Shown here in pieces: positions 1 through 64,000 of a DNA stretch of 64,000 nucleotides. Position 1 is the stretch's first letter; each line of letters starts with the position of its first letter. Origin of the DNA: Flavobacteriales bacterium (lineage in GTDB: Bacteria > Bacteroidota > Bacteroidia > Palsa-965); assembly GCA_040377305.1 (NCBI GenBank), contig JBEIPA010000001.1:160001-224000 (forward strand). Reading direction: 5' to 3'. Under the pieces are notes generated by a model. The model saw only the letters and a program-made list of their open reading frames with translations, had not been told where the DNA came from and did not search any database. The position numbers and the translations under genes are program-made.

Positions 1-3000
1 AGGATGCGGTAGTAGTCAACAGTCTGCCCTTCATACATCGTCCAGTTGAGGTTTGCTTCTCCACCTACGCCAATACTTGCCTGCATAAACAGTGTGCGGT
101 GGTGGTTGCTAAGCGGACTTTCATTTCCGCAGCTGTCGATTGCTGAGATCTTGTAACGCTGGAATGTCGTGTTTGGGTTCGCAATCGGAACATAAATGCT
201 GTCAACGAACAATGACAGTGAATCGTAATCGACTGTTCCAACAACCTGATATGTGTTTGACGTGATCTCGCGATAGATGCGGAATGAATCAATATCAGTT
301 GCGGTTGGTTTCTCCCACATGATATTGTTCCAGTTCGAGGGACCATCAACAGTAACCATACAAATGTCAACAGGCGTTACTGCATCCACTGCAAAGTTGA
401 GGAAAGCTGAATCACCGGATCCGCAACCATTTACACCATATACAACAACAGCACCAGATGAAGCCGATGAAACAAAGTCAACCGTAATGGTATTTGTTCC
501 ACTTCCTGATACAATTGTTGAACCTGCAGGTAAGTTCCAGGTATAAGTAGTCGCGTTCGTGATTGCAGGAACGGTGAATGTTACTCCTGTTGCTGCCGGA
601 CATATTGCAATATTCCCGGGACCGGAAACAGTTCCAGCTCCAACTGGCAATGGATTGACGGTCACTTGCAACGTATCAGCTGCAACTCCAGTTCCGCAGG
701 CATTGTTTCCGTTCACATATACTGCTCCGCTTTGTGAATTGAGATTAAACGTAACAGTAATTGAATTCGTATTAGCACCTGCTGTTACAATTGCACCCAC
801 CGGCAAGGACCAGATGTAGTCTGTAGCATTTGCTGCAGCAGGGACAGTGAATACAACTGCGGTGTCGCCTTCACATACTGTAGCCGGACCAGAGATTGTC
901 GTCGTTGTATCAGGCAGTGGATTTACAGTGAGTGTAATTCCAGGCCCCATTGCGCCGTTACCGCAAACGTTCGTACCATAAACCGTAACCGGTCCTGAAG
1001 ACGCAGTTGGCGAGAAATCCACAGTGATCGAATTTCCGTTGTCAACTACAATAGTTGCACCAACTGGTAATGTCCAATTGTAGTTCGAAGCGCCTGTGAT
1101 TGAAGTAACGCTATACTGCACTCCCGTAGCACCCGCACAAACCGTAGTTGGTCCGGTGATGGCTGTAGAAGAATCAGGGAGTAATCCAACCGTGATTGCA
1201 AGGTTAGCTGAAGTTCCGGTTCCGCATGAATTCACTCCAGAAACCGTAATGTTACCCGAACCTGTTGCGTTTGTAAAATCAGTGGTAATGGAGTTCGTAC
1301 CCGCACCGTTTGTAATCACAACGCCCGGAGGCAATGTCCAGTTGTACGTTGTTGCGTTGAGGATAGACGGAACAGAATAAACCACACCGGTTGTGCCTTC
1401 ACACACGGTTGTGTTTCCGCTGATTGTTCCTGCAACGTCCGGAAGTGGATTCATTGAAATTGTTAATCCTACAGACGAAGATCCTGTTCCGCATGAGTTC
1501 GTTCCGACAACATCTACCGTTCCACCGGATGCATTTGCAGAGAAATCAACAGTAATGGTTGATGCATTCGGGTTACCAACAATCGTTGCTCCCGGAGGTA
1601 ATGTCCAGGTGTACGAAGTTGCATTCGCAATTCCGGATGTGCTGTAAACCACACCTGATTGACCCTGACAAACACTCAATGGTCCACTGATGCTGGATGT
1701 TGTACCTGGAAGCGGAAGCACAGTCACGTTGAACGGAGCTGAAGAAGCACCAACACCACACGTATTTGATCCCTGCACTTGTACAAACCCCGAAGTAGCA
1801 ACGTTGCTAAAGTCAACAAGAATATTGTTTGTACCCGAACCGCTGGCAATTGTTGCACCAGAAGGCAACGTCCAATTGTAGCTGGTCGCATTTGCAATTG
1901 CAGCCACAGAGAACGGAACCAAAGTTTGTCCCTGACACACGGTTGAAGTTCCGGATACAGCACCAGCAGAAGCCGGGTAAGGAGCAATTGTAATGGTGTG
2001 AGTCACTTGGCTGTTACCTGCAGCGTTATCGGTGATTGCAAGCGTAACTGTAAACGAGCCCGGACCTGTGAACTGAATGTTCGACGGGTTCTGCTGTGTC
2101 GATGAAGATGGATTTGGTGTTGTTGGTCCACTGAACGTCCAAGTCCACGAGGTAATAGTTGTGCTTGGTGCAAACGATTGATCCGTGAACGAGATGTTGT
2201 TTATCTGTGAAGGTGTTGCACAGATTGTTGAAGGTGCCCATGTGAATTGCGCAGTAAGCGGACATGAACCCATGGTGATTATCACGTTATCTGTACTTGG
2301 CGCACACGTTCCGTTTGTAATTGTCCAACGGAGCGTTACAATATCTCCGGTTGTCAGACCATTCAGTGTTGTGTTCGCTGCGTTGACGTTAGTGATGTTA
2401 CCATTTGTGATCGAAGGATCATTGGTTGCAAATACCGACCATTGTCCCGTACCTACAGTAGGCACATTCGCTGCTAGAGTTGCGGTTCCGATACAAATAT
2501 TCTGATCGGGTCCTGCGTTAGAAGTAGACGGCAATTGGGATACAGTTACTGTAAATGTGGTGGTTGTGATGTTGTTATTCGTTGCACCATCGTTTACTGT
2601 TACCGTAATAACTGCGGTTCCGTATTGACCAACAACTGGCGTATATGTCATCGATCCATTTGCATTCGGACTTGTGTATGAAACGGTAGGGTTAGGAATC
2701 AAACCCGGATTGCTTGAAGCAGCTGTAACAGTAAGCGTTTGCGTTTCACCAGCAGAACCGGTGCCCACACCACCAAAGTTTACAACCTGTACACCCGAGT
2801 TCTGGCATATTGCTGAAGGGTTTGAAATTGCGCCGATTGTTGGAGGTGTGTTCAGTGTAGCACCGCTTGTAGTTGCTGACGTCAATAGATAATTGTTCGT
2901 ACATCCTGAACCATTCGAGTTGTATTCATACACCGCGAAGTAATAATTGGTGTTTGAAGTCAGTCCGGTTATAGTCACGGAATTCCCTGTGCCGTTGTAA

Positions 3001-6000
3001 ACGCAATAGGTTGCTCCTCCAAGGTTAGTTCCGCTGCCGAAAACTGTGTTTGCTGCATACCCCATTCCATCGAACGGTGTATTTACAATCGGACTACCCT
3101 CACGTGCAACAACCACACGACTAAATCCATTACCTGCGGTAAAGTTCAGTGTCATGGCGGTTTGCGTCTGTCCGGTAAGGGTCAATGCACTCGCCGGAGT
3201 AGTTGGTTCGGAAGCAAGCGGATCAAGGTCGTTCGTGAGCACATAAGTACTGCCCGCGGTTGAAGAAGCAACAATATCCTGCTTGCCATCCATATTGAAA
3301 TCTCCGGAATTCAACTGGAATGATGCACCCGGCAGAGTATAGTCAATACGTGCCGCGAATGTATAATTGCCCGTTGCTTCAAAAACAGAAACAGTAGTTC
3401 CGCTAGAATATCCAACGGCGATATCGTGACGCCCGTCTCCATCAAAGTCGTTACATGTTAAGCCATAACAGTTCGCATTTGCGACCGCCAGCGAACCAGA
3501 AAAAGTGAAACTGATAGCAGCAGTAGAATTGTTCTGGTAAATGCGAACCGAAGTATTGTTACATCCTACTGCAAGATCAGGTTTGCCATCGTTGTTAAAG
3601 TCGCCTGCTGCGATTGACATTACATTAGCACCACCTGTTGTTGTAAATGTTTGTGCTGCTCCGAAAGAAATGTTGCCAACAGTACTGTTGTTCTCCATGG
3701 CAACAAAGCTGTTCGTATTCATGTTGCCATAAACGATATCCGCTTTGCCATCAAGATCCATGTCGCGTGCAATAATGGAATACGGTGTACCTGCTGTTGC
3801 AAAATCCTGACGCGCAGCAAAAGTCAGATTGAAATTTGTACTTGTATTACGGTACACGCTAATGAGGTTCCACGATCCGTCGTAGCCAACGAGAATGTCA
3901 AGCTTGCCGTCACCATCGAAGTCTGCAGCTCTCACCTGTCCTGGTGTAGCCGAGAGAGGAAGATCAACTCTACCGCCCGTAAATGAGAAACCTGATCCGC
4001 GATAAACCGAGATTGTATTATTCGAAAGCTGACTCACAATCTGGTCATTCTTTCCGTCTCCGTCCATGTCAGCAACTTCAACATAATACGAATTGTTCGG
4101 AACGTAATTCGTGTAGTTCACGAAAGTTGGAGGATTGATTCCATTCGCTGACTGCCCGATGAAGCCATTGACGTAACTTGATCCATACCCAGCGATGTAC
4201 ATATCCGTTTTACCGTCGCCGCTTCCATCTTTTAACGCAATTCCATATGTGTTTCCGTATGACGAAATTGTACTTGTGGTAAACGAACTGACGTTAATCG
4301 GGTTCGAACAAGACGACGTGATGTTGAACTCACGCGTATATGTTGCGGTTAGTCCATTCACTTGTACTGACACCGGATTATTATTTGCACCATAAGGTGC
4401 TATAACCTGAAGCTGAGTTGCGGTTGCAGAAGAAACAGCTGCTCGTGTTGCGCCGAAGTAAACGAAATTATCGTTTGCATTTGTACTGAAGTTTGTTCCC
4501 GTTATTGTAACCAAAGTACCAGCGGAACCGGATGTAGGCGACATGAGCGTTATAGTAGGAACAGACTGCGCACCGGTTTGTGTTTCCACTACATACATTC
4601 TAGGTGTATCGTAGTTGTAGTTGTTGCCGGATCCGTAATCGTACTCCGTAATAGTAAAGGTATAGTAGCTGTTAGGCGACAATCCGTTAACCGATGCAGT
4701 ATTGTTAAAGCCGTTATAAATCGTGTACGTATTGTTTCCAATCCGTGTTCCGCTTCCAAATATGGAACTTGCGTTGTACGAATAAAAATCACTTGGTTGT
4801 GACACTGGAGAACTTGACCAAACCCAACCGCTGCTACCCGTATAGGAAGATGCGACCGCAGTCGTCATGTTCATCATAGTGCCCGTAAGATTGGCCAGAG
4901 TCTGCGACGTATTAGCAACAGAACTACCACCACTCATACCTTCATCCATTCTCCAGTAACCAATAAGATTACTCTCATATCCATACAACGAAATCCAGCG
5001 ATCATAATCAATATTGCCGCCTGACCGTGCAGTATTCCACACGCGTACCTCGTCGATCAAACCACTCCAGTAAGTACTTGCTGTTGGTGTACTTGCGGTG
5101 CCAACATCCGCACCAATCATAAAGGAGTTGTTGTATGCGTAAGTAATAGATGCGTTTAATCCTGCGTCATTAATACCATATTGGGCCCCATCGATGAACG
5201 AACGTAAGTATCGACCATCGTATGTCATTGAGAAATGGTGCCATCCCGGGGTCAGGTTTGTTACGCTGGTATATAATTGTCCCCATCCGCCATTTCGGTA
5301 AGCTGAGAAATACATATTACTTCCGATCTGCGCCATGTAATATCCACCGTTCTCTCCGTTACCAGCGAGGTATTGTGATGTTACTGATGTATTCCAGTTC
5401 GTACGATATGCCCAGGCTTCAAGAGTTACATTACTCGGCTGAAGTGTTGTACTCCACGGTACGTTTATGTAATCGTTCGATCCGTCGAACATTAATGCTG
5501 TTGGTCTGCGACCTGGCTTACAAGTTACCGTGCGCGCCATTCCTGTTCCAGCAGTCCAGTTCATATTCATACCAGTTGGAGTAACAGAACTGAATGAGAT
5601 ACCTGACGATGCAACGATCGGATGTGTGGCATTTGTTGTACGGTAATTGTAGCCGTAACCTGAATAATAATTCGTAGTTGGATTATACGTACCTGTAGAT
5701 CCGTTGTAGTCAAATACACGAATGGTGTAACTTGTTTCCTGCGAGAGGTTATTTACACGAACGGAATTTCCTGATCCGTTGTAGACAACATAACTGTTAC
5801 CAATCATTTGACCGGAACCGTAGTTGGAATTCGCCGTGTAAATTGTTGCGTCAACAGGAACGTCAAACGATGAAGTACTATTCATCAATACAAGATGATT
5901 CGCACCACCGCCGGTTAAAGCGTTACACCAACTCAGTGTAAATGCATCGTCTTCTGCGTCGCGGGTTTCCACATTCGTCACAGCAGCAGTTGGTTCACTG

Positions 6001-6791
6001 GCCAGCGTTGTGAATCCTTCGGTAGGATAACTTGTAAGGAGATAGTTGTTCTGGCCCGATGTTCCGTCGAACGTAAAGGCATTCGCAGTATAATTCGTTT
6101 GAGGGGATAGCCCGGTTACGTTTACGCTGGTCAATGTTCCGTCATAAACAACGTAAGAATAATAAAACGGCGACCCGAGCGCATCCCCTGATCCATAAAT
6201 CGAAGAAGCATAATAATCAATACCATCGGTTGGGCTGTATGTATTTGTAGTTCCATAACGTACGCCAACTAATTCACGAGAACCACTTCCTGCAGTCCAG
6301 CTTAACGTAGCACCGCTGCTCGTAAAGTTGGATGATGTAAGAGCAGTACACTGAGTCACCGGTTGCGCAACCAGTGCGTACTGTCCATCACTTCCATAAG
6401 GTGAAGTCGTGAAATTCGGTGATGTTGAAGTTCCTGTGTACTCCCAGACAGCAACCGTGTAATAGCTTCCCGACGTTAAACCATAAATCGTAAGTGAACT
6501 AGCCGTCCCTTTATAAACTGCATAGTTATTGTTTCCGATGTTTTGTCCAGAACCAAAAGTTGTGCTTGTTGGTGTGTAGTTGGTGAAATCTACCGGATAG
6601 GAAACACTATTCGGAGAGGCTCTAACAGTGACTAAACGTCCGGTTCCTGAACCGTTGGTCCAACTAACCGTAAATTGGGTTGTCTGAATATTAGTGAAAA
6701 CGAAGTTCGAGGCTGCAGTCAGCTGCGCTGAAACTTCAACACTAATGAACAAGAAAATAAAGAGCGCGAGGAGGGTACGAATTTGTTTCAT
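1..6791 (-). CDS. Giant multidomain surface/adhesin protein (5 Fn3-like repeats, LamG, IPT/TIG, 7 FG-GAP/VCBS blades, Ig/PKD, 6 Cys-paired PKD-like repeats); 3' end lies outside the window
   Basis: Manual translation from ATG 6791 (MKQIRTLLALLIFLFISVEVSAQ, a signal peptide) stays open to the window edge, ~2263 codons. Motifs include ALMFDGSNDY...IDEVRVWN (LamG), SPTSGSAGTLVTITGTNF (IPT), DxDGDGKxD x7, and ISGPxxVCxG..YNWTLPxG..NxCG x6. Absent from the ORF track because no stop codon falls in the window. Confidence 0.92.
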   Translation of the reverse strand, partial: MKQIRTLLALFIFLFISVEVSAQLTAASNFVFTNIQTTQFTVSWTNGSGTGRLVTVRASPNSVSYPVDFTNYTPTSTTFGSGQNIGNNNYAVYKGTASSLTIYGLTSGSYYTVAVWEYTGTSTSPNFTTSPYGSDGQYALVAQPVTQCTALTSSNFTSSGATLSWTAGSGSRELVGVRYGTTNTYSPTDGIDYYASSIYGSGDALGSPFYYSYVVYDGTLTSVNVTGLSPQTNYTANAFTFDGTSGQNNYLLTSYPTEGFTTLASEPTAAVTNVETRDAEDDAFTLSWCNALTGGGANHLVLMNSTSSFDVPVDATIYTANSNYGSGQMIGNSYVVYNGSGNSVRVNNLSQETSYTIRVFDYNGSTGTYNPTTNYYSGYGYNYRTTNATHPIVASSGISFSSVTPTGMNMNWTAGTGMARTVTCKPGRRPTALMFDGSNDYINVPWSTTLQPSNVTLEAWAYRTNWNTSVTSQYLAGNGENGGYYMAQIGSNMYFSAYRNGGWGQLYTSVTNLTPGWHHFSMTYDGRYLRSFIDGAQYGINDAGLNASITYAYNNSFMIGADVGTASTPTASTYWSGLIDEVRVWNTARSGGNIDYDRWISLYGYESNLIGYWRMDEGMSGGSSVANTSQTLANLTGTMMNMTTAVASSYTGSSGWVWSSSPVSQPSDFYSYNASSIFGSGTRIGNNTYTIYNGFNNTASVNGLSPNSYYTFTITEYDYGSGNNYNYDTPRMYVVETQTGAQSVPTITLMSPTSGSAGTLVTITGTNFSTNANDNFVYFGATRAAVSSATATQLQVIAPYGANNNPVSVQVNGLTATYTREFNITSSCSNPINVSSFTTSTISSYGNTYGIALKDGSGDGKTDMYIAGYGSSYVNGFIGQSANGINPPTFVNYTNYVPNNSYYVEVADMDGDGKNDQIVSQLSNNTISVYRGSGFSFTGGRVDLPLSATPGQVRAADFDGDGKLDILVGYDGSWNLISVYRNTSTNFNLTFAARQDFATAGTPYSIIARDMDLDGKADIVYGNMNTNSFVAMENNSTVGNISFGAAQTFTTTGGANVMSIAAGDFNNDGKPDLAVGCNNTSVRIYQNNSTAAISFTFSGSLAVANANCYGLTCNDFDGDGRHDIAVGYSSGTTVSVFEATGNYTFAARIDYTLPGASFQLNSGDFNMDGKQDIVASSTAGSTYVLTNDLDPLASEPTTPASALTLTGQTQTAMTLNFTAGNGFSRVVVAREGSPIVNTPFDGMGYAANTVFGSGTNLGGATYCVYNGTGNSVTITGLTSNTNYYFAVYEYNSNGSGCTNNYLLTSATTSGATLNTPPTIGAISNPSAICQNSGVQVVNFGGVGTGSAGETQTLTVTAASSNPGLIPNPTVSYTSPNANGSMTYTPVVGQYGTAVITVTVNDGATNNNITTTTFTVTVSQLPSTSNAGPDQNICIGTATLAANVPTVGTGQWSVFATNDPSITNGNITNVNAANTTLNGLTTGDIVTLRWTITNGTCAPSTDNVIITMGSCPLTAQFTWAPSTICATPSQINNISFTDQSFAPSTTITSWTWTFSGPTTPNPSSSTQQNPSNIQFTGPGSFTVTLAITDNAAGNSQVTHTITIAPYPASAGAVSGTSTVCQGQTLVPFSVAAIANATSYNWTLPSGATIASGSGTNNILVDFSNVATSGFVQVQGSNTCGVGASSAPFNVTVLPLPGTTSSISGPLSVCQGQSGVVYSTSGIANATSYTWTLPPGATIVGNPNASTITVDFSANASGGTVDVVGTNSCGTGSSSVGLTISMNPLPDVAGTISGNTTVCEGTTGVVYSVPSILNATTYNWTLPPGVVITNGAGTNSITTDFTNATGSGNITVSGVNSCGTGTSANLAITVGLLPDSSTAITGPTTVCAGATGVQYSVTSITGASNYNWTLPVGATIVVDNGNSITVDFSPTASSGPVTVYGTNVCGNGAMGPGITLTVNPLPDTTTTISGPATVCEGDTAVVFTVPAAANATDYIWSLPVGAIVTAGANTNSITVTFNLNSQSGAVYVNGNNACGTGVAADTLQVTVNPLPVGAGTVSGPGNIAICPAATGVTFTVPAITNATTYTWNLPAGSTIVSGSGTNTITVDFVSSASSGAVVVYGVNGCGSGDSAFLNFAVDAVTPVDICMVTVDGPSNWNNIMWEKPTATDIDSFRIYREITSNTYQVVGTVDYDSLSLFVDSIYVPIANPNTTFQRYKISAIDSCGNESPLSNHHRTLFMQASIGVGGEANLNWTMYEGQTVDYYRI

Positions 6792-6988
6792 GTATTAGGC
6801 CAGGTTGAATGGGGCTTAAGTGTATTAGGTTTTAACAAAGGAAAGGTACTAATTTGTCTGTTTTGTGTCACCCATTCACCGTTAAAACGAAACAATTCAT
6901 CGAAGGTTTCAGTGAACTTATGAGCAATTGCTGAAAACACCGCATCTCTTTATTTTTACCTTTGTTTCAGCGCAAAATTCCGCCAAAA

Positions 6989-9900
6989 ATGCCCATCCGT
7001 CGGTTGTTAATTTTATTGTCTTTTTTGTTGTCGGCGGCGTGGCTTCAGGCGCAACAATACAATCTCAAAGTTTATGGAACCCGTGACGGTCTGGCTAATT
7101 CCATCGTTAAGGCCATCTACATGGATTCCAAAGGGTATCTATGGTTTGGCACGCAAGGTGGATTGAGCCGTTTCGACGGACAAACGTTCGTAAACTACAG
7201 TGACAAAGATGGGTTGCCAGGGAATGACATTACCTGTGTTACTGAAGACAAGAAAGGTAATATCTGGATTGGCACTTATGGTTTCGGTATTGCGAAATTT
7301 GACGGACAGAAGTTCACCGTTTACAATGACACGTCGGGATTAAGCGACAATACCGTTTACAATATTCTGTGTGACGATCAAGGAATTCTGTGGATCACCA
7401 CCTTTAATGGCGGCATCAACAAGTACGACGGATCGACTTTTACTACATTCGGAACAAAAACCGGATTACTAACGGACCAGTTTCTGAAGTGCGGTCAGGG
7501 TCGCGGGGGAAACATCTGGTTCGGTACCAAAGGGAAGGGCGTTTATCGCTACGATGGAACCAACTTCGTTAACTACGGAACATCTGACAGTCTAAGTTCG
7601 CCATCCTACTACTGCGCTTACACAGATACAAAAGGCCAAACATGGTTTGGGTCTTTGAAGAGCGGAATCGATGTTGTGAATTCCGACTACAAATTCTCCC
7701 ACATGGATTTGCCGGAAGTTGAAGGCGGACTCATTTCTGCGATTGTAGAAGATCGTCGTGGTAATATGTGGATCGCAGGTAAGAAAGGTTTGCTCAAATA
7801 CAATTCACGTGAGCGGATGCTTTTCACAGAAAATCATGGTCTGCCTTCGAATTCAATATATGCAATCTGCGAAGATTACGAAGGCAATATTTGGGTTGGA
7901 ACGTCAGGTGGTGTTTGTCTTTTCCGCAATGAAGCATTCGTTACCTATACCGAGCACGAAGGACTAACAAAAAGTAAAGTCACGGCATACTTCAACGACA
8001 GTAAAGGCAATTGCTTTGTTGGAATGTATGGCGGTGGTGTTGGAATCCTTAAGGACAATACAATTACACCGCTTCCGATTAAGGAACTTGATGGACAACT
8101 CGTGATGGCATTTTCAGAAGATGCCTCAGGACAAATCTGGGTTGGTTCCGAAGGTAATGTGAACGGCGTTGTAGTCATTGCACAGAAAGGTGACACATGG
8201 GGATTGGTCAGGACAATTCCGATTATAGAAGGAAGAGGACTGAAAACAATTCCTAGAATAATACGCGATCGAAATAACAATATGTGGGTTGCGTCTTATG
8301 GTGCCGGTGCAGTTTGCTTTAAGCAGGACGGATCCTACTCTTTGTATCGCGACAGTATGAATCTTCCGAGCGGAAATGTTTTAACCGTATACGAAGATCA
8401 GATCGGTAACATCTGGCTCGGAATGTATCAGGCAGGGATTGCTAAGATTGATATGAGCGGGAAAGTTACGCTCATGGATGAAGATGACGGACTTGGAGAT
8501 AATTCGATCTGGTGTATCTCAGAAAGTCCATCCGGAGAGATTTTATTCGGCACGAACGATAATGGAATCAGTATTTACAACGGATCGACATTCACAACCA
8601 TCAACTCCTCGAATGGCTTGTGTTCCAATTTGATCTACGCCTTGGTAATCGACAAAGAAAACAGAATCTGGGCCGGAACGAATAAGGGCGTGAACAGAAT
8701 TTCTCTTGGAAAAGATTTCGCTGTAACCGCTGTGAAATATTTTGGTGAGAAAGAAGGTTTACGCGGAACCGAAGTTTCACAACACTGTCTTTACATTGAC
8801 CCGAACAATTTACTCTGGATCGGAACAGAAAACGGTTTGATTCGTTACAATCCGATTTTTGATTATGTCAATGACAATCCACCGAAATTACAACTCAACA
8901 ACATTCGCCTCAATTATAACGTGGTTGACTGGACGAAGTATGTTGATTCCGTTGACACGCGTACATTATTGCCAGTAAATCCTATTCTTAGTTATCGCGA
9001 CAATCACTTAACGTTCGACTTCCAGGCATTGACCACTGACTTTGTGCAGTATCAGTTCATGCTCGAAGGACTCGACACTGAGTGGTCTCCATGGACATCG
9101 AATACGAGTGCTTCGTATCCGAACATTCCATCCGGCCGAACATACACCTTCCGTTTGAAAGCGGTGAACAGTGATGGCTTTGAGAGCAAAGATGTAATAT
9201 CGTATACGTTCACGATTGAACCGCCGTTCTGGGAAACGTGGTGGTTTTATACTTTATGTGTGATTGTAGTACTCCTCGGTGTTGTGTCCTTCATTCGCTG
9301 GAGAACTTCACGACTTGAGTTGGAGAAAAAGGTTCTCGAAGAAAAAGTAGAAGAGCGAACTCACGAGTTGAGTCTTGCAAACACGCAGCTTTCTGCAGCA
9401 TATAATGACATTACTGACAGTATCAACTACGCGAAACGTATACAGCAGGCCATGTTACCGCCTGCATCTGAAATCAGAAAAGTTCTTCCTGAGCATTTCA
9501 TCTTTTTCAAGCCACGTGACATTGTGAGTGGTGACTTTTATTGGTTCTTCCAGAAAGAAAACAGAACATATATCGCTGCAATTGACTGCACAGGTCACGG
9601 TGTACCGGGTGCGTTCATGAGTATCATAGGCAATTCATTGCTGAATGAAATCATGAATGAAGAAGAGCTAGTTGATCCGGCTTCGATTATGAATTTGTTG
9701 CGCGAGAAACTGATTGTTTCACTTCGCCAGCAAGGAACTGATGCGGAAAGTAAAGACGGAATGGACATGGTGATGGCGTGCATTGATCGCAACAGCAACG
9801 TGGTAACTTTTGCTGGTGCGAATAACCCGTTGTACCATTTCTCCGGAACCACATTTACAGAGTACAAAGGAGACAAGATGCCGATTGGTGTTTACACGGG

Positions 9901-10159
9901 AACCGACCGCTCATTTACAAACAAGGAAATTCCACTGGTAAAAGGTGATGTAATCTATCTGATCACAGATGGTTATCCGGATCAGTTCGGCGGCCCTGCA
10001 GGAAAGAAATTCCTTTACACGCGCTTCAAGCAATTCCTGGCAGAGATTACCAATGCGCAGATGTCATCGCAGAAAGACACAATCGGCAGTCGCTTTGATG
10101 AATGGAAGGGTATGAATGATCAGGTCGATGATGTGCTTGTAATTGGCATCAGATTATAG
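6989..10159 (+). CDS. Membrane sensor phosphatase: two-component-regulator beta-propeller + Y_Y_Y + TM + SpoIIE/PP2C domain
   Basis: Repeated DGL..N.I..I.ED..G.IW.GT..G blades, YQFMLEGLDTEWS (Y_Y_Y), PPFWETWWF TM, RDIVSGDFYW / DCTGHGVPGAFMS / DGMD / DDVLVIG PP2C motifs. Start placed at ATG 6989 rather than TTG 6962. Confidence 0.9.
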   Translation: MPIRRLLILLSFLLSAAWLQAQQYNLKVYGTRDGLANSIVKAIYMDSKGYLWFGTQGGLSRFDGQTFVNYSDKDGLPGNDITCVTEDKKGNIWIGTYGFGIAKFDGQKFTVYNDTSGLSDNTVYNILCDDQGILWITTFNGGINKYDGSTFTTFGTKTGLLTDQFLKCGQGRGGNIWFGTKGKGVYRYDGTNFVNYGTSDSLSSPSYYCAYTDTKGQTWFGSLKSGIDVVNSDYKFSHMDLPEVEGGLISAIVEDRRGNMWIAGKKGLLKYNSRERMLFTENHGLPSNSIYAICEDYEGNIWVGTSGGVCLFRNEAFVTYTEHEGLTKSKVTAYFNDSKGNCFVGMYGGGVGILKDNTITPLPIKELDGQLVMAFSEDASGQIWVGSEGNVNGVVVIAQKGDTWGLVRTIPIIEGRGLKTIPRIIRDRNNNMWVASYGAGAVCFKQDGSYSLYRDSMNLPSGNVLTVYEDQIGNIWLGMYQAGIAKIDMSGKVTLMDEDDGLGDNSIWCISESPSGEILFGTNDNGISIYNGSTFTTINSSNGLCSNLIYALVIDKENRIWAGTNKGVNRISLGKDFAVTAVKYFGEKEGLRGTEVSQHCLYIDPNNLLWIGTENGLIRYNPIFDYVNDNPPKLQLNNIRLNYNVVDWTKYVDSVDTRTLLPVNPILSYRDNHLTFDFQALTTDFVQYQFMLEGLDTEWSPWTSNTSASYPNIPSGRTYTFRLKAVNSDGFESKDVISYTFTIEPPFWETWWFYTLCVIVVLLGVVSFIRWRTSRLELEKKVLEEKVEERTHELSLANTQLSAAYNDITDSINYAKRIQQAMLPPASEIRKVLPEHFIFFKPRDIVSGDFYWFFQKENRTYIAAIDCTGHGVPGAFMSIIGNSLLNEIMNEEELVDPASIMNLLREKLIVSLRQQGTDAESKDGMDMVMACIDRNSNVVTFAGANNPLYHFSGTTFTEYKGDKMPIGVYTGTDRSFTNKEIPLVKGDVIYLITDGYPDQFGGPAGKKFLYTRFKQFLAEITNAQMSSQKDTIGSRFDEWKGMNDQVDDVLVIGIRL

Positions 10160-10380
10160 AACGCGGATTTTTGACGTACGCAGTGTGCTATTCTTTTAAA
10201 GCGATTTCCCGGGTAAATTGAAAGTGTCTGAATTGGATCGACGCGGTTTTTTTTTTGCGCGCAAAAAAATCGCCAACTAACCAGCTTCTCTCATAAAATC
10301 TAACAACTGAACGGAGTATTTATCGGACTGATCCAACTAGAAACGCTAACAAGTAACGTACATAAAAATCCGCGTTCCTA
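10157..10380. repeat. ~224-bp nested inverted-repeat element (MITE/REPIN-like) filling a convergent intergenic gap
   Basis: GAACGCGGATTTTT (10159-10172) and AAAAATCCGCGTTC (10364-10377) form a perfect 14-bp IR. Inside are a TTGGATC/GATCCAA pair and a central T-run-GCGCGC-A-run palindrome. Confidence 0.65.
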
Positions 10381-10932
10381 TTTCCGCCATGAGTAAACAT
10401 TCTTCACCGCTACCCACTTCCCATTCTTCCACTGAAAAAGTGTTGCGCCACCGTTCCCGCACATTGCACCACACTGGAATGCAGTATACACTATTGCAGA
10501 CATTCCGTCTTTCGACATAAGCGGTTTGCTAACCTCGAAGAAACCATGATTCTGTTTTTTGAAATATGCTGTCCATGCTTTCTTCGCTTTCTTGGCGCTC
10601 AGCGCACTGTTGGGCAAAATAGCTGATGCCAGAACAACAGCACCTGCAATTGAATCTTTACTCCACAACGCGTGCTCATTCTTGTTCAGTTGCTGACGCA
10701 TGTATGCCATATCACCTGAAGTGATAAAGTTTCCGCGCACAAGATCATTCAGGAATGAAGAATCACCATCCGCATCACCCGACAAGTAGCACATCACTGA
10801 ATCGCGCAGCAGGAATGTGTCCGGTGCTGTTGCGTTTTGCAGTGCGGTTTTTAGGAGTGTAGTGCGGGATTGGGAGTATCCCTGGATTGCGAAAGCTGCA
10901 ATGATGGTAATGAGAATAGAAATTTTCTTCAT
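10378..10932 (-). CDS. Secreted hypothetical protein with CxxxC motif (CGAMCGNG)
   Basis: 184-aa ORF with signal peptide MKKISILITIIAAFAIQGYSQ; TAATTTTG lies 4 nt upstream of the ATG. Confidence 0.8.
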   Translation of the reverse strand: MKKISILITIIAAFAIQGYSQSRTTLLKTALQNATAPDTFLLRDSVMCYLSGDADGDSSFLNDLVRGNFITSGDMAYMRQQLNKNEHALWSKDSIAGAVVLASAILPNSALSAKKAKKAWTAYFKKQNHGFFEVSKPLMSKDGMSAIVYTAFQCGAMCGNGGATLFQWKNGKWVAVKNVYSWRK

Positions 10933-10935
10933 GCA

Positions 10936-10956
10936 GCAAAATTAGCAATTATCAAG
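10936..10956. repeat. Direct repeat copy 1 (GCAAAATTAGCAATTATCAAG)
   Basis: 18 bp identical and 20/21 bp matching with 12575-12595. Confidence 0.8.
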
Positions 10957-10969
10957 TGTGTTAACCTTT

Positions 10970-12412
10970 TCAGAATCTGCACTTGTACAACTTCAGACTC
11001 AACTGAGTCGAGTTTTCAGGAATTGTTAATGCGTACAGGTAAAAGTATCCGGCATATGCATACTGCAAGTGAAATGTAGAGCCGATATCTGCTCGTCTTT
11101 GCCTTAACATTAACTCTTGGTCCCTACTAACCGGTCTACCGTAGAGCGAAGTCATTCCAGACTTCATGTGGAGTGTGGTGGATAAATTATATTTTTCCAC
11201 AACTCGATTATCCGATAGTAGCTCGTAACAGTACAACCTTTGCCAACTGGAAACGACGAACTGCAATTTGCTTTTTTCATTAGGGTTTATCATAATATAA
11301 TCTGGCAAAGGCTCAGCCCTTACCTCCTTAGGCTTGAATGGAGAAATAATGGTATCAAAAGCGATTCCCTTATCACCAAACCTTTGGATGTGGACCGAAT
11401 GGTCTGTAACCCACCCCAGAGAATCCAATTCATGGAAATAAACAGAATACCGTATGTCTGGTTGGCAGTCAGCACCCGAAACATCAAGAGCACCCGCATA
11501 AAAATTGCTGCCACTTAAGTAAGAGTATCGAAGACCCGAAGGCTGTCCCGGCGTGTTATACTCGAAAAAATTAATTCTCCCGCAACTCAATACATAAGGG
11601 TTCCTGAAAATAAATTTAGGTGGATCGATAATGGCACTCATGGTCACTTTGCCATCTTGAAAAACAGCCACCTTGCTGACATCAGTCGCTAGGTTTCTTT
11701 TGCTCTTCTTCGGAATATAGACCAGGTGAACATAAACATGATCAGAAAGATTACTGGTATGGATGAGATCAACACTACTAAGATAATGGCCATCCACGTC
11801 TTCCAGAACAACGTCCTTTCCAAACACTTTCGCTAAACTCAAATCAAAGACCTTCATGATAGGCCAATAGCTCGAACCTGTAACATCACCTGTGGCGGGA
11901 CTTCTATTTAGATCTCCTTCCCTAAAAGTCAGATACAGAAAATTGTTAGCTACGATAAATCTCAGATTCTGTCGCAACATCCATCGGTCGTAAATTATCC
12001 TAGTAGTGGCAGATTTACGACTAACATCGTATGTAATGAGTGCAGCTTCTCTGGTTTTAGCCATCTGAGGCATAACTAAAAAGTACACGATATTTCCATT
12101 TACGTACTTATATACATCCAACACACGGAATGGTAGATTTACAACAGTGGTAGTTTGTCTGAATGCAGTATCGAAATGGCAAAGCAGAAAATTTTTAGAG
12201 GTAAAGAACATCCCCATTCCAGAAGAACCGGTATTCTGCTCTGCACCATAAAGAATGAACCCACTCTCACCACAGGTCACCATATCAGCTGCGCCATCAA
12301 CACTTCCCCACGCAAACATTGTAGTGTCCCAACTAAGGGAGTCAACGATTTGAGATTTAACATTGACTCCTAGAGTCAACATCAGTACAAGAACAAGGAG
12401 ATATTTTTTCAC
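10970..12412 (-). CDS. Secreted hypothetical protein (orphan, possibly acquired)
   Basis: Long ORF; likely GTG start at 12412 gives signal peptide (M)KKYLLVLVLMLTLGVNVKSQ. No family recognised. By eye it is AT-richer than its neighbours. Confidence 0.7.
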   Translation of the reverse strand: MKKYLLVLVLMLTLGVNVKSQIVDSLSWDTTMFAWGSVDGAADMVTCGESGFILYGAEQNTGSSGMGMFFTSKNFLLCHFDTAFRQTTTVVNLPFRVLDVYKYVNGNIVYFLVMPQMAKTREAALITYDVSRKSATTRIIYDRWMLRQNLRFIVANNFLYLTFREGDLNRSPATGDVTGSSYWPIMKVFDLSLAKVFGKDVVLEDVDGHYLSSVDLIHTSNLSDHVYVHLVYIPKKSKRNLATDVSKVAVFQDGKVTMSAIIDPPKFIFRNPYVLSCGRINFFEYNTPGQPSGLRYSYLSGSNFYAGALDVSGADCQPDIRYSVYFHELDSLGWVTDHSVHIQRFGDKGIAFDTIISPFKPKEVRAEPLPDYIMINPNEKSKLQFVVSSWQRLYCYELLSDNRVVEKYNLSTTLHMKSGMTSLYGRPVSRDQELMLRQRRADIGSTFHLQYAYAGYFYLYALTIPENSTQLSLKLYKCRF

Positions 12413-12574
12413 TGTAAGCAAGTTAGTAAGGCTACATATTCCTTCTATACTGCCCACCAACTTCAAACATCGGTTCCATAATCAGTGCAAGCGAACAATA
12501 CTTCACCGCTTGAATTAACTTACCAATACCATTCTGGACAATACAGCGAGAAACAAAGCGAATTTCCTTTTGAT

Positions 12575-12595
12575 GCTAAATTAGCAATTATCAAG
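12575..12595. repeat. Direct repeat copy 2 (GCTAAATTAGCAATTATCAAG), overlapping the transposase stop codon
   Basis: Matches 10936-10956 and contains the TGA of the RAYT gene (12591-12593). Confidence 0.8.
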
Positions 12596-13061
12596 CCGCT
12601 TTGCGCTGATCTGCCGTCCACAGATGTGGCCATAATTCGGATGATTTGCAGAAGCCATGTTCAACCGGATTCTGGCGAATGTAATTTAATACACGCGACA
12701 CATCTTGTTCCCCTGCCAGATGAATGCGGCAAACTGAACTCTGAAACAATCTGCCCTTTCGGAAATGCCGTTTGTTAATTGCTTTGGCGTAACCGTTTTG
12801 AAAATTGCTGAATGCCTGAAGTATTGTGTTGTGTACTTCAACTTCATCAGATGAAAACTTCTTGATCCGGATGAGTAAGTGATAGTGATTGGGCATCAAA
12901 CAATACGCTTTGAACTCAACGAATTGGCTGAGGTGCTCTTTCATTCGTTTTGTGAAGTAGAAATAATTGTCGCGGTCTTTAAAGAGAAGCTCTTGGGAAA
13001 TCGCGTGATTGAATACATGGTAGTGCCTTCCCGGAAGGAAGATGGTTTTGTAAATGTTCAT
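12591..13061 (-). mobile_element. REP-associated tyrosine transposase (RAYT, IS200/IS605-type Y1 HUH)
   Basis: YHVFNH N-terminal motif, AYCLMPNHYHLL (HUH), GRLFQ, catalytic YIRQNPV; REP-like palindromes ~120 bp upstream. Confidence 0.85.
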
Positions 13062-13164
13062 GCATATAAAGGTTAAAGTGAAAAATATGGGGCGAAGGTA
13101 AAATGGGTTTTCGAAAGTTGGGCGGAAAACTAATTTTTTTTAGTTAAAATGAATTTAGGATATC

Positions 13165-13269
13165 ATGCGCGCACACACGCACAAACCTTAAAGGTTTTAA
13201 AAACCTTTAAGGTTTGACAGACCTTGAAGGTTTATTTGAAACCTTCAAGGTCTGCGTGCTTGCGCGTGT
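13165..13269. repeat. REP doublet cluster (two hairpins of AAACCT-N3-AGGTTT units inside outer imperfect arms)
   Basis: CAAACCTTAAAGGTTTT-A-AAAACCTTTAAGGTTTG (13182-13216) and CAGACCTTGAAGGTTT-ATTTG-AAACCTTCAAGGTCTG (13218-13254); outer arms GCGCGCACACACGCA / TGCGTGCTTGCGCGT. Confidence 0.8.
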
Positions 13270-13277
13270 ACTAAAAC

Positions 13278-16200
13278 TTACATGTTACGACGATACTGCC
13301 CGCCAACTTCGAAAAGCGCTTCCGTGATCTGCCCCAACGAGCAATACTTCACCGCCTCCATCAATTCATTAAATCCGTTCTGGTTGTGAATCGCAGCTTG
13401 TTGTAGTCTGACGAGTGCAGCAGGTCCCCGATCTATGTTCGATGTGTAAAGATTCTTCAGCATCTCTATCTGGTAATCTTTCTCTTCCTCAGTAGCGCGT
13501 ATAACTTCTTTCGGACGAACAGTCGGAGATCCTTTCGATGACAAGAATGTATTCACACCAATCAAAGGATATTCGCCAGTGTGCTTCAGTGTTTCGTAGT
13601 ACAAGGATTCTTCCTGAATCTTTCCACGCTGATACATTGTTTCCATAGCACCAAGCACACCGCCCCGTTCGCTGATCTTGTCGAACTCAGAAAGAACTGC
13701 TTCTTCCACGAGATCCGTCAACTCTTCAATAACAAATGAACCCTGCAGCGGATTTTCATTCTTCGCCAAACCTAATTCGCGGTTGATGATCAACTGAATC
13801 GCCATTGCGCGACGAACACTTTCCTCCGTAGGAGTTGTGATCGCTTCGTCGTAGGCATTCGTGTGAAGTGAATTGCAATTATCGTAAATCGCATACAATG
13901 CCTGAAGCGTGGTGCGGATATCGTTGAAATCAATTTCCTGTGCGTGAAGTGAACGACCCGAAGTCTGAATGTGATACTTCAACATCTGTGAACGTTCGTT
14001 GCCGTTGTATTTGAATTTCATCGCCTTCGCCCAAATCTTTCGAGCAACACGTCCGAGTACAGAATACTCCGGATCCATTCCGTTCGAGAAGAAGAATGAA
14101 AGGTTTGGTGCGAAATCATCGATGTTCATTCCGCGAGACAGGTAGTATTCAACGAAAGTAAATCCATTCGACAGTGTCAATGCCAACTGTGTTATCGGAT
14201 TCGCTCCGGCTTCAGCAATGTGATAACCTGAAATCGATACCGAATAAAAGTTGCGGACCTTCTTGTCGATAAAATACTGCTGAACATCGCCCATCAACCG
14301 CAGCGAAAACTCTGTTGAAAAAATACACGTGTTCTGCGCCTGATCTTCCTTGAGAATATCCGCCTGAACAGTTCCGCGCACTTGCGAAAGTGTGTACGTT
14401 TTGATTTTCTCGTAAACATCTTTCGGAAGAACCTGATCACCGGTGATACCAAGAAGCATCAAACCGAGTCCGTCATTTCCTTCAGGCAATTCGCCCTGAT
14501 ATTTCGGACGCTTAGTTCCTTTTGCCTCCCACAACTCGTGGAGCTTCTTCTCTACTTCACCTTCAAGTTTATTTTCTTTGATGTACTTCTCGCATTGCTG
14601 ATCGATCGCAGCATTCATGAAAAACGCAGCAATAGTTGGAGCCGGACCGTTGATCGTCATCGACACCGATGTTTTCGGATCAGCAAGATCGAATCCGGAA
14701 TACAATTTCTTTGCATCATCCAGACAGCAAATAGAAACTCCGGAGTTGCCGATCTTTCCATAGATGTCAGGACGAATTTCCGGATCGCGGCCGTAAAGTG
14801 TCACCGAATCGAATGCCGTTGACAATCGTTTCGCCGGCATGCCCAGTGACACGTAGTGAAAACGCTTGTTCGTGCGCTCAGGTCCGCCTTCTCCAGCGAA
14901 CATGCGTGTTGGATCTTCTCCTTCGCGTTTGAACGGATAAATTCCGGCAGCATAAGGAAATTCTCCCGGAAGATTTTCCTGTCCCAACCACTTGAGCAAA
15001 TCGCCCCACGCTTCGTACTTCGGTGTAGAAACCTTCGGTACCATTACGTGTGAAAGTGATTCGTAATGCGTTTTGATTTTCAATTCCTTGTCGCGGACTT
15101 TGAAAATATAGAACTCGTCTTTGTACTGTTGCGCTTTCGCAGGGAAGTCTTCAATCATACGCATGTTGCGCTGATCCATATCCAAACGCAGGCGATCGTA
15201 AGTTGCCTCCAGTTCCGTGATTACAGACTCATTGAGTTTTGTCTTCGAAGCTTTCAACGTATCAATCGAAGTACGCAATGCATAGAGCTTTTGTGCAATA
15301 GCTGCCTGCTCTCTCACACGCTTATCATAGCTGCGATTGTTCTCCGTAATTTCTGAGAGATAACGCGTACGTGCCGGTGGAATGATGTAAATCTTTTCCG
15401 ACATCTCCTTCGAAATAGTGAAGGATGACTTCAGATCAACTCCGGTTTTCTTTTTCAACGTCTCAATGACTTTGAGATACAGCTGATTCATTCCAGGATC
15501 GTTGAACTGAGAAGCAATTGTTCCCATCACCGGCAAATCATCATCCGCGGTTTCCCAGAGCTGGTGATTGCGTTTGTATTGTTTGCGAACATCACGCAAT
15601 GCATCGAGTGCACCACGCTTGTCGAATTTGTTCAATGCAATTACATCAGCGAAATCAAGCATGTCGATTTTCTCGAGCTGTGTTGCCGCTCCGTATTCGG
15701 GAGTCATCACATACAAACTCATGCTGCTGTGTTCAATAATTTCCGTGTCGCTTTGACCTATCCCGGATGTTTCGAGAATGATCAGATCGAAATCTGCTGC
15801 TTTCAGAATATCAACAGCTTCCTGCACATGTTTCGACAGTGCGAGATTACTCTGACGAGTTGCGAGCGAACGCATGTACACACGAGAGTTGTTGATCGCG
15901 TTCATTCGGATCCGATCACCAAGCAACGCTCCTCCGGTCTTACGCTTCGAAGGATCAACGGAAATAATTCCGATGGTTTTGTCTTCGAAGTCAATGATGA
16001 ATCGACGCACGAGTTCATCTACCAATGAAGATTTTCCGGCTCCACCTGTTCCGGTAATGCCAAGTACAGGCGTTTTCGATTTCTTCGCCAGGGCTTTGAT
16101 CTCGGTGATCTCAGCTCCGTGTTTGTCACCGAAATTTTCTGCTGCAGAAATCAAGCGACCAATTCCTTTGTGATCGCGACTGTCAATATGCTTTACTTCA

Positions 16201-16658
16201 CCATTAAGCTGAAACCCGGTTGCATAATCGCACTTCTCGAGAAGATCGTTAATCATTCCCTGCAATCCCATCGAGCGACCATCATCGGGGTGATAAATTC
16301 TTGTGATACCGTATTCTTGCAGCTCTGCGATTTCTTCCGGTAGAATTGTTCCGCCCCCACCACCAAATATTTTGATGTGTTCACAACCACGCTCCTTCAG
16401 CAAGTCGTACATGTACTTGAAAAATTCCATGTGCCCACCCTGATACGAAGTGATTGCAATTGCATTCGCATCTTCCTGCACAGCGCAATTCACAATCTCA
16501 GCAACACTTCTGTCGTGTCCAAGATGAATTACTTCTGCCCCACTCGCCTGAATGATTCGGCGCATGATGTTGATAGCTGCGTCGTGACCATCAAACAGTG
16601 ATGCTGCGGTTACAATGCGGATTTTATTCTTCGGCTGATATGTTTGTACTTCCTGCAT
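13278..16658 (-). CDS. icmF: Fused isobutyryl-CoA mutase (B12-binding + MeaB GTPase + mutase barrel)
   Basis: N-terminal FDGHDAA B12 motif, [10 protein letters not shown]-loop, [40 protein letters not shown]. Confidence 0.93.
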
Positions 16659-16690
16659 AAAACGATTGAAGATGAGTGGGTCTGCTCAAC

Positions 16691-16699
16691 GCAAAGATA
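16691..16699 (-). promoter_or_regulatory. Bacteroidota -7 promoter element upstream of icmF
   Basis: TATCTTTG(C) on the minus strand ~33 nt upstream of the ATG; matches TAnnTTTG. Confidence 0.55.
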
Positions 16700-16758
16700 A
16701 GGGCAGAGGTCGCTTTTTACAACCGGATATACAGGCTTTTTCCCTCTGAAAATCAGGG

Positions 16759-17802
16759 TTATGTGCCGTATTTTGCAACCATGTTTTGAACGAACAATTT
16801 CAGGTCGCTCTTACAGCGTGAAAAGTCTGATGAAAAGTCATTCTGTTTTGCCTGATACCGGGTGTATTGCAGGAACATTGTATTACCCGATTTTGACATT
16901 CTACGAAGAAGTCGGTCCGGAAAATCATTGTCACCTTCCAGTTTTAAATCACGTGCACGATCCCAGAAAAGTAAAAATGTTTTCTTCTTGATGATCAGCT
17001 TCTCCTGCTCCGATAAAGTTGGCTCTAGCGATTTGTAAACTGTATCCAGAAACTTCGCCTGCTGCAACATGAACTGCGTCTTCTTATCGTCTTCTTCCAT
17101 CGAAGTCAAATACGCCTGAAGCTCCATCGAATTCTCACCATACTTCGAACGTAAAAACCATTTGGCACCTTCGACACCAACAAACTGTGCTAAATTTTCA
17201 TTGTACTCGACACTATCCGTGACAAACAATGTTCCGTGAGTCAATTCGTGAATGATCAGCTCTGCAAGATCGGCCTCGCTCCTATTCAACATCGAAGACA
17301 AAACAGGATCTTTAAACCAACCGAGCGTTGACCAACCCGAAGCACCACCGATATCAGCATCTAAGCCTAACATTTTCAGTCGGAAATATTCCTCTTTCGC
17401 CTTGGCTGCATCGAAGAAACCTTTGTACGGAACTTCACCTACTACCGGAAAACTCCACGTATATGGTTTCAGCTGGAATTTCTCTGCGCCTGTAACAACA
17501 TACATCAAGCGCTGATCTTTTTGATCATAAAATGCTGTGTAGTTATCGGAGTGTTTCAACCCAATTGAATCGTAAGCGAACAGTTTGATTTCCTCAATGA
17601 GATGTAGCTTTGCCTTCACACTGTCGCTTACTTCCGGATCTGCAAACACCTCTTCAAAATCTCGGGCACCCCAAACGATGGAGAGTTGACCTTTACCCAT
17701 GCGGAGTCCGTACGTTACCAGATCTGCGCTAAATAGGCAGAAGAGAAATGCCGGCAGCAGAATGAAATCGGAAAGGAAAATTCGCAGGTAACGGAATCGC
17801 AT
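16759..17802 (-). CDS. Predicted zinc aminopeptidase (DUF2265-like)
   Basis: WSFPVVGEVPYKGFF, WSTLGWFKDP, IIHELTH (HExxH), NENLA. Confidence 0.85.
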   Translation of the reverse strand: MRFRYLRIFLSDFILLPAFLFCLFSADLVTYGLRMGKGQLSIVWGARDFEEVFADPEVSDSVKAKLHLIEEIKLFAYDSIGLKHSDNYTAFYDQKDQRLMYVVTGAEKFQLKPYTWSFPVVGEVPYKGFFDAAKAKEEYFRLKMLGLDADIGGASGWSTLGWFKDPVLSSMLNRSEADLAELIIHELTHGTLFVTDSVEYNENLAQFVGVEGAKWFLRSKYGENSMELQAYLTSMEEDDKKTQFMLQQAKFLDTVYKSLEPTLSEQEKLIIKKKTFLLFWDRARDLKLEGDNDFPDRLLRRMSKSGNTMFLQYTRYQAKQNDFSSDFSRCKSDLKLFVQNMVAKYGT

Positions 17803-17806
17803 CAAG

Positions 17807-17942
17807 AATGTGCTAATGTGTTAGATTGGAAATGTGCTAAAAGAGTATTCATTGAGTTGTGTCAAATTACCCATTTTCTAACCCTGAACAGCACTTTGCC
17901 GCGTCGTTTTAGCATATTAACACATTAGCAAATTAGCACATT
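17807..17942. repeat. Inverted pair of 8-bp tandem arrays (AATGTGCT-type, four periods each), no gene between
   Basis: aatgtgct-aatgtgtt-agattgga-aatgtgct (17807-17838) versus agcatatt-aacacatt-agcaaatt-agcacatt (17911-17942). Confidence 0.75.
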
Positions 17943-17959
17943 GACGCGTAGATTTGGGC

Positions 17960-18721
17960 GTGTTCTTCTACCTCTCCAAAATCCTCAGTTTCCTTACCAT
18001 GCCCTTCACATGGGTGATGATTTTGTTCTTGTGGTCGTGGATGACAAAGATACCCGTTCGTAAAAAGCGTCTGTTCATTGCCGGAATGGTTGTGCTGTTG
18101 TTGTTCTCCAACCGTTTCCTTCACAATCAGGTGATGATGGCATGGGAAATAGAAGCAGTTGCAGAACCTGCCCCAAAAACTTACGATGCAGTTATCGTGC
18201 TCGGTGGATTCAGTACGTACAATGAAGAATTCGATCGGATTAATTTTTCAAATAGCTCTGATCGTTTCATGCAGGGATTGCAACTGGTAAAAAAAGGAGT
18301 TGCCCCGTTCATGATTATGACGGGAGGAAGCGGCAGCCTAACGTTCTCCGATCACAAAGAAGGCGATCGCGTTAAAACGTATTTGCAGAGAATCGGTTTT
18401 CCGGATTCGCTTTACGTTGTAGAAAGCGAGTCGAAAAATACCTACGAGAATGCTGTGAACACGGCAAAGATTCTCAAGGAGAAATATCCAAACGGTAAAT
18501 TTCTGCTTGTGACTTCCGGATATCACATGCGCCGGTCGATTGGCTGTTTCGCGAAGCAAGGACTGAGCTGCGATCCGTATAGTACAGATATGCACGGTGG
18601 GCCCGGAAGATTCAGCCTCGATTACTATCTCCTTCCTGATGTTCAGATTCTTGGAGAGTGGAACCTATTGTTCCACGAATGGATTGGGTGCATGTCGTAT
18701 TCGATAAGTGGTTATTTGTAA
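17960..18721 (+). CDS. YdcF/ElyC family protein (DUF218)
   Basis: N-terminal TMs, IVLGGF, TGGSG, ESESKNTYENA, LVTSGYHMRRS, HEWIG. GTG start at 17960 lies 3 nt after TAGATTTG. Confidence 0.88.
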   Translation: MFFYLSKILSFLTMPFTWVMILFLWSWMTKIPVRKKRLFIAGMVVLLLFSNRFLHNQVMMAWEIEAVAEPAPKTYDAVIVLGGFSTYNEEFDRINFSNSSDRFMQGLQLVKKGVAPFMIMTGGSGSLTFSDHKEGDRVKTYLQRIGFPDSLYVVESESKNTYENAVNTAKILKEKYPNGKFLLVTSGYHMRRSIGCFAKQGLSCDPYSTDMHGGPGRFSLDYYLLPDVQILGEWNLLFHEWIGCMSYSISGYL

Positions 18722-18797
18722 CCGCGATTATCATTTTTCGCTTGGGTGAATAAAATATTTTTCTATTTTCACTGGCGCAAACCTTGAAAACCATTTT

Positions 18798-19193
18798 GTG
18801 AGCTTTCCCGATCACGAGAAGATCGTTATTCCTAATTGTGTTGAGATTTCCATTCGCGACGGAATCGTCTATGTTGTTTACGACGATGGCGCCGAAGTTG
18901 GTCGTGAACTGAAAAAAGATATGCACGCTGCTTTCCTGAAAATTACGGGTGGCAGGAAAATGCCGTTTCTATTCACGAACAAGGGTGCATACTGGATTGC
19001 GAAAGATGCACGTGAATTCGCAAGGAAAATTGAGCCCAAACAACCCTTCAAAGCTGTTGCCTATTGGGCACCTACCCTGGGAATAAGACTCATGGCGGAT
19101 TTCTATGGCAAGTTTTACAAGCCGGAAATTCCTTACAAAGTTTTTTCTACAGAGTCCGCTTCTTTAGAATGGCTTAAGCAGTATGCGGGCTAA
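18798..19193 (+). CDS. Small cytoplasmic protein, STAS/SEC14-like Bacteroidota family
   Basis: 131 aa; pattern DGIVYVVY..DAREF..KAVA..ADFY.KF.KP.IP.KVF.TE..LEWL. Confidence 0.6.
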   Translation: MSFPDHEKIVIPNCVEISIRDGIVYVVYDDGAEVGRELKKDMHAAFLKITGGRKMPFLFTNKGAYWIAKDAREFARKIEPKQPFKAVAYWAPTLGIRLMADFYGKFYKPEIPYKVFSTESASLEWLKQYAG

Positions 19194-20932
19194 TTATTCG
19201 GTGATGAAGTCGGTACGGGTCGGTACTTCTTTTTCAACTTTTTGTTTTGAGTATACTTGATGAGCAAATTGTCAGCTACATCGGCACCGTATCCGTTTTT
19301 TAGATCATAGGTCATTATGGCCAATGTCGGATAAATGGTATCCCAGGCAGAAGGACCAACCTTGATAGCAACTCCTGCTTTGAAAGTGCTATTGGTGTAA
19401 TCACTATTCCACTTGTAGTATAACGTTATTCCATCCTGGTAATACTCCATCTCCGGAACAAAACGATTGTACAAATACTGATCGAAAAACCATTGGTAGT
19501 CTTTGCCGGTTTTTTCATTCACAAGTGCAATGAAATCGTTCGAGGTTACATTCTTGTGCATAAACCGCGTTGCGAACGTCTTGATAATGTCGAAGAAGAT
19601 GCTGTCCTCATTAATTTGTTCTCGCAAGGTGTGCAACGTCCATGCACCTTTGGTGTAAATGTCTCCGTCTTTGTAGTTGAAGTAACGCATCCCATCGGGG
19701 CCAACCATGTTCCTTCGATTGATAATGGTCAAACGATAGACGCGCAAGTAGTTCTCATAAGCTTCATGGCCATGTGTTTTCTCAACGTACAAACACTCTG
19801 CATAAGTTGCAAAGCCTTCGTGCAACCAACCTTCCGCAAGATCTTCTGCAGTCAATGAATTTCCCCACCATTCATGCGCTGTTTCATGCAAGATGATGTA
19901 ATCGAATCCGAGGTAATTATTTTTGAATTTGTTGCCATACGCGATTGCTGTCTGGTGCTCCATTCCCGCAAAAGGAGATTGTACGAGTTTGAATCCATCA
20001 TCGTAAAAGGGGTAAGGTCCAAACACCTCTTCGTAAAACGCAAGCTGATCCTTCAACTGTGTGAAATGCTCTTTCGCTTTGTCGTAATCCTGTTCAAGCA
20101 CATAATGATTCAATGCGAGAGTATCACCCGTGACTTTGCTCGTGTAGGTATCGTGAAGAAGTTTGTACTTACCGATGTAGAAGGTGATGTTGTATAGGTT
20201 GATGGGATAGGTGACTTTCCACTTCCAATACTCGTCGCCACCTTCATACTTTTCATGATATTCCAGTTGCCCGTTGCTGACAGCAGTCAGTCCTGATGGT
20301 ACACGAATACCAATTGTTGCACTAAGCGGCTCATCATTCACAACATCCTTACATGGCCACCACATACTTGCACCTTCACTCTGACACGCAACTCCCCACA
20401 ATGCATTATCAGTATCGTCTTTCTTACGAACAAATCCACCTCTCCATGGAGCGCGTTTCGCCGTTGGGGGGATGCCTTTGTAGTCAACTACAATTATGAA
20501 TTCAAGTGATTGAACAGCTGGTTTAGGCAGAATCACAAAAACTGCATCAGCGATTCGGAAGTAAGTTGCGTCAACCGTCGATTCGTTCTTACGACTCCCA
20601 TTAGTAATCTGGCCAAGCTTCAAAATCTCCATGTTTGCGTGCAGGTCAATCTGAATCGTGTCACAATCCTCCAACGCAATCGCGGTTATTACAGTCGTAC
20701 CAGTTATGGGAGAATCATCTTCCATTTTAGCAAAAGTGAAATGTAGGTTGTAGTCGATTACATCATAGCACGTTCTAAATCGCGATTCCTGATTACCCAA
20801 CAAATTCAACGCCTCTGTCTTCTCCGGATATTTTCCCGCCCGATTTGGATTGTGCAGTTTGAAGTGCACACCAACAATGCTACAGGCTGAAATAAAAACG
20901 ATGATGAAAAGGAATACAGCGGCTTTTTTCAT
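19190..20932 (-). CDS. M1 family metallo-aminopeptidase, lipoprotein
   Basis: GMEHQT, HETAHEWWGN, WLHEGFATY, IYTKGAW; lipobox FISAC after ATG 20932. Confidence 0.9.
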   Translation of the reverse strand: MKKAAVFLFIIVFISACSIVGVHFKLHNPNRAGKYPEKTEALNLLGNQESRFRTCYDVIDYNLHFTFAKMEDDSPITGTTVITAIALEDCDTIQIDLHANMEILKLGQITNGSRKNESTVDATYFRIADAVFVILPKPAVQSLEFIIVVDYKGIPPTAKRAPWRGGFVRKKDDTDNALWGVACQSEGASMWWPCKDVVNDEPLSATIGIRVPSGLTAVSNGQLEYHEKYEGGDEYWKWKVTYPINLYNITFYIGKYKLLHDTYTSKVTGDTLALNHYVLEQDYDKAKEHFTQLKDQLAFYEEVFGPYPFYDDGFKLVQSPFAGMEHQTAIAYGNKFKNNYLGFDYIILHETAHEWWGNSLTAEDLAEGWLHEGFATYAECLYVEKTHGHEAYENYLRVYRLTIINRRNMVGPDGMRYFNYKDGDIYTKGAWTLHTLREQINEDSIFFDIIKTFATRFMHKNVTSNDFIALVNEKTGKDYQWFFDQYLYNRFVPEMEYYQDGITLYYKWNSDYTNSTFKAGVAIKVGPSAWDTIYPTLAIMTYDLKNGYGADVADNLLIKYTQNKKLKKKYRPVPTSSPNN

Positions 20933-20960
20933 TGTGATAAAAGTAACGAAACTCGCAGTC

Positions 20961-21178
20961 GATACATGGTCGCATCGCGACCAAACGTGTGTAAAAAATA
21001 TGCTTCTCCCCAAATGTACCATCCCTTTTTCCGGCGACGCCTTCGGCGTCGCCGGACAAAGGGAGGGTGGTTCATGATAGCACGTCTTTATTACACACGT
21101 TTGGTCCCTATCCTGACGAAGCGCCAGCGCGTGTCCGGATTCCGATATCGCATTGCGATCGTCGGAAACGGGACCATC
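20961..21178. repeat. ~220-bp nested palindromic intergenic element
   Basis: 16-bp perfect IR GACCAAACGTGTGTAA (20979-20994) / TTACACACGTTTGGTC (21091-21106), inner 12-bp GC hairpin 21030-21056, further TGGTCCC/GGGACCA pair 21102-21176. Confidence 0.65.
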
Positions 21179-21181
21179 GTG

Positions 21182-23812
21182 TTAGAGATTCGCCAACTGC
21201 GCTTCAATTGCTTTGATCTTCGACTCTGCATCGCTCATCTTCTTCTTCTCGCTGTCGATGACTTCAGGCTTAGCGTTCGCAACAAATCGTTCGTTTGCCA
21301 GTTTCTTCTGAACGGATGTCAGAAATCCTTTGTTGTAAGCAAGATCCTTCTCCAGGCGTTCGCGTTCTTCTTCAATGTTGATTGAACCAGAAGAAGGAAT
21401 AAAGAAATTCGTAGAACCCGCGTTGAATGAATATGCGTTCTCCGGATTTTCTTTCACTACTTCAACAGAAGAAATATTCGCGAGCTTCTGAATCGCAGGG
21501 AAGAATTTGTTGTCTGGATTTCCAGCAACTTTCAACTCCAGCACTTCTTTGGGCGACATCTGCTTCTGCGAGCGATACATGCGAATTGTCGTCACCGCCT
21601 GCTGTGCCATTTCAAAAGATGAAATGACTTTTGCGTCAAACGATTTTGCTTCGGGCCACTTAGCTACAATCATAGCGTCCAAGCCTTTTCTTTCCGCGAG
21701 CAGATGATACAGCTCTTCGGATATGAATGGCATGAATGGATGAAGTATTTTCAGAATGCGTTCGAAAAATTCTGCACTCGCAGCATACGTTATTGCATCA
21801 ATCGGTTTTGAAACGCCATCAACGAATTCAGGTTTCACCAATTCGAGATACCACGCACAGAAGTCATCCCACACGAGTTTGTAAGTTGCCATCAATGCAT
21901 CTGACAAACGAAATTTCGTATAGTGATCGTTGATCTCCGCAAGCTGCTGATTGAACTTCGCATCAAACCAATCAATCGCTGCTTTCGCAACGTCAGGTTG
22001 TGCTGCTGATGAATCAACGGTCCATCCTTTTACGAGACGGAATGCATTCCAAATCTTATTCGAGAAGTTTCTTCCCTGCTCGCACATCGATTCGTCGAAT
22101 GGCAAATCGTTGCCGGCAGGCGAACACAACAGCATTCCCACGCGAACACCGTCGGCGCCGAATTTCTCAATGAGACCAAGCGGATCAGGAGAATTTCCGA
22201 GCGACTTCGACATTTTTCTTCCTTGCTTGTCGCGCACAATTCCGGTGAGATAAACATTCGAAAATGGTTTATCTCCAACGTATTCGTAGCCAGCAATGAT
22301 CATTCGCGCAACCCAGAAAAACAAAATTTCCGGAGCGGTAACGAGATCATTCGTCGGATAATAATATTTCAGATCGGCATTGATATTTGCTTTTCCATTG
22401 CGGATTGCAGCGGGATCGAAAACGGTAATTGGCCAAAGCCATGAAGAGAACCACGTATCAACTACATCTTCATCTTGTCGGATTGACCCTGTAGAACCTT
22501 TCTTCGCAAATTCTGCTTTTGCTTCCGCTTCCGTTTTTGCTACAACGAAATTTCCGCTCTCATCATACCACGCAGGAATACGTTGTCCCCACCAAAGCTG
22601 ACGGGAGATGCACCAGTCCTGTACATTCTCCATCCAATACTTGTAAGTATTGATGAACTTGTCGGGAATGAGATTCACTTCTCCTTCTACAACTGCTTTC
22701 AGTGCGGGCTTAGAAAATTCCTTCATAGCCACAAACCACTGCGGAGAAAGTCGCGGTTCAATTACAACATTGGTTCTTTCAGAATAACCGATGCTGTTCT
22801 TGATCTCATCCACTTTCGTGATGTGACCTTTCTCCTCGAGATCTTTTACAATTGCTTTGCGACAATGGAAGCGATCCTGTCCAACGTATAATTGTGCAGC
22901 AGCACTCATCGTTCCGTCCGGATTCAGAATGTCAATGGATTCCAGTTTGTGTTTCTTCCCGAGTTCGTAATCATTCTTATCATGTGCAGGCGTTACTTTC
23001 AGTGCACCTGTTCCGAATTCTTTGTCGACGTATTCGTCAGCGATAATGGTCACGGCACGGCCAATTAACGGCACCAATGCTTTCTTACCAACGAGTTTTG
23101 TATAGCGTTCGTCTTCCGGGTGAACACAAATCGCAGTATCGCCAAGGATTGTTTCCGGTCGTGTTGTGGCAATCGTGATCCACTCGTCCGAAGTCCCTTC
23201 AACTTTGTATTTGATGTAATACAATTTCGAAGTTGCTTCTTTCATGAAAACTTCTTCGTCCGAAACTGCAGTAAGTGCAGCCGGATCCCAGTTTACCATG
23301 CGTGTACCGCGATAGATATATCCCTTTTTATGGAGATCAATAAAAGTGTCGAGTACTGCTTCACTGAGTTGCTCGTCCATAGTAAAGCTCGTACGATCCC
23401 AATCACAAGAAGCCCCAAGTTTCTTCAGTTGCTCCAAAATGATTCCGCCGTATTTCTCTTTCCACACCCAGGCATGCTTGAGAAATTCTTCCCGCGACAA
23501 ATCTTTTTTGTTGATGCCTTGCTCCTTTAGAAGTGCTACAACTTTGGCTTCAGTTGCAATAGAAGCGTGATCTGTTCCCGGAACCCAGCAGGCATTTTTT
23601 CCCTGCATACGGGCGCGACGAATCAACACATCCTGAATTGTGTTATTCAGCATGTGCCCCATGTGCAGAACCCCGGTGACGTTTGGAGGAGGAATTACGA
23701 TTGTGTACGGTTCGCGATCATCGGGAATTGAACGGAAAAAGCCGTTTTCCATCCACCACGCGTACCATTTTTCCTCTACTGACTTAGGGTCGAATGTTTT
23801 GGGGATTTCCAT
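21182..23812 (-). CDS. valS: Valine--tRNA ligase
   Basis: PPPNVTGVLHMGH (HIGH), ATTRPET, GTGALKVTPAHD, DWCISRQLWWG, KMSKS, C-terminal coiled coil; start MEIPKTF at 23812. Confidence 0.98.
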   Translation of the reverse strand: MEIPKTFDPKSVEEKWYAWWMENGFFRSIPDDREPYTIVIPPPNVTGVLHMGHMLNNTIQDVLIRRARMQGKNACWVPGTDHASIATEAKVVALLKEQGINKKDLSREEFLKHAWVWKEKYGGIILEQLKKLGASCDWDRTSFTMDEQLSEAVLDTFIDLHKKGYIYRGTRMVNWDPAALTAVSDEEVFMKEATSKLYYIKYKVEGTSDEWITIATTRPETILGDTAICVHPEDERYTKLVGKKALVPLIGRAVTIIADEYVDKEFGTGALKVTPAHDKNDYELGKKHKLESIDILNPDGTMSAAAQLYVGQDRFHCRKAIVKDLEEKGHITKVDEIKNSIGYSERTNVVIEPRLSPQWFVAMKEFSKPALKAVVEGEVNLIPDKFINTYKYWMENVQDWCISRQLWWGQRIPAWYDESGNFVVAKTEAEAKAEFAKKGSTGSIRQDEDVVDTWFSSWLWPITVFDPAAIRNGKANINADLKYYYPTNDLVTAPEILFFWVARMIIAGYEYVGDKPFSNVYLTGIVRDKQGRKMSKSLGNSPDPLGLIEKFGADGVRVGMLLCSPAGNDLPFDESMCEQGRNFSNKIWNAFRLVKGWTVDSSAAQPDVAKAAIDWFDAKFNQQLAEINDHYTKFRLSDALMATYKLVWDDFCAWYLELVKPEFVDGVSKPIDAITYAASAEFFERILKILHPFMPFISEELYHLLAERKGLDAMIVAKWPEAKSFDAKVISSFEMAQQAVTTIRMYRSQKQMSPKEVLELKVAGNPDNKFFPAIQKLANISSVEVVKENPENAYSFNAGSTNFFIPSSGSINIEEERERLEKDLAYNKGFLTSVQKKLANERFVANAKPEVIDSEKKKMSDAESKIKAIEAQLANL

Positions 23813-23827
23813 TTGTTGGTTATCTTC

Positions 23828-23903
23828 GTTAGTCTCGTTTTTCGAGTGACAGCTGATCCCGATAGGTTTGGGAATGACACCACTCAAACGAGAGGCAAAT
23901 TTA
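23828..23903 (-). promoter_or_regulatory. valS promoter (TAAATTTG) followed by a long hairpin 5' leader
   Basis: Minus strand reads TAAATTTG-cc-TCTCGTTTGAGTG...TCCCAAACCTATCGGGA...CACTCGAAAAACGAGA upstream of the ATG. Confidence 0.5.
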
Positions 23904-23996
23904 CTAAAAAACAGCGCTTTTCGCCCTTATACTGGCACGATTTCTGATGTAATTACCCGATAACACAACCAACAAAACGATTCAAAAATTAAAGTC

Positions 23997-24581
23997 ATGA
24001 AAAAACTATTCCTCTTGCCACTTTTAGCCCTGAGCGTAATCACGGCATCTGCACAGGCTCCAACCGTTTCTGGTGGAACCGAGCGTCCGGGACCTACGAT
24101 GAAATTCGAAGAGCTTGACCACAACTTCGGAACTATCAAACAGGGTGAGTCTGTTACTCACATCTTTAAGTTCAAGAATGATGGCAAAGAGCCGCTGATT
24201 ATCAACACTGCGGTTGGTTCATGCGGATGTACAGTTCCTGAGTATCCAAAAGAGCCAATCCGTCCAAACGGTGCGGGTGAAATCAAAGTTACTTTCAACT
24301 CTACTGGAAAATCAGGTCCACAAGACAAGACGATCACTATCACTTATGATACTGACAAGACAGTTGTACTGCACATGCGTGGTACTGTAGAAGTTCCGGC
24401 ACCAGCGCCTGCTCCTGCTGCTCCTGCACAAGGACCAGCTCAAGCACCAACTGCAAAGCCTGCTGCTTCGCCAGCTCCTGCTCCGACTGCACAACCAAAA
24501 GTTGTTGCAACTCCTGCTCCCGCTCCTGCCGCAACTAAAGATGCGCAGCCAGCTCCAGCACCTGCTAACAAACCAAAATAA
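23997..24581 (+). CDS. DUF1573 domain protein 1 with Pro/Ala-rich tail
   Basis: HNFGTIKQG..FKFKNDGKEPLII..GSCGCTVPEYPKEPI; signal peptide; PAPAPA tail. Confidence 0.9.
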   Translation: MKKLFLLPLLALSVITASAQAPTVSGGTERPGPTMKFEELDHNFGTIKQGESVTHIFKFKNDGKEPLIINTAVGSCGCTVPEYPKEPIRPNGAGEIKVTFNSTGKSGPQDKTITITYDTDKTVVLHMRGTVEVPAPAPAPAAPAQGPAQAPTAKPAASPAPAPTAQPKVVATPAPAPAATKDAQPAPAPANKPK

Positions 24582-24607
24582 TCAATCACACCGTTTTTTC
24601 ATTACCA

Positions 24608-25114
24608 ATGAAAAAGTTCATCACACTTGCAGCACTTTGCGCTTTCGCCTTCACGGTGAATGCGCAAACTCCTGCTCCAAAGCCGAAGGCAACACCTGCA
24701 GCACCGGCGGCAACTTCTGCTCCTGCTCCGCAGGCAGATCCTGGTTATAAGTTCGACAAGCTGGATCACGATTACGGTACAATCCAAAAAGGTGCTGAGC
24801 CTTATTGTGAGTTCCGTCTTACAAACACAGGAAAAGCTCCGCTTGTAATTGCAAGCGCTGTTGGATCATGTGGCTGTACAGTTCCGGAATATCCTAAAGA
24901 GCCAGTAGCTCCAGGACAATCTGTGATTATCAAGGTTCGTTACGACACCCAGCGTATTGGTCACTTCGAAAAGCAAGTGACAGTAAGTTTTGCTGGTCAG
25001 TCGACTCCTGCGATTTTGAAAATTCACGGTACTGTTGAAGCTCCTCCTGCTGATCAGCCATTCCCGGGTCCGGGAACCGGCACAGGAACGACGGGCGCAC
25101 CAGTTAACCAGTAA
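24608..25114 (+). CDS. DUF1573 domain protein 2
   Basis: HDYGTI..NTGKAPLVI..SCGCTVPEYPKEPVAPG. Confidence 0.9.
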   Translation: MKKFITLAALCAFAFTVNAQTPAPKPKATPAAPAATSAPAPQADPGYKFDKLDHDYGTIQKGAEPYCEFRLTNTGKAPLVIASAVGSCGCTVPEYPKEPVAPGQSVIIKVRYDTQRIGHFEKQVTVSFAGQSTPAILKIHGTVEAPPADQPFPGPGTGTGTTGAPVNQ

Positions 25115-25125
25115 TCTTAAACAAC

Positions 25126-25539
25126 ATGAAGAAGGCAATTGCGTGCCTGCTATTCGTAGCAGCTTTCATTAGTGTAAAGGCACAAGACCTTTCATCCGCT
25201 GCAAAAGCAGTTGAAGGGGCTGTGATCACTTTTGAAGAATCTGTGATTGACTTTGGAAATATTGTTGAAGGAAGCGAACAGCTCCGCACATTTAAGTTTA
25301 CGAATACGGGAACTGCACCTTTGATTATTTCCAGCATCAAAGGACAGTGTGGTTGCACGACGATCAGCGATAGCTGGCCGAAAGAAGCCATTGCTCCCGG
25401 CGCAAGCGGAGAGTTCCAGGTTAAATACGACACAAAGTCGCGCGTAGGACAATTCGACAAGAAAATTGTCATTACTTCGAATGCATCAGTTCCAGTAACT
25501 GAAGTGCATATCAAAGGAAACGTGACCGCGGCACAATAG
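25126..25539 (+). CDS. DUF1573 domain protein 3
   Basis: DFGNI..FKFTNTGTAPLII..QCGCTT..KEAIAPG. Confidence 0.9.
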   Translation: MKKAIACLLFVAAFISVKAQDLSSAAKAVEGAVITFEESVIDFGNIVEGSEQLRTFKFTNTGTAPLIISSIKGQCGCTTISDSWPKEAIAPGASGEFQVKYDTKSRVGQFDKKIVITSNASVPVTEVHIKGNVTAAQ

Positions 25540-25557
25540 CGTTTGTTGGTTAAAACT

Positions 25558-25592
25558 AAAAAGCCCTGCAGTGAAAGCTGACGGGGCTTTTT
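25558..25592 (+). terminator. Intrinsic terminator after DUF1573 gene 3
   Basis: AAAAAGCCC...GGGCTTTTT hairpin. Confidence 0.65.
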
Positions 25593-25681
25593 AATGTGCT
25601 AATATGTCAATCGGTTAATGTGCTAATCGAATATAAACGTATTTCTATCCGGTCATCTTATCATTCTATCATCCAATCATC
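25593..25681. repeat. Two degenerate 8-bp-period arrays (AATGTGCT-type and TCATCnnA-type)
   Basis: aatgtgct-aatatgtc-aatcggtt-aatgtgct (25593-25624); tcatctta-tcattcta-tcatccaa-tcatc (25653-25681). Confidence 0.55.
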
Positions 25682-25751
25682 GTTTCCGACCTAATTTAAC
25701 ACAGAGTGGTTCAGTTGTTGCTGTATAAAAGCAAACATTATACACACTAAC

Positions 25752-26210
25752 ATGAAACGAGTAATCTTAACGCTGATCTGTGCTGCGACATCACTGATCG
25801 CATTTGCACAACCAACAACATCAGATCCGGTGGTTGATCCTTCAGCTCCGAAAATTACATTTGAAACCACCGAATACAACTTCGATTCAATTGTGCAGGG
25901 CGATACAGTGAAGTACACATTCACATTCAAGAACACTGGAAAATCTCCGCTCGTGATTTCCGACGTAACAGTTGGATGCGGATGTACAGTTCCGAAATAT
26001 TCTAAAGAACCAATTGCTCCGGGCAAGAAAGGAACTATCTACGTTGAGTTCCGTTCAGCAGGGAAAATGGGTGTGCAGGAAAAACCGATTACGGTGATCT
26101 CAAACAACGGTGGCGGAAACGTCGTGTTGTTCCTCCGCGGCAAAGTAGTTGCAAAAGCTGGTGCTGATGCAGGTACAATGAACCGCACAGGCGGACCTCA
26201 GAATAAATAA
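25752..26210 (+). CDS. DUF1573 domain protein 4
   Basis: YNFDSI..FTFKNTGKSPLVI..GCGCTVPKYSKEPIAPG. Confidence 0.9.
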   Translation: MKRVILTLICAATSLIAFAQPTTSDPVVDPSAPKITFETTEYNFDSIVQGDTVKYTFTFKNTGKSPLVISDVTVGCGCTVPKYSKEPIAPGKKGTIYVEFRSAGKMGVQEKPITVISNNGGGNVVLFLRGKVVAKAGADAGTMNRTGGPQNK

Positions 26211-26380
26211 TACATCCCGAATAAAAATGATGCGCAACACGCTGACGATATTACTCTGTGTTTGCGCATCATTTATTTTGAGGCACGACCAAATATCAGT
26301 TTCGAAGATTCCGCCCAGGCTTGAATATGTTCCACCGGTTCCAGCGAACAAACCGAATCATTAATTTCTAACTTAGAACA

Positions 26381-26767
26381 ATGAAATCCCGCATCCTGTT
26401 ACTCGCAGTTATCGTCCTTACGCTAGGAGCTTTCAAATCCGGCACCGGACCAACGATGACATTCACCGAAACGAAACACAACTTTGGTTTTATTCGTCAG
26501 GGCGAAGTGGTTTCGCATGAATTCGAATTCACGAATACCGGAGACGGTCCGCTCATTATCAACGAATGTGTTGTTGCGTGCGAGTGTACCAAAGTTGAAT
26601 TCCCGAAAGAACCGATTGCGCCTCAGGCAAAAGGCAACATCAAAGTCACATTTGAATCGAAAAGCGCTATTGATCGTCAGGAACGCGATGTAGTTGTAAA
26701 ATCAAATGCTGCAAATTCACCGCAGACGCTTGTGTTTAAGTGTGTGGTTCTGAAACCAAAGGATTAA
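26381..26767 (+). CDS. DUF1573 domain protein 5 (CECT variant)
   Basis: HNFGFI..FEFTNTGDGPLII..ACECTKVEFPKEPIAP. Confidence 0.88.
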   Translation: MKSRILLLAVIVLTLGAFKSGTGPTMTFTETKHNFGFIRQGEVVSHEFEFTNTGDGPLIINECVVACECTKVEFPKEPIAPQAKGNIKVTFESKSAIDRQERDVVVKSNAANSPQTLVFKCVVLKPKD

Positions 26768-26844
26768 CCACTTACAAAACGAAAGTTTCCTATCCTGTTA
26801 TTTGCTTTATCTTTCATTCGCGTCCCGAAATGAAAATTTAAGCA

Positions 26845-28113
26845 ATGAAAAAAGCGCTTACCATTCTGTTTGCATGTAGCACTCTTGTCCTTTCTGCGCA
26901 ATGGGTGTCCGTACGTCATGATTCCGATAATATTTTCGACGAGGGATATTTTATCAATGAAGATACCGGTTATGCGATCGGAGAAGAGTATTCGACAGGT
27001 ACACAGGCGCTCATTCTTCGAACACTTGACGGTGGTGTAACATGGGACACCACATTTTTCCCTTCGGGTTATGGGATGGGATGCATAAGTATTCCAACGT
27101 CGTTAGTTGGGTACGCAGGTGGAAGAGACTGTGTCATCAACAAGACTGTAGATGGAGGGAACACGTGGAACCCAGCACCCAACTTTCCGGTTTCGCTTAA
27201 TGACCTTTATGACTTTCATTTTATCAGCGCTGATACCGGATTTGTCATTGACGTCGGTGGAGTTATTTGGAAAACGACTGACGGTGCAAACACATGGAAC
27301 ATTGTTTATTCACCCGGTCAGTGGCTGAATCAACTTGGCTTCCCAAACGAAGGGAATATGCAGTTTGTGAATGACACACTTGCCTACGCCGCACTTGGTG
27401 AAAATGGGTTGATAGCAAAATCGCTTGATGGAGGAAATTCGTGGACGAGCATAAGTACAGGTGACACCACCATTCACATTAACGCCATATATATGATTAA
27501 TGCCGACACAGGCGTTGCAGTGGGCCGACATGGTAAGTACGTCCGTACTACAAATGGTGGCTCCAGCTGGAGTCCAGTAGCGCAGATTCCTAATACGCTA
27601 TGCTATCTTATGGATATCCTATTTTTCAATGATTCTGTTGGATATATGATTGGAGGGAATGACTATTACAATTGGCCACCATCTCCGGTTAAATATGGTT
27701 TGATATATGCTACATCCGACGGAGGTGTAACCTGGACATTAACCGACAGTTTGAATCGTGGTTGGTTAACTGCCTTGCATAAAGTCAGTGATTCAGTTGC
27801 GTACTGTTTCGGATGGGATGGACGTGTTTTAAGAATCAGTAATCCTGTGCAATATCTGGGTGTGGATGAGCCGTCAACTGCTTTAGGAATTTCAGTGTTT
27901 CCGAATCCGGCTACTTCAATACTTAATGTACAAGTTACAACTCAGGAAATATGCACGTTCCGGTTGTATGATTGTTTAGGAAGAACCGCACGTGAACTAG
28001 AATTCGAATCGTCAACTGTCATATCAATCGAAAATTTACCACAAGGAATTTACTATTGGGAGGTGCGTTCCAGTGGCAAATTTCAAGCTGGGGGAAAAAC
28101 AGTGAAGCAATAG
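26845..28113 (+). CDS. YCF48/BNR-repeat beta-propeller protein with T9SS type-A CTD
   Basis: Repeated (R/K)TxDGGxTW Asp-boxes; C-terminal VFPNPA...GIYYW..GGKTVKQ. Confidence 0.88.
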   Translation: MKKALTILFACSTLVLSAQWVSVRHDSDNIFDEGYFINEDTGYAIGEEYSTGTQALILRTLDGGVTWDTTFFPSGYGMGCISIPTSLVGYAGGRDCVINKTVDGGNTWNPAPNFPVSLNDLYDFHFISADTGFVIDVGGVIWKTTDGANTWNIVYSPGQWLNQLGFPNEGNMQFVNDTLAYAALGENGLIAKSLDGGNSWTSISTGDTTIHINAIYMINADTGVAVGRHGKYVRTTNGGSSWSPVAQIPNTLCYLMDILFFNDSVGYMIGGNDYYNWPPSPVKYGLIYATSDGGVTWTLTDSLNRGWLTALHKVSDSVAYCFGWDGRVLRISNPVQYLGVDEPSTALGISVFPNPATSILNVQVTTQEICTFRLYDCLGRTARELEFESSTVISIENLPQGIYYWEVRSSGKFQAGGKTVKQ

Positions 28114-28219
28114 GCCGGTTTTCGCAGTTATTCCAGCGCGAAGTTCATCGTTTTAACCGCGAACTTAGAACGGAGAACTTAGAACTTTTCCCGACCTTTG
28201 TGTTTCATTCCAATGTGAT

Positions 28220-29449
28220 ATGCCAAAGATTTCTGTAAAGGCCGGCTCAATGCCAGCGTCTCCGATTCGCAAACTTGTTCCTTACGCTGATAAAGCGAAA
28301 AAAGAAGGCAAGAAAATTTACCATCTGAACATCGGTCAGCCGGACATTGAAACTCCGGAAGTGATGCTGAACGCAATCAAGAATTCGAACATTCGCGTGA
28401 TTGAGTACACGCATTCGGCAGGAACAGAAAGCTATCGCAAAAAACTTGCGGCATACTATCAGCGATTCAACATGCCGGTAACCACGGAAGATGTGATGAT
28501 CACTACCGGTGGATCGGAAGCGATTGAAATTGCAATGATGACTTGCTTCAATGCAGGTGATGAAATAATTATTCCGGAACCATTTTACGCAAACTATAAC
28601 GGTTTTTCGTGTGCAGCTGATCTGGTGATCAAACCTATTCGTTCATACATCGAAACCGGATTTGCGCTTCCTCCGATTGCCGAGTTTGAGAAACTGATTA
28701 CTCCGAAGACAAAAGGAATAATGATTTGCAATCCCGGAAATCCGACTGGATATCTCTACACGCGTGAAGAGCTCGAGGCATTGAAAGAAATCGTGAAGAA
28801 GTATGATCTCTTTTTGTTGTCGGATGAAGTGTACCGCGAATTCTGTTACGACAACAAGCAATATGTTTCTGTCATGCATCTGGAAGGAATTGACAACAAC
28901 ATTGTATTGCTCGATTCTATTTCAAAAAGATATTCAGCATGCGGTGCGCGAATTGGTGCACTTATTTCGAAGAACAAAGAAGTAATGAATGGCGCATTGA
29001 AATTTGCGCAGGCGCGTTTGTCTCCACCTACATTCGGACAGGTGGGTGCAGAAGCTGCTTTGGAAACTCCTCAGTCCTATTTCGATGCAGTGACAAAAGA
29101 ATACACTGCCCGCAGAAATTTTGTGATTGAATCGCTCAACAAAATGGATGGCGTGTTCTGTCCGAAACCGAGTGGTGCGTTCTATTGCATTGCACGCTTA
29201 CCGATCGACAACGCTGATACATTCTGTCAGTGGTTACTCGAAAGTTTCAGCTACAACGGACAAACCGTGATGCTAGCACCAGCCACGGGCTTCTACTCTA
29301 CTCCAGGTGCAGGAATCAACGAAGTTCGTATCGCTTACGTTCTCAATCTCACTGATCTTGGCAATGCAATGAATTGCCTGGAAGAAGCATTGAAAGTTTA
29401 TCCCGGCAGAACTGTGGTAAAGACAGAAACAGTTGCTGAAGTAAAATAA
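28220..29449 (+). CDS. PLP-dependent aminotransferase class I/II (aspartate aminotransferase-like)
   Basis: LNIGQPD, CNPGNPTG, SDEVY, DSISKRYSACGARIG. Confidence 0.93.
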   Translation: MPKISVKAGSMPASPIRKLVPYADKAKKEGKKIYHLNIGQPDIETPEVMLNAIKNSNIRVIEYTHSAGTESYRKKLAAYYQRFNMPVTTEDVMITTGGSEAIEIAMMTCFNAGDEIIIPEPFYANYNGFSCAADLVIKPIRSYIETGFALPPIAEFEKLITPKTKGIMICNPGNPTGYLYTREELEALKEIVKKYDLFLLSDEVYREFCYDNKQYVSVMHLEGIDNNIVLLDSISKRYSACGARIGALISKNKEVMNGALKFAQARLSPPTFGQVGAEAALETPQSYFDAVTKEYTARRNFVIESLNKMDGVFCPKPSGAFYCIARLPIDNADTFCQWLLESFSYNGQTVMLAPATGFYSTPGAGINEVRIAYVLNLTDLGNAMNCLEEALKVYPGRTVVKTETVAEVK

Positions 29450-29454
29450 CGCGT

Positions 29455-30051
29455 ATGCTTCGCAAAATTCTGTTCGCAGTTTTGATGTTTGGATTCGTTC
29501 CGAATATTACTGCGCAGAATTCTGACATCAATCTACTTCGCCAGTTCAATGGTCCGATCAATTCCAATCCGGATGCATTGATGCGCGGAGTTTCCAACTC
29601 GGTTATTCCATTGATGATCGCTATTCCAGCAGGATTGTTGATTTACAATCGCACTACAACAGGTTCCTGGACAGAGAAGCACGAACCTTATGTAATTGGT
29701 TTTTCTTTAGTAGCGACCGTTGGAATCACTTACGGATTAAAGAAAATTGTAAATCGTCCGCGTCCTTTTGTGACGTACTCCGACATTTACCAGAAGGATT
29801 CACATGTGGGTCCGTATTCATTTCCATCGGGACATACGTCATCTGCATTTGCTCTCGCAACATCTGTGAGCTTATGTTATCCGAAATGGTATGTGATTGC
29901 TCCAGCCGCACTCTGGGCAATTACTGTAGGATGTTCGCGCATGTATCTTGGCGTGCATTATCCCACCGACGTGTTGATTGGCGCCTTAATTGGCTCAGGA
30001 TGTGCGGTGTTGACATACCAGCTCAACAAAAAGCTTTCAGGGCCCCAGTAG
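29455..30051 (+). CDS. PAP2 family phosphatase
   Basis: KKIVNRPRP, SFPSGH, SRMYLGVHYPTDV. Confidence 0.92.
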   Translation: MLRKILFAVLMFGFVPNITAQNSDINLLRQFNGPINSNPDALMRGVSNSVIPLMIAIPAGLLIYNRTTTGSWTEKHEPYVIGFSLVATVGITYGLKKIVNRPRPFVTYSDIYQKDSHVGPYSFPSGHTSSAFALATSVSLCYPKWYVIAPAALWAITVGCSRMYLGVHYPTDVLIGALIGSGCAVLTYQLNKKLSGPQ

Positions 30052-30138
30052 CTTTATAGTTACTGACATTGGTCAGACAGAAGCGGCATTCGAGTACATT
30101 CGGCTGCAAATCTTAGTACAGCTAACCAAACCTTACAC

Positions 30139-30639
30139 ATGATGAAAAAACCTCTTTTGATTCTGGGGCTGGTTGCTGGTAGTTATGGATTCCTGCATTC
30201 ACAATCAATCTCTCCTGATGTTATTTCAACAGCCGGAGATTTTTATTCGAATGCAAGCGGATCGATTTCGTGGACATTGGGAGAACCGATGGGCGAAACT
30301 TATACCTCTACCAACAACATCCTCACGCAGGGATTTCAGCAACCATGGGATTTTGGAACCGGAATGAATCCCGGAACCACACCTGTTGACGCTGATGTAT
30401 TCCCGAACCCTACAGCGGATGTAGTGAATCTCCAGTTCGACAATACTTCGAACGGAACGTACGTGATTGAAGTGTATAATGCACTCGGTCAGCAAATGAG
30501 CGCAACGCAGTTTACTGCAACGCCATCTGCACGCGCTACTGTTTCGCTTGCGGAATTCTCGAATGGAATTTATTTCATTACAGTACGCAAAGTCGATGGA
30601 ACAGAGTCCTCGACGTTCAAAATCACTAAAAACGAATAA
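30139..30639 (+). CDS. Small T9SS type-A CTD protein (module A, putative adaptor)
   Basis: Signal peptide, ~60-aa domain QSISPDVISTAG..SISWTLGEP..LTQGFQQP, then CTD VFPNPT..GIYFI..TFKITK. Confidence 0.88.
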   Translation: MMKKPLLILGLVAGSYGFLHSQSISPDVISTAGDFYSNASGSISWTLGEPMGETYTSTNNILTQGFQQPWDFGTGMNPGTTPVDADVFPNPTADVVNLQFDNTSNGTYVIEVYNALGQQMSATQFTATPSARATVSLAEFSNGIYFITVRKVDGTESSTFKITKNE

Positions 30640-30660
30640 CCCTACCCAACCTACCTCTAC

Positions 30661-32730
30661 ATGAAAAAATTATTATCACTAGTACTCCTCTTAGTTGCCG
30701 GCGTAGCATTCGCTCAGGCACCTCAGATGGTAAAGTACCAAGGTGTTGCGCGTGATGCTGCTGGTGCAGTAATCGCAAACGGCACGATCACTGTACAATT
30801 CGATGTTCACACTGGTTCTGCAGCGGGTCCTATCGCTTACACTGAAACACACGTAGGTGTTACGACTAACCAATTCGGTTTGTTTAGCATCAGCATGGGT
30901 TCTGTTTCTCCATTCCCTGCTAACCTTTTCGGAGCAGGTTCAGAATTCCTTGAAGTATCTGTCGACTTCGGTACTGGATTAACTTCAATGGGAACTTCAC
31001 AGTTCTTATCTGTTCCTTATGCATTGTTCGCTGATTCATCGGCTAATCCTGGTCCTCAGGGCCCTGCTGGTCCGCAAGGTCCATCTGGTGATCCTGGCGT
31101 TGCTGGTCCACAAGGTCCATCTGGCGATCCTGGTGTAGCTGGTCCGCAAGGTCCATCTGGCGATCCTGGTGTGGCTGGTCCGCAAGGTCCTGCTGGTGTA
31201 ACCGGTCCACAAGGTCCTTCTGGTGATCCTGGAGTAGCTGGTCCGCAAGGTCCTGCTGGTGTAACTGGTCCACAAGGTCCTTCCGGTGACCCTGGTGTAG
31301 CTGGTCCTACTGGTGCAGTTGGTCCTCAAGGTCCTACTGGTGCAGTTGGTCCTCAAGGTCCTGCTGGTGTTACTGGCGCTCAAGGTCCGGCTGGCGCAGT
31401 TGGCCCTCAAGGTCCTGCTGGTGTTACTGGCGCTCAAGGTCCTGCTGGTGCAGTTGGTCCGCAAGGTCCTGCTGGTGTTACTGGTGCTCAAGGTCCTGCT
31501 GGTGTTGCTGGTCCCCAAGGTCCAATTGGTCCTGCTGGTGCAGTTGGTGCTCAAGGTCCACAAGGTGTAGCGGGTCCTGTTGGTCCAGCTGGTGCAGTTG
31601 GTCCTCAAGGTGCTGCTGGTCCAACTGGTGCAACCGGTCTACTTACTAATGGTACAGGCGCTGGGCAAACAGCTTATTGGGATGGAACAAATTGGGTAAT
31701 CAACGGGAACATTTATAACAATGGTGCTAACGTTGGTATAAATACAGTTCCTTCTGTTAGTCGCAAACTGGATGTGTATTGGGTTCAACAGACAGCGACA
31801 GGTGATGGTCAAGCAACTATCTACGGTTACCGCACGCGTGATAACCAAAATGACGGAATTTCTTATGCGATAAATGGCGGACAAAGTGCAATGCAGGGAT
31901 ACAACTTCTGGGGTGATGTTTACACTTGGGGTGTAGCTGGCCACAACTACAACGACTATAACCGTACAGGCGGCGTACTTGGAGCTGATGTCAACGGCAC
32001 ATATTGGGGATCCCTCGGATACAGAAGTTCGGCTCTAATGAATTATGGTGTTTACGGATCTGCGGCTTATGCTAGCGGTGCTGGTCGCATGTCCAATGGC
32101 ATTCGCACTGGAATTGGTGGCGGTTTCTACGGTGACCTCATGGGTGGCTGGGTTCGTGGTGATATCATGGGTCTTACTACTATGGGATCTATGTACGCTG
32201 CATTCAATATCGGCAACACATTCAACACAGGTTTCCATGCTGACCTCGTAAACACTGGTGGTCGCGTTGTTCCTGCGTACGCAGTTACTTCGACAAAAGT
32301 GAAGTGCTATGATGACGGTTCTGCACAATTGAACAACGGAACAGTTCGCGTGAACTTCACTCCTGAGTATGCAGCGCTTATCAAAGGAAACGGCAAGCCA
32401 ACTGTAACTGTATCTGCAATGGGTATGTGCAACGGTCTTTACATCGTTTCTATCGATGAAGCAGGTTTCACAGTTGCAGAACTTGGTAACGGAACAAGCA
32501 ACGTTGAGTTCAGCTACATCGTAGTTGGTACTCGTGTTGATGCTGTTAACTCGACGGTTCCTTCTGAGCTTACAAATCCTGAATTCAGCGTGAAGATGAA
32601 AGCGGTAATGGGTAACGACGGAAATACTGAGCAGTCTGCTGCTCCAATGTTCTGGAACGGAACTACGCTCGAATACAATGCTGCTCCCGAGGCTCCAAAG
32701 CCTGCAAAAGTTGAAATGAATCGTAACTAA
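30661..32730 (+). CDS. Secreted collagen-like fibre protein (module A): conserved N-domain, 66 Gly-X-Y triplets, Gly/Tyr-rich tip; no T9SS CTD seen
   Basis: [29 protein letters not shown]-domain; uninterrupted GXY run 31051-31644. Confidence 0.9.
31051..31644 (+). repeat. Collagen-coding tandem repeat (36-, 54- and 63-bp higher-order units)
   Basis: [12 protein letters not shown] repeated, and [18 protein letters not shown] repeated; 66 triplets counted. Confidence 0.9.
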
Positions 32731-32747
32731 TTTTTTATTGAAATATT

Positions 32748-32793
32748 AAGTCCCGTCTCGTCAACATTTTGACGAGACGGGACTTTTCTTTTT
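32748..32793 (+). terminator. Intrinsic terminator after the collagen fibre gene
   Basis: AAGTCCCGTCTCGTCAA-loop-TTGACGAGACGGGACTT followed by a T-rich run. Confidence 0.8.
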
Positions 32794-32803
32794 ACTTTGT
32801 CGT

Positions 32804-33727
32804 GTGAGAATACTGATTCCGTTTTTATTTCTTTCTAATTTCTTATTCGCGCAGGATCGTAGCGTGTTGCCCGGCAACACTGAAGCGTATTACCAGAATG
32901 TAATTACATATCTCGCCAGCGATTCTATGAAAGGTCGATTGCCTGGGACACGGGAAGAAAAAATCTCGGCTGAATACATTGCCGCAGAATTACAACGCAT
33001 TGGCTGCAAACCAATCAAACGAAAACGATTCGTTCATCCGTTCGATTACAAATCAAATGACACAACGCTGGTGCATTCTTCCGGCAATGTCATTGGGAAA
33101 ATAAATTCCCCTTCACAACAGTGCATCGTAATAACCGCACACTATGATCACATCGGTTATGGCTATCAACACTCCAATGATCCGTTTAGTCACACTATAC
33201 ACAACGGAGCAGATGACAATGCAAGCGGTGTGGCCCTGTTATTGGCTATGGCCCAATGGTGCACTGAACACAAATCCGAATTACGTTACGATGTAATTTT
33301 CGCTGCGGTAAGCGCCGAAGAAGATGGCTTGTTTGGTTCTGCAGAATTCCTGCGGTCTAAATTCATCGATACTTCTGAAATAATCTGCAACATAAATTTC
33401 GATATGGTCGGACATCTGGATTTGCTGCGCCCCATGCTCATTGTCGAAGGATCGTTTGAATCCACGTTCTGGAAAAATGTTCTGCCTTCAGACTCTGCTT
33501 CTGGATTTATCGTCAATCGTACAGCGGTAAAATTCAAAGACGGGTCCGATCACTGTTCATTCATTAATGCCAATATCCCAGCCGTACTTCTGTCAAGTGG
33601 AATAACACAACACTACCACAGACCAAGTGACGATGCGGCAACAATTAACTACAAGGGATTGGTTTCAATTGGGCGATACACAGAAAATTTGTTGTCGAAT
33701 CTCAATACGGTGAAACCTTCCCGGTAA
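32804..33727 (+). CDS. M28 family peptidase
   Basis: AHYDHIG, NGADDNASG, SAEEDGLFGS, NFDMVG, SDH, YHRPSD. Confidence 0.92.
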   Translation: MRILIPFLFLSNFLFAQDRSVLPGNTEAYYQNVITYLASDSMKGRLPGTREEKISAEYIAAELQRIGCKPIKRKRFVHPFDYKSNDTTLVHSSGNVIGKINSPSQQCIVITAHYDHIGYGYQHSNDPFSHTIHNGADDNASGVALLLAMAQWCTEHKSELRYDVIFAAVSAEEDGLFGSAEFLRSKFIDTSEIICNINFDMVGHLDLLRPMLIVEGSFESTFWKNVLPSDSASGFIVNRTAVKFKDGSDHCSFINANIPAVLLSSGITQHYHRPSDDAATINYKGLVSIGRYTENLLSNLNTVKPSR

Positions 33728-33825
33728 GGGCAAGCATCGGATTCCACATACTCAGCAGTGGAGAATAAATGGAAAATGACGTAACTTGTACTTCCATTTC
33801 GGCTCGGCCGCTAATAGTGAATGAA

Positions 33826-34320
33826 ATGAAAAAATTTATACTAAGCACAGCATGCCCGGTATTGATTACCTGCCTGTTAAATGCACAATCAATTTCACCA
33901 GAAGTTATCGCGTCTGCAGGCGAATACTATTCGAATGTAAACGGATCCATTTCGTGGACGCTCGGTGAACCCATGGGCGAAACGTATTCCCAAACAAACA
34001 ATATCATTACACAAGGATTCCAGCAACCAACGGATTTCGGCACGCGTGTCATTGTTGGCGATCCTGTGAATGCGGAAGTTTATCCGAATCCTACCGCCGA
34101 CATTGTAAATCTTCAGTTCGGTGACAACACGAACGGTCAGTACGTAATTGAAGTGTTCAACACCTTGGGGCAGCAACTCAAGACGTCTACTTTCAACGCT
34201 ACACCATCTTCGAAAGCAACTGTTTCATTGTTCGATTATTCTGATGGAATATATTTCATCACAGTTCGCAAAACCGACGGCACTGAAAGTTCCACATTCC
34301 GCATCACTAAGAATTCTTAA
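33826..34320 (+). CDS. Small T9SS type-A CTD protein (module B paralogue)
   Basis: Near-collinear paralogue of 30139-30639 (GSISWTLGEPMGETY identical); start MKKFIL at 33826. Confidence 0.88.
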   Translation: MKKFILSTACPVLITCLLNAQSISPEVIASAGEYYSNVNGSISWTLGEPMGETYSQTNNIITQGFQQPTDFGTRVIVGDPVNAEVYPNPTADIVNLQFGDNTNGQYVIEVFNTLGQQLKTSTFNATPSSKATVSLFDYSDGIYFITVRKTDGTESSTFRITKNS

Positions 34321-34329
34321 AGCAGATTT

Positions 34330-35193
34330 ATGAATAAATTACTTTCGCTGGCACTGCTATTGCCGGCATTCAGTCTTTTTGCACAAGCCCCGCAACAAAT
34401 CAAGTATCAAGGTGTAGCGCGAGATGCCGCAGGATCTGTCATTGCGAATGGTACTCTGACCGTACAGTTTGAAATACACGATGTAACTCCGGTTGGCACG
34501 GTAATTTATTCTGAAACACACACGGGAGTAGCCACCAATCAATTCGGATTATTCTCCGTGAGCATTGGTTCCGTTTCACCGATTGGTCCGTCTGTTTTTG
34601 TTGGAGGAAATGAATTTCTCGAAGTTAGCGTCGATTTCGGATCAGGACTTACAAGCATGGGAACTTCACAAATGCTATCCGTTCCTTATGCAATTTATGC
34701 CGACTCGTGCGGTAACCCTGGCCCACAAGGTCCTGCCGGTCCGTCGGGTACAACCGGACAATCAATCACAGAAGTTTATGGTTCAGGTCAGGTTTCTGTT
34801 GGTGCCGCAACAACAAGCGCGGTTCTTGTACCGGGACTAACTACAACTGTAAACGTGCCGGCGAATTCTGTTGTGCATGTTCACACCGATGGTGGCTTAC
34901 AATCGACAGGAGCTACGAGTTCGACGTTTTCTGTTGTAGACATCATTATCTACGTTGATGGAGTTGCAACTACAACCGGGGGTCAACGTCGTATCTCAAT
35001 TGCAAATACCACCGCGCTGGCTCAACTCATTAGTAATTGGTCAATTGATCACACGTACACATTGCCAGCCGGGAATCACACTTTCGAAGTAAAAGCAGTT
35101 GGTGGAGTTGCAGGAAGTTCATCAGCTAATGTGAGTAGCGGAAGTGCGGCCCAATTACGCGGAGTACTTTCAGTGGAGGTGCTGAAGCAATAA
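34330..35193 (+). CDS. Secreted short fibre protein (module B): same N-domain, ~5-6 GXY triplets, different beta-rich tip; no CTD seen
   Basis: [28 protein letters not shown], then [18 protein letters not shown], then a C-terminus unrelated to module A. Confidence 0.88.
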   Translation: MNKLLSLALLLPAFSLFAQAPQQIKYQGVARDAAGSVIANGTLTVQFEIHDVTPVGTVIYSETHTGVATNQFGLFSVSIGSVSPIGPSVFVGGNEFLEVSVDFGSGLTSMGTSQMLSVPYAIYADSCGNPGPQGPAGPSGTTGQSITEVYGSGQVSVGAATTSAVLVPGLTTTVNVPANSVVHVHTDGGLQSTGATSSTFSVVDIIIYVDGVATTTGGQRRISIANTTALAQLISNWSIDHTYTLPAGNHTFEVKAVGGVAGSSSANVSSGSAAQLRGVLSVEVLKQ

Positions 35194-35210
35194 AGAAATC
35201 TGATTGCAAT

Positions 35211-35241
35211 AAAAAAGGAGACCGATTTGATCTCCTTTTTT
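35211..35241. terminator. Bidirectional terminator between convergent genes
   Basis: AAAAAAGGAGA-loop-TCTCCTTTTTT. Confidence 0.75.
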
Positions 35242-35244
35242 CAT

Positions 35245-36804
35245 TTATAGAATTATCGTTTTCGTTCGTGTGACTCCTGAACTGGTCAATCGCAACACAT
35301 ACGTTCCCGCTGCAAGATCTCTGGTATTGATCACCGCTGTGTTGAAACCGGCACCGCTGCGATCCGTATTTATTATGCGCACAACTTTTCCGCTTGCATC
35401 AACAAGCTCAAGCGTTGCTGCACCTGCATTGGGCAGAAAGTATTGCACATTCAGATCCTGACCATTCGATGGAACTGGAAAAGGTGCATACAATTGCGGT
35501 GTTTCTACAATTGAGTGAAACGTTTCCGGCGTTGAAGAAAGCAATGAGGAATCAATAATGATGTCTTCATCGCCCAACTGGTACGCCAGATAAGCGTAAT
35601 ACACCACCAACATTTCGTCGGTAGTTGATTCACCTACTGAAACGTCCTGCGGTGGATTGTTCGGATTCGAAAGGTTGTTGACTGTGTTGTCGTAAATCGC
35701 GTATGCATGTAGCGTACTTCCGTACGGAACGTGAATAGGCATCTGATAGTTATAGAATCCTTGCCAGTGGAATGACCAATTCGGAATTTTCACCAGTGGA
35801 ATTGTGTCGCCATTCGGATCAATTGCATAACTGCAGATTTCTTTCCCGATGAGATGCATGTGCGGTGCAGTGCTGATCACACTCACATTGTACTGAACAG
35901 GTTCCTGCGCATAAAATGTCTTTACGCTATCTGCGGGTATAAACAGAGGCCCGTTTGTGATTGATGTAGAGTGATTAATTGCAGGTGTCAGGAAAACTTC
36001 ACGCACCACACCGGATGAGAAAGTGAATCGCACATGTGTGGAGTCAATTTGACCAAAAGTACCTCCGGGATAATGGACTTGCATAATGATGTTCGTGTTT
36101 TGCAAAAGCTTCACGCCCATATTCTGTGGAAGTTCCCACATTCCTTGTCCCGGAACCCAGCCCATAACGAGCGTTGCTGTTGCTGAACCAACATCTCCGA
36201 ACCATGTGTAGCCCGGACCGGGATCGGCTGCATCAAGAGTATAGCACGTGTTCGATTGATCCTGAAAAACCAATACGTGATGCACAATGTTTCTATTGCC
36301 TGGAATCACTTCAACCTTGGTGATGTATTCATCTTGCGTGTTTCCGCTAGGCATAACGAAACAGCGATACAAATCGTTTGCTGCGTTTACTGTAAAGGTT
36401 GGAATCTGTGTCACCTGATCCGGATTGGGCATTTCCGCTACGCTATTGTAGGACGGAGGTGTGGGTGCATTCGCAAGGTTTCCCTGCTGAATTCCATTAT
36501 CGACCCAATCGGAAATGGTTTGGATTTCCTGTTGCGATAAAATTCGCTCATGCATGAAGTGACGATATGCGGAATCTGGTGGCCATGGTGGCATGGTGCG
36601 ATTTTGCACAGCATTCTTGATGTCTGTAGATTCATTCGCGGCATCTCCGTATGTGATCAGCGAAAACGGGGCAATTCCGTTCGGGTTGTGACACTTCGTA
36701 CAGTTTGCGTAGAGAATTGGTGCAACATCTTCAGCCCAATAAGGACCTTGGGCGCTTACACAGAATGGAAAAAGCGCGATGATAAGGGTGTAAAGTTTCT
36801 TCAT
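35245..36804 (-). CDS. Cytochrome c + copper type II (PHM/DBH-like) monooxygenase with T9SS type-A CTD
   Basis: CTKCH heme motif with MPPWP; IVHHVL, QVHY, PHMH, WSFHWQ, DEM copper-ligand pattern; C-terminal PFPVP..GTYVLRL..TKTIIL. Confidence 0.82.
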   Translation of the reverse strand: MKKLYTLIIALFPFCVSAQGPYWAEDVAPILYANCTKCHNPNGIAPFSLITYGDAANESTDIKNAVQNRTMPPWPPDSAYRHFMHERILSQQEIQTISDWVDNGIQQGNLANAPTPPSYNSVAEMPNPDQVTQIPTFTVNAANDLYRCFVMPSGNTQDEYITKVEVIPGNRNIVHHVLVFQDQSNTCYTLDAADPGPGYTWFGDVGSATATLVMGWVPGQGMWELPQNMGVKLLQNTNIIMQVHYPGGTFGQIDSTHVRFTFSSGVVREVFLTPAINHSTSITNGPLFIPADSVKTFYAQEPVQYNVSVISTAPHMHLIGKEICSYAIDPNGDTIPLVKIPNWSFHWQGFYNYQMPIHVPYGSTLHAYAIYDNTVNNLSNPNNPPQDVSVGESTTDEMLVVYYAYLAYQLGDEDIIIDSSLLSSTPETFHSIVETPQLYAPFPVPSNGQDLNVQYFLPNAGAATLELVDASGKVVRIINTDRSGAGFNTAVINTRDLAAGTYVLRLTSSGVTRTKTIIL

Positions 36805-36903
36805 GAGGATTTTGAGAATAGTCTAAGGTACCGAATTCTTCGCAGGAGTCCTAAGTACCGGTATGAATAAGACGATAAGAAACGCGTGTGGTTTAAGGAG
36901 AGT

Positions 36904-38109
36904 CTATTCGAAATCTTCGTAGAGGAGATACTTCTTCCGAATGAGCTTGAATTTCACGATTTCCGGAATCCAGCTCAGACGAATTTTATCTTCTGTAACT
37001 CCATCCTGAATCTGCTTCTTCAGAGTAGCAGTACCCGCAAGCTTCTCAAAATAAGAATTGAAAAAAGCGTCCTTGTCGGGCATGTCTTTGTAACAACCCA
37101 TGAGCCAGAACAAATACAATCCCTTGTAATCGCGAATGTAGAGATCTGCAAACTCGTACAAATCGTGCCCGTAACAAACTTGTCCGTTGTATAGAGGTGT
37201 TTTCGCTCCGAAGCTAGGTTTAGGTGTGAATGTAAATGCGGCATTCTTCAGTTTCGGGTGACCAACTACCTGATAAGGCATTTCAGTTCCACGTCCGACA
37301 CTCATCACTGTTCCTTCGAACAAACAAAGCGAGGGATATAAATACACAGAAGCCATGTTTGGCAAATTCGGGGAAGTGCGCACGGGTAATTGATACTGTC
37401 CATTGTGATCGTATCCTTCACATGCAACCCAACTGAGCTGACATCTCACGCTTCCGGCAAGCCACTTTTCATCATTCACCATGCGCGCATACTCCGCGAT
37501 CGTCATCCCATAGACCAGCGGAACTTTGTGTAAACCAACCCACGACATGTACGCTTGTTCCATTACCGGACCATCAACATAATATCCATTTGGATTCGGA
37601 CGATCAAGCACAACGAAAGGCAATTTCTGCTCGGCGCAAGCTTCCATAACATAGGTCATTGTGGAAATGAATGTATAGCAGCGTACGCCAACATCCTGAA
37701 TGTCGTAAATCACAATGTCAATTCCTTTCAGATCCGCAGCTGTAGGTTTACGGTGGTTACCATAGAGCGAAACAACCGGAAGTTTTGTCTTCTCGTCAAT
37801 TGTGCTCGATACTTCTTCACCATCGTCTGCTTGTCCGCGAAAACCGTGTTCCGGAGAAAATATCTTCACCACTTTCACTCCCAGTGTAATCATGGAGTCG
37901 ACAAGGTGTGTCGTGTTAATCATTGATGTATGATTTGCAACAACAGCAACTTTTTTGTCTTTCGTTAACGGCAACCATTGATCAATTCGCTCTGCACCCG
38001 TGCGAACATCTTCGTCAGTAAGGTCTTGGGTTGCGCGGGACCGCATGGTTACTTGTGCAGAAAGATTAATTCCGCCAGCGAGTAATAATAGTAAAATCAG
38101 GATTCTCAT
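36904..38109 (-). CDS. namZ: Exo-beta-N-acetylmuramidase (DUF1343)
   Basis: FSPEHGFRG, YDIQDVGVRCYTF, VLDRPNP, SPNLP, SVGRGT; start MRILILL at 38109. Confidence 0.88.
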   Translation of the reverse strand: MRILILLLLLAGGINLSAQVTMRSRATQDLTDEDVRTGAERIDQWLPLTKDKKVAVVANHTSMINTTHLVDSMITLGVKVVKIFSPEHGFRGQADDGEEVSSTIDEKTKLPVVSLYGNHRKPTAADLKGIDIVIYDIQDVGVRCYTFISTMTYVMEACAEQKLPFVVLDRPNPNGYYVDGPVMEQAYMSWVGLHKVPLVYGMTIAEYARMVNDEKWLAGSVRCQLSWVACEGYDHNGQYQLPVRTSPNLPNMASVYLYPSLCLFEGTVMSVGRGTEMPYQVVGHPKLKNAAFTFTPKPSFGAKTPLYNGQVCYGHDLYEFADLYIRDYKGLYLFWLMGCYKDMPDKDAFFNSYFEKLAGTATLKKQIQDGVTEDKIRLSWIPEIVKFKLIRKKYLLYEDFE

Positions 38110-38227
38110 GTGCACTGTGAAAGTAGGAAAAAAGAGGTTTCTGTTAGAGAAATTAATGCAAAGGACATGCCAGTAGACAGTTGAAATCTCGTATTCCGCG
38201 GGCTGAAGCGCGAGAGCAGAAATCAAG

Positions 38228-38260
38228 ACTGCTTACTACCCAACTGCCTACTGCCTACTG
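38228..38260. repeat. Solo 7-bp tandem array (CCTACTG-type)
   Basis: gactg-cttacta-cccaactg-cctactg-cctactg; short inverted partner cagtagacagttg at 38171-38183. Confidence 0.65.
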
Positions 38261-38277
38261 AATTGCTATCTTTGGGC

Positions 38278-39534
38278 ATGTCCCGCGCCCTATTCGAACA
38301 AATGATTTCCTCGCGTATGCTTACGCAGAAGGATGAATCGGGGCGGATGTCAAAACCGATTGTGCGGGTGGCTGTTGTTGGAATTGCAGTCGGAATCATG
38401 GTAATGATCCTCACGCTTGCTGTTGTGCAGGGCTTCCAGGAAGAAATCAGAAAAAAAGTTACAGGATTCGGATCGCATATTCAGATCACACCTTACGACA
38501 GCAATATGTCGTCGTTCGAAACGGATTCGATGAGCAGCATACAACCATCTGTTGCTGCGTTGAAAGAATATCCTGGCATCCGCCACATACAAACCTTCGC
38601 AGTTAAACCGGGCATTGTTAAGAATAAAGAACAGTTGCTTGGCGTGGTGCTGAAAGGCGTTGACAAAGAATTTGATTGGGAATTCTTTAAGAAAAATCTT
38701 GTGCAGGGCGAAGTTTTCGGCTTTCCGGACACGGTTGGCGATCGCGTGCTCGTTTCCCAATACATGGCCGATAAACTGGAGCTGGAAGTCGGAAAGAAAA
38801 TCAAGATGTTCTTTCTGAGTGATGGACGTTCACGCGCGCGATCTTTTTACATCTCCGGGATCTACAACACAGGGTTAACAGAAGGATATGACGACAAGTT
38901 TGTGATTTGTGATATGCGACAGGTTCAGAAACTCAATCATTGGGATTCAACGACCATTGCCGGCTTCGAAATTCTGCTCGATGAAAGTGTTCCTGTTGGT
39001 GATGGCGATCGTCTTGGTGAACTCACCGACCGTGTGAACGACGAAATCGACTATGAATTGATTGCTGAGAACATTCGTGATCTCACACCTTCCATTTTCT
39101 CCTGGCTCGACGTACTGGACACCAATGCACTAATTATTATCATTCTTATGATTTTCGTTGGGATGATCAATATGATTTCTGCACTGCTGATTTTGATTAT
39201 CGACAGAACAAACATGATCGGTACCTTGAAAGCTCTCGGTGCCAGCAACTGGTCGGTTATGAAAATCTTCTTACGCAACGGCAGCCGGATGATTCTAACA
39301 GGAACTATCGCGGGAAATGTTCTGGGATTAGGATTTTGCTATCTGCAGAAATTCACCGGAATCATTGGCCTCGATGAACAATCTTACTACGTAAAAGTTG
39401 TGCCGATTAACATCGTATGGTCGGACATCCTTTTGCTGAACCTCTGCACCCTTTTGATTTGTTCTCTTGCACTTTTGCTTCCGGTATTGCTGGTTACAAA
39501 AATCACACCGGTGCGTGCACTTCGTTTCAGTTAA
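38278..39534 (+). CDS. LolC/LolE-type lipoprotein-releasing ABC permease
   Basis: TM1, periplasmic MacB-like domain, IGTLKALGA, ITPVRALRF; ATG 3 nt after TATCTTTG. Confidence 0.88.
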   Translation: MSRALFEQMISSRMLTQKDESGRMSKPIVRVAVVGIAVGIMVMILTLAVVQGFQEEIRKKVTGFGSHIQITPYDSNMSSFETDSMSSIQPSVAALKEYPGIRHIQTFAVKPGIVKNKEQLLGVVLKGVDKEFDWEFFKKNLVQGEVFGFPDTVGDRVLVSQYMADKLELEVGKKIKMFFLSDGRSRARSFYISGIYNTGLTEGYDDKFVICDMRQVQKLNHWDSTTIAGFEILLDESVPVGDGDRLGELTDRVNDEIDYELIAENIRDLTPSIFSWLDVLDTNALIIIILMIFVGMINMISALLILIIDRTNMIGTLKALGASNWSVMKIFLRNGSRMILTGTIAGNVLGLGFCYLQKFTGIIGLDEQSYYVKVVPINIVWSDILLLNLCTLLICSLALLLPVLLVTKITPVRALRFS

Positions 39535-39551
39535 GAAAAACCCGCTCTTGC

Positions 39552-40499
39552 ATGAATTATCAAATGAACCTGAAAGACAACAATGCCGATGGCGCGCAGA
39601 TTATTCGCTTCATCTATCGTTATAGAAAGCTCTACATCATTGTTGCTCTGATTGCAATTATTGGTGGCATTGCCGTTTCAGCGATGATGAAACCACAATA
39701 CAACTCGTTTGCGATTTTATTCCCTGCGCAAAATCAGTCCATAGAATCGGTTGTCGACAATCCCGTGTTTGGCTACGACATTGAAGCCGATCGGCTGTTG
39801 CAGGTTTTACAGTCCGAGGAAGTACTTGATAGTTGTGCTGCTAAATTTGATTTGTATGCCGTGTTGGAGGTTAACCCCAATACATTAACTGCACGTGATC
39901 AATTGAAGGAAAAATTTCACCAATGCGTTTCTTTCTCCAGATCACAGTACGTTTCCATTGTAATCTCTGCGAATACGACCGATCCTCAGCTGAGTGCCGA
40001 TCTGGTGAATTACATTATTAATCTTTCAGATGGAATCCGAAATCGTCTCTACAAAAAAAATCTTTCCATTGTTTACTTGTCTCTCGAAAAAGAATACAAC
40101 GAGCGACAGAACTATCTGGATCTGCTAACCGATTCTGTAACTGCTTTACGTGGAGAAACGAATATCGAAGTTCTCGCTACAATGAACAACCAGGTGGTTT
40201 TGAAAAGCAATAACCCTACATCATCAGAAGAACAAACGAACCTTGAACGCACGCTGAATAATTATATGTTCGAACAAAGTCGTCTCAATGATCTTTCGGA
40301 AAGATACCGCCGTGCGAAAACACAGTATGAAAGACCAGCAACACACAATTTCGTTTTGCAATACGCTACTCCTTCATACCAGAAGCGATCGCCTAATTTT
40401 ATGACGAACACATTCATTTCATTGATGTGCTCACTCGTGTTTTTAACCGGCTTCCTGCTTCTTCGCGATAAGCTGAAATCAATCAATCTCCGTGACTGA
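39552..40499 (+). CDS. Wzz-like polysaccharide chain-length determinant
   Basis: N-terminal TM + KPQY, coiled coil, Pro-rich motif before a C-terminal TM. Confidence 0.75.
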   Translation: MNYQMNLKDNNADGAQIIRFIYRYRKLYIIVALIAIIGGIAVSAMMKPQYNSFAILFPAQNQSIESVVDNPVFGYDIEADRLLQVLQSEEVLDSCAAKFDLYAVLEVNPNTLTARDQLKEKFHQCVSFSRSQYVSIVISANTTDPQLSADLVNYIINLSDGIRNRLYKKNLSIVYLSLEKEYNERQNYLDLLTDSVTALRGETNIEVLATMNNQVVLKSNNPTSSEEQTNLERTLNNYMFEQSRLNDLSERYRRAKTQYERPATHNFVLQYATPSYQKRSPNFMTNTFISLMCSLVFLTGFLLLRDKLKSINLRD

Positions 40500-41949
40500 G
40501 CTGAAGCAACATAGTCGATTCGATTATCGCCTCGCTCTCATTCCTGTTCTGGCTTGTTTAGCAATTTGTTCTAAGCTCTACAGTGGGTCGGAGAATGACT
40601 GGGTCATCGTTGCAGCTTGTGCATCACTTCCACTGCTCGTCTGGTTGGTTCTCGCGCAAACTGAAAAACTGACGTATCTGGTGATTGCCCTTATTCCGCT
40701 TTCAGTACCACTGAAGTTTGGAAATGCATCGGTTGGTTTTCCGAGCGAAGGTTTCATTGCGATGTTAGTTGCTTTCATTTTGCTTAACGGAGCTATCAAG
40801 CCATTCATTTCGCGTGACATAATCCGGCACCCACTGGTGGTTCTTTTACTTACCGAAATTGCATGGATGGCCCTCTGCGGAATTCTCAGCGATCAACCAT
40901 TGGTGAGCCTCAAACGTGTGTTTATGCGCGTGCTTTTCGTTCAACTCTTCGTGATATATGGTGCGCACATTCTGAATAAAAACAATGGACGTTATCATTT
41001 ATTGTTTTTGCTCTATTCCGTTGGAATGATTTGGCCTGTGATTCACTCATTCCTGTTTCATCAGAATTTCAATTTCACACAATCTACCGCCTACAGAATG
41101 TGTGCCCCGTTCTTTGTAGATCATACGATTTACGGAGCTTGCATAGCATTCGTTTTACCCATGTTACTAATCCTGACATTCGCCAATGAAAAAATTCGCT
41201 TGCGTGGCATTTTGCACTTCGGTGTCATCTTTCTGACATTACTGCTCATTGGGGCGGAAGTGCTGTCTTTCTCCCGTGCTGCCTGGGTGAGCCTGATTGT
41301 TGCTGCGGTGTTTGGAGTAATACTAATGTTTCGCGTAAGGCTTCGAAGTATTCTTATTTTTCTCGCATTAAGTGGTATCGTAGTCGGCATTTACAGCGAT
41401 CAGATTTATCAAGGCATCAGCAAGAACGAAGCAATCAGCAACAAAGGAGACATTGGCGATCACTTACTTTCTGCAACCAACGTTCAGTCTGATGCATCAA
41501 ACACAGAACGCATCAATCGCTGGATGTGTGCATGGAAAATGGCATTGGATAAACCCATTACCGGATACGGACCTGGTATGTATCAGTTCGAATACGGAAA
41601 ATATCAGGAGCGTATTCACATGACACGCATTAGTACGTTCTCCGGCAATCGTGGCCATGCGCATTCCGAATATTTCACACAGCTTTCAGAAACAGGATTC
41701 CCTGGAGCGATTCTTTTTTTGGTTCTGGTTTTCAGCGTGATTGGTTACGGAATGAAAGTTATTTACACTGAACAAGATGCTCGTTATAAATGGCTGCTCT
41801 ATGGCGTCGTATTGGGCATGATTACTTTCTACGTACATGGGATTTTCAACGCCTTCCTCGATGCCGATAAAATGGCAGTTCTTGTTTTCGGAAGCATTGC
41901 AGCAATCGTAGCGGCGGATATTCGTCAAAGAAAACAGCTCGCTAACTAG
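40492..41949 (+). CDS. O-antigen ligase/polymerase family protein
   Basis: Polytopic membrane protein; SFSRAAW, ERINRW, GYGPG, HAHSEY..SETGFPG. Confidence 0.88.
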   Translation: MTELKQHSRFDYRLALIPVLACLAICSKLYSGSENDWVIVAACASLPLLVWLVLAQTEKLTYLVIALIPLSVPLKFGNASVGFPSEGFIAMLVAFILLNGAIKPFISRDIIRHPLVVLLLTEIAWMALCGILSDQPLVSLKRVFMRVLFVQLFVIYGAHILNKNNGRYHLLFLLYSVGMIWPVIHSFLFHQNFNFTQSTAYRMCAPFFVDHTIYGACIAFVLPMLLILTFANEKIRLRGILHFGVIFLTLLLIGAEVLSFSRAAWVSLIVAAVFGVILMFRVRLRSILIFLALSGIVVGIYSDQIYQGISKNEAISNKGDIGDHLLSATNVQSDASNTERINRWMCAWKMALDKPITGYGPGMYQFEYGKYQERIHMTRISTFSGNRGHAHSEYFTQLSETGFPGAILFLVLVFSVIGYGMKVIYTEQDARYKWLLYGVVLGMITFYVHGIFNAFLDADKMAVLVFGSIAAIVAADIRQRKQLAN

Positions 41950-42019
41950 GAAATTGGTGTAAATCAGCCCTCTTACGAGCGGGGCGATTTTGTACTTTTG
42001 TACCCTAAAATTTCCTGCA

Positions 42020-43396
42020 GTGAATCCTTCAAAACTCGTCTTCGACAACATCATCGGTACAATCGGGAATACCCCGCTAGTCCGCCTCAATAATATCACG
42101 AAAGAGATCAACGCGAAAGTTTACGCGAAAGTGGAAACGTTCAATCCCGGCAACTCTATCAAAGATCGTATGGCGATCAAAATGATAGAAGATGCAGAGA
42201 AAGACGGGCGCTTAAAACCAGGCGGAACAATCATCGAAGGAACTTCAGGCAATACCGGAATGGGACTTGCGATTGGCGCAATTATCAAAGGTTACAAATG
42301 TATTTTCACTACTACCGACAAACAGTCGAAAGAAAAAGTAGATGCGTTGCGTGCATTCGGTGCTGAAGTAATTGTTTGTCCGACAAATGTTGATCCGGAA
42401 GATCCGCGTTCATACTATTCGGTTTCATCGCGATTGGAAAAAGATGTTCCGAATTCATGGAAACCGAATCAGTACGATAACCTTTCGAACTCGCAGGCGC
42501 ACTATGAACAAACCGGTCCGGAACTCTGGGATCAGACAGAAGGGAAAATCACGCACCTTGTTGTGGGTGTTGGAACAGGCGGAACGATATGCGGAACAGG
42601 AAAATATCTGAAAGAGAAAAATCCTAACATCAAAATTCTTGGTGTCGATACCTACGGCTCGGTGTTTAAGAAATACAAAGAGACAGGGATTTTCGACAAG
42701 AATGAAATTTATCCATACATCACAGAAGGAATCGGAGAAGATTTTCTGCCGAAGAACGTTGACTTCAGTATTATCGACCACTTCGAAAAAGTGACGGATA
42801 AAGATGCTGCAGTAATGACTCGTCGCATTACAAAAGAAGAAGGCATCTTCGCCGGCAACTCGGCTGGTTCCGCTATGGCAGGATTGATTCAAATGAGCCA
42901 AATGTTCGGACCGAATGATGTCGTGGTTGTAATCTTCCACGATCACGGCACACGTTATCTCGGCAAAATGTTCAACGACGATTGGATGCTTGAAAAAGGT
43001 TTTCTGGATCGCAAAGGCATGACCGCGAAAGATATTGTGTCGACGAACAAGCAATCGAAACTTTTAAGCGTTGAGCAGACCGACTCCATTGAGAAAGCGG
43101 TACGTTTCATGCGTGACCACGATTTCTCTCAGTTACCGGTTACTTCCGGCGGACGTATCATTGGCTCTCTCAACGAACAAAGCGTATTCGAATCAATCGT
43201 TAGCGATCCGGATAAGAAAGCAGACAGTGTTGAATCAATCATGAAACCGGCTTTCCCGTTTGCTGATATAACCACGCCGCTGGAGTCGCTATCCGAAATG
43301 ATTACTCCGGAGAATCCAGCAATTCTGGTGCGCGATTTCAAGACCGATAATACGTATATCATTACAAGACACGATATTATTAAGGCTTTGTGTTAG
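42020..43396 (+). CDS. cbs: Cystathionine beta-synthase (PLP domain + CBS pair)
   Basis: IGNTPLV, NPGNSIKDR, EGTSGNTG, GVGTGGT, C-terminal CBS domains (FSQLPV); GTG start inferred. Confidence 0.88.
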   Translation: MNPSKLVFDNIIGTIGNTPLVRLNNITKEINAKVYAKVETFNPGNSIKDRMAIKMIEDAEKDGRLKPGGTIIEGTSGNTGMGLAIGAIIKGYKCIFTTTDKQSKEKVDALRAFGAEVIVCPTNVDPEDPRSYYSVSSRLEKDVPNSWKPNQYDNLSNSQAHYEQTGPELWDQTEGKITHLVVGVGTGGTICGTGKYLKEKNPNIKILGVDTYGSVFKKYKETGIFDKNEIYPYITEGIGEDFLPKNVDFSIIDHFEKVTDKDAAVMTRRITKEEGIFAGNSAGSAMAGLIQMSQMFGPNDVVVVIFHDHGTRYLGKMFNDDWMLEKGFLDRKGMTAKDIVSTNKQSKLLSVEQTDSIEKAVRFMRDHDFSQLPVTSGGRIIGSLNEQSVFESIVSDPDKKADSVESIMKPAFPFADITTPLESLSEMITPENPAILVRDFKTDNTYIITRHDIIKALC

Positions 43397-43486
43397 CAAC
43401 AGGTTAAGTTGCTCTTCCTTTTAGTCTGAATAATCATCGGCCTGCTAACCGCTCGATTCCCCAAGTATTCGCTTATATTTGGATCA

Positions 43487-45919
43487 ATGCCTTTCCGCAT
43501 TGCCATACTACTTCTTTTTCTTGTTTCGCGTTTATCTGCGCAAATAAGTCCTGCAATTGATTCACTCGAAACATTGCTAGATGCTGAAAAAACAGAAGTA
43601 CGTAAGATCGAATTATACAACCTGTTGGCCGCAGAATACAAAAGCATCGATCCGTATAAAACACGTGAATACGCCAATACCGCTTACGAAATTGCATCCA
43701 GGCGAAACGACAAACGGGGACAGGCGGATGCGTTGCACAAGCGGGGAGTTAGTTACTACTACCTCGATTCATACGACACCGCTCTTAATTGTTATCGCCA
43801 GAGTTACCAGCTCGCAAAAGCGGCCGGCGACTCACTGTTAGTTGCCCAATCATATCTCGCAATTGGAAATGTATATCGCTTGCAGGGTTTGAATGATACC
43901 GCAGTGAGTTATTTATCGCGCGCACTGAAACTCTACGAAGCGGCAGGCGATCAGAAAAACATTGCTTTCTGCATGAGTACCATTGGCGATACGTACTTGT
44001 TTGCCGGTGAATTCGACAAAGCATTGAAGTATCACCTGGATGCATTGAAAATTGCCATTGCACTAAAGGATGAACACCGCGAAGCATTTTGTTACAGCAG
44101 TATTGGTAACAACTATCACATGCGCGGCAAATTTGATACGTCCATCGTTTATCACACGAAATCAATTGAAGTTGCTCAGCGTGTAAATGAAGAAAATATT
44201 ATGGCTGGTAGTATGGGCGTTGTGGCCGATGCTTATGCAAATCTTTACAACTACCCCAAGGCAATTGAAACGTATCTGGCCGCACTCGACATCGCAGAAA
44301 AGAAACAGGACAAACACAACACGGCATTCATCTACGCTGGCATGAGCGACATTTATTCACGTCAAGGTGATTTTGTCAACGCGGAGAAATATCTCAACAT
44401 GAGTATTACTCTTTCGTTGGAAATTGGCGACTTAAGCCGATCCTCGAATGGAGAATTGACGATGGCGCAACTGCTCATGGAGAAGGGTGATACAGCACAG
44501 GCGCGGCTATCGGCAGAAAAGGCACTGCAAACAGCAATCGACAACAACTATCCTATTCAGCAGGCGTGGGCATTGCGTTTAAAAGGCATCCTCAAAGAAA
44601 GAGAGAACAATCTGGATGTAGCAATTGATTACTACCGCAGTTCGCTCAAGTTATCTACCGAACTTCTGGATCAGAAAGAGCAGGCAGAAACGCACAAAGT
44701 ATTGGCGAATGCACTTTACAAGACCGGAAAAAACGAAGAAGCAATTTCTGAAGCCTACATCGCATTTCTGCTGGCAGATACTATCGGTTCAACCGGACTT
44801 CGGATGGAGTCGGCAGATATATTAAGTAAAGCATACGAGAAGAAAGGTGATTTTCAAAATGCCCTTGTGTATTCACGCATCGTAAAAATGCTGAACGACT
44901 CACTGAATGATGCGGGCAATGCAAAACGTCAGGCGGAGCTATTTGCCGAATATGAAAATGAAAAAGACAAAGCAATACAGGATCAGCTGAATGCCGAGCA
45001 GGAAGCTAAATTTCAGCAGCAGAAAATTCTTACGATTGCGGCAAGTGTAGGTTTACTTCTTGTGATCGTGTTGGCAGTTTTCATTTTCCGGGGTTCTCAA
45101 CAAAAGCAACGTGCGAATGAAATCATCTCCGAACAAAAGAAAATTGTAGAAGAAAAAAATCAGGAGATTACGGATAGTATTCATTACGCAAAGAACATTC
45201 AGCTGGCCATGCTTCCTGCAACGGAACTGATCGAAGAATTGTTCAATGAGCATTTCGTGTTCTTTCGTCCGCGCGATATTGTGAGTGGAGATTTCTATTG
45301 GGTTGGACAACGTAACGGAATGAAATACTTTGCTGTTGCAGATTGCACCGGTCATGGTGTTCCGGGTGGATTCATGAGCATGCTTGGAATTACTTTGCTC
45401 AATGAAATTCTGGACGAGAAGAACATTCTTACGCCGGAGAAAATGCTTAATGAGTTGCGGATGCTCGTCATTCAGTCATTAAACAAAGAACGAAAAGCCG
45501 GAACGCAATTTACCCGCGATGGAATGGATATCGCTCTGATTAGTTTGGATACCAATTCGAACAAGTTGTACTTCAGCGGAGCCAATAACGGTATTTACAT
45601 TTTGCGTGGGCAGGAATTTCTGGAACTGGAACCAGACAAGCAACCAATTGGGGCATACGAAAATGAAAAACCATTTACGCTGAAAGAATTTGATGTTCAG
45701 CCGAACGACGTGATCATTGCTTACTCCGATGGATATCCGGATCAGTTTGGTGGAGCCAGAGGAAAAAAACTGATGTATCGTCAATTCAGGCAGATCATCG
45801 TGAATACAGTTGCTGTTCCAAACGATCGTCGCGTGGCATATCTCGATAACGAATTTGATCGATGGAAAGCAGGTCACGCGCAAATCGACGACGTGTGTGT
45901 GTTCGGAGTGAAAGTCTAG
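43487..45919 (+). CDS. TPR-repeat sensor + TM + SpoIIE/PP2C phosphatase
   Basis: Signal peptide, multiple TPRs, TM, RDIVSGDFYW, DCTGHGVPG, DGMD, DDVCV. Confidence 0.9.
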   Translation: MPFRIAILLLFLVSRLSAQISPAIDSLETLLDAEKTEVRKIELYNLLAAEYKSIDPYKTREYANTAYEIASRRNDKRGQADALHKRGVSYYYLDSYDTALNCYRQSYQLAKAAGDSLLVAQSYLAIGNVYRLQGLNDTAVSYLSRALKLYEAAGDQKNIAFCMSTIGDTYLFAGEFDKALKYHLDALKIAIALKDEHREAFCYSSIGNNYHMRGKFDTSIVYHTKSIEVAQRVNEENIMAGSMGVVADAYANLYNYPKAIETYLAALDIAEKKQDKHNTAFIYAGMSDIYSRQGDFVNAEKYLNMSITLSLEIGDLSRSSNGELTMAQLLMEKGDTAQARLSAEKALQTAIDNNYPIQQAWALRLKGILKERENNLDVAIDYYRSSLKLSTELLDQKEQAETHKVLANALYKTGKNEEAISEAYIAFLLADTIGSTGLRMESADILSKAYEKKGDFQNALVYSRIVKMLNDSLNDAGNAKRQAELFAEYENEKDKAIQDQLNAEQEAKFQQQKILTIAASVGLLLVIVLAVFIFRGSQQKQRANEIISEQKKIVEEKNQEITDSIHYAKNIQLAMLPATELIEELFNEHFVFFRPRDIVSGDFYWVGQRNGMKYFAVADCTGHGVPGGFMSMLGITLLNEILDEKNILTPEKMLNELRMLVIQSLNKERKAGTQFTRDGMDIALISLDTNSNKLYFSGANNGIYILRGQEFLELEPDKQPIGAYENEKPFTLKEFDVQPNDVIIAYSDGYPDQFGGARGKKLMYRQFRQIIVNTVAVPNDRRVAYLDNEFDRWKAGHAQIDDVCVFGVKV

Positions 45920-45921
45920 CC

Positions 45922-46734
45922 ATGGAATTTCCATACACGTTCATTGATCAGATGAGGCATGAGGTAAAACTCAGTGCTCCTCCGAATCGTATTATCTCGC
46001 TTGTTCCTTCACAAACAGAATTACTTCACGACCTCGGTCTCGGGGAAGAAGTTGTTGGCATTACCAAATTCTGTATTCACCCCGAAGCGTGGTTCCGAAA
46101 CAAGACGCGTGTTGGTGGCACGAAACAATATCACCTCGATAAAATTGCATTGTTGAAGCCGGATCTCATCATCGGCAACAAGGAAGAGAATGATGAAGAG
46201 CAGATTCGTCGGCTTCAGAAAGACTTTCCAGTTTGGATGAGCGACATTCACAATCTGGGTGAAGCCCTGGAAATGATTCGTCACATCGGCGTACTTACTA
46301 CCCGACAGGAAAAGGCTGAATGGATTGCGCACACTGTCAAGTCGGAATTTGATTTGCTCGAACAGAAAATGTCGGGCATGCGATCACTGAATGTTGCATA
46401 TCTCATCTGGCGAAATCCATACATGGGAGCAGGTCCCGACACATTTATCGATTCCATGCTTCAGCGGCTGCGCATGAATAATGTTCTGACGTCAGGTCGC
46501 TATCCGGAAACCACGATTGACGAACTGAAAGAACTTTCTCCGGAAGTAGTGCTGTTGTCGTCAGAGCCCTATCCGTTCAAAGAACAGCATGTGCACGAGA
46601 TACAAGCTGCTATCCCCGGTGCAATCGTAGTGCTCGTCGATGGGGAAATGTTTTCCTGGTATGGTTCACGTTTGTTAAAAGCCCCTTCGTATTTCCTGAA
46701 TGTTATTTCCCGGATTCACGAGGCAACCCGGTAG
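45922..46734 (+). CDS. Helical-backbone metal receptor (BtuF-like cobalamin/Fe-siderophore binding protein)
   Basis: RIISLVPSQTELL, VGITKFCIHP, VGGTK, NKEEN, VDGEMFSWYG. Confidence 0.88.
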   Translation: MEFPYTFIDQMRHEVKLSAPPNRIISLVPSQTELLHDLGLGEEVVGITKFCIHPEAWFRNKTRVGGTKQYHLDKIALLKPDLIIGNKEENDEEQIRRLQKDFPVWMSDIHNLGEALEMIRHIGVLTTRQEKAEWIAHTVKSEFDLLEQKMSGMRSLNVAYLIWRNPYMGAGPDTFIDSMLQRLRMNNVLTSGRYPETTIDELKELSPEVVLLSSEPYPFKEQHVHEIQAAIPGAIVVLVDGEMFSWYGSRLLKAPSYFLNVISRIHEATR

Positions 46735-46844
46735 AGAAACGTACGTCTTTCGCTGCTGTTTTAACAATTCCTAATTCTTAATTGTACATCGGAAGCTCGC
46801 TTGTGAGGAGCTAGTCGAAGGATCGAATTCGTATCTTTATCCTG

Positions 46845-49160
46845 ATGTTGAGAATTCCGCTAGCTCTCATTTTTCTACTCTCATTTTCACTTTCTGCATG
46901 GTGCCAACCGGAACCTGTAAGAAAAGAAAAAGTGGGCGTTGTTTTGAGCGGCGGGGGCGCAAGCGGATTGGCACACATTGGCGTTCTGCGTTGTCTCGAA
47001 GAGAATGGTATTCCTATTGACTACATCTGTGGAACATCGATGGGTGCATTGATCGGTTCACTGTATTGTCAGGGTTACACTCCCGACGAAATTCAGGAAC
47101 TAATCGTGTCCGATGAATTCAACAGCTGGGCTAACGGAATCATCGAACCACAATACGTTTATTACTTCAAGAAAAAAGAAGACAACGCATCGTGGATCAC
47201 TTTCAAAATTTCTCCGGATACAACGTTAAGTACTAGTCTTCCAACGAATTTGATTTCTCCGTTGCCCATGGATTACGCGCTGATGGAGAGAACCGCTGGT
47301 GCATCTGCTGCATGCGGATATAATTTCGACAGTCTATTCTGCCCCTTCCGCTGCGTTGCTTCTGATGTTGCGAAAAAAGAATCCGTTGTTTTCCGTTCCG
47401 GCGATTTAGGTCAGGCGGTTCGCGCCTCAATGTCCTATCCGTTTTATCTGAAACCGATTCGTGTAAACGGCGCCCTGTTGTTCGATGGCGGATTGTACAA
47501 CAACTTTCCAAGCAATGTGATGTACCAGGACTTCTTTCCGGATTTCATCATCGGAAGTAATGTGGCTTCAGAATTTCCAGATCCGGATGAAGACAATCTT
47601 TTTTCTCAGGTTAGAGCAATGCTTACGAGCCCGACAGATTTCGAGCCGGTGTGTGAGAACGGTGTTATCATTGAACCCGATGCAGATTGGGCTGGGCTGT
47701 TCGACTTCGATCAGGCACAACGCTTGATTGACAGTGGATACGCAGCATGTAAACGAAAACTGGAAACCATTTGCGTTAACTTACAACACCGCGCCGATTC
47801 AGCCGATCTTGCTGCACGTCGCGCTGCTTTCAGAGCCAAGCAACCTCCGTTGGTATTCGACAACATCGAAATCGAAGGTCCGGGAATTAAAAAAGCGCAG
47901 GAGACGTACGTTCGCAAAATGCTTCGACATAACGAACGTTACGTGCCTAACAGCAAGTTGAAGACTGGATATTTTCGTCTCGCTGCGGATGATCAAATAC
48001 AATCCATCTATCCGCTTGCACGCTACAACACTTCCACAGGTTATTACGATTTGCGTTTGACGATCAGGAAAGAGAAAAATCTCTTCACGCAATTCGGCGG
48101 CAACTTTTCGAACCGACCCATAAACATGGGCTTCATTGGTATGCAATATAATTTCTTTGGTAATCCATCAGTGAGCATTAATGCAAATGGTTACTTCGGA
48201 AAACTGTATAGTGGTGCAATGGTAAAAGCGCGTTTCGATTTTCCGACGCGACTTCCGTTTTACATTGAACCATCATTCACCTGGAACCGTTTCGATTTCT
48301 ATAAGAGTACACCAACTTATTTTATTGACACCAAGCCGCCGTTCCTTGTGCACATTGATCGTATGGGTGAAATCTGTTTTGGAATGCCAATCAAGCGAAA
48401 GTCGCGACTCGTAGTTGGTTCTGGTGGTGGTTTCACCCGCTTCCTCTATTATCAGACTGATGCGTTTATATCCAGCGACACTTCCGACAGAACCGATCTC
48501 AATTATGTTTCGACCTATCTCCTGTTCGAACGCAATACACTCAACCGAAAACAATACGCGAGTGCAGGAACACACCTTGCATTCTGCGCGCGTTTTGTGC
48601 AGGCAGAAGAATTCTATGTGCCGGGAACAACTTCTCCTTTCATCGACGCATATCGTGCAATTCACAACTGGGTGCAGTTCAAAGCTTCTTACGACACGTA
48701 CTTCAAGGAGAAAGGCAAATGGAGACTCGGATTCCTGGGGGAAGTGGTGTACTCGTTCCAGCCATTCCTCAGTAACTATACCGCAAGTATTCTTTGTACG
48801 CCGGGGTTTCAGCCGACGCCCGACAGCAAAACACTATTCATTCCCACTTTACATGCTCACCAATATGGAGCAGCAGGATTGAAAAGCATATTCGTGATCT
48901 GGAAAAACGTCGATTGGCGGTTGGAGGGTTATGTTTTTGCTCCATATCAGGCGCTACGCGAAAAATCGGACCACACCGTTGAATATGCAGCACCACTTGC
49001 AATCGCAGACATGACCTACATCGGCATGACAGGACTTGTATGGCATTCTCCGCTCGGTCCGGTGAGTGCAAGCGTTAACTACTACAGCAGTCGTGAGGAA
49101 CCACTCAGCTTCCTGATTCACTTCGGGTATATTATCTTCAATAAGAAAGCGCTGGAATAA
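46845..49160 (+). CDS. Patatin-like phospholipase + POTRA-like + beta-barrel (PlpD/type Vd-like)
   Basis: LSGGGASG, GTSMG, DGG; C-terminal amphipathic strands ending SPLGPVS..FGYIIF. Confidence 0.88.
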   Translation: MLRIPLALIFLLSFSLSAWCQPEPVRKEKVGVVLSGGGASGLAHIGVLRCLEENGIPIDYICGTSMGALIGSLYCQGYTPDEIQELIVSDEFNSWANGIIEPQYVYYFKKKEDNASWITFKISPDTTLSTSLPTNLISPLPMDYALMERTAGASAACGYNFDSLFCPFRCVASDVAKKESVVFRSGDLGQAVRASMSYPFYLKPIRVNGALLFDGGLYNNFPSNVMYQDFFPDFIIGSNVASEFPDPDEDNLFSQVRAMLTSPTDFEPVCENGVIIEPDADWAGLFDFDQAQRLIDSGYAACKRKLETICVNLQHRADSADLAARRAAFRAKQPPLVFDNIEIEGPGIKKAQETYVRKMLRHNERYVPNSKLKTGYFRLAADDQIQSIYPLARYNTSTGYYDLRLTIRKEKNLFTQFGGNFSNRPINMGFIGMQYNFFGNPSVSINANGYFGKLYSGAMVKARFDFPTRLPFYIEPSFTWNRFDFYKSTPTYFIDTKPPFLVHIDRMGEICFGMPIKRKSRLVVGSGGGFTRFLYYQTDAFISSDTSDRTDLNYVSTYLLFERNTLNRKQYASAGTHLAFCARFVQAEEFYVPGTTSPFIDAYRAIHNWVQFKASYDTYFKEKGKWRLGFLGEVVYSFQPFLSNYTASILCTPGFQPTPDSKTLFIPTLHAHQYGAAGLKSIFVIWKNVDWRLEGYVFAPYQALREKSDHTVEYAAPLAIADMTYIGMTGLVWHSPLGPVSASVNYYSSREEPLSFLIHFGYIIFNKKALE

Positions 49161-49246
49161 AATGTATTCTCACCGGGCAATGAACGTCGGGAAATGCGAA
49201 CTGATAATCCTACAGAATTTCTCTGATCGGTAACGTTCGGATTCGA

Positions 49247-49921
49247 TCAGAAAAAAAGCTCCGTGAAAATTGAAATTACCAACGCAGCAATCAACGCACA
49301 GATCACGAACACAATAGTCAGCAAGCCAATGCCAGCAGCTGCAATGCCTTTGTTCTTCACAACTGTTTCATCTTTCGGCTGCTTAACTACAGGCTCGCGC
49401 GGATAGAGAAACGAAGCGAGCATGATGCAGAGAATACAACAGACAAATGCACCAACGATAAACACTCCAACTGGTGGTGCCGTTCCTTTGATGAACAAAC
49501 CGGCCATTGCAACAAGAAAAAAAATTGCACCAGCTACACCGGCACCAACCGCCTGATTCTTGTCTTTCTTGATTGGTGCAGGTGACTTTGATTTTTCTGA
49601 ATGTACCAGAACTTCTTCCGGTGTTTCCTGTTCGCTCTTCCCTGCAACAACATTCGGCAAGGCGCGATCTGCAGTCAGAGAAAGTTCATCTTGCTCCTTC
49701 GCGATTACTACTGTTGACGTCGTATCCGAGACGCGCAGAATTCGCGTTAGTAATGTCTGCGCTGCTGTGGGTTCATGTACCGAAGCAACTTCCGATTTCT
49801 CAGGTACATTTCGATTCCGGTCAACGTAAAATCCATCACGGTAATGTCGTTTCTCAATAGTGCAGGAAGTTAATCCCACAATGAGCAGTAGAACAATTCC
49901 GAAAATGAATTTCCCTCTCAT
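49247..49921 (-). CDS. Hypothetical lipoprotein-like membrane protein
   Basis: Lipobox LTSC followed by TIEKRHYRDGFYV; three C-terminal hydrophobic helices. Confidence 0.7.
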   Translation of the reverse strand: MRGKFIFGIVLLLIVGLTSCTIEKRHYRDGFYVDRNRNVPEKSEVASVHEPTAAQTLLTRILRVSDTTSTVVIAKEQDELSLTADRALPNVVAGKSEQETPEEVLVHSEKSKSPAPIKKDKNQAVGAGVAGAIFFLVAMAGLFIKGTAPPVGVFIVGAFVCCILCIMLASFLYPREPVVKQPKDETVVKNKGIAAAGIGLLTIVFVICALIAALVISIFTELFF

Positions 49922-49965
49922 GCGGTAAATTTTACTCCTGCCTTACTACTGTAGTCTGTCGTCAC

Positions 49966-50286
49966 TTACGCCATTCCCTTCGTGTTCCCGAAGTTCATCG
50001 GAAATGCACTCGAGAATTCTGTGTCATTGATCGGACCATTCGCACTTTCAAAGCGTGTGATGTTTTCTTTCAACGCCTTCATCAAACGCTTTGCATGCTG
50101 TGGTGTAAGTATGATGCGCGACTTCACGCGTGCTTTGGGTACGCCCGGCATTACCTGGATGAAATCAAGTATGAACTCAGAATTTGAGTGAGTGATAATT
50201 GCGAGATTGGAATAAGTTCCGCCTGCAACGTCTTCTCCGAGCTCAATATTCATTTGCTGTTGTTGCGGTTGTTCTTCGTTTGCCAT
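49966..50286 (-). CDS. DUF3467 family protein
   Basis: GTYSNLAIITHS.SEFILDF..MPGVPKARVKSRIILTPQHAKRL. Confidence 0.9.
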   Translation of the reverse strand: MANEEQPQQQQMNIELGEDVAGGTYSNLAIITHSNSEFILDFIQVMPGVPKARVKSRIILTPQHAKRLMKALKENITRFESANGPINDTEFSSAFPMNFGNTKGMA

Positions 50287-50320
50287 GTTAGTGCTTTTTA
50301 GTGTCCCGAAGATAGTGAAA

Positions 50321-50363
50321 CAGTAGGCAGTAGTGCAGTAGTGCAGTAGTGCGGTAGGCAGTC
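50321..50363. repeat. Left tandem array of 7-8 bp units (CAGTAGG/CAGTAGTG)
   Basis: cagtagg-cagtagtg-cagtagtg-cagtagtg-cggtagg-cagtc. Confidence 0.85.
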
Positions 50364-50518
50364 AAAAAAGTGGAGAATGGGAATTAACTGGTAAATCGCT
50401 GAAATTCAATGCGATTATCCGTTTACAAACGTTTACAATCACTTACAACCGACTACAAATGTTTATTACCCGACTATTCAATTGCCACTGAAATAGGTTT
50501 GCGGAAAAATCAAACTCT

Positions 50519-50899
50519 ATGGCACAAATTAAAGGTTACCGCTCGCTTATTGCTTATCAGAAGTCATTCGCAATGGGAACAGCAATTTTTAAACTGACTG
50601 AAAATTTTCCAAAGGATGAGCAATTTGAACTCACCAGTCAAATCCGCAGATCGTCACGTTCTGTGGGAGCTAATCTTGTAGAAGGCTACCGCAAGCGCAA
50701 GTATCCCAAAATGTTTCTTAATAAATTAAATACCTCTGACGGCGAATGTTCCGAAACAATTTACTGGTTGGAAGTAGCGCTTGCATGTGAATACATTTCC
50801 CAAACAGAATTCGAAAAGTATGAATCAATCCTGGATGAAGTCGGAGCTTTACTCGGATCGATGATCAAAGCACCAGAGAAGTTCGCTCCTCGCTCGTAA
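50519..50899 (+). CDS. Four-helix-bundle protein (TIGR02436 / 23S rRNA-IVP-like)
   Basis: YRSLIAYQKS, FPKDEQFELTSQIRRSSRSVGANLVEG, GECSETIYWL. Confidence 0.92.
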   Translation: MAQIKGYRSLIAYQKSFAMGTAIFKLTENFPKDEQFELTSQIRRSSRSVGANLVEGYRKRKYPKMFLNKLNTSDGECSETIYWLEVALACEYISQTEFEKYESILDEVGALLGSMIKAPEKFAPRS

Positions 50900-50908
50900 A
50901 CTTATCCT

Positions 50909-50966
50909 GACTGCCAACTGCGCTACGGCACTACTGCCTACTGCACTACTTCCTTACTGCCTACTG
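50909..50966. repeat. Right tandem array, inverted relative to 50321-50363
   Basis: gactg-ccaactg-cgctacgg-cactactg-cctactg-cactactt-ccttactg-cctactg. Confidence 0.85.
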
Positions 50967-51172
50967 AACAGGAGGAATCCGACGGCAGCGTGCGGTCCTC
51001 CTTGGTTTGTTCACAATAATTGTCGGTGAAAAAGTACTATCCTCCCGGGATGTTTTCCCCCTCTGAGTGATATTCCGGTATTGGGTTACCGATTAAGATG
51101 GCAGACCATCACAATATCAGAGACCCGGGCGGATAGCAATACAAATGTAAATTCACCTTTTTTGCCAGTCAA

Positions 51173-51240
51173 CCCGTATTACTACGGGATTTTTACCCCC
51201 GTATTTATACGGTATTTCACCCCCGTATTTCTACGGTATT
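51173..51240. promoter_or_regulatory. Three tandem palindromic sites CCGTA-N4-TACGG (24-25 bp period), putative operator array
   Basis: cccgtattactacgggatt, cccgtatttatacggtatt, cccgtatttctacggtatt at 51173, 51198 and 51222. Confidence 0.55.
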
Positions 51241-51356
51241 CCGCTGTTAACCTACTGATAAAGAAGGCATTCTGCGATTCACATAAAATGGGGATACACC
51301 ATTCTACGTAAAGGCACGATTGTCGTACTTTCCTCGCTACAACCAAAAACAATCGT

Positions 51357-51608
51357 ATGAAATTCAGAGTCAACCACACAATCTCCAACCCACAAGAGTT
51401 CTGGGGACGCGCACAAAAGGCATTGCCGAATCTTCCTGAAGGAATTAAGATTCATGTTGTGCTGCCAAACGAAACAATGGATACAGCAACTTGTGTTTGG
51501 GAAGCTGCGGATCTTGCAACAATCACTGCGTTCCTTGAAGGAGCAACCGGAGATGTAAGCAAGAATGATTACATGATAATCAACGAAGCGAATGCGATGG
51601 GTGTTTAA
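51357..51608 (+). CDS. Small hypothetical alpha/beta protein (83 aa)
   Basis: A-rich translation initiation region; globular pattern HTI..FW..ATCVWEA. Confidence 0.7.
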   Translation: MKFRVNHTISNPQEFWGRAQKALPNLPEGIKIHVVLPNETMDTATCVWEAADLATITAFLEGATGDVSKNDYMIINEANAMGV

Positions 51609-51709
51609 CCCGATACTACAAGAAAGGCTTCCGTCTCTGTGAATAGTTGAGTGGTGATTCGATGTTACTCCTGCTCTTCTCCGGCGACGTGAAGCCTTTA
51701 TCTTGCAAA

Positions 51710-52618
51710 CTACTTTTTACGTTTGAAATTTCCCGGTTTGTTCCTCGGCTTATTTCCGTCGAATTTGCCCTTCGGCTTATCACTTCCCGCCTTACCGGGC
51801 TTATGACCTCCAGGTTTTCCCTTTCCGGATGCACTTCCTTTCGGCTTGCCACTCCACTTGCGGGATTGTGTAACCACCTTCTTCTCCTTACCTGCACTCT
51901 CTTCCGATTTTTCAATCGATTTGAAAATTCCGCGCATCTCATCCGGAGTAAGATCACGCCAGTCACCTTGTGGTAATCCTTTCAAAGTAATGTTCATGAT
52001 ACGCACGCGCTCGAGCTTCACAACTTCGTAACCGAAATACTCGCACATGCGACGAATCTGCCGGTTCAATCCTTGTACAAGTATGATTCGAAAAATATTA
52101 GGTGTCTCTTTTTTGATCACACATTTCTTCGTGCGTTGACCAAGAATCGGCACACCCGCACCCATGCCGCTGATGAAATCGTCCGTGATCGGCTTGTTGA
52201 CCGTTACCACATATTCTTTCTCGTGATTATTCGAAGCACGGAGAATCTTATTCACGATATCACCATCGCTCGTGAGGAAAATTAATCCCTGTGAATCTTT
52301 GTCTAGTCGTCCAATCGGAAAAACGCGACGACTGTGATTAACGAAGTCAATGATGTTCGTGCGATCTCCTAATTCAGTTGTACTCGTCACACCCGGCGGC
52401 TTATTCAGTACAATGTAAATCTGCTGAGACTTCTCCATCGGCTCCAGCGCATTTCCATTGACGTGCACCACATCACCGGGATTAACCTGGTCGCCAATTT
52501 TCGCACGCTTGCCGTTGATCTTGACGTTGCCTTGTTCAATGAATCGATCAGCTTCGCGACGGGAGCAAACTCCAGATTCAGCAATAAACTTATTAAGACG
52601 AACTGCTTGTGACATCAT
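51710..52618 (-). CDS. rluF: 23S rRNA pseudouridine(2604) synthase
   Basis: S4 domain [47 protein letters not shown]; basic tail. Confidence 0.9.
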
Positions 52619-52636
52619 TGCAAAGATACTTCAAAC

Positions 52637-52670
52637 AAAAAGTCCCGACAGCAATGCTATCGGGACTTTT
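52637..52670 (-). terminator. Terminator after the S8 peptidase gene
   Basis: AAAAAGTCCCGA-loop-TCGGGACTTTT. Confidence 0.75.
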
Positions 52671-52687
52671 ATGCATTGGAATGCAAT

Positions 52688-54331
52688 TTATTTCTTCGGT
52701 GTTCCTGATGCCATTTGCACAGCAGCATAAAGGTCCACTACTCCACCTGTTCTGCTGAGTGTTTCGAACTTCCCTGTAATTGCTTTCTTGGCTTCACCTT
52801 TCTTGTTGAATTTGAATTGACCCGGGATGTTGACTTTCTTCTTGGACAACGACTTGTCGGATGAAGTTTCAACAATTCGCTTAATGTCTACTGCAGAAAG
52901 ATTCGGGAAATATGTTTTCAATACCGCACATACTCCTGCAGTCACAGGCGATGCCATTGAAGTTCCGCTAGCGTTTGCATAACCGTTCTCAGGTTTAGTT
53001 GAGTAAATATCAACGCCAGGTGCAAACACATCTACATTGTTCTTACCGTAGTTAGAAAACGGAGCAGGTGAATCTTTTCCAGTTCTCCAGTTGAGTGCAC
53101 CAACTTCAATCCAGTTGGTTGCAACTCCACCATCCAGATATCTTGGATTCGGGAAGTTGTTCGTTTTGTCGTTATTCTTCGCATCATTTCCAGCAGCGTG
53201 AACAAGTAATACACCTTTGCTCTCTGCATATTTAACCGCTTTGTCAACGATTGCTTTGTTGTAACCGTAAGATTTTCCAAAACTCATGTTGATGATCTTC
53301 GCACCATTGTCAACGGCATAAATAATTCCGTTCGCAACATCCTTATCGCGCTCGTCACCATCCGGAACTACGCGAATGCCCATGATCTTCACTGCATTTG
53401 AAACGCCATCAATTCCAAGGTTGTTCCCGCGCTGCGCTGCAATGATTCCTGCAACGTGCGTTCCGTGGAATGCATCTGGTCCTTTGATGTCGGCATTGCC
53501 GTAATACTTCTCTTCCTGGTTTTCGTAGTCATCACCCACAATACTGCGTGGATCATAATCAGTGTTCAAATGATAATCAAGCATGCTGTTGTAAGCTTTT
53601 ACGCCCTCTGCGATCTCAGCATTAAGTGAAGTCCACTCTTCCGCCGATCTTACAACCAATGTCTTCAGCAACAAGTGATACTTGCTGTACATCGGACTCG
53701 CGTTGTGATTCTTGAAATCATCGTACGTCACCGTGTCTTTTCCGGTTCTTGATTTGATTTCATCTTTGAAACCGTCGTTCATTTTCTGGAAACCTACGAT
53801 ATCATCAAGCGTTTTCTTTACTTCATCGTACTTCGCGTTGTAGTCTGTCTGTACAATGATGTAACGTGAAAATTCTGCTGTATCACTTGCAGGAAGATCC
53901 TCACGCGTTTTACCCTTGAATTTTTTCTTCATACGACGATACTCGCGCGTAAGCTCCAGATTATCGTGCTCCACATTTTCTCCGTTCGCACCACCGATGA
54001 AATTCCATCCGTAAATGTCATCTATGTAACCGTTTTTGTCATCATCGATTTTGTTCGCAGGAATTTCGCCCGGGTTGTGCCACATCACGTTCTTGAGATC
54101 TTCGTGATTGTAGTCAACGCCACCGTCAATTACGGCAACAATAATTGTATCGGGAGTTTTTCCGTTCAACAGATCATTGTAAGTCTTCTCAGTTCCAACA
54201 CCGCGTGTTCCGTTGTCTTTGTAAGAAAGATTGAACCAGCTCTTTGGTGCTTCAGTAGGATCACCAGTCTGATAAAATGTTGCGCTTATAGCAAAAGCCG
54301 CAATGGGGATAATCAAAAGAAATTTCTTCAT
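52688..54331 (-). CDS. S8 subtilisin-like serine peptidase
   Basis: VAVIDGG, HGTHVAGII, AAGN, SGTSMASP catalytic triad motifs; signal peptide. Confidence 0.94.
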   Translation of the reverse strand: MKKFLLIIPIAAFAISATFYQTGDPTEAPKSWFNLSYKDNGTRGVGTEKTYNDLLNGKTPDTIIVAVIDGGVDYNHEDLKNVMWHNPGEIPANKIDDDKNGYIDDIYGWNFIGGANGENVEHDNLELTREYRRMKKKFKGKTREDLPASDTAEFSRYIIVQTDYNAKYDEVKKTLDDIVGFQKMNDGFKDEIKSRTGKDTVTYDDFKNHNASPMYSKYHLLLKTLVVRSAEEWTSLNAEIAEGVKAYNSMLDYHLNTDYDPRSIVGDDYENQEEKYYGNADIKGPDAFHGTHVAGIIAAQRGNNLGIDGVSNAVKIMGIRVVPDGDERDKDVANGIIYAVDNGAKIINMSFGKSYGYNKAIVDKAVKYAESKGVLLVHAAGNDAKNNDKTNNFPNPRYLDGGVATNWIEVGALNWRTGKDSPAPFSNYGKNNVDVFAPGVDIYSTKPENGYANASGTSMASPVTAGVCAVLKTYFPNLSAVDIKRIVETSSDKSLSKKKVNIPGQFKFNKKGEAKKAITGKFETLSRTGGVVDLYAAVQMASGTPKK

Positions 54332-54485
54332 TGGAAATTTTTATTTACGTGTCAAAAGTAAGTATTTGAGAGGGAGAATAAACCCCAAAAATGGTGAAGA
54401 TGACGGACGGTAGTGGTACCGGATGATCAGCGAAAATCAGTCGGGAACGGTCGGCTTTTACACCGAAATCCGTAGCTCAAGCTTC

Positions 54486-54596
54486 TTAAATCAGAATCAG
54501 AATTCCCACCACCGCGGTAATCAAAATCGTGGTCCAGAATGTGTAAATCTGAATACTCTCAACCGAGTTGAAGCGAGGAAAAAGCCTTTTCAGCAT
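54486..54596 (-). CDS. Putative 36-aa single-TM small protein
   Basis: MLKRLFPRFNSVESIQIYTFWTTILITAVVGILILI*; below the ORF-track cutoff. Confidence 0.4.
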   Translation of the reverse strand: MLKRLFPRFNSVESIQIYTFWTTILITAVVGILILI

Positions 54597-54719
54597 GCGT
54601 ACAGGGGTGTGATAAATGTATTGCCGGTACAATTATAGGGCGATTTTGAGCCATATACCAGACAATTTCGATGAAGCACACAGCGAAACCCACGAAATTC
54701 ATGCCGGACAAGACAAAGC

Positions 54720-54757
54720 AAAAAGTCCCTTCGGGCCGCAGCCTAAAGGGACTTTTT
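54720..54757 (-). terminator. Terminator after the acyl-CoA dehydrogenase gene
   Basis: AAAAAGTCCCTT-loop-AAGGGACTTTTT. Confidence 0.75.
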
Positions 54758-54775
54758 ACCGTATCAAGTATCTGT

Positions 54776-55917
54776 TTATTCTTTGATAATCTCCCGTGCG
54801 ATCACCATTTTCTGAATTTCTGAAGTTCCCTCGCCGATCGTACACAGCTTGGAATCGCGGTAAAACTTCTCTGCCGGGAAGTCTTTTGTGTATCCGTAAC
54901 CACCGAAAATCTGAACACCTTCTGTAGCCACACGCACACAAACTTCAGATGCGTAATACTTCGCGAACGCCGATGCTTTGGTCACTTTCTCTCCACGATT
55001 CTTGAGATCTGCAGCCTTCATGGTCAAAAGCTCAGCAGCATCAATTTCCGTTGCCATATCAGCCAACTTGAAAGCAATTGCCTGGAAATGAGAAATTGGT
55101 TTGCCGAATTGCTGTCGCTCTTTCGAATACTGCAACGCGGCTTCGTATGCTCCGCGCGCAATTCCCAATGATACGGCTGCGATAGAAATACGTCCGCCAT
55201 CAAGAACTTTCATCGCCTGAACAAATCCTTCACCAACTTTTCCGAGAATCTGGCTCTTATGTACACGGCAATCTGTAAACACCAACTCGGCTGTTTCAGA
55301 TGCACGCATCCCAAGCTTATTCTCCTTCTTCCCTGGTGCAAATCCTTTCGTGCCCTTCTCAATAATGAAAGCGGTTGTAGAATTAGACGCACCCTTTTCT
55401 CCGGTACGTACAATCACAACTGCAACATCACCGGAAATCGCGTGGGTGATAAAATTCTTTGATCCGTTGATAATGTAATCATCTCCGTCAGGCACTGCTG
55501 TGGTTAACATTCCACCAGCATCTGAACCTGTATTCTGTTCCGTGAGCCCCAGGCGCCAATCCACTCACCAGTAGCAAGCTTCGGCAAATATTTTTTCTTC
55601 TGCTCTTCGTTTCCGAATGCAAGAATGTGACCTGTACAAAGGGAATTGTGTGCAGCTACTGACAGGCAAATTGATCCGCAGATCTTACCGATTTCAGTCA
55701 GCGCAGTTACGTATTCGAAATATCCGAAACCCGCTCCACCGTACTCCGGCGGAACCAGAACTCCAAGCAACCCAAGATCGCCGAGCTTCTTCATCACCTC
55801 CACAGGAAACTCTTGCGATTCATCCCACTCCATCAATTTCGGACGAATATGTTCTGCGCCGAATTTGCGGATCATTTCAGCAATCATTACTTGATTCTCA
55901 TTCTGTTTGAACTCCAT
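54776..55917 (-). pseudogene. Acyl-CoA dehydrogenase split by a 1-bp deletion (true pseudogene or sequencing error)
   Basis: N-terminal half ends ..ATGEWIGAWG and the C-terminal half resumes LTEQNTGSDAG..NGSKNFIT..FGGYGY..IGEGTSEIQ. One extra G in the G4 run at 55547-55550 restores the frame. Confidence 0.88.
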
Positions 55918-56004
55918 AGGGAAAAGTGTGTTTTTCGGAGGTCAAAAATAACAGAAAAAAGGGATGAGGAATCGGTAATACCGGATGAGTGACAAGAAAA
56001 AGGA

Positions 56005-56526
56005 TTAATCTCTCAACAAACTCACAATTTCATTGGAATAAGCGGTCAGCACTTCGCGCCCCTTGAGAAAATCCAACTCAACTACAAACGAAAACGCCGC
56101 AACAGTTCCACCTTGAAGCTCCACAAGCTTAGCAGCAGCAACAGCCGTTCCTCCTGTTGCAAGAAGATCGTCGTGAATCATTACGTTCCAGCCTGCTTTC
56201 ACCGCATCCTCATGCATTTCAATGCGCGCGGTTCCGTATTCCAAAGCGTAATCAATTCCAACAGTTTTCCAAGGAAGCTTTCCTGATTTACGTATCGGAA
56301 TAAATGGAACGCCCATTTTCAAGGCCAACGCATAGCCAAACAGAAATCCACGGCTTTCAATTCCGGCAATCGCATCAATCTTTTTGTTTAAGAAATGATT
56401 TGCGAATTCATCAACAATTGCAACACCGATTTTGGCATCGTGCAAAAGCGGAGTTACGTCTTTGAACATAATTCCTTTCTTCGGGAAGTCGGGAACGAGG
56501 CGAATTGCGTTGCGAATGAGATCCAT
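56005..56526 (-). CDS. apt: Adenine phosphoribosyltransferase
   Basis: PDFPKKGIMFKD, GIESRGF, RKSGKLP, YALEYG, HDDLLATGGT. Confidence 0.96.
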   Translation of the reverse strand: MDLIRNAIRLVPDFPKKGIMFKDVTPLLHDAKIGVAIVDEFANHFLNKKIDAIAGIESRGFLFGYALALKMGVPFIPIRKSGKLPWKTVGIDYALEYGTARIEMHEDAVKAGWNVMIHDDLLATGGTAVAAAKLVELQGGTVAAFSFVVELDFLKGREVLTAYSNEIVSLLRD

Positions 56527-57425
56527 TAAAGCGTGAGGTAAGGAGAAAGTTTATCGTAGAGATCTTGCGTAATCAATTTACACTGCATGATATCGCTGAG
56601 CTGCTTAAAATTGCCGTGTTGTTTTCTGTAGTTCACCAATGCGCCAGCCACCGTTGGTGTGAAATAAGGATGTTTCTTCAGTTCCGAAACTGTGGCTGTG
56701 TTTACACTCAACTTTGTGACGTACGACGGATCACACGTGAATGAAGACTCTATCTCCGTGTACTTCGTCTGATCAATTCCATAAACTTCCATTAACTGTT
56801 CTTTGGAATGAAATCCTCCAAGTCGAAAACGATAATCCACAATTCGTTTTGCAACAGATGGCCAGATTCCCCACACCTTGACTAGCTCGGTCGTATCAGC
56901 CGTATTCAACTCCATGATAACTTTTGGCTTTTCCTTCTTCACGAAAGTGTTAGAGCTGTCGCGCGGAATCACAATGTATTGCTCCAACTCATTGTATTTC
57001 TCCGGTGAAATCACGTAGAGCTTCTTTACATCATCTTTCGATTTGAAGTTTCCACCCTTCGCTTCAAAATTTTTCACCGACTGCGCTTGCTTCGGAGTAA
57101 GTCCGAGACGTACCCAATCACTTTCGGCAAGTCCGTTCGGATTAAACAGAAACAATTCATTCTGCTGATACACTGATCGCTGACCAGCCATGAAAGCAAC
57201 CTCCACCTCCACTTTCTCGGCAAACACTTTCACAGCCTCACCTTCTTCGGCCTTATTCAGTTGCTCGTAATATTCAGCCGGAATTTCAGTCGGTACAGAT
57301 GCTGGCTCAAACAAAGCGGGCTTCAAAACGAGATAGGCAATTACACCCACCAGCAAAAAGCACAACACGCCAATGCCGTTCCGCTCTTGCTTTGTAAATG
57401 AGAATAATTCCTTCCAGTTTTTCAT
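56526..57425 (-). CDS. ComEA-like helix-hairpin-helix protein
   Basis: N-terminal TM, FNPN, ELNTAD..VWGIW..YRFRLGGF, VNTAT HhH repeats. Confidence 0.88.
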   Translation of the reverse strand: MKNWKELFSFTKQERNGIGVLCFLLVGVIAYLVLKPALFEPASVPTEIPAEYYEQLNKAEEGEAVKVFAEKVEVEVAFMAGQRSVYQQNELFLFNPNGLAESDWVRLGLTPKQAQSVKNFEAKGGNFKSKDDVKKLYVISPEKYNELEQYIVIPRDSSNTFVKKEKPKVIMELNTADTTELVKVWGIWPSVAKRIVDYRFRLGGFHSKEQLMEVYGIDQTKYTEIESSFTCDPSYVTKLSVNTATVSELKKHPYFTPTVAGALVNYRKQHGNFKQLSDIMQCKLITQDLYDKLSPYLTL

Positions 57426-58909
57426 TACTGCTGAATGGCTTTCTTGTCGATTACGTTTTTCAGGAAGTAATAAATCGGAACACCGAGTCCGACAAGAATT
57501 AATCCTGCAACGGAGTTTCGCGTATCCATGAATATCAAGTCAATGCAAATCGCAGATGCAACAATGATGTACAACGCAGGCACAATCGGGTAACCGAGCG
57601 CTTTATAAGGTCGTGGTGCATCGGGCTCTTTCTTTCTCAGCACAAACAATCCTGCGATGGTCACACAATAGAAAATCAGTGACGCGAACGTTGCATACGA
57701 AAGCAGATCTCCATACTTGCCGGAGAAGCACAAAGCACACGCCCATATTGCTTGTATCCATAACGCAAATGCCGGCACACCGTTTTCGTTGAGCTTACCA
57801 GCGCGTGGAAAAAACAATCCGTCTTTCGACATTGCGTAAAACAATCTTCCGCCCGCGAGAATAATTCCGTTGTTGCAACCGAATGTTGAAACCATGATGA
57901 GGACAGCCATCATTATAGAAGCAGATGATCCGAAAATCATATACGCAGCGGAAGAACCTATACGATCATTTTCTGCATGTTGAATTCCCTGCGTGACAAT
58001 ATCATTTCTCGTGATTTCTGCACCCGGCAATATATTCACAGGATCGCCTTCGAGTGGGAGCAAAGAGAGATAAGCAAGATTGGCAAGCAGGTATAATACG
58101 GTTACAATTGCAGTTCCCAGAATGAGGCTTCGTGGAATATTTTTCGCCGGTTCTTTAATTTCTCCTGCGATGAATGTCACGTTATTCCATGCGTCGCTGG
58201 AGAAAAGTGAATTGATCATCGTGAAACCAAGCACCATCATCAGACCGATTCCTGCTAATGGAGAATTGGTGGTGGTGCCGTCATCCGCAACTTCTGTGCG
58301 CGAAGCAGTCCACGAATCAGTAAAATTAAGATCGAGTACATCCGTGCTGAATCCTACATACAATCCCAGTACAATCAACGCCAGAAGTGCCAGCAATTTC
58401 GCAGAAGTAAAAATCTTCGCTACCCACGCTCCTCCTTCTACTCCACGTGTGTTCCACATGGTCAGCAAAAGGATCAACCCGACGGCAACAAGATGTGCTC
58501 TGGTAATTTTCAACCAACCCGCTTCAACGATGATATGTTTCGAACTGAGTGCAGGAATTAATTCCGAAGTATAATTCGCGAACGCAATAGCTACTGCCGC
58601 AATCACTCCGGTCTGAATTACACTGAATACTGTCCATCCGTACAGAAACGCAGTCAACCTTCCGAATGCGCGACGAATGTAAACGTATTGCCCTCCCGCT
58701 TCCGGCATCATGCCTGCGAGCTCTCCGTAACTCAACGCCGCTGCGAGTGTAATTACTCCGCTGATGATCCACGCAAGCATGAGCCATCCTGCAGAGCCAA
58801 CGTCGCGCGACATTTGCGCACTCACGAGAAATATTCCGGAACCAATCATGGAACCCGCAACAATCGAAGTGGCGTCAATTAATCCTAAACGTTGTTTGAA
58901 TCCAGACAT
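57425..58909 (-). CDS. APC family amino acid permease
   Basis: GSMIGSGIF, ELAGMMPEAGGQY, AGEIKEPAKNIP, RPYKALGYP. Confidence 0.93.
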   Translation of the reverse strand: MSGFKQRLGLIDATSIVAGSMIGSGIFLVSAQMSRDVGSAGWLMLAWIISGVITLAAALSYGELAGMMPEAGGQYVYIRRAFGRLTAFLYGWTVFSVIQTGVIAAVAIAFANYTSELIPALSSKHIIVEAGWLKITRAHLVAVGLILLLTMWNTRGVEGGAWVAKIFTSAKLLALLALIVLGLYVGFSTDVLDLNFTDSWTASRTEVADDGTTTNSPLAGIGLMMVLGFTMINSLFSSDAWNNVTFIAGEIKEPAKNIPRSLILGTAIVTVLYLLANLAYLSLLPLEGDPVNILPGAEITRNDIVTQGIQHAENDRIGSSAAYMIFGSSASIMMAVLIMVSTFGCNNGIILAGGRLFYAMSKDGLFFPRAGKLNENGVPAFALWIQAIWACALCFSGKYGDLLSYATFASLIFYCVTIAGLFVLRKKEPDAPRPYKALGYPIVPALYIIVASAICIDLIFMDTRNSVAGLILVGLGVPIYYFLKNVIDKKAIQQ

Positions 58910-58951
58910 AAAAAAGGGCGGGAGTTACCCGCCCGATATAAGAAGCTTAAA

Positions 58952-60532
58952 TTAATTGCCTTTGTTGAGCTTGCTGTTCTTCTTTCCGTAGAGGAAATAA
59001 ATAACAAGACCAGCTGCCATCCAATAACCTGCGACTTTCAGTGTTTGTACATCAAGTGCCACAATCATCATAAGGCAGATCGCCGCACCAAGAATCGAAA
59101 CAACAGGTGCCATGGGTGTACGGAAAGGACGTTCCATGTCTGGTTTCTTCACACGAAGAACCCAGATGCCGATGCAAACAAGTACGAATGCGAACAGTGT
59201 TCCGAACGATGTAAGATCGCCTGCGACACTTCCCGGTACAAAAGCAGCGAACAACCCAACCATTACGAAAAGGATCATGTTTGCTTTGTAAGGTGTTTTG
59301 TATTTCGGATGCAGTTCACCGAATGCTTTTGGAATCAAACCATCTGTACTCATGTTGTAGAATACACGGCTCTGACCCATCAACATCACCAGAATTACAG
59401 AAGAGAATCCTGCGAGAATTGCAATCGTCACAGCTGTGCCCAACCACGCATAACCAGTCATGTACGTGTTAATCGCATAAGCTACTGATGCTTCTTTACC
59501 TGCAGTTGCAAATTCCTGATAAGGAGCAACGCCTGTCAATACGTGTCCGAAGAGAATGTAAAGTACAGTACACACAGCAAGTGATCCAAGAATTCCGATC
59601 GGCATATCGCGCTTCGGATTTTTCGCTTCCTGCGCAGCTGTACTTACCGCATCAAAACCAATGAAGGCGAAGAACACAATTGCTGCTCCTCCAAGTACAC
59701 CGCCCCAGCCATGTTTGAATACACCTTCGTGTCCAGCAACGCCTTCCGGAATCAGATACGGCGTGTGGTTTTCAGAATTAATGAAGCCCCAACCGATTGC
59801 GATGAACACAAGAACGATTGCAACTTTGATGAAAACGATAATACCATTCACAATCGCCGACTCCTGAGTTCCTTTGATCAGAAGCAACGTGAGTAAGAAA
59901 AGAATTACAAGTGCAGGTGCGTTCATCATTCCGCTTGTCTGATTAACTGTTCCCTGAAGAGCTGCTGGCAAATGCGTGAACTGATCTTCAGAAAGAAGAA
60001 GGACCCCATCTTTTACACCTTTTACAGTTTCAGGCAATGCGGTATTGATTGCAGTTATAGCATCGCCGCTTACTTTATATAAAGTTTCAAAAGGAGAGTG
60101 ACACCATTCATACGGTATGCCGCCGCCTAAGAGATTATTCAGATATTCACTCCACGCAATTGAGACAGTCGCTGCACCCAGTGCGTATTCCATAATCAAA
60201 GCCCAACCGATAATCCATGCAACGAGCTCACCCATGGTAACGTATGTATATGCATACGCGCTACCGGAAATCGGCATCATCGCAGCAAACTCCGCATAAC
60301 ACAGGCCCGCAAAAGCACAACCAATAGCAGCAACAATGAATGACAACGTTACACCTGAACCCGCAGCTTCCGAAGCTGCAGCAGCAGTTCGAACGAAAAG
60401 TCCGGCCCCAATAATAGCACCGATACCCAATGCAACCAGGCTCCATGCCGTTAACGTGCGTTTCATTCCCTTCTCGTTGTCAGCAGCCTGCGCGAGCATG
60501 ACTTCAATAGATTTCTTCCTGAATAAGCTCAT
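58952..60532 (-). CDS. APC family (cationic-type) amino acid permease
   Basis: GIGAIIGAGLF, CYAEFA, GSAYAY, FAFIGFDAVSTAAQEAKNP. Confidence 0.93.
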   Translation of the reverse strand: MSLFRKKSIEVMLAQAADNEKGMKRTLTAWSLVALGIGAIIGAGLFVRTAAAASEAAGSGVTLSFIVAAIGCAFAGLCYAEFAAMMPISGSAYAYTYVTMGELVAWIIGWALIMEYALGAATVSIAWSEYLNNLLGGGIPYEWCHSPFETLYKVSGDAITAINTALPETVKGVKDGVLLLSEDQFTHLPAALQGTVNQTSGMMNAPALVILFLLTLLLIKGTQESAIVNGIIVFIKVAIVLVFIAIGWGFINSENHTPYLIPEGVAGHEGVFKHGWGGVLGGAAIVFFAFIGFDAVSTAAQEAKNPKRDMPIGILGSLAVCTVLYILFGHVLTGVAPYQEFATAGKEASVAYAINTYMTGYAWLGTAVTIAILAGFSSVILVMLMGQSRVFYNMSTDGLIPKAFGELHPKYKTPYKANMILFVMVGLFAAFVPGSVAGDLTSFGTLFAFVLVCIGIWVLRVKKPDMERPFRTPMAPVVSILGAAICLMMIVALDVQTLKVAGYWMAAGLVIYFLYGKKNSKLNKGN

Positions 60533-60616
60533 AGATTTTATCTCGTTTTGTGAAAAGTAAGAATCACCAAATATAACAAAACCGACATACCGGAATTCCG
60601 TAATTTGCGGTCAATT

Positions 60617-61906
60617 ATGATGATTCTGCTGGTTTTTATCATTGGATATATTGCGATCACTTTGGAGCATCCGTTGAGGATGAATAAGGCTGCAACTGCT
60701 TTATTAACAGGTGCTCTCTGCTGGACGATTTACTGCATCGGCGACACAAGTCATTCCGCCGCTGAATCGCTCACGCATCATATTTCCGACATTGCCGGTA
60801 TTCTCTTCTTTCTTCTTGGAGCGATGACAATTGTTGAACTCATCGACGCGCATGAAGGATTTGAAATCATTACAACCAGAATCACCACATTATCCAGACG
60901 CCGCCTGCTCATTATAGTTGCTATTGTCTCGTTCGTTTTATCAGCCTTACTGGATAATCTTACGACTTCAATCGTCATGGTTTCACTGGTGAGAAAATTG
61001 GTTCGCGACGAAAAGGACAGGTGGCTTTTTGCGGGCGTTCTCATCATCGCAGCGAATGCTGGAGGTGCGTGGTCGCCAATCGGCGATGTAACTACAACCA
61101 TGTTATGGGTGGGCAACCAGATTTCCAGTATCGCGATTATGAAAAGTCTGATACTGCCCTCACTTGTTTGTCTGGCAGTTCCACTGGTGATCATGGCGTG
61201 GAGAATGAAGGGTAAGTTCGAACGACCTGAATCATTAAATGAGGCGAAAACAATTCCCGCATCACCCGGTGATCGGTATATCGTATTCTTTACAGGAGTT
61301 CTTGTGTTGTTTATGGTACCGGTATTCAAAGCCGTAACCGGTTTACCGCCGTTCATGGGCATACTCTTCGGAGTTGGTATACTTTGGTTAGTTACCGAAA
61401 TCATTCACAAGAAAAAGAATGACGATCATAGAAACGTGTTGTCTGTCGCAGGTGCATTACAGCGGATTGATACTCCTAGCATCTTGTTCTTCCTGGGAAT
61501 TCTTCTCTCGATTAGCGCACTTGATTCAGCCGGATTTCTCACCACACTTTCCGGATGGATGGATGCGAAATTCGAAAGCACAAATACAATCAACATCATG
61601 ATTGGTCTAGCCTCTGCAGTGGTTGATAACGTACCATTAGTTGCCGCCGCCCAGGGAATGTATCCCTTAACGAACGACCCACTTGCATTGGAACAAGTCC
61701 GTGCGTTTTCAACCGATCATACGTTCTGGCACTTTCTTGCTTACTGCGCGGGCACCGGTGGAAGTATCTTAATCATCGGCTCTGCAGCTGGCGTTGCAGT
61801 AATGGGTATAGAGAAAATCAGTTTCTTCTGGTACCTGAAAAAAATCTCGCTGCCTGCACTTGCCGGATACTTAGCCGGCGCTATGGTTTACATTGCAATG
61901 AATTGA
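60617..61906 (+). CDS. nhaD: Na+/H+ antiporter, NhaD family
   Basis: FLLGAMTIVELID, LDNLTT, AANAGGAWSPIGDVTT, VDNVPLVAA, GTGGSILIIGSAAG. Confidence 0.92.
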   Translation: MMILLVFIIGYIAITLEHPLRMNKAATALLTGALCWTIYCIGDTSHSAAESLTHHISDIAGILFFLLGAMTIVELIDAHEGFEIITTRITTLSRRRLLIIVAIVSFVLSALLDNLTTSIVMVSLVRKLVRDEKDRWLFAGVLIIAANAGGAWSPIGDVTTTMLWVGNQISSIAIMKSLILPSLVCLAVPLVIMAWRMKGKFERPESLNEAKTIPASPGDRYIVFFTGVLVLFMVPVFKAVTGLPPFMGILFGVGILWLVTEIIHKKKNDDHRNVLSVAGALQRIDTPSILFFLGILLSISALDSAGFLTTLSGWMDAKFESTNTINIMIGLASAVVDNVPLVAAAQGMYPLTNDPLALEQVRAFSTDHTFWHFLAYCAGTGGSILIIGSAAGVAVMGIEKISFFWYLKKISLPALAGYLAGAMVYIAMN

Positions 61907-61907
61907 C

Positions 61908-62603
61908 ATGGCTAAGAAGCATCAGTTCAATGTTGGTGAATACATCGAAGCAATTGAAGGTGAATTCTCACGACACGCAAATCCAAAACGTGCTGCCGGA
62001 TCAAAAGCCTACGTTCGTGAGCAATTTGAATTTTACGGATTAACAGCACCTGAACGTCGCGAAGTACAGAAGGTGTTTCACGAAGATGTAGCACTTCCTC
62101 CATTCGAATATATTCCGGAAATCACCAAACTTCTTTGGAATAAACCGCAACGCGAATTGCAATACTTCGCCATGGAATTGTACGGGAAGTACAAGAAGCA
62201 GTTCACCAAAAAAGATGTTCCGGTTTTCGAGTACATGATTCAAAATAAAAGCTGGTGGGAAACGGTAGATTTCATTTCACCGAAACTCATTGCCGCTTTA
62301 CACCTCAAACATCCGGAACTGCAGGAAGAAAACTGCAAACGGTGGATGAAGTCAAATCACCTGTGGCTCATGCGGGCTGCGATCATTCATCAGCTCCTTT
62401 ACAAAACAAAGACCAATGAAAAATTGCTCTTCTCGTTGATTCTGCAGTGTGCTGATCATCCGGATTTTTTTATCCGCAAAGCGATAGGATGGTCGCTCCG
62501 ACAATATGCGCGGACAAATCCAGCTTCGGTAAAATCATTCCTCAAGCGGCATAAGGAGCAACTCAGCCCGCTGAGTTACAAAGAAGCAACGAAACACCTG
62601 TAG
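61908..62603 (+). CDS. DNA alkylation repair protein (AlkD-like HEAT-repeat glycosylase)
   Basis: RELQYFA, SWWETVD, WLMRAAI, FFIRKAIGWSLRQY. Confidence 0.88.
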   Translation: MAKKHQFNVGEYIEAIEGEFSRHANPKRAAGSKAYVREQFEFYGLTAPERREVQKVFHEDVALPPFEYIPEITKLLWNKPQRELQYFAMELYGKYKKQFTKKDVPVFEYMIQNKSWWETVDFISPKLIAALHLKHPELQEENCKRWMKSNHLWLMRAAIIHQLLYKTKTNEKLLFSLILQCADHPDFFIRKAIGWSLRQYARTNPASVKSFLKRHKEQLSPLSYKEATKHL

Positions 62604-62672
62604 CCCTATCTGTTCTTACATTCCTGATTCTTCTCAGGAGACAACCTCCACCTCTTATATTATCTTTACCAC

Positions 62673-63686
62673 GTGTTCACCGGTAAACTCGTCAGGCAGA
62701 TTGTCAAACCAATTTCTTTGTTGCTCGCAGTTGTTGCGATTGGCACCATCGGTTTCCTGCTTCTCGATCCACGGTACAATTTCACGGATGCTTTATACAT
62801 GACTGTAACCACCATTGGTACAGTTGGCTTTCGTGAGGTTCACCAACCCTCGGTTGGCGCACAATATTTTATCATTTTCCTCATCGTGACTGGTTTTGGT
62901 ACATTTGCTTATACGATCAGCAGTATTACATCGTACATACTAAGTGACGAATTCAGAAATTCCTATAGAACGAAGACCATCATGAAATCGATCAACAATA
63001 TTTCCGGTCACGTAATCATCTGCGGTTACGGAAGAAATGGTCGACAAGCAGCCCACGTATTGAAAATGCATGGTCGTCGATTTGTAGTTATTGAACAGAA
63101 AAAAGATGTGACCGATGAGCTTACACACAAACATTCGCACCTTGTGCTTAATGGTGACGCTACACAAGATGAAATATTGGAAAGTGCCGGCATAGACAGG
63201 GCGGCTGCCTTGATTTCTACATTGCCTACGGATGCTGACAATCTCTTCATCGTACTCACTGCACGTTCATTAAATCCGAAACTCACGATAATTTCAAGGG
63301 CATCAGATGACAGTTCCGATAAGAAATTGAAAAAAGCGGGTGCCAATAATGTGATCATGCCCGATAAAATCGGCGGCGCACACATGGCTTCTTTGGTTCT
63401 GAAACCGGATGTAATTGAATTTGTAGATCACATTACAGGTCAGGGTGGCCCGGATATAAATCTCGAGGAAATCACCTTCGAAAATCTTCCTGAACATTTA
63501 CGAAACAAAACCATCCGCGATCTTGAAATCAGAAATAAGTCAGGTGCAAACATTGTTGGATTCAAAACTGCTCAAGGAGATTTTGTGATCAATCCGAATG
63601 CCGACACCCGACTTATTCCTGAAGGAAAATTATTCGTTCTCGGTACTCCGGAACAGATTGCATCACTCAAATCATTGCTCCAGTAA
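62673..63686 (+). CDS. Potassium channel with RCK (TrkA-N/TrkA-C) domains
   Basis: Two TMs with pore TTIGTVGF, ICGYGRNG, GDAT, C-terminal TrkA-C. Confidence 0.9.
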   Translation: MFTGKLVRQIVKPISLLLAVVAIGTIGFLLLDPRYNFTDALYMTVTTIGTVGFREVHQPSVGAQYFIIFLIVTGFGTFAYTISSITSYILSDEFRNSYRTKTIMKSINNISGHVIICGYGRNGRQAAHVLKMHGRRFVVIEQKKDVTDELTHKHSHLVLNGDATQDEILESAGIDRAAALISTLPTDADNLFIVLTARSLNPKLTIISRASDDSSDKKLKKAGANNVIMPDKIGGAHMASLVLKPDVIEFVDHITGQGGPDINLEEITFENLPEHLRNKTIRDLEIRNKSGANIVGFKTAQGDFVINPNADTRLIPEGKLFVLGTPEQIASLKSLLQ

Positions 63687-63695
63687 ATTCACCTG

Positions 63696-64000
63696 ATGAA
63701 AAACATACTGATTACAGGATCCAATGGTCTTCTCGGACAGAAGCTCGTCTACGCTCTACTGAAACGTAATCAGTCGGGTGTCAACTGGAATATCATTGCT
63801 ACTGCACGTGGCGCAAACCGATTGAAAGTTCAGGATGGCTACACGTATGCAGAGATGAACATCGGCGATCGGAATTCGGTGCTCGCAACTCTTGCGAAGT
63901 TCATGCCGCATGTTGTGATTAATACGGCTGCAATGACAAACGTAGATGCATGTGAAACTGCGCGTGAAGAAGCCGAATTGCTAAATGCAACTTCCGTGAG
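63696..64000 (+). CDS. dTDP-4-dehydrorhamnose reductase-like SDR (partial, runs off the right edge)
   Basis: MKNILITGSNGLLGQKL..INTAAMTNVDACE; translated manually, not in the ORF track. Confidence 0.85.
   Translation, partial: MKNILITGSNGLLGQKLVYALLKRNQSGVNWNIIATARGANRLKVQDGYTYAEMNIGDRNSVLATLAKFMPHVVINTAAMTNVDACETAREEAELLNATSV

Follow-up and report, generated by a model that had tools for sequence, protein, structure and literature searches.

A small, putatively secreted protein, made up of a signal peptide, a head domain and a C-terminal sorting tag, was found to be encoded beside a fibre protein that has a conserved N-terminal base and no such tag, in several phyla, Bacteroidota and Chloroflexota among them. 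The head's C-terminal tag is exchanged by lineage; what is new here is that the adaptor and fibre pair is not specific to the T9SS. The head probably binds the fibre base and thereby probably mounts a fibre, predicted to be trimeric and adhesive, on the cell surface, with its tip pointing outward.

The pair was identified in the window (the whole 64,000-nucleotide stretch of a Flavobacteriales genome that was analysed). As the original prediction had it, the ORF listing places a two-gene unit there twice, in tandem, on either side of an M28 peptidase gene. The features are:

30139..30639, + strand: adaptor A1, 166 aa, with signal peptide, head domain and type-A T9SS CTD (ORF, PF18962, TIGR04183)
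30202..30360, + strand: A1 head domain, residues 22-74, two beta-hairpins predicted, without a Pfam or NCBIfam family
30397..30615, + strand: A1 type-A CTD, residues 87-159 (PF18962 match)
30661..32730, + strand: fibre F1, 689 aa, without a CTD (ORF and domain models)
30715..31044, + strand: F1 base domain, residues 19-128, predicted Ig-like beta-sandwich (weak match to NF053851, Bdello_MAT_N)
31051..31644, + strand: F1 collagen stalk, residues 131-328, 66 uninterrupted Gly-X-Y triplets
31645..32727, + strand: F1 tip region, without a Pfam match
32748..32785, + strand: intrinsic-terminator-like hairpin at the end of unit 1 (terminator scan)
32804..33727, + strand: M28 peptidase gene between the units (PF04389)
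33826..34320, + strand: adaptor A2, 164 aa counted from the ATG at 33826 (the listed ORF begins 57 bases upstream), with signal peptide, head (33886-34044) and type-A CTD (PF18962, TIGR04183)
34330..35193, + strand: fibre F2, 287 aa (ORF)
34384-34713, + strand: F2 base, a domain within F2
34711-34764, + strand: six Gly-X-Y triplets of F2, residues 128-145 (repeat count)
34765-35190, + strand: F2 tip, a look-alike of the Bc2L-C N-terminal domain, taken as a lead only
35211..35240, no strand assigned: hairpin with runs of A and T on its flanks, located between F2 and a convergent gene (seen by eye; the scanner did not call it)

Signal peptides of the adaptors and fibres were assigned by eye. The gaps from adaptor to fibre gene are 21 bp (A1-F1) and 9 bp (A2-F2). 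Both adaptors have the expected short mature domain followed by a type-A CTD: about 60 aa precede the CTD in the mature form, and the CTDs exceed the cut-offs of PF18962 and TIGR04183 (47.4 and 45.7 bits for A1 and A2 with the latter; cut-off 23). Between the two units, the heads are 79% identical, the CTDs 70% and the fibre bases 70%, whilst the tips gave no significant BLAST match (E 8) and the stalks were counted at 66 and 6 triplets (66 and ~5-6 had been predicted), which agrees with a constant base carrying a variable stalk and tip. At the DNA level, the units share 66% identity across 888 bases and diverge beyond. If triple-helical, the F1 stalk would be ~57 nm long. Over 340 aa, the F1 tip shares 53% identity with that of protein P0198, and its distal part resembles a fibre on G000:C44, in the same genome, that has a different base. 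The M28 peptidase shows no sign of membership in the module and was not counted in it, because the terminator-like hairpin precedes its gene; nor was such a peptidase noticed in passing beside other adaptor and fibre pairs. A promoter scan yielded a number of sites below the chance expectation and says nothing useful in Bacteroidota.

The prediction that head and base go together proved correct, with co-occurrence far above chance. Single-sequence head searches matched in 3 of 151 genomes, and profiles were therefore required. With these, all 20 head matches in the 151 genomes lay beside a base match, as did 13/13 outside the training rows (hand-checked). A wider head model placed 49 of 54 head matches beside a base (17/22 outside training), the other five having no listed base nearby. 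Among the Bacteroidota genomes G151-G300, which were unused in training, 50 of 65 head matches adjoin a base gene (hand-scored), a further eight have one within a few kb and three have none inside the fetched flank. All 78 head-positive genomes among 301 are also base-positive, and an adjacent base gene was present at 27/27 metagenome loci with at least 2.5 kb upstream. In 61 Chloroflexota genomes, the head occurs in nine, the base in nine and both in eight, with 28 of 41 heads adjoining a base gene.

Base genes also occur without a head neighbour: two of the five in this genome, 10 of 50 strong matches in the wider-model set and 25 of 53 in Chloroflexota. Likewise, 25 of 103 base-positive genomes have no head at E 0.001; divergent heads are visible next to some base genes. 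Natural fusions of head and base were not seen among the longer homologues listed or the loci scanned, a non-exhaustive set. The base was absent from the 50,697 phage records searched, and one divergent base query found no match on plasmids.

A T9SS CTD is carried by 92 of 102 complete head proteins and by one of 118 complete fibres. F1 and F2 match none of the CTD or autotransporter-anchor models searched, and PF18962, CHU_C and autotransporter-anchor models found no match in any of 150 base homologues, so the claim that the fibre lacks its own CTD held. This genome has the T9SS translocon (SprA at G000:C49) and at least 150 CTD matches, and one of its heads bears a type-B CTD and is followed by PorP/SprF and TPR/OmpA genes. 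Other heads are tagged differently, with an IPTL-CTERM tail at locus L149, dockerin-type tails on some, and a YLP-box tail in Chloroflexota, the YLP-box being present in 101 of 120 proteins examined; PF18962 has no match in the Chloroflexota genomes G301 and G302. Retagged heads mostly adjoin a fibre gene. The Bacteroidota heads are thus mostly T9SS-tagged, as proposed, but the pair is not restricted to that system. Chloroflexota lack an outer membrane. Since the pair is found there with a YLP-box on the head and no outer membrane to cross, tethering looks like the conserved role, and co-export through the T9SS would be a separate matter. A terminal membrane helix was found in 9 of 74 fibres from Chloroflexota-type loci; in the one such fibre scanned it sits after the S74 domain, so that S74 cleavage would release the helix.

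The fibre base forms a large family (21,748 clusters at 50% identity) without a Pfam family or a solved relative. Searches with its model (Foldseek, best E 4e-3; VIA-align, best Z 7.9 with rmsd 3.3 and 87 residues aligned, level with numerous Ig/FnIII-like folds) returned generic beta-sandwiches, a result that does not establish a new fold. Neither the head nor the base profile had a significant match among PDB sequences (best E 0.05). Collagen, which the original prediction made a defining trait of the fibre, is present in F1 and F2 but optional, being found in 63 of 150 base relatives. Tips among 150 base homologues include S74 (15), C1q (6), Lcl_C (5), BclA_C (3) and H-lectin (3). The collagen and the trimeric tip families predict a three-stranded fibre.

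The closest described fibres are the MAT fibres of Bdellovibrio bacteriovorus, in which, according to the available text, a constant N-domain expected to bind a surface element that is not named there carries variable trimeric tips (S74, TNF/C1q-like, lectin) (PMC10769870). The base is likely a distant relative of the MAT N-domain. NF053851 matches F1 (E 2e-7, 30.7 bits) and F2 (E 2e-11, 44.2 bits) below its cut-off of 60, which none of the five base copies in this genome exceeds, and over at most positions 2-107 of 162; 65 of 72 base homologues match at E 0.001 or better. Both fibre classes join a constant base to mosaic C-terminal tips; they differ in that collagen stalks are common in the present fibres and in that the available text describes no partner gene for MATs (PMC10769870). 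The original prediction knew of no description of the pairing of head and fibre base, and our literature search found none; as a class, though, the fibres have described relatives in the MAT fibres.

The head was poorly modelled alone (pLDDT 52-84, versus about 95 for its CTD), and its ESM Atlas matches were below 0.9. A 3+3 complex of head and base scored 0.58, with 0.02 for the best of three controls, and received a tool verdict of weak support: the mark is passed by 116/157 solved complexes and 2/215 mismatches, the passing scores of 0.60 or less belong to 18 solved complexes and both mismatches, and the 0.58 band is, per the tool, more often wrong than right unless binding is likely beforehand, in a job that is also unlike the calibration. 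Runs had at least 51% of contacts in common and a partner pLDDT of at least 38, with the head fold uncertain. Head-base covariation across 160 pairs (Neff 115) reached a top-5 mean Z of 5.8, equalled by 0/79 neighbour-swap controls, and a top Z of 6.8, equalled by 1/79, in a shallow alignment whose clade structure may inflate Z. The complex model and this modest covariation weakly suggest that the adaptor binds the fibre base, as originally proposed.

In the mechanism that we favour, both chains would exit via Sec, the fibre would trimerise through collagen or other trimer motifs, and the head, no stand-alone globule in the models, would pack on the base sandwich. The T9SS would process the adaptor CTD normally, by the PorV shuttle and surface linkage or release set out in the available part of PMC10994853, leaving the head as a mount. 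With the tag split from the fibre, the fibre C-terminus would remain available to a binding tip or to an S74 chaperone that cleaves itself off. For this organism, the simplest route would take the adaptor-bound fibre through SprA, a step that we regard as evenly balanced.

The principal alternative departs from this explanation solely by excluding co-export: the fibre would cross the outer membrane by its own route, with the T9SS exporting the head alone and the two meeting outside. The MAT fibres of Bdellovibrio, whose base is related, do get to the cell surface, and the available text makes no mention of a link to the T9SS (PMC10769870). An outer-membrane beta-barrel gene lies between head and fibre at three loci (L099, L101, L105), but is missing from most pairs. 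G000:C44 encodes two collagen fibres that likewise lack a tag but have another base, and the stretch examined there contains no head gene, so a second route for tag-less fibres may exist in this genome. Against this, the base occurs only alongside SprA in the Bacteroidota sample (SprA in 49/49 base-positive genomes of 151; base absent from all 31 SprA-less genomes; a correlation based on one family), and the SprA pore, 70 A wide, lets folded substrates through, as far as the available text of 10.1101/2024.01.29.577165 goes. We consider a separate route rather unlikely.

Alternatively, the head might bind the base as a cap or assembly nucleator, the complex being released in soluble form or on vesicles. 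Its poor stand-alone model would suit such a co-folding role, type-A cargo may be released instead of anchored (PMC10994853, available part), and MAT fibres were recovered in a vesicle preparation. The available account also places MAT fibres on the cell surface, however (PMC10769870), and the head tails include types that have been described as anchors (type-B CTD with PorP/SprF, IPTL-CTERM, dockerin), which makes release improbable. That head and fibre never touch, and merely share a co-regulated, co-mobile cassette, would fit the orphan fibres, the few orphan heads and the weak complex-model support, but is very improbable given that adjacency persists where gene order, tag and phylum differ, that the head has no other domain able to give it a job and that covariation exceeds the neighbour-swap controls.

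Tethering through the head would set these fibres apart from several known systems. Trimeric autotransporter adhesins are trimeric, with a modular head and stalk and a C-terminal beta-barrel anchor. The present fibres are likewise predicted modular trimers, and YadA head repeats occur in 3/150 base homologues, but F1, F2 and the 150 homologues have no YadA-type anchor and the polarity is reversed. In cohesin-dockerin scaffoldins, a sorted adaptor mounts cargo non-covalently, as the adaptor would here. The Gram-positive collagen-like adhesins SclA/SclB and BclA share the collagen stalk with a globular tip, and BclA_C tips were among those found above. The window's proteins have no cohesin or LPXTG match, and their Scl and Lcl model matches are below cut-off and collagen-driven. 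By its CTD, the adaptor is ordinary type-A or type-B cargo, the copy with the type-B CTD sharing the PorP/SprF and TPR/OmpA order, as described in the available part of PMC10994853. T9SS adhesins, among them the grappling hook GhpA, which has PorP/PorE-like partners, carry their own sorting domain and are held C-terminally in the available account (10.1101/2024.01.29.577165), whereas in the present pair a separate mini-protein bears the tag and the attachment of the fibre would be N-terminal. Pam pili of CPR bacteria, which polymerise by donor-strand exchange with chaperones (PMC13278184), have Ig-like folds in common with the base. Two head sequences match the PamT model weakly (E 5e-5 and 5e-3); in a set of 51 heads one matches weakly, and the window's head has no match. 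These matches lie far below the cut-off of 240, and we set PamT aside as a lead only.

More tentatively, and with some doubt, the 53-residue head may be a lineage-tagged, cross-phylum mount that displays thousands of tag-less trimers by their base, and drags the folded trimer through the T9SS in Bacteroidota; the MAT fibres of Bdellovibrio would then have a homologue of it as their partner at the surface. The base family is large, yet has had no described export or anchoring route, and a named partner makes it testable what holds the constant end of MAT fibres. If co-export is true, the fibres would be an exception to the rule that each T9SS cargo has its own CTD, and T9SS secretome predictions would miss a large class of adhesins. 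Head and 110-residue base together could also be put to use as a transferable pair for surface display.

The two-gene unit occurs twice in the window, both copies on the + strand, with an M28 peptidase gene in between. Each adaptor (A1, 166 aa, and A2, 164 aa, in units 1 and 2) comprises a signal peptide, judged by eye, a 53-residue domain that we call the head, and a type-A T9SS sorting domain (CTD) that scores over the model cut-off. The fibres (F1, 689 aa, and F2, 287 aa) begin with a signal peptide and a 110-residue base, followed by a Gly-X-Y stalk (66 triplets in F1 versus 6 in F2) and a tip. Between the units, the heads are 79% and the bases 70% identical, whilst the tips are unrelated; likeness at the DNA level (66% across 888 bases) stops at the stalk, and a terminator-like hairpin lies at the 3′ end of unit 1. 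The original prediction of a duplicated unit of adaptor and CTD-less collagen fibre describes the window accurately. Nearby, the gene at 35245-36804 (- strand) is convergent with F2; its product, a T9SS type-A cargo, has copper type II ascorbate-dependent monooxygenase domains and, at the N-terminus, a weak haem-binding match. Positions 23997-26767 encode five small secreted proteins in tandem, each with one DUF1573 Ig-like domain and two of them with Pro/Ala-rich tails.

The pairing of head and base is real and widespread. In Bacteroidota, a 7-row head profile gave 20 matches in 12 of 151 genomes, all 20 adjoining a base match when checked by hand, and 13 of these came from outside the training rows. 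With a 32-row profile, 49 of 54 matches adjoined a base (17 of 22 outside the training rows). Since the wider profiles were trained on fibre neighbors, genomes unseen in training (G151-G300) were scored separately, by hand: 50 of their 65 head matches directly adjoin a base, eight more are at most a few kb away from one, four sit close to the end of a contig or on a short one, and for three the flank that was fetched contains no base. Across 301 genomes, the head was found in 78 and the base in 103, and all 78 head genomes are also base-positive. Named examples include Aureispira anguillae (WP_264793647/WP_264793648) and Chondrinema litorale (WP_284689220/WP_284689221), the latter with a second fibre that has no adjoining head. 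The reverse direction is looser, with an adjoining head for 40 of 50 strong base matches and for three of the five base genes in the genome of the window. The two orphan bases in that genome fit subtypes of paired fibre (contig C10, 77-78% to F1/F2; C60, 95% to the fibre on C45), and could borrow the heads of those subtypes in trans. SprA is encoded by 120 of the 151 genomes, including all 49 that are base-positive; the 31 without it all belong to one family and gave no base match. Three loci (L099, L101, and L105) have a three-gene variant, in which an OMP β-barrel gene (PF13505, under cut-off) lies between head and fibre.

The base family comprises 21,748 clusters at 50% identity (E up to 0.001). 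Among the best 150 base homologues, some of them incomplete sequences, Pfam identified collagen in 63, the S74 chaperone in 15, C1q in 6, Lcl_C in 5, and BclA_C, H-lectin, and YadA head in 3 each; neither type of CTD (A or B) nor an autotransporter anchor was found in these 150, and local HMMs concur. By those HMMs, one of the 118 complete fibre ORFs ends in a CTD, as against 92 of the 102 complete head ORFs. A fibre with a CTD of its own (L128:2109-7616) nonetheless has a head gene upstream. Two other unusual proteins carry the base close to the C-terminus (L177:7330-9441) or five base repeats and a FlgD-like tail (P0124). The bases of F1 and F2 match NF053851, the N-domain of the mosaic adhesive trimer (MAT) fibres of Bdellovibrio, under cut-off, as do 65 of 72 base homologues scanned against NCBIfam. 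The base is predicted to form an Ig-like sandwich (mean pLDDT 87), and fold searches and a PDB profile search found no specific solved relative.

The tag on the head is interchangeable. On contig C45 it is fused to an SprB repeat and a type-B CTD, in the order fibre, head gene, PorP/SprF, TPR/OmpA gene; at L149 it ends in IPTL-CTERM. Pairs with CTDs also occur in Calditrichota and KSB1 genomes. Of 80 metagenome loci, 41 have an adjoining base; among them are all 27 whose upstream flank extends to 2.5 kb or more, and the flank is shorter in the remaining 39. Further head tails at these loci are dockerin-type, or an unannotated domain with an FYRL-like motif at its end, in what we take to be Planctomycetota and Verrucomicrobiota. 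At L150-L152, L125, L158, and L182, the head is joined to a C-terminal domain that has no annotation and contains paired EF-hand/dockerin-like repeats; this domain had no Pfam or NCBIfam match in the four proteins scanned and is possibly an unrecognised sorting domain. P0276, P0279, and L291 exemplify proteins in which two or three heads stand in tandem, or in which heads are attached to large cargo, e.g., CAP or RCC1-repeat domains. The head of P0280 and of one row of the head alignment weakly matches the CPR pilus PamT model (residues 12-77).

In the Chloroflexota genome G301, four heads and four bases form four adjacent pairs. PF18962, the type-A CTD model, had no match in G301 or in a second such genome, G302, both of unstated completeness. 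A YLP-box follows Chloroflexota-type heads almost immediately; the pattern fits 101 of 120 listed proteins, and model NF050076 scored over cut-off in one of two scanned. Among 61 Chloroflexota genomes, nine have the head, nine the base, and eight both; 28 of the 41 heads adjoin a base, 28 of the 53 bases adjoin a head, and several lone heads are at contig starts.

The head has no domain able to act alone, keeps beside the base despite changed order, tag, and phylum, and bears the lineage's sorting signal whilst the fibre bears none. Its likely job is to mount the fibre: the head would hold on to the base, reach the cell surface by the lineage's own signal, and keep the fibre there, tip outward. 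Computed evidence, from complex modeling and covariation, lends modest support to such binding. The head alone is predicted as two hairpins (pLDDT 52-84, versus ~95 for its own CTD). A 3+3 head-base model scored 0.58 versus 0.02 for the best control, rated as weak support; that mark is reached by 116 of 157 solved complexes, compared with 2 of 215 mismatches, but of those reaching it only 18 solved complexes and both mismatches score 0.60 or less. The runs shared at least 51% of contacts, with partner pLDDT of at least 38, and reported no interface. Mean-field covariation across 160 distinct adjacent pairs (gap-rich rows dropped; Neff 115) gave eight inter-protein pairs with Z >4.5, versus at most six in any of 79 neighbor-swap controls, one of which reached the top Z. 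The top pairs map to base strands near profile residues 7, 56-57, and 92-99.

We consider the fibres MAT-like, with a previously undescribed, re-taggable adaptor. In the MAT paper, the invariant N-domain is presumed to bind an element of the surface that is yet to be identified (PMC10769870). The accessible text of a 2026 review mentions MATs and names no partner (PMC13689555). CPR pili, as described in the available part of PMC13278184, are a different system. We found no published description of the head, its pairing with the base, or T9SS passenger export, in a literature search that covered a minority of subscription papers.

According to the accessible portions of the sources, type-A cargo either becomes attached to LPS or is released, and type-B cargo remains on its carrier (PMC10994853); SprA is described as a 70 Å pore for folded substrates, although the GhpA heptamer is believed to form outside (10.1101/2024.01.29.577165). 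The fibre may pass SprA together with its adaptor. Chloroflexota are considered to be without an outer membrane (PMC13319060), and as the pair also works where none is expected, tethering looks like its conserved role. Several observations speak against a strict need for the adaptor: the orphan fibres, the barrel genes in three cassettes, tag-less fibres with another base, and the membrane tails that 9 of 74 Chloroflexota-type fibres carry. The tag-less fibres, on contig C44 of the window's genome (L010:4146-8829), are two tandem collagen proteins whose N-terminal domain is unlike the base and possibly represents a second base family; one terminates in S74, the other shares a distal tip with F1, and the stretch examined contains no head gene. 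The membrane tail follows an S74 domain in the one protein scanned. Two Chloroflexota fibres (L287:1887-4241 and L288) end in S74, a coiled coil, and a membrane helix, and would be self-releasing membrane-bound precursors.

Follow-up and report, generated by a model that had tools for sequence, protein, structure and literature searches.

The locus at positions 50,321 to 50,966 of the window (the whole stretch of 64,000 nucleotides that was analysed) raises the question of why a single small gene, with no recombinase of its own, should be enclosed by inverted arrays of a 7-8-bp repeat, and whether the gene and its arrays form a mobile or a regulatory unit. The left arm (50321..50362, + strand) contains six CAGT-type units at 7/8-bp spacing, which start at 50321, 50328, 50336, 50344, 50352 (as CGGT) and 50359. 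The right arm (50909..50966, - strand) contains eight units of the same word and starts at 50909/50910, 10 bp past the TAA stop at 50897-50899. Between them lies a four-helix-bundle gene of 126 aa (TIGR02436 / PF05635; 50519..50899, + strand), assigned from HMM matches and its predicted fold. A preliminary description of this DNA had inverted arrays bracketing one such gene, and this was confirmed for both arrays and the ORF at their positions; searching for inverted chains (at least 4 units, at most 700 bp apart) gave 4 overlapping word-hits in the window and no comparable pair in any of 30 shuffles of it. The left and right arms pair best over 27-30 nt, with 86-93% complementarity and in several registers.

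The cassette is flanked by a DUF3467 gene (49966..50286, - strand; ORF and profile match) on one side, and by a hypothetical gene preceding rluF on the other. The -7 consensus in Bacteroidota is TAnnTTTG. A candidate -7 box of the cassette's own gene, TAGGTTTG (50494..50501, + strand), can be read from the sequence, and the candidate -7 box of the DUF3467 gene, TATCTTCG (50307..50314, - strand), lies 6 bp outside the left arm and is kept in relatives that do not have the cassette. No Rfam match was found across 49000-52500, and the cassette is not inside an rRNA gene. Four contig sets compared at the cassette, as contigs only, contained no clean empty allele and no inversion, and the short opposite-strand joints seen in contigs are accounted for by other arm pairs. 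A 24-bp tandem repeat of 2.8 copies at 51173-51240 in the window, which recurs at the orthologous position of G015 and at C56:55738-55832 of G000 (G000 denotes this genome and the other G numbers the comparison genomes), is a separate repeat family, and a collagen-like Gly-X-Y coding repeat lies at 31066-31639. The locus is real and is ordinary within its class; it is the class itself that is unexplained.

The cassette protein scores 108 bits against TIGR02436 (cut-off 24) and 112 bits against PF05635 (cut-off 33.8). Its structure was predicted with a pLDDT of 95.4, and the best structural matches to the predicted fold are 2GSC and 2RLD (TM 0.73-0.85), which have five chains each. Avd, a pentameric nucleic-acid binder, is a weaker match (4DWL and 8UB7; TM about 0.77-0.79, identity 12-13%). 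The likeness to Avd that had been pointed out earlier therefore stands for the shared fold but not for membership of the Avd family, as both Avd HMMs score under their cut-offs (NF033474 39.3, cut-off 80; PF22296 36, cut-off 40) and there is no RVT_1 match in this 99.99% complete genome. There is also no Y1_Tnp match in the protein, and no nuclease or transposase fold among the Foldseek matches with E <= 0.001. The S23p protein of Xanthomonas is described as a homopentamer in the relevant section of PMC4990558, and by analogy with it and with the five chains of 2GSC and 2RLD the cassette protein would probably be a pentamer too. Twelve polar residues are invariant in its clade (E34, Q41, R43, S45, N52, E55, R58, R60, D74, E76, E79 and T80). 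Comparison with the G015 orthologue gives a dN of 0.12 with dS saturated, which indicates strong purifying selection; the G015 copy is 82-84% identical against a median of 79.5% for matched genes, in a single genome pair and with dS saturated.

Upstream of the gene, at 50417..50477 (+ strand), there is an operator-like leader motif which is 10-bp-periodic, has the core CCGTTTACAAACGTTT and is distinct from the arms. The degenerate units noted previously at about 50441-50490 are not copies of the arms, since this region is occupied by the separate palindrome-derived motif. The exact pattern has 43 matches in G000 (palindromic ones counted twice); the motif occurs in 10 of 23 genomes searched, is confined to genus g1, and is often a perfect palindrome located 50-150 bp upstream of genes. 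It precedes three of the nine four-helix-bundle genes, six of ten Y1 transposase genes, three of eight GxxExxY genes and a DUF559 gene. Twenty other neighbours were scanned, 13 with Pfam hits, and these include two ssb genes, an integrase, UvrD and PIF1 helicases, HsdM, UPF0102 and a proofreading-type exonuclease. The motif is absent from the 270 bp upstream of recA, and a classical SOS box is thus without support. From its neighbours the motif would appear to be the operator of a DNA-metabolism regulon, and it marks a candidate DNA-stress regulon.

Nine TIGR02436 genes are encoded in this genome, and the same nine were recovered by a six-frame search with a wider profile. By eye, inverted arrays of 6-8-bp units can be made out at eight of them, with no word used twice, and an automatic test detected at least three units on both sides at six of the nine. 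Such arrays are not confined to these genes: about 730 arrays of period 7-8 are present genome-wide, against 16 in a shuffle, and for 237 of 747 arrays an inverted partner lies no more than 3 kb away (18 in the control), at a distance of at most 150 bp in 190 of the 237. The arrays sort into some 15-19 word families, several of which have no resident TIGR02436 gene bearing their word, and the largest, with 106 arrays, is that of the cassette's CAGT word. An anchored scan for CAGT arms found 90, seven of them inside ORFs, and none in a shuffle. The typical arm (70/90) is 33-34 bp long and has five units, fixed ends (outer CAGTAGGCAGT, inner GGCAGTC), fixed core words and free middle linkers; with six and eight units, the arms of the cassette are longer than is usual for the family. 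Five units were also present in 74 of the 124 CAGT arms of this genome given by a looser count, and in 22 of 43 arms within 1.5 Mb of G015. Over 11 family definitions the unit number peaked at five in 6 and at four in 5, depending on the core chosen. Four more periodic arms, belonging to four different word families, lie in the window at 17909-17942, 25653-25681, 28161-28187 and 38228-38260; the last is a solo five-unit CAGT arm (38228..38260, - strand) just upstream of a -7-like box.

The two arms had been suggested to pair into a register-slipping stem around the gene. The arms of a pair share 26.8 matches compared with 27.3 +/- 0.3 for shuffled pairs (n=19 pairs; 485/500 shuffles at least as good), so that although the RNA can fold, two arms of one pair complement each other no better than arms of the family taken at random, which argues against the stem as a functional structure. 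Since there is no pair-specific complementarity, and the words are fixed while the linkers are free, selection acts on words and spacing, as for a binding site, and not on pairing. The spacers of empty pairs are 7 to 232 nt long. Seventeen spacers of the CAGT family have no sequence in common except for nested palindromes and terminator-like hairpins, nor is any of them similar to the interior of the filled copy; the empty pairs are therefore not fresh deletion copies of the cassette. Among 99 spacers from all families the only true copies are one tandem triplication, and recent whole-element copying was not seen. Target duplications, which the preliminary description proposed to look for in close relatives, are at chance level (at least 4 nt in 1/19 pairs, against 4.5% in controls), and there is none at a clean empty site in another clade. 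Derivation as a MITE was considered and rejected, as there is no target duplication, no common internal sequence and no descent from a filled copy. The arms are best read as candidate binding arrays, an earlier suggestion that is indirectly supported by the way the word tracks the protein clade and by the five-unit mode, and the evidence is against a functional stem or a simple MITE. At C50:1868-2300, and from C46:191700 onward, empty pairs have been amplified into tandem series that repeat about every 170 bp and resemble BIME clusters.

The preliminary description had asked whether other four-helix-bundle genes carry such arms, and they do: inverted chains of at least three units were found at 81 of 124 four-helix-bundle loci compared with 1 of 150 control genes. 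Furthermore, the word goes with the protein. Chains of the CAG word flank the gene on either side, with the same polarity, at 85/113 homologues with at least 40% identity and at 0/57 more distant ones, and across 37 distant loci the words are more alike where the proteins are more alike (rho 0.23 between word similarity and protein identity; 0/999 permutations), with P values that overstate the case because the genomes are kin. Loci with less than 200 bp upstream, less than 100 bp downstream or less than 75 aa aligned were left out of the flank and word counts, as were duplicates and one G012 locus.

Ten of 23 genomes of the order have a close homologue of the cassette gene, and five of these contain 5-154 GCAGT-array matches; of the 13 genomes without one, only G012 (92% complete) has more than one GCAGT match (19). 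The other five close homologues carry variant arms, and three of the variant words were searched across the genomes. That of G008 has 41 matches in G008 and 0 in the 22 other genomes, and that of G024 has 121 matches in G024 and one elsewhere, with a reversed control that was uninformative. The G010 word occurs only in its own two arms, under a strict 27-base pattern. The variant word of the resident gene thus predicts dispersed arrays in two of three tests. Because gene and arms are physically linked, co-inheritance alone would give the coupling of word and clade at the cassette, but dispersed copies of the resident word are not explained in this way.

Comparison between genomes demonstrates gain, loss and relocation. 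At the DUF3467 site the sister genome G015 has both flanks and neither arms nor gene, and G013 has at the same position an empty inverted pair of another 7-base word. G015 carries a gene 82-84% identical elsewhere, with homologous arm, leader and gene, and the G000 site orthologous to that G015 cassette is occupied by an empty pair of a 6-bp variant word. The earlier view of gene plus arms as a discrete unit without its own recombinase is upheld by this absence at one site of G015 and presence at another. Of the G015 cassettes examined, 4/5 are at sites which are gene-less in G000 and one is at the same site; similarly, 5/6 cassettes of G007 could be placed by their two flanks at sites of G000 that have no gene, and one of these sites is empty, 3 bp long and free of duplication. 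In many relatives the DUF3467 gene comes after rpoC, but it has another upstream neighbour in G000 and its closest kin, and the gap upstream of DUF3467 holds unrelated arrays in several genomes. Empty arm pairs also lie between apparent tRNA genes at C7:88874-88957 and 96423-96975, and G015 has a different word at the first of these sites.

The same gaps are used repeatedly. In a comparison covering 1.5 of the 5.1 Mb of G015, with an orthology filter passed by 645 of 1760 ORFs, 402 orthologous gaps of G000 and G015 had arrays in both genomes in 35 cases, in one only in 37 and 38, and in neither in 292 (odds ratio 7.3). A periodic 4-mer is common to both arrays in 16 of the 35 (6.4 expected) and in 19 there is none; some single arms have been exchanged in register with both flanks kept. 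Permissive gaps could account for this re-use as well as targeting. Within gaps, the placement of arms is precise. A -7-like box lies within 10 nt of the outer end of 32/90 arms, compared with 9/90 at the inner side and 7.6% of random non-ORF positions, and where an arm faces a gene end, 30/35 lie -13 to +10 nt from that end and 16 supply a TAG stop, a count that may include spurious ORFs but with which all seven cases at conserved genes agree. That arms sit so tightly against -7 boxes and against the start and stop codons of genes may be due to loss of flanking DNA up to the limit tolerated by selection. Arrays are equally common between divergent (16/56) and convergent (15/43) genes, so many are probably not transcribed.

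Two other gene groups of this genome are potential partners. Ten Y1_Tnp (RAYT-like) genes are present in G000 with palindromic flanks, and by eye no CAGT arm was found in their 170-bp flanks. REPIN-like elements of the Y1 genes nest in the spacers of periodic-arm pairs, and in G015 such elements occupy the same gaps. Eight GxxExxY (PDDEXK_3) genes, at C19:138063, C60:144503, C10:136888, C11:48941, C10:11419, C53:26580, C50:74808 and C56:73231, mostly lie between inverted periodic arrays of 9-10-bp units. Each has a word of its own, and copies without a gene exist as well, so that these genes form a parallel system whose cargo is a nuclease. As a cognate autonomous partner, both were rejected on their flanks, which carry palindromes (Y1) and 9-10-bp arrays (GxxExxY), and not the CAGT word.

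On balance, we consider it somewhat probable that the cassette is a gene-carrying copy of a family of gene-less arms, that its predicted five-subunit ring binds the five CAGT words as a specificity factor, and that cutting is performed in trans. Gene-less CAGT arms fill about a hundred intergenic gaps of the genome, and the ring would bind an arm with one word per subunit. The arm would probably be bound as a single strand, since a period of 7-8 bp does not keep the sites on one face of B-DNA. Acting as the likely specificity factor, the protein would allow arms and cassette to be maintained, moved and overwritten. As the genome gave no sign of a reverse transcriptase and the protein does not have the fold of a known nuclease, the cutting would be the work of a nuclease or HUH transposase encoded elsewhere, for which the RAYT-like Y1 and GxxExxY genes are candidates; several of both have the leader motif in common with the cassette. 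The unit boundaries, the gain, loss and relocation, the coupling of word and clade, the five-unit mode and the lack of target duplication and of pair-specific complementarity are directly supported. Several findings weigh against the reading, namely the G010 word confined to its own two arms, the GCAGT matches of G012 although it has no close homologue, the array families that lack a resident gene, the family definitions that peak at four units, and the empty spacers, which give no sign of recent whole-element copying.

The same placement could reflect host regulation, in which the protein adjusts expression by binding arms as RNA or DNA near stops, starts and promoters and regulates its own gene through the arms beside it, while recombination or gene conversion spreads the arms passively and selection on regulation retains them. 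The closeness of -7-like boxes to outer ends and of arms to gene ends, where they often provide the TAG stop, is what such a role would produce, as is the purifying selection on the gene, and a translational role is proposed for the Beggiatoaceae TAACTGA repeats in the account given by PMC4679880. We nevertheless regard regulation as unlikely, because the same gap has unrelated words in sister genomes (the 19 of 35 above) or none, which a gene-specific regulon would not tolerate, because arrays at divergent gaps, many probably untranscribed, are as common as at convergent ones, and because the cassette itself relocates. It is quite unlikely that the element matters only as a structure, in the manner of a misplaced rRNA intervening sequence, with the arms acting as a hairpin (RNase III substrate or cruciform) and the gene as a passenger. 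The cassette RNA does fold with its arms paired (z -3.77, 0/20 shuffles equally stable), and the Coxiella intervening sequence, as summarised in PMC4990558, combines the same gene family with a terminal stem, heptamers and RNase III excision. Complementarity is however not pair-specific and 45/90 CAGT arms have no partner within 700 bp; the cassette gene is divergent from DUF3467 and no transcript is known to span both arms, and neither the word-clade coupling nor purifying selection is expected for a passenger.

A further possibility, and a very unlikely one, is that the protein is itself the catalyst, or like Avd partners a reverse transcriptase, and that arms are written into DNA via RNA. 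The many invariant polar residues, the fold in common with the Avd of DGR reverse-transcriptase complexes and the replacement of arms in register with retained flanks would suit it, set against the missing RVT_1 match in the genome, scores below the Avd cut-offs and Foldseek matches, at the threshold used, that include no nuclease or transposase. That the arrays are ordinary slippage microsatellites which flank the gene by chance is scarcely credible. One low-depth contig of a relative lacks an 8-bp unit at 50346, and long perfect runs exist in some genomes, as slippage would give; the stereotyped 33-34 bp five-unit arm with fixed ends and heterogeneous linkers is not what such repeats look like, and chance does not account for arms at most loci of the family and almost none at control genes, nor for the word-clade coupling. 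The microsatellite label of the preliminary description was therefore dropped.

A wider proposal can be made, which we put forward tentatively and think more doubtful than not. S23p proteins would be the word-reading subunits of undescribed, phylum-spanning intragenomic replicators, in which pentameric rings wrap five-word single-stranded arms and pass them to an enzyme used by all, a nuclease or HUH transposase controlled by a common DNA-stress operator, paralogues compete to overwrite the same intergenic slots, and rRNA intervening sequences and bacterial heptamer repeats are products. An orphan protein family with solved structures would thereby be tied to the unexplained 7-8-bp repeats of many bacteria, and the nine paralogues with different words in one genome form a built-in specificity panel. 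If true, a small ring protein would carry a code for recognising words that can be reprogrammed, and DNA near promoters and stop codons would be rewritten at about one intergenic gap in five (72/402 orthologous gaps). New here are the sites that are reciprocally filled and empty, the counts of overwritten slots, the negative outcome for complementarity within pairs, the resident-word predictions and the common leader motif. Within the literature covered, which lies outside subscription journals, no paper was found tying the TIGR02436/PF05635 family to periodic inverted arms outside rRNA. A preprint may deal with 'tandem inverted repeats' with associated small genes, and searches aimed at it did not find it. 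The link between the four-helix bundle and periodic arms is thus probably, though not certainly, new in print.

Several known systems resemble the cassette in part. The S23p intervening sequences in 23S rRNA of Coxiella and Leptospira have a PF05635 ORF, terminal inverted repeats and heptameric direct repeats beside the ORF, with no mobility enzyme known according to the overview in PMC4990558. A PF05635 ORF between terminal inverted repeats is common to both, but the cassette is in a chromosomal intergenic gap, has a candidate promoter of its own, is under purifying selection and is accompanied by about a hundred gene-less arms. The heptamer repeats of Xanthomonas (GGGAATC) and Nostoc (PMC4692102) and of Beggiatoaceae (TAACTGA; PMC4679880) are, in the passages that describe them, likewise short intergenic arrays that lie near or overlap stop codons or are just upstream of genes, and frequently two of them converge as an inverted pair (two Xanthomonas genomes have 70 and 75 such cases); the roles these papers put forward there are G-quadruplex or translational ones, and 'helix bundle' occurs 0 times in the main text of either. 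Avd has the same fold and differs in its low identity (12-13%), in the family cut-offs and in the reverse transcriptase, none being found in this genome. MITEs are similarly non-autonomous, with inverted termini and many dispersed copies, whereas the cassette has no target duplication or common internal sequence, and its copies do not derive from a filled element. Transposase genes with inverted flanks are treated in PMC3733652, where the cargo as described is different.

The closest parallel is with REPIN-RAYT systems. As far as they are outlined in the sources cited here, these also consist of inverted doublets outside genes, whose spacer varies and of which a genome has many copies and several families, with a single cognate gene flanked by its own repeat and orphan repeats after gene loss. 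Where the gap is conserved, their repeats 'may be overwritten' (10.1101/2024.10.14.618302), and once the cognate gene is missing they decay (10.1101/2021.07.10.451892). They differ from the cassette in that its cognate gene encodes a four-helix bundle and not an HUH tyrosine transposase, its arms are direct periodic five-unit arrays and not palindromes (REPs), and its cognate gene changes site. By this analogy the system is best read as REPIN-RAYT-like, with a non-catalytic pentamer as the likely specificity factor.
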